Positions 1 through 43,470 of a stretch of DNA of 43,470 nucleotides are shown in pieces (position 1 is the stretch's first letter; each line of letters begins with the position of its first letter). The stretch lies in the NCBI GenBank assembly GCA_000934665.2, contig KZ538912.1, positions 1-43,470 on the forward strand, written 5' to 3'. A program made the translations under genes and the position numbers. Below the pieces are notes generated by a model. That model worked only from the letters and a program-made list of their open reading frames with translations, was not told the origin of the DNA and ran no database searches. The stretch comes from Catajapyx aquilonaris. Its lineage: Eukaryota.

Positions 1-211
1 GGGGACGAAGAGAAAAAAAGAAAGGAAAAAAAAAGAAAAGAAGAAGACTGCCAGGAGGGGTTGCTAGAGATGGTAAAGAGGGTGAAAAAGGAGGGTTGAC
101 GACTTCGCCACCGCTGCGACGATGATAATTGTTCTCGCCTGCACGCTTCTAACTAATGCCTTTTTTTTTAAAAAAAAGTCTTTGAAGGTGGAGCATTTGG
201 GGGGGGGGGGG

Positions 212-295
212 NNNNNNNNNNNNNNNNNNNNNNNNNNNNNNNNNNNNNNNNNNNNNNNNNNNNNNNNNNNNNNNNNNNNNNNNNNNNNNNNNNNN
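212..295. other. Assembly gap (N run)
   Basis: Ns flanked by poly-G and poly-C; further gaps at 9597, 10327-10333, 17891, 23172, 23808-23939 and 27747. Confidence 0.99.
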
Positions 296-1749
296 CCCCC
301 CCCCCCCCCCCACATTGCCAATTCGATTTTTCTTGGCACTTGTGCTACAAGAGCTCCTCTCAAGAGCGACTCTTGGATGCCGACTGTTTTATCCTCCAAA
401 CGAGGAAAATACAATGTTAAAGGGCTGTTACCCGCATCAAAGGCGTATCCTGTATTGTTGTAACGGGGCTATTTTGTGGGCGCGTGTCACACATTTGGGG
501 TCAAAAAAATGGGTTGTGAAAGTGCCTATGGGATAACATCCACGCACTTGGATTATTGGGATAGATCCTTAGAATATTCGAAGTTAGTCGATGCAAACTG
601 TTTTTAATTTGTAATATCAATCGACTACTAATATGCAATATTTTATATCAGTACAAAAAGCAACAAATCTCAAATACATATACTTGGATGGTATTATGCA
701 ATAATGAGTCAACCCACATTCGAAGCTGAATGGTTGTGATGTCATAAAAATTTTGCTAAGATTTTGCGTGGAAATGACAATGCTCTATGGGTGTATTGGA
801 GGTGAAGAGAAGGTTTGCCCTAATTTGCTCTAATTAAACTTGCGCGAGGCCCGTGTGATTAATTACAGCGAAACCTGTTTATATAGCTTGAGTTTCGTCG
901 TGACGAAAAATTCAATACCGATTATTATTTGCACACAATTTGTATAGCCATTAATTTTGATATTTATTGTACGATTTTTTTAAACTTACGAATTTAGTAT
1001 TAAAATTCATTTTGCTAGTACCCATATTCTTGCTGGGCCCCTTGGTATAGCTATGACTCGCTGAAAGCAAGAATGTTAATCCGCGGCAGTCTCTCCTTTT
1101 TGGGCCAACATTTTCCTTAAGAATAGATGGCAACACACTTCTTCTTGAGAGAAGCTGTGCCCAGCAGCCTCCATTCTGCGGCTAAAATACAAGCAGAAAG
1201 CGGCATTCCTCCTCATCAATCTCTGGGTCCGTGGCAGCCCCCCCAATAGATACATTAATAGGCGATCTCGCCTCTGATAAAAGGCGCCCAGTCATGTGTT
1301 AAAGTGCAAATTAAGGCTGTTTACAGAACACTTGCCGATAATTAAAACTTCCGCGCTCTGATGAGAATTTGATGGAATAAGTTATTAGGTAGAAAAAGAC
1401 AAGAGAGGAGGGGGGGAAAGGGTGTTGCAAAAGAGGGGGGTGGTCTGGCAGAAGGCGCGTCTTTTGGAGGGAAAAATCCGGGGGTTGGATCTTTGCCCAC
1501 CGACCTTTTCCCAGAGCTTGGCTGCAGAATGATTTATGAGGTCCGGTAGCCCGATTCATTAATTACTTCTCGTAGCGATCCGGGGCGGGTCTTTTGGGGC
1601 GGAAGGCGCCAACTTCCTTCGCCTTCCATTCCCAGCATCCTCAACTATTCCTTTCCCAAACCGTCTCTATTTTTTGGGCGGGTTCAAAGTCGACAGTATT
1701 TCCTTTCTACTTGTCTTCAGTTTTGCCTACCAGTTCAGTTGAAGCCAAA

Positions 1750-2587
1750 TTCTGGTTGGCTGAAGCGAAAACTGGGCCACCGGACACGTCATTGGGATTT
1801 CTACCAATCAGAAGCAGTTTTAAGGAGCACTATTGGCTCGTTGGATACTCAACCAATAAGAAGAAGTTTTTGGCTCAATAAGAGTTCTAATTGGCTCGTT
1901 CGGCATTGAACCAATCAGAATCAGTTTTAGCGTGCAAGAAAGGTTCCTATTGGCTCGTTCAGCACTCAACCTATCAGAAGCAGTTTTAGGGAGCAAGGTT
2001 GGCTCGTTGGGTACTCAACCAATAAGAAGCAGTTTTTGGTTCAATGAGAGTTCTAATTGGCTCGTTTGGCATTGAACCAATCAGAATCAGTTTTAGCGTG
2101 CAAGAAAGGTTCCTATTGGCTCGTTCAGCACTCAACCTATCAGAAGCAGTTTTAGGGAGCACGATTGGCTCGTTGGGTACTCAACCAATCAGAATAAGTT
2201 TTTGGCTCAATGAGAGTTCTGATTGGCTCGTTCGGCATTGAACCAATCATAATCAGTTTTAGAGTACAAGAAATGTTCTTATTGGCTCATGCGGAACTGA
2301 ACCAATCAGAATTAGCTTTAACAAGAAAGGTTCTGATCTTCGCTTGTTGGGCACTCAACCAATTAGAAGCAGTTTTTGGCGCAAGGAGGGTTCTGGTTGG
2401 CTCCTTCAGCACTGAACCAATCAGAAGCGGTTTTAGTGAGCAAGAAGAGTTCTAATTGGCTCGTTCAGTACTCAGCCAATCAGAAGCAGTTTTTGGCGCA
2501 AAGAAGGTTCTGATTGGCTAATTCAGTACTGAACCAATCAGATGCAGTTTTATGGTGCAAGGCAGGTTCTGATTGGCTCGTTCAGCG
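1750..2587. repeat. Minisatellite, ~55-bp monomers in a 166-bp higher-order trimer; each monomer carries inverted ATTGG/CCAAT
   Basis: Recurrent TTCTGATTGGCTCGTTCAGCACTGAACCAATCAGAAGCAGTTTT; near-identical blocks recur at 1884, 2050 and 2216 (166-bp period). Confidence 0.9.
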
Positions 2588-5500
2588 TTGTGACGAATTT
2601 TTTTGCCATAATTTAATGCTTCCAAAAATCATAGTAAAATAGCCGCGACTGGTAGCCACCAAAACCCAGCAGTTGGATAGAGAGAGAGAGAGAGCTAGAG
2701 AGAGAGAGAAAAAATAATAATCCGCAGGGGCCTCATGAAACAAATGGAAAATGACGCGAAATTAACTCCGGTGCTGCGAATTGCGGCCTGCCTTCACTTC
2801 CATGCCCCCCGCATTTCAAAACGAGGCCCGCAAACGTTCTGTCACACTTTGACAAACGTGCGAAATTGTCTATCATTACCGGAAATCCTGGAAAACGCTT
2901 TTCATCAGCAGATGACGTGGTCGCATTAATTTCTCCGTGCTTTTCGATAAATTGCGGTCCGGTTATCAAGTCTTTGTGATACGAATCAGGTACTAGGGAC
3001 GTTCATTTTTTATGCACAATTTTTGCGCAAATGGCGATTGGGTGCGCGTGCATGTAAACGGACGTGGCTTATTTTTTATGCGGACGTATAGCGCGATATC
3101 GCGCGTTTTTTAATTTGCAACATTTTTTGCACACAATTTATTAATCCTCTCCGGGTTATTTTTATGCATCAGCCTCGTAATAGCTCCTGGCTATCTAGCA
3201 ATAATTAGCAGCAACATTGCGATTTGAGTGCACGCAATAAAATAACGATACATCATCTTGAAGGATATCTATCGATAATTGAAATATCCTCGCGAATCTT
3301 CCACCTTACTCTTCTGGCAGGAAGAGAGAAGACGACCACCTTCTCTTGATAAAAAAAAGAAGAAGAAAAGAAGCAAGGAAAAAAGAAATCCGGAGCTCCG
3401 GATCCGCAATTCCTCACGCGAAGAGAGTCGATAGAAGAGGCCTTTTCCACCCTCGCTCCTTCCCCGTATTGACAAATTGAGGTCTCGTCGTGATTTTTAA
3501 TCTCTAGAGGGCGCCCTTGTATAAATTTTTTTTAAAGGGGGGACTATGGTGGGGTTGAGGGGGAGCGGGGCACCCTTCTCCTCTTTTTAGACTTGGCTGG
3601 AAAGATGCTATGGGTACAAGATATATAAAAAAAAAACGGAGAGGAAAAATCAGTAAAGATGAACCATCCGAAACGGGTTTTTTTTAATCCGGAACGATCA
3701 AAAACTTAAAATTAGTAAAATTTTGCAAAAAGCACACCGTTTGAAGCCTGGACTGACTTACCTGTTAGTTAAAGTGATTTTTTTTTCATATTGAGAGACC
3801 CGGCCGGTTATAGGAATCGGAGAGCGCGTGCCAGACACATTAGCGAGAAATTTAAATGTTATAGATTTAAAAATTATAGGAACATTTCGTGAGCTATCGT
3901 TCATTGCGTATAAATCATGCATATTTATTGCATTACACAACGAATTTAATATGAAATATTCTTAGTTATGTCATTACACAATCAATCAATCACGGCATTT
4001 TCCCAAAATGGGGGTTGCCAGCGATGACCCAGTCATCTTAATTACTGGTAAAATATTTTGGCATTAAATGAGGAATCTGGGATCAAAAACTTCAAAAAAA
4101 ATTTTAGATTGTGCCAGTGAGAGTTAATTAGTATTCATCAGTTTTTGCTCATTTTACGACCAGTTTTACAAGTGGACTGCTGTTTTTGATAATCCATCAA
4201 AATATTGTGTGAATCCATGATGATTTTTCATTCAGTTTTTGATTTTTTTGATATATGGAGGAACTCTCTATTTTTTTTGTTTCAAAAAATGGTATATAAG
4301 GAGGCCTTTGGCCAGGTCCTTTCCCTAGCACCATGATACATTTATGGTAGTAATTATAGGCTGTGGAGGGGATTCTTTATTGACTCAACGTCGGCCGCAT
4401 TAATTCGCATACGCCTAAAGGGTCAATGGGAGATCGATGTTGGTGGCGTTAGGGCAGTTTTATTCGCCTGCCTACGGTTAATTTATGCAGGTTTCGGGCT
4501 TATACACTGCGTGCATGTGTGTGTACGGCATAGAGAGAAGAGAGAGGAAGCTGAATACACGATGCAACTAGTCGATGTTCGTTAGCCTGGAATGTTTTTT
4601 TTTCGTTCACAGCAAGTTAAATGTGTGTCTAGAATTAGAACTGTTTTAGGAGATGACTTGTAGCACTTTATGGCGACAGTAAACCTAATGATAGCTGAGA
4701 TGCTTCGAGATATTATGGGGAGGCCGGAGCAGGTGTACTAAATACAGGGTACTAATTGGGCTTGATTGGTTCTGGTTCTACAGTGAACAGTAAGGTGTCT
4801 GCGAATATATGCACTACAATTATTGCACACAGTGTGATTCCAAACTAATATCCTAACAATGCCATATATACACTTTTGCGTCTCAGTAGAAGGTAACCCA
4901 AGCTCGAAATCATGTCGTATAGCCGAGTAGGGTTTAATTAGTCCGTTTTCTTTGGAAAAGGGGAGGGATGATGGGAGGACGGAAGTGGTAACAAAAGATC
5001 CGGAGACGTATTGATTGGGATCAGAGTGATTCGAGGGGGCGAAAAGGAGTCTCTGAGAGATCGGGTTGGGGAAATCTGCTCGGGTCGTGAAGAGCTCTCG
5101 AGAGCCGCGATTTCTCAGCATTTGCCCGCGATTTCGGGGATGTCGGGGCAAAGAAACCCCCCCCCCCTCCTTCTCCTCTCCCAAACTCCTCTCGTAGAGA
5201 TGGATGACTCGGATTCCTTTTCCTTCTCTGCTCGCATCCCCACGACAACTAGTAGTGCAAAATGATGCGGTAATTAACAGCCCATCATTTTCAGCACTAG
5301 AAATCTCTTCGTCGAGGTTGACACCTCCTTTGGCTTTTCATCCAGACGACACAAAGCGAGGTGTCGGGTTGGAAAGAGGAAGACGACGACTAGAAGGAGG
5401 CTTTCTTCTTCTTCAGTATAGTTTTTCTTTTCTGTCTTTCCAACACCGCTCTCTCTCTCTCTGGTCTTGTCTGTTTTCAGGCGGGGAAACGGGGCGTGGC

Positions 5501-6030
5501 AACCGAATTTTTGCCCCCTGATGGCGAAACTGGGTAATTAAGAGCCTGTTAAGACAAAGACACCCAGAGCGGGCTGAACTCTCTTGTAAATTCACGCAAA
5601 CGGCGTAAAATACGATTAGTGCAAGATGGGGGGTGTTATATCGTCTTATAGGTTGAATGCAATCGGATAGGTTCGCGGGATCAGACCGATTTACACTGCG
5701 GTTGCAAAGCTCGATTGGCAGAAGATTTCAGCCAAATTTTCACATGCTTTGAACCGAACCGAACCTTACATTGCCTTACCTTATCAGAGGGGCCTGAGGT
5801 AATAAAGAAACGACCAAGTCCACTACTTTTAGAGAGTGTAACAATTATGTATTTTAATGTCATTGCGTATTAATTGCACATTTTCGTATGCAGCCGAATT
5901 GCGGCAACATACGGACGTGGAAATTGGAAGATTGTGGGCCTACCAGTGAAAGTTTAAGTAATCATCAGTTTTTGCTCATTTTACGACCAGTTTTTCCAGG
6001 TGGTATCTCATACACCTCATCCTATCTTAT

Positions 6031-6480
6031 GTACTTTACTTTGCCTCGCCGCATCTAACCTAACCTAACCAATACTAGCTTAACCTTATCATCTTATTTA
6101 CTTTACTTTGTCTCGCCGTATCTAACCTAACCTAACCTAACCTAACCTAACCTAACCTAACCTAACCTAACCAATACTAGCTTAAGCTTATCATCTTATT
6201 TACTTTACTTTGTCTCGCCGTATCTAACCTAACCTAACCTAACCTAACCTAACCTAACCTAACCAATACTAGCTTAACCTTATCATCTTATTTACTTTAC
6301 TTTGTCTCGCCGTATCTAACCTAACCTAACCTAACCAATACTAGCTTAACCGTATCATCTTATTTACTTTACTTTGTCTCGCCGTAGCTAACCTAACCTA
6401 TCCTAACCAATACTAGCCTAACCTTAGCTATTTATGTTCTAACCTAACTTAACCTATCATAATTCCTTACCTTGCCTTAC
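6031..6480. repeat. Composite minisatellite: variable (CCTAA)n = (TTAGG)n tracts alternating with a ~50-bp spacer
   Basis: About five units of (TAACC)n-AATACTAGCTTAACCTTATCATCTTATTTACTTTACTTTGTCTCGCCGTATC; TTAGG is the common arthropod telomeric repeat. Confidence 0.9.
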
Positions 6481-7754
6481 CATTGACCCGCAAATATTTC
6501 AGTGGTCGTTTTCAGAGCGTTTCGTCTGGTCTGCCTTTGGGGGTCCGAATTCTTGCCTGGTAGAAGAGGGGAAGGGGGGGTTCCTCCTTGGTGGTTAGGG
6601 CCACCCCTCCGGATCCAGAGGCCTAATCCGCCCTGTCATTCTTGGCGGTGGAGAGATGGAAGCGCTAATCCTTTCATTTGGGGCAAATTCCCCGCCGGGC
6701 TCGGGCTCCGGGCGGAATAGAACAGAGAGGGTGGGAGGAGGGGGGTGGGCCAGGTAATGCTCCAATTAACCGAAAGCTTTGTTGGGGACTACTCCGTGAG
6801 GGTGCGTTAGGCCGCCGTATAAAAATGCTGCCTCATTTTATATATTTTTTGTTGTTGTTGTAACTCCACACAACCAGAAAATTTTGCACAATTCACACTT
6901 TTGCAAAATGGATTCAGCCACTCTGGAAATTGCATGTCGTTTTTGCACTCTGGAGAGGATGCGATATCTGGCTCGTTATAAGAGACCAATTGAGAAATGG
7001 AACGAGGTCCCCCGGATTTTCCGGATTTTTTTTTCCTTTCTTTTTTTTGCTGAACTGAGGGGACAGTCGGAGGCTAGTGCGTGAGGGAGACACATCGGTT
7101 AAATGAGGCTATAGGACTATAGTCAGCGCTTCTCTTGATTAATTGATCGATGGAAAGATGCAAGCGTCACAAGGGGATTGAATTGGGCTTATATATAGAA
7201 GGAGAGGGGGGGGGGTTGGCTTAAGTTTTGTGACGACGATGACAAAGGAAAAACTGGCGATACCAGCCTCCTTCCTCTAATGGACCAATTTTAAGCAACA
7301 AAAGGAGCCGGCGGTTTTGTTGTCCTTTTCGCGCGGCCTCACACATATATCCGACGTCTTATTGCAAAAATGTTTCATTACAGAAAGGGGGGGGTGGGGA
7401 GTGAGGAAAGGAGATTAATCTGTTGACGAAATGTCCGCCAGAGAAAATTATGCTTCGGCGTGACACTTGGACAAGCGCTCTCTCCGGAATAGTGTCATGT
7501 TTTATAAGATAATGACCGTTAGAAAGAGTATTAAAGTCTCGTTAGGGGTTTTGTGCAAAATGTAACGAGTTTCGCAATGGCAAAATGTGTAAACGCCCCC
7601 TTTTTGCAAAAAAGCACGCAACAACAAGAGTTAGTGAATTCATGAATGAACCGTAATCAAAATTCAGTCATAGTTGATGTAACTGTGTTGCACGACTCAT
7701 TATTGATAGAGCAGGCCCACGGGCACTGAATCTGCATGTGAGGTAAATGGCCTC

Positions 7755-7755
<1 letters not shown>

Positions 7756-7807
<52 letters not shown>

Positions 7808-7816
7808 GTAATAATA
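7756..7816. repeat. (AAT)n microsatellite
   Basis: Direct reading. Confidence 0.95.
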
Positions 7817-8917
7817 ACACAGCACAGTGTGCTGCAATTTATATTGTTTGGTGAAAAGGTTGCAACATCTGATTATCTCATTGCTGCTTGCGTTACTCAT
7901 ATTAATTTCTGTATGAGTAATATTCATATTATTATTAGTCTATTAATTTCACATATATTAGCTAACCTTTCCTCGCCTGCATTTAGCAGAAATAGTATGC
8001 CAGACTATCTGACATCTCTTATTATTACATGTCCATTACCACGAGAGAATATCTGGTACTAAAATAAATATGTTAAAATCACCGTCCATATCATTAATTC
8101 TACCCGAATATTTGACTACAATTTAATTACTGGCAGGGTTAATTATTATATAGTGTATGAATGGAAGCTGCTACAATCATGAGCTGCGCGCCGCCTTCGT
8201 CATTCCCGAAATTAATTGCGATAATGATTGGAATCATTAGTACTAACGAGTAACCGTACCATTTATTATCAGCACATTATATATATATTTTTTAAAAAAT
8301 TAAAATATGTAACGGACGACTTTTTGACCCCGTTATAAATCCTGGTGCTCCATCAGGTATTAACTCGACTGCAAAAAAAAACATCGTATGATCGTTATGC
8401 TTCCATTTACTTATTAACCCGATTGGACTCTTCCCCTCCCCTCCCCCCCTTCCAAAAAAAAAAGGAACCAAGGTTTGGATAGAAGGACATTAATCCTTTT
8501 GGCGCTTTTTGCCGGCGTGACAGGCGGACGGAGCGATAGCTGGGTGCATATTGGATGGCCTGCGTCCTTTTTCCCTCTGCAATGTCTCCCATGGCAATCT
8601 ACGAAAAAAAAAACTATCCCACTTTTTTTTAGGCCCCCCCCCCCCTCTTTTCCGCCATGAGTGACGGCGGGGGCCAGCAAGGCCATTTCCCCGCGATCTC
8701 CAAAATTATCGGACTCGAATGGCCACATAAAAAGTCCATTTGCTCTGATAGAGACAGGGGGAGGACTTCCCGAAGACAAAAATCAGGCGCGGCGGGGCCA
8801 TCCCCCCTCCCCAAAATTCAATCTCTCCATGTCCAGTTCGTTCTAAAAATGTTTGAAATAATAATAAAAAAAGAGGTGCACTTATGTAATATAAAAAAAG
8901 AGAGAGATATGTTCATA

Positions 8918-9219
8918 TTGTTAAAGAATTACATACCAAAAATTATTGCAATTGAAATCGCAAAAAAATTTATGTACAAAATTCTACAAACATTATAGCA
9001 GAAAGTTTGTTTGTATGCCCTGGCTATCTAACTCACTTTCGGACTACTGAGAGACCTGAAACTTGCCTTAGATTGTTAAAGAATCACATGCCAATTGTTG
9101 CAATTGAAATCGTAAAAAAAATTGGATAAAATTCTACAACACCCACATTAGAAAGCAGAAAGTTTGCATATCCTGGCTACCTAACTCACTTTTGGACTAC
9201 TGAGAGTGCTGGAACTTGG
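8918..9219. repeat. Diverged tandem duplication of ~150 bp
   Basis: TTGTTAAAGAAT.ACAT.CCAA...GCAATTGAAATCG...GCAGAAAGTTTG...CTAACTCACTTT.GGACTACTGAGAG at 8918-9066 and 9073-9219. Confidence 0.8.
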
Positions 9220-10043
9220 CACTTACTCGCCACTGACTGCGGGGAAAGTCAGAAAACCGCACTATTTAAAGCCTAAATACACAATAAATGAAACAGAATA
9301 AATTGTTAACATCATCAGGCTGTAATCGCTTTATGTCAAGTACAAGACAAGTTACATATACAACCAAAAATGACCAAATTTCAACAATTATTTAAAAAAA
9401 AACTGTGTCACGCCCCTAGGAGTGTGCGTACACTGTATACATCCGATTGTGAACACATGTGTAAATAAGTCTTGACAGGAGTTAATAACAGGGGGCTCGC
9501 GCTCAATTGGACTTCTTATAAGCCTCTCAGCTTCAATTAAGAGAGGAGGTTCGGACTTCTTTTTTTTTATATATATCCCCCCTCCCCCCCCCCCCCNACA
9601 TTAGAAAGCAGAAAGTTTGCATATCCTGGCTACCTAACTCACTTTTGGACTACTGAGAGTGCTGGAACTTGGCACTTACTCGCCACTGACTGCGGGGAAA
9701 GTCAGAAAACCGCACTATTTAAAGCCTAAATACACAATAAATGAAACAGAATAAATTGTTAACATCATCAGGCTGTAATCGTTTTATGTCAAGTACAAGA
9801 CAAGCTACATATACAGCCAAAAATGACCAAATTTCAACAATTCTTTAAATAAAAACTGTGTCACACCCCTAGGAGTGTGCGTACACTGTATACATCCGAT
9901 TGTGAACACATGTGTAAATAAGTCTTGACAGGAGTTAATAACAGGGGGCTCGCGCTCAATTGGGCTTCTTATAAGCCTCTCAGCTTCAATTAAGAGAGGA
10001 GGTTCGGACTTCTTATTTTTTTTATATATCCCCCTCCCTCCCC
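9146..10043. repeat. ~450-bp near-identical direct duplication around a single N (likely haplotype/assembly artefact)
   Basis: 9146-9596 is repeated at 9598-10043 with a few SNPs; the junction is poly-C plus N at 9597. Confidence 0.85.
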
Positions 10044-13000
10044 TCTACTTCTTCTTCCAGTTCCTTCAGCACGATTCGGCCTCGTGCCAGACATTTATCG
10101 GGAGGGAAGAATAAAAATTATATCTCCGGATGCATGCTTGTCTTCTGTTACGAGGAGTTCGTTCCGTATCTGTCTTGCTAACACGGAGCCTGAAATTTAT
10201 GGAAGTGTGGTTAATTTGTTAAGAGAGTGTCACGCTGATTGGCCCGCTTTTTTTTGGGGGACCTCCCCCGTTTTCCTACCCTCCCTGTGTCACGCACAGT
10301 CACAACGGATCAGACACCAATCCCATNNNNNNNAAAAAAAAGGTTAAATACCCCCCCCCCCCCCCACCAAAAGAAGCGAGTCGAATCATGTTTGGTTACA
10401 GTTAAAGAGTAATGTAATACTAAGATGGAAACTTTTTACCCGCTTGTTTCACTCATTCCACCGACTGGGATTTGCTTTCTCGAGACAGTCGCAATTAGTT
10501 CTCCAGAACTGGCAACAAGAGTAATGAGAGAAGGACTGGGTTGAAGAAGGGGGGGTGGAATGAGGAAAAAAGTTTAAAAAAGAAGAGATCCGATTAATCA
10601 GGCAAGATTTTTTTTTTCAAAATGGGGAATTTGTAATGCTATATTTTTGTGAGATCGTCCAATGCGTGCCCTACCAGCTCATTGTTGTACGAATTCTGGC
10701 ATTTTTTTGACAATCTGGGCGAAAAAATTGGTTACTGCGTACCTTTTTGTATAGTTTTCAACTTCTTGATGATATTTTTGCTTGAGAGGCTGTTGAATGT
10801 CATGGAGGCAACATGGGCAAGTATTGAATCCTCTTACCGCCCGGTCTCTCACATCCGACGGTGCGAAGAAGACCCTTGATGGCAAAGAGTGATGATCGAA
10901 ATGAGACACGTGAGGCCCAAGATGGCGGAGCTTGGAAGATGGCGTCGGGGCGTCTGTTTCTGGCGTCGTATGGCGTGATGGATCGGGCTGGATCCCCCCC
11001 GTGAGGACGGTTGGCTTCTGCATCATGGCTACATGAAGGAATAAAGTCCCAGTCAGGTCCAGAAAGAAGCCTCGGGGTTACTAAGATGCCCGTCTTTTGG
11101 CAGAGCAAAACACATTAAAACCGGTCGGCGATGCAACTCAAGCCTAGGTCGGCCATTAGGCCTGGGCGTAACTAAAGGGGGTCGTGAAAAATCCCACGTG
11201 TGTGTGCCCCGTCGTTTACATAATGGCTGTTGCGCACTTGCCCCCTGGGGTAATTAAGGGTAGAGTGGGTATTGTGCTTGGCAATCGTCAATTTGCTAGA
11301 ACGTTGCTCTGGTTTTACTACTCGGGGGCGCAGAATGGAGAGCCCCATCTTATGCCTGCAAAAGCGTGGGGCGAGACCTGGGTGTTGTAACTGGTGTCAG
11401 CGCGTCATCAATCGACATAACTAGGCACAAAAGACGTGAGGGGGGGTTGAATGTGTGTGCAAAAATTAGAATCCAATACATCATCCAGCTGGGAATGGAA
11501 ATCGATGCGAATTTTTTGTGTGTGGTTGTACTTAATAATTGACAGATTGCTCTTTGTAACCTAGTGCACCTTGCCAGACGGATTGCGTAATGATTCAAGT
11601 CGGTACATTGTGATGTACCATTTTCAAGTCAGCACATCTACGGAATTTGTTGGATCACAAACATGAATTACAGTGTAGAAAATCACCACTTTTAACTTCT
11701 AAGTAAGTACGAAATGATTTAGAGCGCAGTTAATAAGGGGCCGAAAGACGTACTGTACGGAGTTGACATACCGGCTCGAATTGGTCTCGCGTCAGGCGGT
11801 CCTCGCACGCGGCCGACGCAGCCTCACGACCCTCATCCGTCAGGCTGCCTGATGGGCCCAGCTTGGGAAATATTTTAATAGGCCCGTTTGCGGCGAAATA
11901 AGCGCGACAGGAGGCCGCCCATTTAACACTGCGCTACTGCCCGTCACGCTGTCACCCAGTGTTATAACAGCACCCGACAACACACGCACACACAAAAAAA
12001 AAGGTATCCGGGCTACAGTATAGTCCACATTGTTTCTTGCTGGAAAGTTGTCTTTAAGAGGCTGACAGGACTAGCCCCCCTCTTCCTCCTCCGTTGGTTA
12101 TTAAGTGTCAAGCGTCATTATTGTCGCCCAATGCTTGTGGAAGCATAAAATCAGTGCTGTGGCGGCCAGGAAATTGGCCTGTCGTAGGTCCACCCATTTT
12201 AAGGGGGACGTCGCGCAAAACACTTTGACGACAGACCGTCCGAATTGAACTTAAGTGACATTCCAGTAGGTGTTTCCCAATTTTTTAAGGTAAAGTACTT
12301 TTTTGGATTGAGACGTTGGGGCCGCAAACTCTGTTCGAATTGACTTGGTAACACGAGTTGTCAGTTGGGTCCGCTTGGACGACTTTCGTCTCCCTGCCAT
12401 TTCTCCGCCGAGTTAGGGGCCAAGTGGGCTTCCTTTGACACTTCGTTAGGCCCGAAAAGAGAGCCGAGGACACGGATTGGCCCTGGGGACTCTAACCTCC
12501 CCCCCACCATCACCACATCTCGACTCTCGCGCCCTCCTTTCCCGTCACGCCAATATTATGAAGCGGCCCCAAATTTCATTACATTTGCATTTGACGACCG
12601 CTTCTTAGCCCCCGCCCCGCCACCGAGGCAGCTAGGAAATGTCCTGTCTTGTCTCGAGAAGGTTCCCCCCCCCCCTTCTTAAGATGCTAAAGAGTGTCTT
12701 CTTTTTTTAAAAAATGAGGGGGTGCAGCCGAATTCTGCGTTGGGATGAACAGAGAAATTATTGGTTACGAGGGAGACATGGTGTCAATATTTTTTTTACA
12801 GAACACGTGTAACATGGTATCAGTTTATGAGGCAAACTGTCCATATACCCTGTACAGCCCCTGTAACATCTGAAATTCAGGATTGACGCTTTGTTTTGCA
12901 AAACAACCCAAATCTAACCTGACAAGCACTGGAATATTATCAGAGCCTGTACAGTCAGTCCGTGACATGAATTTACACTGTACGGCACATAATACGTGGA

Positions 13001-14600
13001 TAATGAACGTGGATTTTCATCGAGCACTCCCCCCCCCCCCCCTTTTTTTTTGGGAGGTCCGAGAGTTCGTTTTCGGAGGGTGACCATTTGTTGCACGCTT
13101 TTCCGGGGGGATATAACCTGGCGGACTCTGAGCTGCAACAAGTGGGCAAGTTGGGGGCTGCCAAGAAGCAATTAGAAAGCAAAACAAGGGCTGTGTTGGA
13201 GTCAGTGTTTATCGCAATGACGATACACATCTTTGAACCCAACAGGTGGTCGCGACACGTACTTTCAACACGTGTCTAATGGAATTTTGCAAAAAAAAAA
13301 GAAGTCTTAAATGAACAATTACGTGCGTAAATTGAATTTTTTAATCTCACTCCAGGGGAAGATAGACAGGCGCAATTAGAATAATTATTGCAACGTCGGC
13401 CAGCAAAGCGCGTCTAATCCTCACTGGCAGTGTAGTGAAGAGGAAGAGATTGTTGGGAAAGGTTTGGAAGTTGGAAGGGTGGGTGCAGCTAGGAAAGGGA
13501 AGGGGATTCACATGCGTCATCGGGTCAAGATTTGACAAAGCGCAGGGGAGAATTAATGAAAAAAGGGTAGTCCGTCGGATAATTGAATTAGCGGCTGCAC
13601 TTGTGCACTTGGGTGCGTAGCTCTATCAGGTAGAGAGGGAGCACCAGGGTAATGGAATTACGATGCCTTGGATGTGGCTTCCTTTGTAGGTATGTGCTGC
13701 GATCCCCTACTGGCCCAGGCCTTTCCCCCCTGCACACAGTGTGCATTACAACCACCAAGGATTTAAGAACTGTATGATGCGCACACACAAAAAACAGAGA
13801 CATTTCCTTGTAACTGTAGGGGGTCGAAAGTGGCTGCGATCGACCCATCCGGAGAAGATGGGTCCGGTCAGCGGGGGTAATTAGTTTTGGGGTCGTGTCT
13901 TGTGGGCCAGGTTCTGTTCCGACCTCCAGTTGGCTTCATTGGGCTTGGCAGAGCACCCGCGAGGCCCCTTCTCGTTACTGGGGGTAGAATCTTCGGGGCC
14001 TTCTCTCTCCGGATCCGGCCTCCTAATTAACTTGATAAGTGCATCCAAGTGGAGGGGGAAGAAGAGTTAGCAGCAGACGAGAGAGATTGGAGGATTATGC
14101 TGACCATGAGGAGATGGAGGAGGGAATAACAGGGCCGGGGCGTGTGTATGTGCAGCCCAGTATATATATATATATCCCCGGGAGCACATATGTGTTATTT
14201 ATAATGCTGATACCTAGAGGGAGGCCTTCACTCGCCGTAACTCATTTCCAGAGTGTAACTGGAAGCTAAGCTAAGTGGGCTCATCAGCCTAACCCCCCCT
14301 CTCTCCACGCACACGCGTGCGGTCGGCGAGCAAATTACGCAGTCGCTTCACCCCCGAGGGCCTTTCTTGCCAAGCAACCTTAAACGGAGACTTGGAGACC
14401 CATTAGCGGCAAGAGATGGGCCCTGAAATACAACTCGCACCTTTAGAGCCTTTTCTCCAGTCCTGACGAGCCCGCTGGAGGCCTGCGACTCTGCTGGATA
14501 TGCATAGGACCGCCATCTTAGGCCTCCTTGGTTCACCCTAATCTGATTGGAACCACCTTAGTATGTACACTCTGCAAGAAGAAAATGGCCATCCCATGTG

Positions 14601-14688
14601 AGAGCCACGCCATCTACGTTAGCGTCAGTGGGAGCCACGCCATCTACGTTAGCGTCAGTGGAAGCCACCCCATCTACGTTGGCGTCAT
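14601..14688. repeat. 30-bp tandem repeat x3
   Basis: GAGCCACGCCATCTACGTTAGCGTCAGTGG repeated three times with small changes. Confidence 0.9.
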
Positions 14689-14925
14689 CCGCCATCTTTC
14701 CCTTCTAGAAATAAGTGTATATGAGTCACCCTTTACCCCCTGTAATCAAGGGGGTAGATCAATATCCATCAGAGGAAAACCGGGGGGTTGACTCAAGGTA
14801 TGGGCAAAGTTAGTCTTTAGCTGACTTTAGCTTGGCGGAGTTATGGATTTGGGAGCTGGCAAGCAGCAGATTCCGGCCCGCAGACATCATAACCATCATC
14901 ATCATTGCTGCTGCTGGGAAAGATG

Positions 14926-14990
14926 GTGGTTGGCTGCTTTTGGGGTTGGGTTGGGTTGGTTGGCTTGGGTTGGGTTGGGTTGGTTGGCTT
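14926..14990. repeat. (GGGTT/GGTT)n simple repeat
   Basis: Direct reading; explains spurious LGWVGW-type ORFs. Confidence 0.85.
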
Positions 14991-16794
14991 CGGTCCCCTT
15001 TCAGGCCCAGGCCGCCCCCAACTTTGGTGCGAATCCCCAACAGAGCCTCCTAATGAGAGGGAAACTACTTGCAAAGCCCGCACTCATTGTTTCCAAATTG
15101 GCTTCGACCTTCAGACCTTCTCTGGCAGACTTGAATAAACGCTAACTACATCACCCCAGCAGCCGACTGCTTTGCTGCTGCTGCCTACTCCGCGGTTGCC
15201 ATTAAAACGGCAGTCACCCGGATTATTGCTTTCCTCTTGTGATGTCGTAGCCGACCAGTTTTATGAGCCGTTGACATGTCCCATTCTTTCATAAACGTAC
15301 ATAAACCCAGCTTTTGTGAGACGTGCTTGGAGTAAAAGATCTGTTCGGAGGGCCAGAGTTGTCCAAACCACGCGCATAACCCTATCTCAAGTCAACTACA
15401 GGCACGCAGGAATTCCGACCCAGTCACTTCCCTCAGGATCTCCAAACCTTGTGCATCAAACTTCATTCCAGGCCTCCAGTTTTACGACGCGATTTGGAAA
15501 TTAATTTCTTTTTTCCCCATTCCACCTATTGCCTATTCACTCAATGCTAAATATGTTGGCGGCTGAAGTTTGGTTGTTACCATGCCCTGTGGTGACCTTT
15601 TACTGCGAACATTCTGATGGATATACGCAAAAGACGTATAACCCTAATATAGCATTGGTGGTGGGCGGATAGAAAATAATAACCCGCCAACTCAATTAGA
15701 AGCAGGTAAATCTCACACCTTCGCAGTGTTTTGACGTCAGTGAACGGTTCTATTTTTGTGCCAAGGTCCCCTCTTATTTGTCGAAGCCCTAAATTTTCCA
15801 ATCCGGCGGTGGGTTGAACCGTTCGAACCTGCGTCAACCCGCTGAACCAACGATCGGTCTTCGACACACTCGAGGGAAACTTTGTTTATGGAGCCTTTTC
15901 CGGCAGCTCCAAGCTGTCCCGTGTGACCACTAGAGACGCCTTCTTAATAAGTTCCATTGCGACGCCTCCAGTTTCGACGTCGCTTGGCTGGGGCCGACGC
16001 TCGCAAATAATTCTCTATTAGTGTTGGGAATAGCTGTCGGTCGTCTACAGTATGTACAGGGCGACTCAAAACTGCGGGTACAAAAACTAGTGCAAAAGTC
16101 TGCAGTGCGATGCAACAATGCATGCATATCGACACTGTAAGAGCATTAAGAGGAGTCGGATGCACAGAAAAGGGCGGTCGTAATGGTAGGTTTATGGAGT
16201 TTCTTCGCGCATATGCAGCTTGTATAGTGCACTGGTTTTTTTACAGTCTTTGGTAGTGACCGTTTTTACGAGATGAGAATGAAGAGGGGGAATTTGCATT
16301 CATAGGGTAGCTGGAGGACGAACACGGTGTAATTCGTAAAATGTTCCTGGCTCAATCTTGCTGGCCTCGGAAAAGGGCAGACAGGCATCCAAATAGGTCG
16401 ATTTTGTAATGTTGGGGTTGTCTGTCTATACCCCCGGTTTGGTGTGCAAGCTTGCAACACACTCACGCACATGACTATTCCACAACACAACACACCCGTC
16501 TGCAATGACCTTTCTGAGGAGCTGGGAAACCTTGTTCTTTGCCAATGCCACTTCCGGGATGACCGTCAGTTTCTTGGGAACGAGAAAAAAAAACCACCGA
16601 TACAAAGCCTTGGAGGTGGCGCCGAGTTCACCTTGAGCCGATCTAGGTCTCTGCAAGGTTGTTTTATGATTGCCAATTTGTGCTTTAGGGAAAGAAATCC
16701 GTCCCTGGCAAACTCTACAGGCTTGTAATGCTCTATTAGGCATTCTTGAGGCATGTGCTCAGCATAATGGTCCACCCTAAGGCATACCCTCAAG

Positions 16795-16976
16795 ATGGCT
16801 AGGCCTACACTCACAGGTGGCTAGGCCTAGCCTCAGGCCTAGAGTCAAGATGCTTAGGTCTAGCTTCGAAGGTGCTTAGGCCTAGCCTCATGGTGCCTAG
16901 GCCCAGCCTCAGGCCTACCCTCAACGTCTCGATGTCTTAGGTCTAGCTTCACAGGTGCTTAGGCCCAGCCTCAGGC
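16795..16976. repeat. Degenerate ~20-22-bp tandem repeat (GCTTAGGCCTAGCCTCA..)
   Basis: Recurrent TAGGCCTAGCCTCA/TAGGTCTAGCTTC units containing the palindrome TAGGCCTA. Confidence 0.75.
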
Positions 16977-17460
16977 ATCGTCATGATTCTTGAGCCACTC
17001 TAGGCGGTAACCCTTTAGGCCTAGAGTGTGGATGGGCGACATGGGACTCGTATGCAAATTGGGAAAAGGATTAGTGTTGGAAGCCCCCGGACTCCTCTTC
17101 TTCTTTGGGTTTTTTTTTTTTTGGGGGGGGGGGGAGTCGGAAAAAGGAAGTAAGGAAGAATCGATATCGGAGGGTCGCCCATCATCACTCTTCCCACGCC
17201 GACATCCCACTTTATCTTAGGAGGCAGGGGAGTCGGGGCCAAGGCGTGTTCAAGCCCTGTCGGCACTTCTTTAACAAGTCGGCTCCCCCCAAAAAGATGG
17301 AGGATTCCTCCCTGGGATTAAATCTGGCCCCGATCGGTCAACTATGGTTGCCTGGGGAAAGAGGAAGAGGAGGATTGGACACGGACTTGTGTTTGCATTT
17401 CCAGCTTCTCCGCACTTAGCACAATGGCAGACCAGTTTTTTTTTTCCTTCTCTCTCGCAG

Positions 17461-17513
17461 AGATATAACTTGGAGCCAATCGATTTGAGTCAGGTGGGAC
17501 ATGAGACACCCAG
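17461..17513 (+). CDS. Candidate internal coding exon RYNLEPIDLSQVGHETP (PxDLS CtBP-binding motif), unidentified gene
   Basis: Strong acceptor TTTTTTTTTTCCTTCTCTCTCGCAG at 17460; donors CAG|GTATCC (17513) or CAG|GTGGGA (17493); only one of three frames is open and it encodes PIDLS. Confidence 0.45.
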
Positions 17514-20500
17514 GTATCCGGAGGATGCGAAAGGTGGCAGCATCTTGCAAGAAAAAAAAATTATTGGTTTGATTTAGAGTGAGACCCAGGGGGGCGTTAA
17601 GTGATAGAAATCGCGATCATTTGGGGAGGGGGTGGGTGAGAGTAAAGGCTGGGTCGATGCTAAGGAGATAATCGGATGGAAGGCCGCCCCCCCCCCTTCC
17701 AGACTGCCTCCCCCATGTCTGCCTGCCAATAAAGACGAGCTGCACGAAGAAAAGAGCCAAAGAAGAGGGGTGGGTCATAAATCATGGTACCCAGTTCCCT
17801 TATTCCTTTCAATCATTTCCGAGCAGCCAGTCCTGCACGTCTCTGATTTTTTTCCGGCGAAAGAACACCAGGTCACCCCCCCCCCCCCCCNGGCGCCGGG
17901 GAAGTGACCTCGTACGTTTCTTGGTCCAGCATCTTGCTTGTAATCTAATTGCAACTTGTTATGCATGATGGCAAAACGCAACTGGTTCCCCCCCCCCCTC
18001 TCAGTTGTATCTGAGGGAAATGCAATTCCAAGAATTCATTTAGGGTGCTTTGTATTCCGACCCGGGTCCTCTCTTTTGCCCCATGCATAGTGGAAACGGA
18101 GTGGAAAGTTTCCTTTCCGGAGGTGATGGTTATATCAAAGGAACAGGAAGGTCAGAATCGTGCGGACCTACCCAATTTTTTTAAAACACAAAAATATTTG
18201 GGTCCCCACCGCACAACTTTGCGCTTAAAAATTTGGGTTGGCATTGAATGTGTCACAGCATGGTGAGTGAGTTGTCATGCCGGGTGTCCTTGCATTGTCC
18301 GGATTAGTTCGCGTGTTTTGTATTTCCACGTTTGTACTTGACCTCTACTGGTGATGACGGAAGTGCAATTGATAAATATTGTTTCTCCGCCACGTTACAT
18401 CGCATCGTGTAATCCTTTTTTGTAAAAAAAAAAAAGTAGTTGGCATTGTCCTTTATAAGAAGGTTCCGCCCATAATTACTTATATCTGGATCTGGGTGCT
18501 GACCTTCCTGCAGATTTTGGGTTGGCGCCTGGATGCCAAATGTGCAGGCCTCCCCTTCCCTGACTCGATTGACACCCCGACATGTCTAGTGGGGGGTGGA
18601 ACTGGCGCAAAGAATGATGACAAATGTTGGCCGTCATCAACCAGCGCTAAGTGCTGTTTGCTGGATTAAAATATACGGTATTGCAAAAGGGCGGCCGGAC
18701 ACTTTGCCACTGGGTTTTGCACGGGTTTCAATAGAAGCTTTGCTTGCCAAAAAAAACTTGCAATTTTTTTTGCCTAAAAGATGTAATTACGAGTCCCCTC
18801 CAAAATGCATAATCCGCTCTTAGGACTAATGGCCCCCCAGTCCCGGAAGATGTCCTTCATCATTAATCATCTATCTGCATTTTGAAGGAAACGGCGCCAA
18901 GTTCTCGCGCCTGACTGAACCTGATTCCAAGGCATGTGTGTTTCCGGTAATTTAGAGGTCAAGTTTGTAACTCACTTGCTAGATCTTGGCCGTGACATTT
19001 TGGGTATAAGAATTTTGTGTTGAAGGATTGTTTTCGGCCTTGCAATTTATAATTTTTTTTAAAAAAAAAGTTATGACACTGCAAAAATATTTTGTTCGGA
19101 AACGCCCCGACCTGACTATATGATATTAATTTAATACCATAAGCTTTCTCCTAATAGGATTATTCTCGCCGTCGGATGTTTGTCCGACGTTATCTCTCGC
19201 ACGGTGGCAGGAGTGTGCAGACAGGGTGCGACATCTATGCGTGATGACCACTACTACGTGGTAAATCGGCGGGTCATCTCATTTAATGTTGCTTGATTAT
19301 GTCATACTTTTTATACCAAATTTTTGGCAATGGATTCACTAGTATGTTCAAGGGTCGATCTATAGGTGTGACAATAATGTAGGTCGGGAAGTGTTGAACC
19401 CAGCAGACGACCTCACCTAAAGCAATCAATATTCTCACCATAGTGACACGTGTCGCTCGCATTTCACGTGGCTGGAAAAGCGGTTGGTAAAAAGGGCGTA
19501 ACAACCATTTCTCCTATCCCCCCCTCCCCCTCCCTCTTACGATTAGCAATTCCTTAGTGGATGTAATGGGCACTTAGCCCTCCCTACCTCCCAATGGCCA
19601 CCCTTCAAAGCGAGCCGGGCCAGTTAGTTCCCACAATGCTGCTTACGAATTCATAGAGTAAGAAATTATTAACCCCTTTTCTCCTGTGCTAGACCCCAAC
19701 TAGTATAAGGGGGGTCTCTTACACCTGGCCAAATCGCAGCTACATCTTTTTCCAGGAAATCCACCTAAATTAGGCCCTACTGTCCCGGAAAATTGTGTAT
19801 GCCCGCCCAATTTTTTCGAAGTCCCAAAAATATTGAGCTAGATCAGGCCTCATTAAATGTTGTAAAAAAAATAACTGATTTGTTATAATAAGGCTACATT
19901 GGAACCACATGTTGCACCGCCTTTGGGTCTAGTCAGTTTCAGGTCGAAAGAATATATTTTATTCCTACTTATGCTGCCTTGAGTTATACCCATTTTCGTA
20001 TAGGTGCAATTACCTCCCGATATATCCACTCCCCCACGTCGTGTTTCCATTCTCACGCGAATCGGAGTTTGCTATCAGCGGAAAGGTCTCCATTTAAAGT
20101 GTATCGCTTAAATAATTGAGAGGTCAAAGTACGTAGGCGAGCCTTTTTGGGAGGGAGGCATATACATCACAAAAGGGACGCTTGTTGCATATCGGACTGA
20201 GAGCCATTTGGGGTCTGATTGGGTCGACTTTTTTCCCCTTCTTAATTATTCCTATAGTTGGAACACCCGAACCTATAAGGTGCTGGCCTAGTTATACCCA
20301 TCAAAGTGCAAAATTTGGGCCATAATTTGATTCCGTTTTCTGGTCGTATATACATATCTGCTGATCGGAAATGTTGAGGGCTTATTATGTGCGTAATAAT
20401 GTAGTAACCTCCCCAATTGCCGAACCAGTTTGAATGCTTTTTATTGGCCAGCATTTATTGTTAGAGGACGCTAATTTTTGGGGGCGGGGAAATTTTTTTT

Positions 20501-21320
20501 GGATTGCGTGGAAAATATTATTTGAACTGGAAAAGATTTTAAGTGATTTTTTGTGTTGCATGGGTCGAAATGGTTCACACGAATTCTGGTCGATTGTTGC
20601 ACTGCTTCTGCATACGTCTGGAAAAAAAAACATGTCACAGCAAATATTTTTTTGTAATTTTAATAAATGCCTGCTAATTTTCTTAAATGTTTAACTACTG
20701 GGCCGGAATTATTCTTTAGTGAGGCACGTGCTTACTACTTCGATTAGGATCTGAGCAATTTGGAGTTGGCTCACTTAAGAGGGGCGACAATAGGACCTTA
20801 ATTATGAGTGTCCAGCACCCCCCTCCTCTTGTTCCCTACCATTAAGTGGAGGAATAAATCAAGGATTCACCTCCATATTTTCTCCTCGACGTCGTCGGGC
20901 GTCGGGAGCGTCCGGTGCAAAAATCTCTCTCTAGCTCTCTCTCGACCCTCCCCAGCCCCTCCCTTAGAAAACGTCGCTTCTCCATTCTCCTCCCTTTATA
21001 TCAAGAAGACTGCTGTCATGGCAGTGACTGTGATTCTGCAGTTTGCAACGAAAGCACTTGTGTGCCTCGTAAAACCGGGCCTCCCCGATAAGGATATGGA
21101 GGAGGAGGAGGACAAAAGTTTGGATAGGGCCAAAAGTGCCTAGCAGTGCAAGAAATTTCGACTCTTGTATGCATGGGATTAAACCTATACACAGTCGCTT
21201 TCTGACATGAAGTCACTTTTTTGGCAATGTGCTAAACACACATTCGATAAAAGTGCATTTAGCGTTCTTAATTGCCACACAAAAATAATTAAACACATGT
21301 TTATTTTCCTCTCTTTGCAG

Positions 21321-21369
21321 ATTCAAGACGGTGGAAGTGTGCAGAAGTGTTGAGCAACGAGAGACATGA
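21321..21369 (+). CDS. Candidate terminal coding exon ((R)FKTVEVCRSVEQRET*, or IQDGGSVQKC* with the alternative donor), unidentified gene
   Basis: Strong acceptor TTATTTTCCTCTCTTTGCAG at 21320; phase-compatible with the 17461 exon; followed by ~3 kb of AT-rich, 3'UTR-like sequence. Confidence 0.4.
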
Positions 21370-23807
21370 AAGCGCCGGGAGTTTTATTGTTATTATAATT
21401 ATTATAATTTTTTTCTCTCGTCCTTTTCCTCCCTCCCCATATCCTCTCCATCCCCCCCATTTTCCAAGGGATCCACTGCCTTTTAACGGTGGGCATTGTC
21501 CAAAATGTGTACCCTCCAGCGTCATAAGTCTGTGATGTTTCGAGGGATAAGTGCCATGTTCATTTTTTAGTTATCCCTCCTCCCTTTTTTTCGTTTTATA
21601 TCACCTCCTCCCAATTTTATTATTATTATTATTATTATTCCTTCTCCCAATTTCTCTCTCTCTCTCTTTCTCTCTATCTCTTTCCGAGTGAACGTGTTCT
21701 GTGTAACCCCCCCTGTGATTTAATAGACTCCGCCGCGACTACTCGCCAACATGTTAATTGTGTCCATTTTTCTCTCATTAAGGAAGATATATTATATAAT
21801 TATAAAAAAAAGTGCTTGGCTGCTTGGAACAGTCACCCAAGTGCCCTCTTGGCCTCGTACTATTTACCTTTTTGCTTTGTTTGTTTTATACAAGTATATA
21901 AATATAATGGTAGGCTTACATGTGTAACAAGTTACCTTTCACTCCTTGCCTATAATATAAATATTTCCTTCCCTCCTTATATATTTTTTTTCCTTTTATT
22001 TTTTTCCTCCCCATTTAAAAAAACGGTTTGAGACGAAACAGAGGGTTTTTAAACTTGGTTGTTTTTCTTTTTAAATATAAATTTTCTGCTGTGGTTGGCG
22101 TGCAGAAATTGGCTTTAAAAAAAGGGAACTATTAGCCTTTTTTTGGATAGTGGTGAGAAACAAGAATAGTCAGAAAAATGCGTAGTATAGCGTAACATGT
22201 TCCTTAAAAAGGAGAGATAGTTGTCGGGGAAAAAATAGTTAATTATGCAGGACCTATTTTTCGTAACTTTTAACTCAACTTCGTCCATTTGGGTGGGGAA
22301 AAAAATATAATTATAAATATAGCCCCTCTCTCCCCCTCCCCCGTGTATTTGGTCCAAAAGAGGCACGTTCATTGTTGATCCTCCCCCAACTTCTTACGGA
22401 CAATGATTATTATAGACACTTATAGTATATTATACGTGTACTTTTTTCCTGTCTCTCCCCATTTTTTATATACCCCCCCCCCATTGTTAGTACCACTGGA
22501 TTGTTGGTAAAAAAAGAAACCCCCACCCATTTGTTGCAGTTGCTCTCGGTTTCTTCTCGAATCCTTCAATCATTCAAATCCTCCGAAGTTGTTGTTTCCA
22601 TATTTAACATTGTTGCTCTGTAGAGAGTTTCACGACGTCAATTTTTTGCGGGTAATCAGGGATATATTAATTAATTATTTTAAAAAAAACGGAGCGTGTG
22701 TGATCACAGTTATAATAAGAGATGAAAATATATAGTCAGCAGATTGTGTTTAAAAAAATGTGCGGGTCCATTCCCTCTGTTCTCAATTTTTGTTTAAATT
22801 ACTAAAGCCTTTTTCTCATAACCATCATCATTTTTACTGTACTTAAAATGTGTTGTAACATTCGTGTATTTTTCGGCTGCAACATGTAAAAATGGGCTGA
22901 TTGTATCCGTACTTAACTGTGCTCAATGGCCAAGTGATCTCAAACATTGTTTTTCCGTAAATATTTTTTTGGGGGCGAAATTTTTTTTGCCAAAAATTTT
23001 CGCCAATTCCTATTCCCTTTTACCAAACAAACTGTAAAAAAAATCGAGAGGTCCTACTTCATCTTCATTGGGTAAACACACCGTACGAATTGGAGCTCTC
23101 CAATCGCTAAGTGAGAAAAGTGGTGCAAATTCCGGGTCGATTTTTTTTCTCTCTCCCCCCCCCCCCCCCACNAACAATGCTGAGGACTCGCTGTACCGAG
23201 AGGCTGAGGTGCGATTTGCATGAAAATTGGCGAAAATAATTTACATTCAGTGCGTTAATTTATAAAAGCGGACAAAGTCCACATGAAAGTGCAAGCGAGA
23301 TCAAAAATAGCCGTTGGGCACTGTACTTCTCCCCCCCCCCCCTCTCAATTGGCCCTAGAAACACTGATTACGTATTTATTGTCACACATTTGGGCTCACG
23401 GAACCGTGTGGGTTTGAAACTATAGTACCCGAGAATTAAAAGATAAAGACGAGGCACATGCAAATTCAGCAGGAGAGATTTTTTTTCTTTTGCGAACTCT
23501 TAAAAAATTGAATTGTGATAATCACTTTTTTTTGTAATGGGCCATAAAAATATTTGTACACTTCACAGTATTGCGCTACATTTTTACAAAAGGTCCAGTG
23601 TCCACTGTACGCAAAATTGTCTGCAAAAACTCATTACATATTAAGCACATCCAGAGAATCTGCAAATTTAACAACAGTGGATCATTTTTCAAACACCAAA
23701 AATATGAACCATATATAAGGTTGTGGGATGAATTTCTTTTTTTTTCGCAAAAATATTCATGTACTTGGTTGGTTTGGGTCTTGAGGTCCCCCCCCCCCCC
23801 CCCCCCC

Positions 23808-23939
23808 NNNNNNNNNNNNNNNNNNNNNNNNNNNNNNNNNNNNNNNNNNNNNNNNNNNNNNNNNNNNNNNNNNNNNNNNNNNNNNNNNNNNNNNNNNNNN
23901 NNNNNNNNNNNNNNNNNNNNNNNNNNNNNNNNNNNNNNN
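23808..23939. other. Assembly gap (N run)
   Basis: Ns flanked by poly-C. Confidence 0.99.
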
Positions 23940-25466
23940 CCCCCCCCCCTCTCTCTCCTTTTACCCTCCCCATTTTTTCATCATTAATCATCGCTATTGT
24001 AATGTAGTGCTCATCTTTTTAGCCAAAATAAGGTTTACCCGTGTAAAACTCCAACGTCGCCAAAACACGATATAATAATGCAGTATTTTTACATCCATGT
24101 AAAATCCTGTACGGTTGAAAAAAATCCTGTAAAATATTGTAAATAATATACTGTATATGGCAGAAAAACAACAACAGTGTGATGGAACTATATATATAAG
24201 ATTACAGAATAATTAAAAGAGAGAAAAAAATGGTGATAATGTGAGAAAAAAATATACAGAGAAATACGAGCTGCAGCTGATTTTAAAAAAGAAGAACTTT
24301 GGTTTCCTGGCACTGCCCTGGCATCTCATTCGCCCGTGTACACTCGTGAGTGGATGTATAGTCTATTGTAAGCTCATCATTGTTACAGCCGTGTAATGAT
24401 TTTGGGAAACCCAGTAAAAATGGAAATGCACAAAAGCACACCGCACTGTCTTTCACTCACTTTTTTTTTTACTCCTTCCCTTTCAATTAACCAGCAATTT
24501 TTTAAAATTCATATGGTGCATTGTTGGTTTGAATCATCTGCATTGTTGGTCTTCTTATCCCAACAATCAGACATATGAATATTCTCTGCAAGTAAGTTCC
24601 AACCGTTGAAACTTACTTTTTGAAGTGTTTGCAAGGGGGATGTTGAAAAATAGACAGCTGCAAGTTCCTAATAATAACGATGTTTGTCTGCTGTTCTCGG
24701 GACGGTTTCCCAAAACCCGATTGTTGTCAGAAAGGGTGGAAAACCCGCCCCATTTTTTTTTTTGAATGGCATAATTTTTGGGGAAGGTTTGTGTTGCCTG
24801 CTAGTGGAGGATCCAATGCGTCTGGTTACAATAATTTCAATGGTGCATTTATGGTGTCGTACTGGTGGCGCCGTAAACAAAAGAGCGAATCGACATTTAA
24901 TTGTCCAGAACTGACTCATCCATATATTGGCAACCCCCTGCCACTAGCAAGCTTGCTAGAGTCGATTTTTACGCCCCTCTCCACAGCAGATTCGCGCGCT
25001 GATTAATTTTTTTTTGGGGACAACTGGAAGTGGTCCCAAATGGTCCTAATAGAGTCCGTGTTCATCCAGATGGTGATCCAATCCTGCCACCATATAAGCC
25101 GTCATCTTGCGAAAAAATCTGGGCAGGTGAAACTCCCTCCCCATCCCCCCTTTTCTTTCTCTCCCACCAGAATTTGCATGCAAGCTGTGACTCGGTGCAG
25201 AGGACTTAATCAGTCGATAAAATGAAAGCAGTGAAACTTTCCTATAGGGGGGGGAGGGCATCTTCCTCTCTCTCTCTTTCTACCACCTTCTTCCAAGCCT
25301 CTCCCACTATAGCAAACCCCCTTCATCCTGAGTAAAGCCAAGCAGTCGTCATCTTTCCGATTCCTATCATCTCTATGCCCTGGGTCCATACATATTAATG
25401 CACCTATACCCGAAGCTTCCAACTTTTTCAATTAATGTTTTATGAAGTTTTCTTCCAATTTTTTTT

Positions 25467-26004
<538 letters not shown>

Positions 26005-26214
26005 CCCCCTCATCCTCCCTCCTTCTTTGACCTGGAGGGTGGGGGTGGCAGAAGGGGGATGTGGAAAGATGCAGTTCTGAGGCTGAAAATTACTGCCAAT
26101 ATGTAGATGCACAGATGGGAAGTAAGGAAAAGGGGGACAAGATTAGTCCCTAACTTTCAGAGAGAGAGGGTAGGATCACATTTTAATATATTGCCATCAC
26201 TCTAGTACACTGCC

Positions 26215-26304
<90 letters not shown>

Positions 26305-26305
26305 C

Positions 26306-26338
<33 letters not shown>

Positions 26339-26339
26339 C

Positions 26340-26407
<68 letters not shown>

Positions 26408-26408
26408 C

Positions 26409-26452
<44 letters not shown>

Positions 26453-26476
26453 AATAATAATAATAATAATAATAAT
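26215..26476. repeat. Compound trinucleotide microsatellite (AAT)n/(ATC)n/(AAC)n
   Basis: Direct reading; blocks alternate in register. Confidence 0.97.
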
Positions 26477-26767
26477 GTAGAATTGGCGAGGTGTGACTTT
26501 GTCTCTACACGAGTCGATATAGGTGCATGTAGTTATCACGTGGCAATTAATTAAATTACGAATTATTTAAATATTATTAATATAATAATTGGATATAAAG
26601 GCGTGACTTTTGCCTACACTCTGACTCATCACCTAGGTGCATGTACTGTAGTTACCATAGTTGCAACGTGGGAATATAGAAAGAGGGAGGTTGAACGCCA
26701 TCTGGTTGCGACATAGCGTACTACGTACAAGTGGGAAGCGGGCCTGGCAGTGTTGCCAAATTTTTGT

Positions 26768-26825
<58 letters not shown>

Positions 26826-26862
26826 GACGACGACGACGACGACGACGACGACTTCTACTACT
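26768..26862. repeat. (CTA)n(CGA)n microsatellite
   Basis: Direct reading. Confidence 0.95.
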
Positions 26863-26973
26863 ATAGGCTACTACAACATGTACAACAAAATAACTATAAA
26901 TACTATAACCCTACTATGTAGTACTTTAATAGGCTAATACTAATACTATAATAACAACTACCTGTAATATGAC

Positions 26974-27042
26974 CTAGAAAAACCCGAGCGAAACGAGTGT
27001 TCCTCTAACCGCAGGTATATAGAAAAACCCTCGCTTCGCTCG
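26974..27042. mobile_element. Possible Helitron/Helentron-type terminal fragment
   Basis: Inverted pair CGAGCGAAACGAG (26985-26997) and CTCGCTTCGCTCG (27030-27042), each preceded by TAGAAAAACC. The motif resembles termini of arthropod Helitron-derived elements (recalled, not searched). Confidence 0.4.
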
Positions 27043-27960
27043 CATTATTCTATAATACCGGTACTGTAATAATAAAATACATAATAATAACTTAGTAGTA
27101 ATACAAAGTGGGCGTCCTTTCGTTTGTTTGTCCACATCATGTGACCAGCAGTGTCTCCAACAGGTTTCAGTGGTGCCACACACACACACACACACACCAT
27201 GGCTCAATTACCCCCCTCCCTTTTCCTCTCTCTCGATATGGGCAAAACCTTAATCCCTCCGTAAATGAAATTATAAAAGTGCCCTGTATTTTTTAAGGAT
27301 GTTTATGCAGTATCCTGTGTTTCCCCGAGAGAACAGGTGGTAGAGAGAGGGTATAGGGAAAGTAGATTAGAAGGCTGGATGGGTGGTAGGGGGATAGAGG
27401 CATGCACACAACTATAGAGAGAGAGGGAGGAAAAAGAGAGAAGGGCCTCCCCCAATTTGACCCTTCCTCGTTAGACCAAATGCAATCAAGCTGCAGGGAC
27501 CGTTGATGTGGACACTTTGGCTGCACGCGCCATTAGACCACACCCAACTTCCTCCATCTCTCTCTCTCTCTCTCTCGGGTTGTGTGTGTTTCCTCTTCCT
27601 CCAAGAAGATCCAGGCCAGGACCCAACCCCCTCGATTATTAATCCATTCATATCCGGTAGGCTGAGCTCTGGGAAATTCCTCTTTGTTTTGTTGCCCCCC
27701 CTCACAAGAATGGGTGAGATGACCTCTCCTGGCTTGGGGGGGGGGGNAAGTAGGGGGGCAAACAACACCTGGGGTCTCATAAGGAGGCTCAAATTGGACG
27801 GAGAATTCTTCGGAGGGAAAATTGCTTAAATGGGACTCCTGAATCTGCAACAACAAACTGTAAGTACACACCATTGTTGCCACGGCAAAACATATTTATG
27901 ATAAGGATGGTGACAATAAGTGGAGTTTTTTTTTAAAAGAAAAAAATTATTCATCGCATT

Positions 27961-28256
27961 GAAATTGCATGATTTGCGTCGCCTGTGCAATATGATCTTC
28001 GCCCAAAAGCTGCGCGCGCATCGTGTCTAAATGCAACTAATCGCGTCGACGTCACGTCGCACAGAAATTGCATCGCCTGTGCGTGATCGTCGCCCGAAAG
28101 CTGCGCGCGCATCGTGTCTAAATGCAACTAATCGCGTCGACGTCGCGTCGCACAGAAATTGCATCGCCTGTGCGATGTGATCGTCGCCCGAAAGCTGCGC
28201 GCGCATCGTGTCTCTAGATGCAACTAATCGCGTCGACGTCGCACAGAAATTGCATC
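27961..28256. repeat. CpG-rich ~91-bp tandem repeat x3
   Basis: GAAATTGCATCGCCTGTGCG..TGATCGTCGCCCGAAAGCTGCGCGCGCATCGTGTCTAAATGCAACTAATCGCGTCGACGTCGCGTCGCACA; units start at about 27961, 28064, 28155 and 28246. Confidence 0.9.
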
Positions 28257-28394
28257 ATTTGCGCTCTGCCTTACGACAAACTGTGCAACTCTTTTATAAG
28301 CATAATATAGTCCATTTAAAAAAATTGTTCTCATTATGAATTGTTTCAAAAAAAAATAATGTGTACATTTTGTGACAAAAACCTATAGTTGCAT

Positions 28395-28478
28395 ACCCTC
28401 TTACTTGAGAGGCCAGCATTATTGGCACTCCTGATGGTCACTCAGGAGTGCCAACGCTGCCTCTCAGGTTGAGAGGGT
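28395..28478. repeat. 84-bp imperfect palindrome/hairpin (mini-MITE-like)
   Basis: ACCCTCT..TGAGAGG.CAGC..TTGGCACTCCTGA-loop(TGGTCAC)-TCAGGAGTGCCAA..GCTGCCTCTCA..AGAGGGT. Confidence 0.75.
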
Positions 28479-30048
28479 CACGTGATTAAAAAATCCTCAA
28501 CAATAAATCTCAAGTGAAATGGACTTCAACTGTAGCAAAATTTGGCGGGCCAATTTCTGAACAAAATTTCGCGGAAACGTCCCCAGATGTCGGCATTGCT
28601 CGGAATGAATCGGTACTGTAAAAATGATACTGTACATTGATTTTTGAGCATGGAAAAATATTGTACAGGGTGCTCCAAAAAAAGTACATTTTCCCACTTT
28701 TGTAAGTTACTTGCCTAATATCATTTTTTACAAAAAAAATTACACACAGGAACTGGATATTACTTATTATTGTAACGGTCAACTTATTGCGGCTTCGGGT
28801 GCGACTTGATCCGTTGCTTTGGAAGATTGCGAAGGACGGCACATATGCAATGAGAGAGTATACCATACAGAGAGTACGAAGGACAAATCAGGTTTTCAAA
28901 TTATTGCAAGTGAGGTGCACTTGCAGGTGGGTTGGCAGATTAGCTTTTCCGTACATGGCATTTGCCTACATCAAACTGGTACTCACAGACACTGAGAGGT
29001 CATGATCCGAATAGTAAATATTTATAAAGGTGAATCCGCATGTATCTTCTGTTCCACATGCTATGTACATCAGACGGATTATATTACGTGAAGCATATAT
29101 GCACTTCACTCATTTCCATCATGTTGACTGGAATAAAATCAGGGGATTTTGAATCAATTACAAGGATTGGTGCTTTGTCCTTTATTCACAGTGTCAATCC
29201 ATTTTTGAAGCTGTGTCGTTACAAATCCGATTCCCAAAGTGTATGCCAGCTGCATTCGAGCGTACCCGGTGTTGCGATGCGCTGGAAACAAACAAATCCC
29301 CCTTAAGAAGTGGTTCACTGCATCATTCAAGTGCATTCATACATACCCATCAGACGAGATCTTGCAGACGACTAATGGAGAGCCTATTTTTCCTAAAGGC
29401 AAAACACCTACAGGGCTAACCAGAGGCCAGTCGCATATTGCATGAAAATACATGACGAGATATCCGCAATAACGAATCTCCCGCCGGGATGTCACAATTA
29501 AAATTTGCGCTTAACTCTAGCTGAATATTATGTAAAATATTTGACGGAGAAATTTACGGACAATAGTGCGCATTACATTTTGTAATGACGGACACTCATG
29601 TGATGTAAATCTCGGGATGAGCAGACAGCTACATGTTAATATAAATTGTGCGTTCATCGCAAAATGTAACGCAATATACAACTGGCCCAAAAAGGTGACT
29701 CGAACAAAACAAAAAAAAAAGTCCATTCGCCACTATTTTATTCCTTGAAAAGACTTTTCCGGGGGGGAACACTAAAACTGCATTTGTACTAAATATCAAT
29801 AAAACAACTGGAATGTAAATGGCAAAGCTCCAACAATAATACTCATATTTTTCTTTTTGGTAAATTCAGTTCCTTTTTAGTATAATATCATTTGTCCTAA
29901 AAACCGGCTAAATGCTGAATAATATGTAAACGTGCCGACTCATCAGTCAAAACTAAATTGGAACCAGTAGCAACGAAAAAAAGCTGCGGTTTTTTTGACT
30001 AGCTAGAAAAATGGACCTCTCTCTCTCATTTATCTCTCTCTCTGAAAG

Positions 30049-33000
30049 CTATTCTGGCATCGAAGCTTCGTGGCTAGGCTCTTCATTTACCTCGCCAGCC
30101 GTCCCGCTTTCCTCCGCCGCATCTTCCACCACGGTTGACGGGGTTGCCTCCAGGCTTGACGGTGGAGTTTGGCTTCTCCTCGACGTTATATCTGTAAGTA
30201 TTTCCTCCACCATGTCCGTCACATACTGCCGCACCTCCTCCGGGGCTTCCTCCTGGCGCTGCTGGCTCGACTTCGACCGGCTTCTGCTCGACAAAGCCAG
30301 CGATTTAGGACGCACCTGTCACAGAGGGCAAAAAACATGCACCACTATATACACAACTGAAACACAGACGCTAACAAAAATAAGAACAAACAAGCGAACG
30401 GAAAACATGCAGTACATTATTCTCCACCTGCAGGGTGTCCATCGCTCCGTCCGATGGCGGTACGGAGAATGGGAAGTGCTCGTCTTTTGGCGTCTGCACG
30501 GCCGTTATCATCGTCTGGATTGCAGCGGAGCATCGCTCTAAATACTGCTGCGGATTGGGCACCGGCAAGGTGTGACTCGACGGAGGTGCGGGAGACGGAC
30601 ACTGGCTGGTGAACTGTGCCATGCAGCCTAGGATGTGCTCGAATGAACCCTGCAGCTGCTGCACCTGCGTCTGCAGGATCGCACAGGTACGGCTCAGCTC
30701 GCTCACCGCGGCCTGCTCCTTCTCCCTTTCCTTCTCCCGCTCTCGGTCCCTCTCCCGTTCGCCGCTATCCGACGGTCCGGAGGTGCTCGGAGTCGGCATA
30801 GGAGGTTCGCTCATCTTCTGAAAGGAAAACGTTCTTGAAAAGGCTGGCATTTTGTAACAATCAAACGACTTATTTCCATACGAGGGGTCAGAGAATAATG
30901 TCCAGGTAGCGAAACTACAGACCTCCTTCCATATGGCACGGATGGCCTCCATTTGCAGCTTTCTGAGCTTCCTCTCGTTGTCCAGCTCCCCTTTGATGTG
31001 TTCCAGCTCCTTCATCAGATGCCGGATGTAGCTTTCGGCGCGGCTGTACCTCAGGTCCTCCAGGATCTTAACCACACGCGGATTCAGCCGCCTGGTCTGG
31101 TAGCCCCTCCAGCACTTTTGGATAACGGTGGCGGCTTTCGCCTCATTCGCCTTTCGCCGAACTTCAGGGGCAGGCTCGGCAGGAGGTGGCGGAGACTCAG
31201 ATTTGGCCGCCCTTGCCGTAGCTTCTCGAGCTGCCGCAGCCACCGCTTTACCTGCAAACAACCAGCGATTTAAGAGCGATTCAACCTGATTGTTCCACAT
31301 TACCTTCAAGGGTAAGTTTCCGTTCCTCCGCGATTCTCCGTATGCTCTCAAGCTTCTGGTTGAAGATGGCGTCACCGATGTCAGGCGACCCGGTGTCCTG
31401 TGGCGGTGGGGCAGGTGGTCTGCGGCGGGAGGGCAAAGGGGAAGCGGAGGGAGTGGTGCCGGTGAGAGGTGCGCCTATGCCACGGGGACGGAGAGTTGGA
31501 GAGCAGGAAGCAGGGGCAGTGTTGATGCGGCGGGTCTCAACGGCCACAATGGGTTTGCCGCATATTCGTGTGCCGCAGTGACGGGAAGATGAAGCAAGAG
31601 AGGCGGCTGGTCCTGCAGTAGGCGGCGGGATGCTGCGTGACATCTCCACATTCTGTAATGTAAATACGATTGTAAAATAAAACCGAGGGAGTACTTCCAT
31701 CGAACGTACCGCATCAGCACTCCTTTTCCGGGCCACAAGCGGCGACCTTGATGCGGCTATAAACCCTCCAAATATGAGATCATTTCTGGATGCCTTTGCT
31801 GGCTGCGGCTGCCCATTTCCGGCTCCTTCCCCTGACCCCTGACCTGCCCTGCATTTTGGTATCCCGTTCTGCTGACCTGCGTCCTTGGTGGCGCTGTTGG
31901 CAGGCGGGAATCGGTTGGATCTGGCTGCAACCGGGCAAAAGTCGGGGCTCATCATGGCTTCAGGGACAGGAACAAACTTGGTCGCAGCCTCTAAAGCAAT
32001 GCATGTGCTAATCCCTTCGTCGCTTATGTCCTGCATCACAAGGTCGCCAGGCTTTGACCTGCTGGCGACCGGTACTGACTGGAAGAGTGCTCCGTTGGTG
32101 ACCCTCTCTTCCTGTCCGGTCACACTCGCTCGGAGCATCTCCGGATCCAAGCTCTGCGACATGAGGGACGAAGTGGATGAGTTCAAATCCGAGTCCAGTC
32201 CTATGTCGTCCAAGTGGTGCGATGAGAGCGAGTCTGCGTCCATGCTGCGGGTCATGTCTGAGGCCGAGGCTGCACCAGACGCAATCCCATCACCTCCATA
32301 CAGTGTCGGAGGTAGTTCCACATTGTACGCCCCGGACGCCTCACACGACGAATTTGATCGTGACGACAATGGTCGTGGCGATGGTGTGAAGCCCTTCCGT
32401 CTGGCTATCTGGCGACGAAGCATTGGGGACAGCTTGGCCTCGCATGTCATTCGTGACGTCGACAATGCTGAGGTGGACACTGCGGCTGAGGTTGGGCGTG
32501 ACGGCTTTTCTTCCTCCTCTTCACTACCTGCAGATCGTTTAAAAGGGCAAATGAGCGGTACACTGATTTATTTCACACACCATTCATACCCTGTTTGGCC
32601 TGCTCTTCTCTAAGCTTGGTCTGATGCTCCTTTGCCTTGCTGAGAATCCGCATGAGCTTCTCGTCCTCCTCGTTACCCTGGTTTGAATCTTCCGCCGGAC
32701 AGAGCGGACATACAGTCGCCAGGTATTGTACTACAGCCTCGTGCTCACCAGGACGGAAGTGGCGACCTTTCCCTTGTGAGTACAACCACTCCGCTTTCAA
32801 ACTGAAATGAAAAATCACATTCGCAAGTCAACACACCAGATGCGGACAGATTCGCATGGACATTCACCTGTCTTTTGGTCCCACAATGAAGCCGTCCAAC
32901 ATCCGGAGGCTTAGACACCAGTTGATGACATACGGCCGATAGTCAAACCCACTGCGATTGAGTCAAGGCACTATTTCGTGTTGATGCAAATGAAAAATTA

Positions 33001-34142
33001 GTACACGAAAAGGATACACTGCTTGGCCAGTCATAATAACTGCGGGATTCCCAGCGATTGAAAAGTGCTCGAGCTGCGTTAGATGTGAGAGGAAGAAAAG
33101 CTCTGTAAGATCACATATCTCATTGTGCGAGAGGGTCAAGGTCACAAGGCTGGACGGCAGATAGATGTTGCAAAACTTGAGGGTTGAAATCTTGTTGCCG
33201 TGAAGCATCAGCTTCTGCAAATTAATTCGGGATTAATATCCGTCAGTTTGAAATTAATTTCAGCGAGCACTTACCTTGAGCGACTTGAGATGCGATACAT
33301 CCGAGATGTGCCCAATCGCGTTCTGTGAGAGGTCCAGGTACTCCAGGCGTACATTTGACGTCAAGTACTGAATATTCTGTAAAAAATGAAGCCGTGTCAT
33401 ATATTTGACCGCACTTTTCCAGTACCGGTAATAACCACCTTGATGTTGTTATCGGACAAATTAAGCCACGTGAGATGAACCAGATCTTTAAGTCCCTCGA
33501 TGCAGTTGATGCAATTTTTGGGCAGATTCAGCACCTGCAGCTGGTGCAGCCTCTGGACCCCCAGCATCCGCACGATCCTGTTGTTCGCTGCCGACAGTTT
33601 CAGTATGGACGCGTACGTGTCCAGGTTCTCCAGCCGTTGCAGCTCATTGTCGTCCACCACCAGGGTCACGAAAGGAGGCGACCCAGGCGCCAGGCGATCC
33701 AGCTTCTTCAGACCCTTTCGGGTCAGGTCAAGCGTCTCGTTCATGCCCTCCTGAGATTCTGGACCAGAATATTAATTAAATTTAAAAACTCTCTTTCCAT
33801 AGTTGTTACGGTTTGTTTTCTTCGCTTTCAACACAATGTTATTGTTGCCGACATGTAACTCGTATTTAGTTAAAATCACTGGACAGCTTCCAAAAAATGT
33901 GCCCCCGTTCAATACTTTGGAGCAAAAACATAATTTTTGGAACATGCCCAAAAAATTAATAAAATTCTTGCAGAGCTGTCACTTTTTTTTCTTCTTCTAT
34001 TTCTTTTTCAAAATTCGAATCTATCGAACACCAGCGTCCCATTAAAGAGTCATCTAAATGCCAGGCAGTTAATTACAAAATAGCCCCTAATTAAATCAAA
34101 AGAACAACTAAAATCAAAAGTGACATTACCTGAAGACGCCAT
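30049..34142 (-). CDS. CEP97: Centrosomal protein of 97 kDa (LRR + IQ motif), 11 coding exons, ~1026 aa
   Basis: Exons (minus): 34142-34130, 33758-33439, 33376-33275, 33214-33018, 32951-32868, 32801-32590, 32527-31710, 31652-31304, 31251-30923, 30817-30428, 30315-30049; total 3081 nt, frame continuous, all introns GT..AG. N-terminal leucine-rich repeats; CEP97-diagnostic segment [20 protein letters not shown]...[21 protein letters not shown]...[11 protein letters not shown] motif [16 protein letters not shown] followed by a coiled coil ([21 protein letters not shown]). Confidence 0.95.
32952..33017 (-). other. U12-type (minor spliceosome) GT-AG intron in CEP97, 66 nt
   Basis: 5' splice site GTATCCTTTT (U12 consensus RTATCCTTT); branch site TGCCTTGAC (consensus TTCCTTRAC) about 10 nt before the 3' CAG, with no polypyrimidine tract; splicing here joins ...GQAV to GFDYRPY in frame. 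Confidence 0.9.
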
Positions 34143-34673
34143 TTTGATATTTTCCACTTTTTTTTTGTTTTTTGTTCTTTCGTTCCATGCTTGTTGCCAG
34201 ACGCAAATTGTTCCAAAAATATCTATTACCATTGTTTTAAAACAACCAACCGATAATAATAACACTCAGAGTTCTAAAATCGATATTTTATAGTCAATAA
34301 TTTGTTATTAGTATCTCAAATCAATAATTTTTGTACCCATGTTGGCGACATTAGCTAGTATTAGCTACAACAAAGTGGGCAATATTAGCTGCACCGGTAT
34401 TAGCTTACAAATGCTTTTTATCGTGCTGCTGTTTAATTAGGACACAAAACTGTTAACACCGGATAATTGCAGTGCACCATTGCAATGTGTCATTATCTAG
34501 CGTCTACAGTTTTGGGCGGTTTTTTGGGGGTTCTAAAACACTGAATCGTGTAGCTGCTTCATTTCCAGCTAAATCGTAGCCGCTTTTTGTGTCCGCATGG
34601 CAGCTGCTGTGCTTGATTCGACCCCCTGTCCGTTTCCGGTTTTCGTGTGGAGCTCGTCTCGTGTGTTCCAAAG
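34143..34673. promoter_or_regulatory. Putative bidirectional promoter/5'UTR region between CEP97 and RPL24
   Basis: Divergent start codons with only 531 bp between them; pyrimidine-rich TCT/5'TOP-like stretch CCCCCTGTCCGTTTCCGGTTTTC at ~34622-34644 upstream of the RPL24 ATG; DRE-like ATCGATA at ~34279-34285. Confidence 0.65.
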
Positions 34674-37600
34674 ATGAAGTGAGTGTGCCTCTTTCCCTTA
34701 TTGAAAATCTGTCCGGATTCCCGTCATCCCGAGCCCATCCTTGCCTCGCCACCAGTGGAGATGGAACCTGAGGAGACTGACCGTTCGTTTCCATTTCGCT
34801 TTGCAGGGTCGGACTGTGCGCCTTCAGCGGATACAAGATCTACCCCGGTCGGGGGAAGACCATGGTCAAGGCTGATGGAAAGGCACGTATAAGACGCCGC
34901 CGCCTTTAATAGTAATTAAAATTACTAATTAAAATTTATTTGCAGACCTTCACTTTCCTGAACTCCAAGTGTGAGCTTTCCTTCAAGATGAAGCGCAACC
35001 CAAGGAAGGTCACCTGGACCGTCCTCTACAGGTACAATTGTCGGCTTAACCATTGCCGGTTGCACCAATTATAACCGGCAGTTTTATTTGTGGAAGTGGC
35101 GTAATGTGTTTTTAGTTGCATTATTGATCGCATCGTGGTACTAGCCGTGAAATGTGCAAATATAGGTTTTGTGGGCATGTGGCGGCAAGAATTTTGTGTG
35201 GAACATAAGGAGAGAAGGCAAAGAGGGTACAATGCAATGATGAACATTATCAACCTGTCAATCTCATGACAATTCCTTGATTATTAATGACCACTGAGCA
35301 TTGTTGCCTAGAACACATGAAGTCACAATGAATGTAGTTTATAGAGGGGCGAAACATGTATGCAGCTTAGGGATTGTAAACACGTCTGTCTCGAGAAGCA
35401 CTCGTATGTTAGTCGAATGAGGATGACATTTTGCGTTTTTATTCCCAGGCGTAAGCACAAGAAGAGCCGTGAGGTTGTGCAGCAGCGCAAGCGTACCCGC
35501 CGTGTCCAGAAGTTCCAGAGGGCCTATGTTGGTGCCACCTGGACAGACATCATGGCCAAGCGGTCAATGAAGCCTGAGGTCAGGAAGGCCCTGAGGGAAC
35601 AGGCCATCCGTGCCGCAAAGGAGAAGAAGAGGGCCTCCCAGGCACCGAAGAAGCCCGAGAAGGCACCTGCCGCAGCCACAAAGGTATTGCTCTTAACCCA
35701 ACCTTTACACTTCTAATCATCTTGAACTCGTGGGATTGTTATCAAGCTGAGACAGTTTCACTCTGTCTCGGGAAATGACTGACTTAGAGTTGATTTTTTA
35801 AGTAGGCCAGCGTTGCGAATAGTGATGCACTTTGGTATCTCCTCCAGTCCAAAGCTCATTGGATTGGTGGTCGTCATTATTGGGTGCTATATGAAATGCA
35901 GGATCATCGTTGAGGGCTTGGCCATATCAAGTGTCATTCTCTCAGGTTAAGACCTGCAACATTCTCACATCACAGAATTTACATGTTGAAGTGCTGTTGT
36001 TAGTTTAAAATATTTAATGGTTATTTTTTGTATGACAAAGTATCATGAGTTCTATTATGTATTGGGGAACTAGCCTTGGTCTGGGATCTGGGATTTTTGT
36101 TAATAACTAGCTAGCCCATGCCTGTAAACACACATTCCATCACTCTATTGCATCAAAATGACATTACTGGATAAATTACTGTATATTTAAAAGTGCCTTC
36201 AAAATTAGAGGGGAAAAACGGGGCAGCGGGTGGTGCCAATCGAAAGGGTACACTGAAATACCTGGTTGACTGCGATATATGAGGAATTTGACTTTGAATT
36301 ACCTGCGGACACGATGGAAAGCATTTGCAAGGCGACTGTAGGCCATCGAGGTGGAGAAAGGAGGCCTTTATGTGCCTAATTTGGGAGACAGATAATTCCG
36401 AGCTGCTGGCATCACTGACACGCACGAAGCGGTTTGAGCGGCTTAGAGTAAAAACTCGCCCGTTACCTGGCAACTAAGTAAACACTTGGACTGCTAAAAT
36501 GTCAAGTCGTGTCCAGCACAGTACAGTGCTGGACAAATTAGCCGTCGCTGAATGGTTTTATTTTCCGTCGGCGACGGCGCTGCATTTCCTGGCAACCCCG
36601 TCCGGCGGGCCAATTCAAACACCAGCACATGGAGAGTGCTTCGATTGTTGCCACTGTTTACAAATCGAGGGAGTGACGCGGACGACCCAGCGACGGGTCT
36701 CTTCTGCCTTCTTACACAGTATCTGCAGGGATACGCAGGAGAAAGCGGGAAAATAATGATGTTAGAAGCAAACCACGTTGGGAAAATATTATCCATGGAC
36801 TCAAAGAAAGGCCTTCGTCCACAGCACACGAAATATATTCCACCCCCGAGGAGGGCGTGTCAATTAAGATCAGGGGTGTGCTAATTGAAAGTGCGTCAAC
36901 TGGCGGAATCTTTCGGTTTTTGTGTCTTTTCCGCGTACTTCGACACCTCGAAGACGAATGGAGACCATGCCCCGTATGACAGACACCACGTCAGTCGCGA
37001 AATTTGTCCCCAAAGATATCTCAAAATGGCTTCCGCTGTTCCGCATATACCAGTACGTGTAGTTCGCATCATATTCGCACCAGGAAGAGATACACGACTA
37101 ACATGACACGTACAGGGGTTGGACACAATAATATGAACACCTGCAACAAGCGTTAGTTGTGTATCTCTTCCTGGCGCGAATATGACGTGAACGACACGTA
37201 CTCGTAGGCCTATATGCGGAACAGCGGAAGCCATTTTGAGATATGACGTCTTTGGGGACAAATTACGCGACTGACGTGGTGTCTGTCATACGGGGCATAG
37301 TCTCCATTCGTCTTCGAGGTGTCGAAGTACGCGGAAAAGACACAAAGACCGAAAGAATCCGCCAGTTGACGCACTTTCAATTAGCACACCCCTGATCTTA
37401 ATTGACACCTCCTCCTCGGGGGTGGAATATATTTCCTGTGCTGTGGACGAAGACCTTTCTTTGAGTCCAGGGATAATATTTTCCCAACATGGTTTGCTTC
37501 TAACATCATTATTTTCCCGTTTTCTCCTGCGTATCCCTGCAGATACTGTGTAAGCAGGCAGAAGAGACCCATCGCTGGGTCGTCCGCGTCACTCCCTCGA

Positions 37601-38491
37601 TTTGTAAACAGGGGCAACAATCGAAGCACTCTCCATGTGCTGGTGTTTGAATTGGCCCGCCGGACGGGGTTGCCAGGTAATACAGCGCCGTCGCCGACGA
37701 AAAAAAAATTCAGCGACGGCTAATTTGTCCAGCAGTGTACAACCGTACAACCACACAACGAACAAATTTACGACCCTGCCGGGGCGCGTTCTATAACATC
37801 ATTTTTGCGTTCATTTCACTTCGCGTGACGTCAACATTTTTGAGGGAAATGGTGACGTCACCATTTCCCTTCGAAAAAACCCTAATTATTCCGGAACTGA
37901 AACTGATTTCTTAAAACGGAATATGCCAAAAATATCCAAAAAATATGGGCGAATTTTTGTAGTTTCCAAAATGAAGGCTAGTTCCTCATTATATCAAAAT
38001 TCGGTATATATTTGTATTCAGTGAGATACGAATTTATTTCAGAGCGGTGATTTTTGTTTCTATGCAACAACATGCAAATTTCAAAAATTAATATCTCGAA
38101 AACGCAATTTTTAATGGGCAATATTTTTTTTATACCGGTATTTCATAAAGAAAGGACCAGTTCTGTGATAAAATAATATGAAAACCTGCTCTAGATTCTT
38201 GATAAATGAAATACTAATTTATGAAAAGTGTTTGCTCTCATTTAGTGTCTTTCAACATCCTTGCAGGTCTAGAGTCGTAATGAACTATAACAGTAGTGAT
38301 TGACACCCACTGGCTGATCTGAAATGGAACTACCCACATAAGATTGTAGCAACGAATCACTTATATTCATCACTTTATTCCAATTCATGCTTTGACGTTG
38401 ATTTTTTTCCTCCTATTTCCAGAGCCAGCCTAAGGAGAAGATTGTGAAGCCCACGCAAAAGAGTGCGCCTCGTGTCAGTGGAAAGCGCTAA
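34674..38491 (+). CDS. RPL24: 60S ribosomal protein L24 (eL24), 5 coding exons, 156 aa
   Basis: Exons 34674-34678, 34807-34882, 34946-35031, 35449-35683, 38423-38491 (471 nt). Translation [61 protein letters not shown]...[38 protein letters not shown]...[14 protein letters not shown] at ~38520. Confidence 0.97.
35230..35303 (+). ncRNA. Box C/D snoRNA, SNORD110-like (predicted 18S rRNA 2'-O-methylation guide), in RPL24 intron 3
   Basis: Terminal stem CAATGC/GCATTG; C box ATGATGA 35237-35243; D' ATGA 35266-35269; C'-like TTGATTA; D box CTGA 35294-35297. Guide TATCAACCTGTCAATCT is complementary (one mismatch, one G-U) to conserved 18S GGAUUGACAGAUUGAUA, with the same spacing to D' as recalled for human SNORD110 (Um1288). 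Confidence 0.85.
35826..35964 (+). ncRNA. Box H/ACA snoRNA, SNORA8/snR31-like (18S pseudouridylation guide), in RPL24 intron 4
   Basis: Hairpin 1 (GCAC...GTGC), H box ATATGA 35889-35894, hairpin 2 (TGCAGG...CCTGCA), ACA at 35959-35961 plus 3 nt. Pocket 1 guides GGTATCT and TCGTC pair perfectly around 18S GACGA-UC-AGAUACC (human Psi1056, yeast Psi999). Pocket 2 guides CATCGTT and GGTT fit 18S ACCA-UA-AACGAUG (human Psi1081) with one mismatch. Confidence 0.88.
36524..37737. mobile_element. Fold-back MITE / non-autonomous Tc1-mariner-type element with ~580-bp inverted arms
   Basis: 36524-~37102 is the near-perfect reverse complement of ~37152-37737 (ORFs 36552..36884+ and 37381..37629- are mirror images). 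Termini CAGTGCTGGACAAA...TTTGTCCAGCAGTG resemble Tc1 ends and are flanked by TA on both sides (36522-23, 37738-39). No transposase ORF. Confidence 0.85.
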
Positions 38492-39554
38492 GTTGGGGAT
38501 CAGGCTGTGCCGACAGCAAAATAAAATATATTGCCTGGACCTATCGGCATTTTAATTCACATCCCTAGGTCCGATTTAACGAGCTTGTGGAGTTGGGTGA
38601 ACTGTGATTGGCAGTGCGGATTGTGCCCACAGGCTCATTTTGAACTCACAAGTCAGTTCAGACCACTCCTGACCTCATCGGTTGTACGTTATAACCAATT
38701 TTTTTTGCAGTTACTGAGTCTTCAGGGATCATCTCAAAATGATGTGAATTATTATCCTGCTAGCTAGACCTCGCAATGTACAAGAGAAAGGCTGACCTTC
38801 TTTCCTTGACAAGTTTGTTCCATTTCAACCCTTAATACCTTACCTCTCTTTTCTCCATCTGCTGCAACTGCAGACGATACCAGGCAGTGTGTATGGAGCC
38901 AGTGCTTTTTATTGTGGGGCCACTTCGCTTTGGGATGCTACTCATGGGACAAGACTGCAACTACCACAAGCTGTCCAGGACACTCCCTCAGTGTCCCACC
39001 AGGTCTACTAATCAGTTTTACGCTGCTTCACATTAACGCCGGTTTAAAACGATTTTTAACAGGAAAGATTGTTCAAATTTTGAATATAACGAAGCAATCG
39101 GAACATCGCTGCAGTACGTCCAAATGTCGTCCAAATGTCCAAAAAGTCCAAATGGAACCAATCTCCTTTCCGGACATCTTATGCGATTCACTTCATGCCG
39201 CTATGTTGCTGGAGCCAATTACACTGTACTCCCGATTATCCGGGCTAATGGCTGCGTGGGTCTCGCCAGATAATGGGCAAATGGTCCTTCTTTATTCTTG
39301 CCACAGCGAAGATATTTTCCCCAATCTTTCGGCAACCTACCTGTTGGAAAATAAACACGATGCATATTCCACTTACTGATTTCCGCCTCAATGAGTTATG
39401 GTGTTTTTATGGAACGGGCAAATCAGCCTGTTACTTGCCTGTACATGACATGGCAAATGTACTTAGAGAGAAGAAATCGGCTGCGCTTAGAGTATAAATA
39501 AGTGACTAATTTTTTGCCTTCCTACAGGTCACACTAATGTAAATGTTGCAAATG

Positions 39555-39734
39555 TTTCATTATATGTAAAGCATCACATGCCCACATACCAACTAGCATG
39601 ATGTCTCTGTTTACATATTCGTACAAACTAACTTACTATGTTATATATTAAATATATATATATAACATAAATTTTATAACCAGTGTGGGTCTGACAATGT
39701 TATACGAGTGGAGCGGTGGTGCTCCTTGTAGATG
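39555..39734 (-). pseudogene. Degenerate duplicate of the FPPS-like gene 3' end (last codons plus 3'UTR)
   Basis: Collinear blocks shared with 39970-40244: TTTCATTATA; CACATG(C/T)CCACA..CAACT(A/G)GCATGAT..TCTGTTTACAT; AGTGTGGGTCTGACA(A/T)TGTTAT; TTG(T/C)AGATG. Confidence 0.6.
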
Positions 39735-40198
39735 AAAAATTGGAATTGCCCCAGATAGTGTCATCATATAGACTTGTGATGTACAGTATAAAATTAAAGA
39801 TGTAATTAAAAATGACCAGGAATATTTTAATTTTTAATTCATTTTATTTTATTTTATTTACCCCATTGGGCATGATTGCCGTTGGGGGGAGAACAGCTGC
39901 CACGGCAATTACAAGATAGAGGAGAAAAGTTCTCCTGACGACATAAAACCAAATTGTTTTAACATTTGTTTTCATTATACATACCTACGTAAAACCACCA
40001 CATGTCCACACAGCAACTGGCATGATAGATCTGTTTACATGCAAAATATACTGTACCGATACTATACGATATTCTTCACCGCCTCGATCCATTTAGGGTG
40101 GTCAGCGATAGCCAGATACATGCATCTGGCCATTTCATGCAAACTATGGTACTAATAATACACAGTATAATATATAGGCTAGTGTGGGTCTGACATTG

Positions 40199-42110
40199 TT
40201 ATCGCTTCCTGGCAGGATTTCTGTCAAGAAAGTCTTTGCAGATGCGCTGCATGTTCGGATTCTTTAGGCTGGAGATTTCCTCCAGGATCGAGTCCCTGGA
40301 GTTCTCTTCGAACTCCTTGTAAATCTCTAGGAGACCGATGTCCCTGTAGAGGTTCTTCACTCGGGACACGTGCTTGGGGTCCTTGGATCCGTAGTACTCC
40401 TGAAATTATGGGGGTTATTACGAGATTAGGACACTTGCAAAATATAGACTGACAAGTTCTTTCAGATATCACGAAGCATGCAGGGGAAGCAAAGTGCAAC
40501 ATGATTCGCTTGATGTACTAGTACCTCCAGAGTCACCCTCTGATGGTGATCCGCGTGCTTGAGGGCAGTGACCACCAGCCAGGTGCACTTCCCCTCCTCG
40601 ATGTCAGTCCCTCCATTACCCGTGACCTCTGGGTCACCGAAGCAGTCCATGTAGTCCTCCTGGACTTGGAAGAGGTGACCGATCTTAAAGAGGACGCTCT
40701 CCGCTTCCGAGTAAAGATCTTGGTCCTGGATGCCTGCCTGAAAGCAACCATGTGAATGTCAAACTCGGACTGCCTAGAAAGGTAGACGTTTAGGTCAATT
40801 CATTCTACTGTTTCTATTATTGCTATCTCAAAGGATAGCTGTGCAACTAACCATTATCATTGCGATTTTTATGGGCTGAATGAAGAAGTGGTATGAGGTC
40901 TTGTACTTGACTATTGTTGCGTATCTCTCTTCTGTGAACAGGTCAAGCTGGGGATTGCTTCTGGATGAGGTCAGAATGCTCAGGGACTGACCCTTTCCAA
41001 TCTTGAATATTACCTTCAGAAGGACATGGAACATATAATGACACGCGCTTGGCTGACAGAATGTAAAGGTCTGCTTGACCACTGGATGATTTATAGAAAT
41101 AATATTATTATATCTGGATAACAGAACTACCCATTATTCATTTTCCAATGATTCTTACCAATCGAAAGAGAATGAATTCAGATAATTTTATTGTTGTCTT
41201 TGTATAGTATTACCTCGTTGAAAAGTTCGACGCACTTGTTGTAGTAGGTCTGTTCTCGATGGTATTTCCACAGGATGTGGAAGGCGGCCCTTTCCATGAT
41301 CAAGGCGTCATTGAAGGCCTTTGGTCCCAGCTCTTTGGTCAAGTACCAGCAGGGCTGACCTTTTCTGGTCTTCGAACAGTCCATTATGTCGTCAGTCACG
41401 AAACATGCTGCCTGCAACTGTTATTTAAAATATCAGCTAACTTAGAACATTGTTTTCGGAGGATAACATACTAAGTTAGTACTTAACATACGGTACGTGT
41501 TTTATGACAACAGATGGGTCCTGCTGCGTGCCCACTCTATATTATGTAATCAGTGCTACAAAGTGAGGGGAACCGTACCAAAAAATCACGTAGGCCTAAT
41601 TTTTTTTACGTAACCCCTGATTGGACCAGAGGCCCTTATAGGGGGGTGGAATACCACCAAATATTCACGTAATTTTAAAACAATTCATTTGCCTGGTCAT
41701 TGCGAAAGGCGCCAGTTCCGGGAGAATCACCCATAGACGCATTGCACTGAATATTCTATTACTCACCAGCTCGTTGCACCAACCCATCAGATGTGCCAAC
41801 CTGATGTTCTCTTCTGTGAGGTCTTCCTTCTCTGCCAGGCTGGAATAGGCCTCTACCACAATCATGCCTAGGTTCATTTTCCCTCCGAGAAGGTTGTAGT
41901 TCAACACCTGAAACGACAACAGGGTAGCAGTGCAGCATGTATAGGCAAAGAGGCCGGCAGTAATTATTGTGTCCGGACCTTTTTGTACCAGGTGTCGAAT
42001 TCCCGCAAGGCTTTGTCTTCATTTCCAGAGGAGGCCAGGCTCTCAATGACCTCGGAGGAAAGAGCCAAGAAGGCGTCCTTGTCGTAGTTTTCAGCATCAG
42101 CATTTCCCAT
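40199..42110 (-). CDS. Farnesyl diphosphate synthase-family (trans-IDS) protein, divergent; possible IDS-type terpene synthase; 6 exons, 350 aa
   Basis: Exons (minus): 42110-41979, 41907-41767, 41417-41214, 41013-40852, 40737-40525, 40399-40199, all phase 0 with GT..AG introns. Motifs: GGKMNLG, GWCNELLQAACFVTDDIMD (FARM), TRKGQPCWY, AFNDA, GQSL, IVKYKT, FQVQEDYMD (SARM), GTDIEEGKCTW, C-terminal ARKR*. Confidence 0.92.
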
Positions 42111-43470
42111 ATTTATGAGAATTCACGATTGAAACTTCACTAATTCTGCCATGAAAAAACTCGGGTGAAGGGGTGAGCCAGTCTGCCTGGAGCAGAGGTG
42201 CTAGACAAGTATTCTGTATACCACATGCATGTAACAAGTACCGTACAACTTTACAAATAAAGCTGGTTTCCTTTACATGTTATATTTCTTACTAACAGAT
42301 TGAGCTCCCTATGGTGTAATAAATCAATAGGTTAATTCAAACTGATGAGAGCTGAAAACAATACGTCATTCCAATTAGCTGAAATTTTTTGCATGCTTCA
42401 GATTTCTCTGCCAAATTCCTGGGATGCCCGGTGTAGCAATTTCAACCAAATTCAAACCATAAAATTGATCGGTGGATGCACTTGGATACACACTCATAAT
42501 GTAAGTGCGCCTGTATTTAAATGCAAGAAAAGAGAGCTACAAAATGACCTTTGTGAATCTGTCGTTTGTGTCTCCTATCTCATCACTGACTAAAACATGT
42601 TACAGGAAAATATGAAGCTGGTACTAAGGATCTTAGATGCCGTACTTACCGTAGCACAGTGTATAGCCTACGTATACGAGTATGTGACCTGACTCTCTGG
42701 GTAGCCTGAATGAGTGGCAAATTAAAATGTCTATTCTTTATATATGATAGAAATGTTACGAAAAGTATACAAAAGTATTGTATAAGCGCGCGCGTCCTCG
42801 CATTCAATTGTGCAAGAACGAAGCTGTGAGAGTCAAGGCTGAGAAACTAATAATCATCAAGAGAAAGAAATTGCAACATAGCTACACAGTGTAACATTAT
42901 TCTCGCTATCCTTTTTCGTGCCTCTAATTTCTTAGTCGTAGTAACGTATTCAAAATATAGAGCAGTACACTGAAAACTTAGACGCTTGATATTTTAGATT
43001 GACAAGTAAAGTTTGTACAGTAGATGTCAATAAAATCATTAAAATCCATTTGTTACGCAAATGTTACATGATCTTTCTTAATTATTTGCGAAGTGCTAGA
43101 TAAGATTGTGTGTTATACCAACAGGTGGGAATATTTGCACCGTAATTATCCAATAAATTACGCCTTGCGATCTACATGAAAAGTTGTGTGCTCGAACGCC
43201 ATGGAAAAAGTGAGATTTTTGTTGCAAAACTTCTGTTACGCCAATTGTTACAAGGGTAAGATGATACTTGCTTTTTGAATTAAAAATATTCTGAAAATGG
43301 CAGCACGAATCAGACTGCCGTCAGTGAACACGCAGCTGGTATTACCGCGCGGTTCTGATAAGTTTGACTTGATCTACACTCTTAGTCCGGTCACCTTTAA
43401 TATCCCCTTTAGAGTTGTTTTAAAGGTGATCCGTAATGCGGCAGTAGGGAATTATAGGTGATTCGTTGAA

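What the first reader, a model, noticed from the sequence alone, without database searches (positions are those of the whole stretch)
40199..42110. Intact FPPS paralog with a terpene-synthase-like pattern of active-site substitutions (candidate IDS-type TPS)
Seen: an uninterrupted 350-aa, 6-exon ORF with clean splice sites and a retained FARM DDIMD. Compared with canonical FPPS (human numbering from memory) it shows GGKxNRG->GGKMNLG (R60->L), TRRG->TRKG (R113->K), GQxLD->GQSLS (D174->S), YKTAFYSF->YKTSYHFF (Y204->H), SARM QDDYLD->QEDYMD (D243->E) and GKIGTD->GNGGTD (K257->N). The chain-length-limiting aromatics at -4/-5 before the FARM (FF) are replaced by A/C. Established: insect terpene synthases (flea beetle Phyllotreta striolata, stink bugs) evolved from FPPS-type IDS proteins and typically lose basic IPP-binding residues and these aromatics. 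Inference: this gene may be an independently evolved terpene synthase for pheromone or defence compounds, or a prenyltransferase with altered chain length, rather than the housekeeping FPPS.
Basis: partly seen in the sequence, partly recalled or inferred. Interest (0 to 1): 0.85.

Follow-up and report, generated by a model that had tools for sequence, protein, structure and literature searches.

The report
Diverged FPPS duplicate, possible terpene synthase
This is an intact, spliced copy of the animal's farnesyl diphosphate synthase gene that has lost key substrate-binding residues while normal copies sit elsewhere in the genome, so it is a credible but untested candidate for a new enzyme function such as terpene synthesis.

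Summary
A minus-strand gene (42110..40199) has 6 exons, 5 phase-0 GT..AG introns and encodes 350 aa of the polyprenyl synthase family. Against 20 full-length FPPS relatives, the gene departs at 11 of 62 conserved columns, versus 0-6 for the relatives. These include R60L, R113K, D174S, Y204H, D243E and K257N, plus A/C at -5/-4 before an intact DDIMD.

New here: public contigs of the same organism carry canonical-type paralogs. They are at least 90% identical in exons 3-5 and read D, L, K, V and YSFYL where this gene reads E, M, N, G and HFFIQ. So a normal FPPS exists, and this copy is a fairly recent derived duplicate. One run holds a contig of this locus with intron 2 removed.

It cannot be an efficient FPPS. 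A terpene-synthase-like role is the leading reading (about 0.35) but is unproven. Characterised insect IDS-type synthases keep the D174 position, and most keep K257; this gene has changed both (by eye). Rivals are a decaying duplicate, a non-catalytic partner, or an altered prenyltransferase. The taxon is unresolved.

The parts
41979..42110 (-). Exon 1 (44 codons, ATG at 42110-42108). The donor gtccgg follows 41979.
   Evidence: An in-frame stop lies 5 codons upstream. The exon end is supported by a paralog mRNA contig in X5. Its unaligned letters beyond 41906 read ..RDFDSWFKK directly into exon 2 (table 7, decoded by hand).
41767..41907 (-). Exon 2 (47 codons). It holds GGKMNLG, i.e. K57 kept and R60L.
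   Evidence: An X5 contig (record 23, 3 differences in 143 nt) covers it and joins 41767 to 41417 (table 5).
41418..41766 (-). Intron 2 (349 nt). It holds a high-copy repeat at about 41580-41663.
   Evidence: The X5 joint skips exactly this stretch with GT..AG ends. The DNA runs show depth of about 4,056-4,336 in bin 41580-41663 against roughly 70-130 in flanking bins.
41214..41417 (-). Exon 3 (68 codons). It holds A/C at -5/-4, L100F, FARM DDIMD and TRKG (R112 kept, R113K).
   Evidence: Up to 8 DNA contigs overlap position 41300, all with the canonical-type letter.
40852..41013 (-). Exon 4 (54 codons). It holds GQSLS (D174S) and KTSYHFFIQ (K200 and T201 kept; Y204H, S205F, L208Q).
   Evidence: X5 contigs (records 19-21) with 0-1 differences lie on it. 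Paralog DNA contigs clip at 40892 and read YSFYL beyond that point (decoded by hand). An X5 joint at 41007>41208 (cut +6, i.e. 41013>41214) matches intron 3.
40525..40737 (-). Exon 5 (71 codons). It holds SARM QEDYMD (D243E, L246M) and GNGGTD (K257N, I/V258G). D244, D247, D261 and K266 are kept.
   Evidence: Paralog contigs read D, L, K, V and S at these codons.
40199..40399 (-). Exon 6 (66 codons plus a TAA stop). The C-terminal basic tail ..ARKR keeps the R351 equivalent.
   Evidence: A second haplotype contig (X2 record 11) has 5 substitutions in intron 5 and none in 161 nt of the flanking exons 5 and 6.
39848..39863 (-). Two AATAAA signals, starting 340 and 350 nt downstream of the stop (first letters at window 39858 and 39848). 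This is a possible 3' end.
   Evidence: An X5 contig identical to the window covers 39944-40163 (record 17). That stretch has 2-3x DNA depth, so it may be repeat-derived.

Best explanation
The gene is a lineage-specific, moderately young duplicate of the animal's farnesyl diphosphate synthase. It is still maintained as a coding gene but no longer works as an FPPS.

Shown:
- Half of the published IPP-contact residues are replaced: 7 of 14 (R60L, L100F, R113K, Y204H, S205F, D243E, K257N).
- The two aromatic residues that form the floor of the chain-length pocket are replaced by Ala and Cys.
- The first Asp-rich motif and R112, K200, T201, Q240, D244, D247, D261 and K266 are kept.
- Canonical-type paralogs exist elsewhere in the genome.

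Inferred:
- IPP can no longer be bound productively, so chain elongation is lost.
- The protein can still bind an allylic diphosphate through the FARM-Mg cluster and ionise it in a deeper pocket. It would release a terpene or prenyl alcohol instead of condensing with IPP. That makes it an IDS-type terpene synthase that arose independently of the insect ones.
- The changes at D174, D243 and K257 would then be a remodelling of the second metal/diphosphate site rather than its loss.
For: 1. The ORF and all 5 splice-site pairs are intact. A contig of this locus in run X5 has intron 2 removed, and that contig shares two variants with the DNA contig of the same locus (records 23 and 6).

2. The model departs at 11 of 62 conserved columns, against 0-6 in 20 reference FPPS. 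Six of the 11 are published ligand-contact residues. Contact columns changed in 6 of 20 cases and other conserved columns in 5 of 42. This is only a trend (one-sided Fisher p = 0.085).

3. R60, R113 and K57 make the salt bridges to the IPP diphosphate. L100 contacts the IPP tail (PMC7815940, passages). Y204 and S205 position Q96 and R60, and Y204F/A raise Km(IPP) 19-24 fold (PMC4652608, passages and Table 2).

4. Published features of insect IDS-type synthases are met. These are loss of IPP-contact residues (PMC10108439, sections 2.3-2.6), non-aromatic residues at -4/-5, and loss of the KKxR arginine (PMC6140472, passages). The characterised Murgantia synthase also reads FRKG, the same R113K change (by eye).

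5. Canonical-type paralogs are present in the same organism. Contigs at least 90% identical in exons 3-5 read D243, L246, K257, V258, S at model residue 265 (T in the window gene), Y204, S205 and L208. Up to 4 contigs overlap position 40657 and up to 8 overlap 41300.

6. Coding constraint. Between haplotypes of this locus there are 3 differences in 482 exon nt and at least 11 in 343 intron nt (p = 0.006). With fully listed records only, the counts are 3 in 454 and 6 in 243 (p = 0.07). CDS GC3 is 0.695 against intron GC of 0.33-0.51. My rough inference is that at about 7% neutral change per site, an unselected 1,050-nt ORF with 5 introns would very rarely stay free of stops, frameshifts and splice-site hits.

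7. A similar set of changes recurs in an unnamed FPPS-like protein, P0245: R60F, Q96H, F98S, F99S, R113H, Y204L, D243N, K257N.
Against: 1. No enzymatic, metabolite or tissue data exist.

2. D174S, D243E and K257N touch the allylic-diphosphate/metal side, which a terpene synthase also needs. R112, K200 and K257 form the direct salt bridges to the allylic diphosphate. In 8 characterised IDS-type synthases in Rebholz Table S7, the D174 position is kept in 8 of 8 and K257 in about 7 of 8. The first SARM residue is D or N, never E (aligned by eye, not computed).

3. All 3 coding differences between haplotypes are non-synonymous (A26T, E63Q, N89I). Of the 20 listed exon differences to paralogs or haplotypes, 13 are non-synonymous. 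This fits relaxed constraint as well as it fits adaptation.

4. Contigs of this locus in X5 have word depth 2-4, whereas canonical-type contigs have 148-188. The tool warns that contig depth is a poor measure of expression.

5. FPPS-like proteins with a canonical FARM and an altered SARM often show no activity in assays. In Planococcus citri, 1 of 3 tested had weak IDS activity and none showed terpene synthase activity (PMC10960109, passages).

6. No ortholog carrying the derived residues was found in any search. Conservation of the derived state is therefore not shown.
Confidence: 0.35

Rival explanations
1. It is a duplicate under relaxed selection on its way to becoming a pseudogene. In a multi-copy FPPS family, one redundant copy accumulates replacements at catalytic residues. 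It is still open and transcribed only because it is young.
For: - The family has several copies at 90% or more nucleotide identity in exons 3-5.
- The replacements hit residues needed for any class I chemistry: K257N, D243E and D174S.
- All 3 haplotype coding differences are non-synonymous. In the exon-5 comparison with the canonical-type transcript, 6 of the 9 listed differences are non-synonymous. That is close to what a neutral branch paired with a constrained branch would give (my estimate).
- Contigs of this locus have low word depth in X5 (with the tool's caveat).
Against: - The gene has 350 intact codons, 5 intact GT..AG pairs and no indels in the exons. By contrast, introns of the same locus show 2-5 nt indels and 2.5-7% substitutions between haplotypes.
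- Exons are less variable than introns.
- Changes lean towards ligand-contact columns rather than being spread over all conserved columns (6 of 20 against 5 of 42). This is not significant.
- GC3 remains at 0.695.
Confidence: 0.22
2. It is a catalytically impaired partner subunit. The protein keeps the FPPS fold and dimer interface and pairs with a canonical FPPS paralog, changing that enzyme's activity or product length. From memory, plant GPPS small subunits do this for GGPPS, and heteromers of type-1 and type-2 lepidopteran FPPS have been reported.
For: - Residues of both substrate sites are changed while most non-contact conserved columns are kept (37 of 42 unchanged).
- Canonical partners at least 90% identical in the core exons exist in the same organism.
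Against: - There is no direct evidence.
- The FARM is fully intact.
- The opening of the chain-length pocket (F98A, F99C) has no obvious reason in a silent subunit.
- In Planococcus, pairwise mixtures of IDS candidates changed no activity (PMC10960109, passages).
- The partner's full sequence was not obtainable, so no complex prediction was possible.
Confidence: 0.15
3. It is a prenyltransferase with altered specificity. [quoted passage not shown]
For: - Replacing the two Phe residues upstream of the FARM turned Murgantia FPPS into a GGPPS (PMC6140472, passage).
- Rebholz et al. note that a misaligned IPP tail may give irregular coupling (PMC10108439, Discussion passage).
- The FARM, K57, Q96, F239, Q240 and the R351 equivalent are kept.
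Against: - R60L, R113K, Y204H and S205F together remove the network that holds the IPP diphosphate.
- K257N and D243E should lower turnover.
- From memory, and not seen here, D243E and R113K in rat FPPS each cut activity by about two to three orders of magnitude.
Confidence: 0.13
4. It is an ordinary housekeeping FPPS of a divergent lineage.
For: It belongs to the animal FPPS group in the tree. The best PDB matches are all FPPS.
Against: - It departs at positions invariant in 20 of 20 relatives. These positions are also conserved in 174 (D243) and 181 (K257) of 186 family representatives.
- The same organism has canonical-type copies that keep these residues.
Confidence: 0.03

Closest known systems
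Insect IDS-type (FPPS-derived) terpene synthases, e.g. Murgantia histrionica sesquipiperitol synthase, Nezara viridula TPS and Phyllotreta striolata TPS1-4
   Same: - It is derived from an FPPS duplicate while a bona fide FPPS is retained.
- The FARM is kept.
- The IBM-1 arginine (R60) is lost.
- The R113 position is changed: K in Murgantia, Y in Phyllotreta.
- The residues at -4/-5 are non-aromatic.
- The IBM-4 residues are changed.
Sources.
   Different: - This gene keeps K57, E93, Q96, F239 and Q240. Overall it keeps 7 of 14 contact residues. The paper reports about 10% conservation in characterised synthases and 98% in IDS.
- It changes D174 (kept in 8 of 8 by eye) and K257 (kept in about 7 of 8).
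- It has E, not D or N, at the first SARM position.
- It is far less diverged from its canonical paralog: about 7-9% nucleotide difference in exons 3 and 5.
- It does not group with the ant or mite FPPS clades, the only named arthropod clades in the tree; no characterised insect synthase was included.
Canonical animal FPPS (human or avian FPPS; PDB 1ZW5, 1UBX and others)
   Same: - Same family, length and exon-coded core.
- The best PDB hits are FPPS, with E-values from 4.7e-20 (best) to 3e-17 (human chains).
- The FARM, R112, K200, T201, Q240, D244, D247, D261 and K266 are kept.
   Different: - R60L, L100F, R113K, D174S, Y204H, S205F, D243E, L246M and K257N.
- F98A and F99C.
- Only 37-46% identical to full-length relatives.
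FPPS-like paralog expansions of unknown function, e.g. Planococcus citri transIDS8-13 and 18, and ant FPPS-like genes
   Same: - The FARM is canonical and the SARM is altered.
- The family is expanded.
- The departure from conserved columns is similar: ant paralogs P0034-36 and Monomorium X2 depart at 12-13 of 60-62 columns, this gene at 11 of 62.
- Most such proteins have no demonstrated activity.
   Different: - The Planococcus FPPS-like SARMs start with N, and the ant paralogs keep D243 and K257.
- This gene's closest paralogs are canonical-type and very similar in sequence.

Membership tests
trans-isoprenyl diphosphate synthase / FPPS family (Pfam PF00348) | Sequence match to the polyprenyl synthase profile and to solved FPPS structures | tested here: met
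   Exons 3 and 5 score above the Pfam cut-off (E 4.1e-12 and 2.7e-19). Exons 2 and 4 score below it. Fifty PDB sequences match exon 5 at E <= 1e-8, nearly all named FPPS.
trans-isoprenyl diphosphate synthase / FPPS family (Pfam PF00348) | First aspartate-rich motif DDxxD | tested here: met
   DDIMD at model residues 100-104.
trans-isoprenyl diphosphate synthase / FPPS family (Pfam PF00348) | Second aspartate-rich motif DDxxD | tested here: not met
   The motif reads EDYMD. The first Asp is D in 174, N in 9 and E in 1 of 186 family representatives.
Functional FPPS (chain elongation with IPP) | IPP diphosphate clamp K57, R60 and R113, with the Y204/S205 positioning network | tested here: not met
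   K57 is kept. R60L, R113K, Y204H and S205F are changed. The roles come from PMC7815940 and PMC4652608.
Functional FPPS (chain elongation with IPP) | Aromatic residues at -5/-4 before the FARM that stop elongation at C15 | tested here: not met
   The model has A and C. The references have F/Y at 15 of 20 (position 98) and F at 14 of 20 (position 99).
Functional FPPS (chain elongation with IPP) | Allylic diphosphate salt bridges R112, K200 and K257 | tested here: not met
   R112 and K200 are kept; K257N is changed. K is present in 181 of 186 representatives.
IDS-type terpene synthase (insect type) | Substitutions at direct IPP-contact residues of IBM-1 to IBM-5 and the SARM (heuristic of Rebholz et al. 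2023) | tested here: met
   Seven of 14 contact residues are changed. As whole motifs, the model matches none of the six IBM or SARM expressions at the homologous sites. However, only 2 of 21 relatives pass all eight expressions, so the whole-motif test is weak.
IDS-type terpene synthase (insect type) | [quoted passage not shown] | tested here: met
   The model has A and C. The criterion comes from PMC6140472.
IDS-type terpene synthase (insect type) | Retained metal and allylic-diphosphate binding residues (FARM, SARM aspartates, D174, K257) | tested here: inconclusive
   The FARM, D244, D247 and D261 are kept. D174S, D243E and K257N are changed. Characterised synthases keep D174 in 8 of 8 and mostly keep K257 (by eye).
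IDS-type terpene synthase (insect type) | A separate bona fide FPPS in the same genome | tested here: met
   Canonical-type paralog contigs are present in the DNA runs and in X5. Only exon-sized pieces were seen, not a full-length gene.
IDS-type terpene synthase (insect type) | Conversion of GPP, FPP or GGPP to terpene products without IPP | not testable with these tools
   This needs a recombinant enzyme assay.
Pseudogene | Frame disruption, lost splice sites or no transcript | tested here: not met
   The ORF and splice sites are intact. A spliced contig of this locus is present in X5.
Non-catalytic IDS-like regulatory subunit (plant GPPS small-subunit type) | Loss of the aspartate-rich motifs and an obligatory heteromer with a catalytic subunit | tested here: inconclusive
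   The FARM is intact and the SARM is partly kept. Heteromer formation was not testable because the partner sequence was not obtainable. The description of the plant subunits is recalled, not checked here.

The most novel reading that the evidence does not exclude
This would be an early stage of the switch from prenyl-chain elongation to terpene synthesis, caught in the act. A terpene synthase would have arisen independently of the insect clades, in an animal with no close annotated relative. It would still differ by only about 7-9% at the nucleotide level, in the core exons, from the canonical FPPS it came from. About a dozen active-site replacements would separate the two. The pair would allow the minimal mutational path from IDS to TPS to be reconstructed directly.
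Probability: 0.2. Interest if true: 0.75.

Novelty: new member of a known kind. Interest (0 to 1): 0.45.

Why it matters
Animals were long thought not to make their own terpenes. In insects, terpene synthases have turned out to be recruited FPPS or GGPPS duplicates, and the mutations behind that switch are still described as unknown (abstract of PMC10108439).

Most known examples are old and heavily diverged from their parent enzyme. Here the derived copy and canonical-type copies coexist in one genome. In exons 3-5 they differ mainly at active-site codons. If the derived copy has a new activity, swapping a dozen residues between the two proteins would test the loss-of-IPP-binding hypothesis directly.

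If it has no activity, it is an ordinary example of a duplicate losing function. It would also be a caution against predicting terpene synthases from motif loss alone.

Tried and rejected
- Whole genome: none is held for this window. Paralogs could therefore not be retrieved in full, and no dN/dS could be computed.
- Earlier notes of this scan: nothing found by place, sequence or words.
- Word-based protein searches with exon 5. These gave 36 of 51 and 6 of 6 candidates. None was closer than 73% identity (over 63% of exon 5; at most 70% where at least 75% of the exon was covered), and the window's own protein is not in the collection.
- Exhaustive representative search with exon 5. It found 1,513 proteins at E <= 0.001. 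The top hit, P0103, is a mispredicted protein with the region twice. The best full-length identities to the model are 36.6-46.5%. No ortholog with the derived residues was found. This is weak evidence, because representatives stand for clusters at 50% identity.
- Taxon. The CEP97 exon search gave only 48-59% identity to fishes, odonates and mosquitoes. Rfam found nothing in the window. In the FPPS tree the gene is an unresolved long branch (0.93 against a median of 0.25) beside Daphnia. The taxon is left open.
- Sequencing runs: no RNA holder is listed. That X5 is RNA-derived is my inference. It rests on its intron-skipping joints, its zero depth on introns 2-5 (apart from one low-depth contig near 41719, the sequence beside the intron-2 repeat), and its zero depth on the high-copy repeat itself (about 4,000x in the DNA runs).
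- Uncovered parts. In X5, exons 1 and 6 and intron 1 have no cover. This is not evidence of anything.
- Whole-motif IBM regular expressions. These are too strict to discriminate, because 19 of 21 relatives fail at least one. The single 'IBM-5' match in the model lies at the wrong site.
- Enrichment of changes at contact residues: only a trend (p = 0.085).
- Structure prediction, fold search and complex prediction were not run. Those tools take only unspliced window translations or database proteins, and the partner paralog's sequence is unknown.
- Characterised synthase sequences from Rebholz Table S7 could only be compared by eye, not aligned by program.
- Literature searches for FPPS-derived synthases outside insects and for the rat FPPS D243E/R113K mutagenesis returned nothing usable. 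The mutagenesis figures are recalled only.
- Beran et al. 2016 (Phyllotreta) is not in the library.
Full report
**1. What is in the sequence**

On the minus strand between 42110 and 40199 there is a six-exon gene.
- E1 42110-41979
- E2 41907-41767
- E3 41417-41214
- E4 41013-40852
- E5 40737-40525
- E6 40399-40202, with the stop at 40201-40199

The gene has 350 codons. All five introns are phase 0 and GT..AG. The first donor (gtccgg) and the third acceptor (ctgaag) are weak. An in-frame stop lies five codons upstream of the ATG.

Exons 2-5 match Pfam PF00348. Exons 3 and 5 score above the curated cut-off; exons 2 and 4 score below it. No second copy lies in the 43-kb window (tblastn).

The neighbours on the low-coordinate side are not related to isoprenoid metabolism. 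They are an eL24 exon on the plus strand and a CEP97-like LRR+IQ gene on the minus strand. The gene lies 1.36 kb from the window's end, so what follows on the other side is unknown.

**2. The substitutions are real and unusual**

I aligned the spliced protein, computed from coordinates, with the FPPS relatives found with exon 5. A 353-aa lizard FPPS (P0016) carries K57, R60, D103, D107, R112, R113, D174, K200, T201, Y204, D243 and K257 at exactly those numbers. I therefore used its numbering. That this equals the human numbering is recalled. It agrees with the residue roles quoted in the papers read, and Rebholz et al. use the same residues at +14.

Against 20 full-length relatives, 62 columns are at least 90% conserved. 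The four ant paralogs were set aside as test cases. The gene departs at 11 of the 62: R60L, L100F, R113K, T167I, D174S, Y204H, L208Q, D243E, L246M, K257N and F341C. The 20 relatives depart at 0-6 (median 1). The four ant FPPS-like paralogs depart at 12-13.

F98 and F99, at -5/-4 before the FARM, are A and C. The following are kept: the FARM DDIMD, K57, E93, Q96, R112, Q171, K200, T201, F239, Q240, D244, D247, D261, K266 and the R351 equivalent.

In a wider sample of 186 family representatives aligned over exon 5 (186 of 187 could be aligned), the counts are as follows.
- D243 position: D 174, N 9, and E, Q, A once each.
- K257 position: K 181, N 2, and E, Q, R once each.
- Only 2 of 186 have both positions changed.

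**3. What those residues do, from papers read here**

- R112, K200 and K257 form direct salt bridges to the allylic diphosphate (PMC7815940, passages).
- K57, R60 and R113 form direct salt bridges to the IPP diphosphate. L100 and F239 contact the IPP tail (same source).
- Y204 and S205 hold Q96 and R60 in place. Y204F and Y204A raise Km(IPP) 19- and 24-fold and lower kcat 5-8 fold (PMC4652608, passages and Table 2).
- Of the 14 direct IPP-contact residues of Rebholz et al. (IBM-1 to IBM-5 and the SARM; PMC10108439, Table 1), the gene keeps 7 and changes 7: R60L, L100F, R113K, Y204H, S205F, D243E, K257N.
- The paper reports 98% conservation of these positions in insect IDS and about 10% in characterised insect synthases. 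This gene is intermediate.
- I recall, but did not see here, that D243E and R113K in rat FPPS each lowered activity by two to three orders of magnitude.

Together these changes make efficient FPP synthesis very unlikely.

**4. The new evidence: canonical-type paralogs in the same organism**

Four DNA runs and one further run of 'organism A' hold the stretch. I laid three of them (X1 and X2, both DNA, and X5) on 39900-42400 at 90% likeness or more.

*Extra depth on the core exons.* In the DNA runs, exons 3-5 carry far more depth than the flanks. X1 shows 296, 854 and 465 in the exon bins, against about 70-130 in flanking bins. Several contigs overlap single exon sites: 8 at 41300 and 4 at 40657. 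This extra depth stops at the exon borders.

*Coding effect of the differences.* The other contigs read the canonical residue where this gene is odd.
- E240 > D (D243)
- M243 > L
- N254 > K (K257)
- G255 > V
- T265 > S
- C105 > S
- I131 > L

At 40892 the paralog contigs stop aligning. Their unaligned letters, translated by hand, read YSFYL where this gene reads HFFIQ (Y204, S205, L208).

*Conclusion.* The genome holds several FPPS genes, perhaps 4-7 loci, though contig depth is only a rough guide. They are canonical at these sites and 91-93% identical in nucleotides to this gene in exons 3 and 5. This gene is the derived one.

Whether R60, R113, D174 and F98/F99 are also canonical in the paralogs could not be seen. 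The table was truncated, with 27 rows not shown, and the aligned pieces did not cover all the sites.

**5. Transcription and splicing**

Run X5 is not on record as RNA. It has no depth on introns 2-5, apart from one low-depth contig near 41719 (the sequence beside the intron-2 repeat), and none on the high-copy repeat itself in intron 2 (about 4,000x in the DNA runs). It holds contigs that skip 41418-41766 (intron 2) and 41014-41213 (intron 3), both with GT..AG ends. Neither joint appears in the DNA runs (table 5).

The intron-2 contig (record 23, 3 differences in 143 nt) shares two variants, N89I and E63Q, with the only X1 DNA contig at that place. That DNA contig runs into both flanking introns. 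The X5 contig is therefore a transcript of this locus.

The intron-3 contig (record 22) has 13 differences in 186 nt, so it belongs to a paralog.

Other X5 contigs with high word depth (148 and 188) are canonical-type. Their unaligned ends run straight across the E1|E2 and E4|E5 borders (..RDFDSWFKK| and ..M|AGLFDKRS.., decoded by hand). This supports those two exon borders by homology. Intron 5 has no transcript support.

The tool warns that contig depth cannot rank expression. I use it only to say that both kinds of transcript exist.

**6. Is the copy still under selection?**

For:
- The ORF and splice sites are intact, with no indel in any exon.
- Introns of the same locus differ between haplotypes by 2.5-7% and carry 2-5 nt indels.
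- Counting haplotype differences gives 3 in 482 exon nt and at least 11 in 343 intron nt (Fisher p = 0.006). With only the fully listed records, the counts are 3 in 454 and 6 in 243 (p = 0.07).
- GC3 is 0.695, against 0.33-0.51 in the introns.
- My rough estimate is that about 7% neutral change per site on this branch would give some 70-80 substitutions and several indels in 1,050 nt. Staying open by chance would then be very unlikely.

Against:
- All three coding haplotype differences are non-synonymous.
- Thirteen of the 20 listed exon differences are non-synonymous.
- In exon 5, 6 of the 9 listed differences to the canonical-type transcript are non-synonymous. That contig has 16 differences in all.

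Changes lean towards ligand-contact columns (6 of 20 against 5 of 42) but not significantly (p = 0.085). The fair reading is reduced but not absent constraint.

**7. Comparison with known IDS-type terpene synthases**

Two published hallmarks are met.
- Non-aromatic residues at -4/-5, and loss of the KKxR arginine (PMC6140472, passages).
- Substitutions at IPP-contact residues (PMC10108439, sections 2.3-2.6).

The whole-motif regular expressions are a poor test. The gene matches none of the IBM or SARM expressions at the right place, but only 2 of 21 relatives pass all eight.

I read the sequences of eight characterised synthases in Table S7 of that paper by eye. They are Murgantia, Nezara, five Phyllotreta, and the Ips pini GPPS/myrcene synthase.
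- All eight keep the Asp corresponding to D174.
- About seven keep K257.
- The first SARM residue is D or N.
- Murgantia has the same R113K change.

So this gene shares the IPP-side syndrome. It goes further on the metal/diphosphate side (D174S, D243E, K257N), which a class I synthase also needs.

A similar set of changes, including K257N, occurs in an unnamed FPPS-like representative. P0245 has R60F, Q96H, F98S, F99S, R113H, Y204L, D243N, K257N and K266A. That combination is therefore not unique, but its function is unknown there too.

FPPS-like proteins with an altered SARM often give no activity in assays. In Planococcus citri, 1 of 3 tested had weak IDS activity and none showed synthase activity. 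Mixtures of candidates changed nothing (PMC10960109, passages).

**8. Relatives and taxon**

The gene is 37-46% identical to full-length FPPS from arthropods and vertebrates. In a 25-row tree it is an unresolved long branch (0.93 against a median of 0.25) in the animal FPPS group next to Daphnia. It lies outside the ant and mite clades (quick search, SH-aLRT support only).

Neither the protein nor a close ortholog is in the collections searched. The CEP97 neighbour finds nothing closer than 59%. I could not place the organism more precisely than 'animal'.

**9. Verdict**

The gene is a real, open, transcribed FPPS paralog with a dismantled IPP site and an opened chain-length pocket. It is recently derived from canonical-type copies that still exist in the genome. 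It is not the housekeeping FPPS.

The terpene-synthase reading is the best single mechanism (about 0.35). The evidence does not separate it from decay under relaxed constraint (0.22), a silent partner subunit (0.15) or an altered prenyltransferase (0.13).

As a kind, FPPS-like paralogs with such patterns are common in insects. Rebholz et al. classed 88 of 240 FPPS-type sequences as predicted or validated synthases. It is therefore a new member of a known kind. What is unusual is how close it still is to its canonical parent.

Noticed in passing
window 36557-37016 and 37249-37708: A large inverted repeat with 460-nt arms that are 96% complementary, separated by 232 nt. Mirror-image ORFs appear on both strands. 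It may be a foldback or other transposable element.
   Followed up: partly
window 30371-33771, minus strand: A CEP97-like gene. One exon has leucine-rich repeats (Pfam LRR_8, E 1.1e-07) and another has an IQ motif (E 2.1e-05). The best named hits are centrosomal protein of 97 kDa from fishes, odonates and mosquitoes, at only 48-59% identity.
   Followed up: partly
window about 35430-35680, plus strand: An exon encoding the C-terminal two thirds of ribosomal protein eL24. It matches residues 51-132 of mammalian eL24 (E 1.6e-21). Pfam gave no hit for this piece.
   Followed up: yes
window 41580-41663 (inside intron 2 of the gene): A short, very high-copy repeat. DNA contig depth is about 4,056-4,336, against roughly 70-130 in flanking bins. 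One haplotype contig lacks 126 nt here (joint 41538>41665). Run X5 has no depth on it.
   Followed up: no
window 25440-26000 and 26190-26480: Very long microsatellites: about 560 nt of (GA)n, followed by about 300 nt of AT-rich trinucleotide repeats. They show up as RERE.., SLSL.. and NNN../III.. ORFs in all frames.
   Followed up: no
window 212-295 and 23808-23939: Runs of N (84 and 132 nt) flanked by poly-G on one side and poly-C on the other. This looks like an assembly or masking artefact rather than biology.
   Followed up: no
window 40400-40524, 41014-41120, 41720-41766: Haplotype contigs of the same locus differ by 2.5-7% in the introns and carry small indels. The organism therefore appears highly heterozygous, or the assembly and the runs come from different individuals.
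   Followed up: partly
proteins P0245, P0246, P0150 (unnamed representatives): These FPPS-like proteins from unknown organisms show the same kind of substitution syndrome: R60 lost, F98/F99 changed, Y204 lost and D243N. P0245 also has K257N and K266A.
   Followed up: partly
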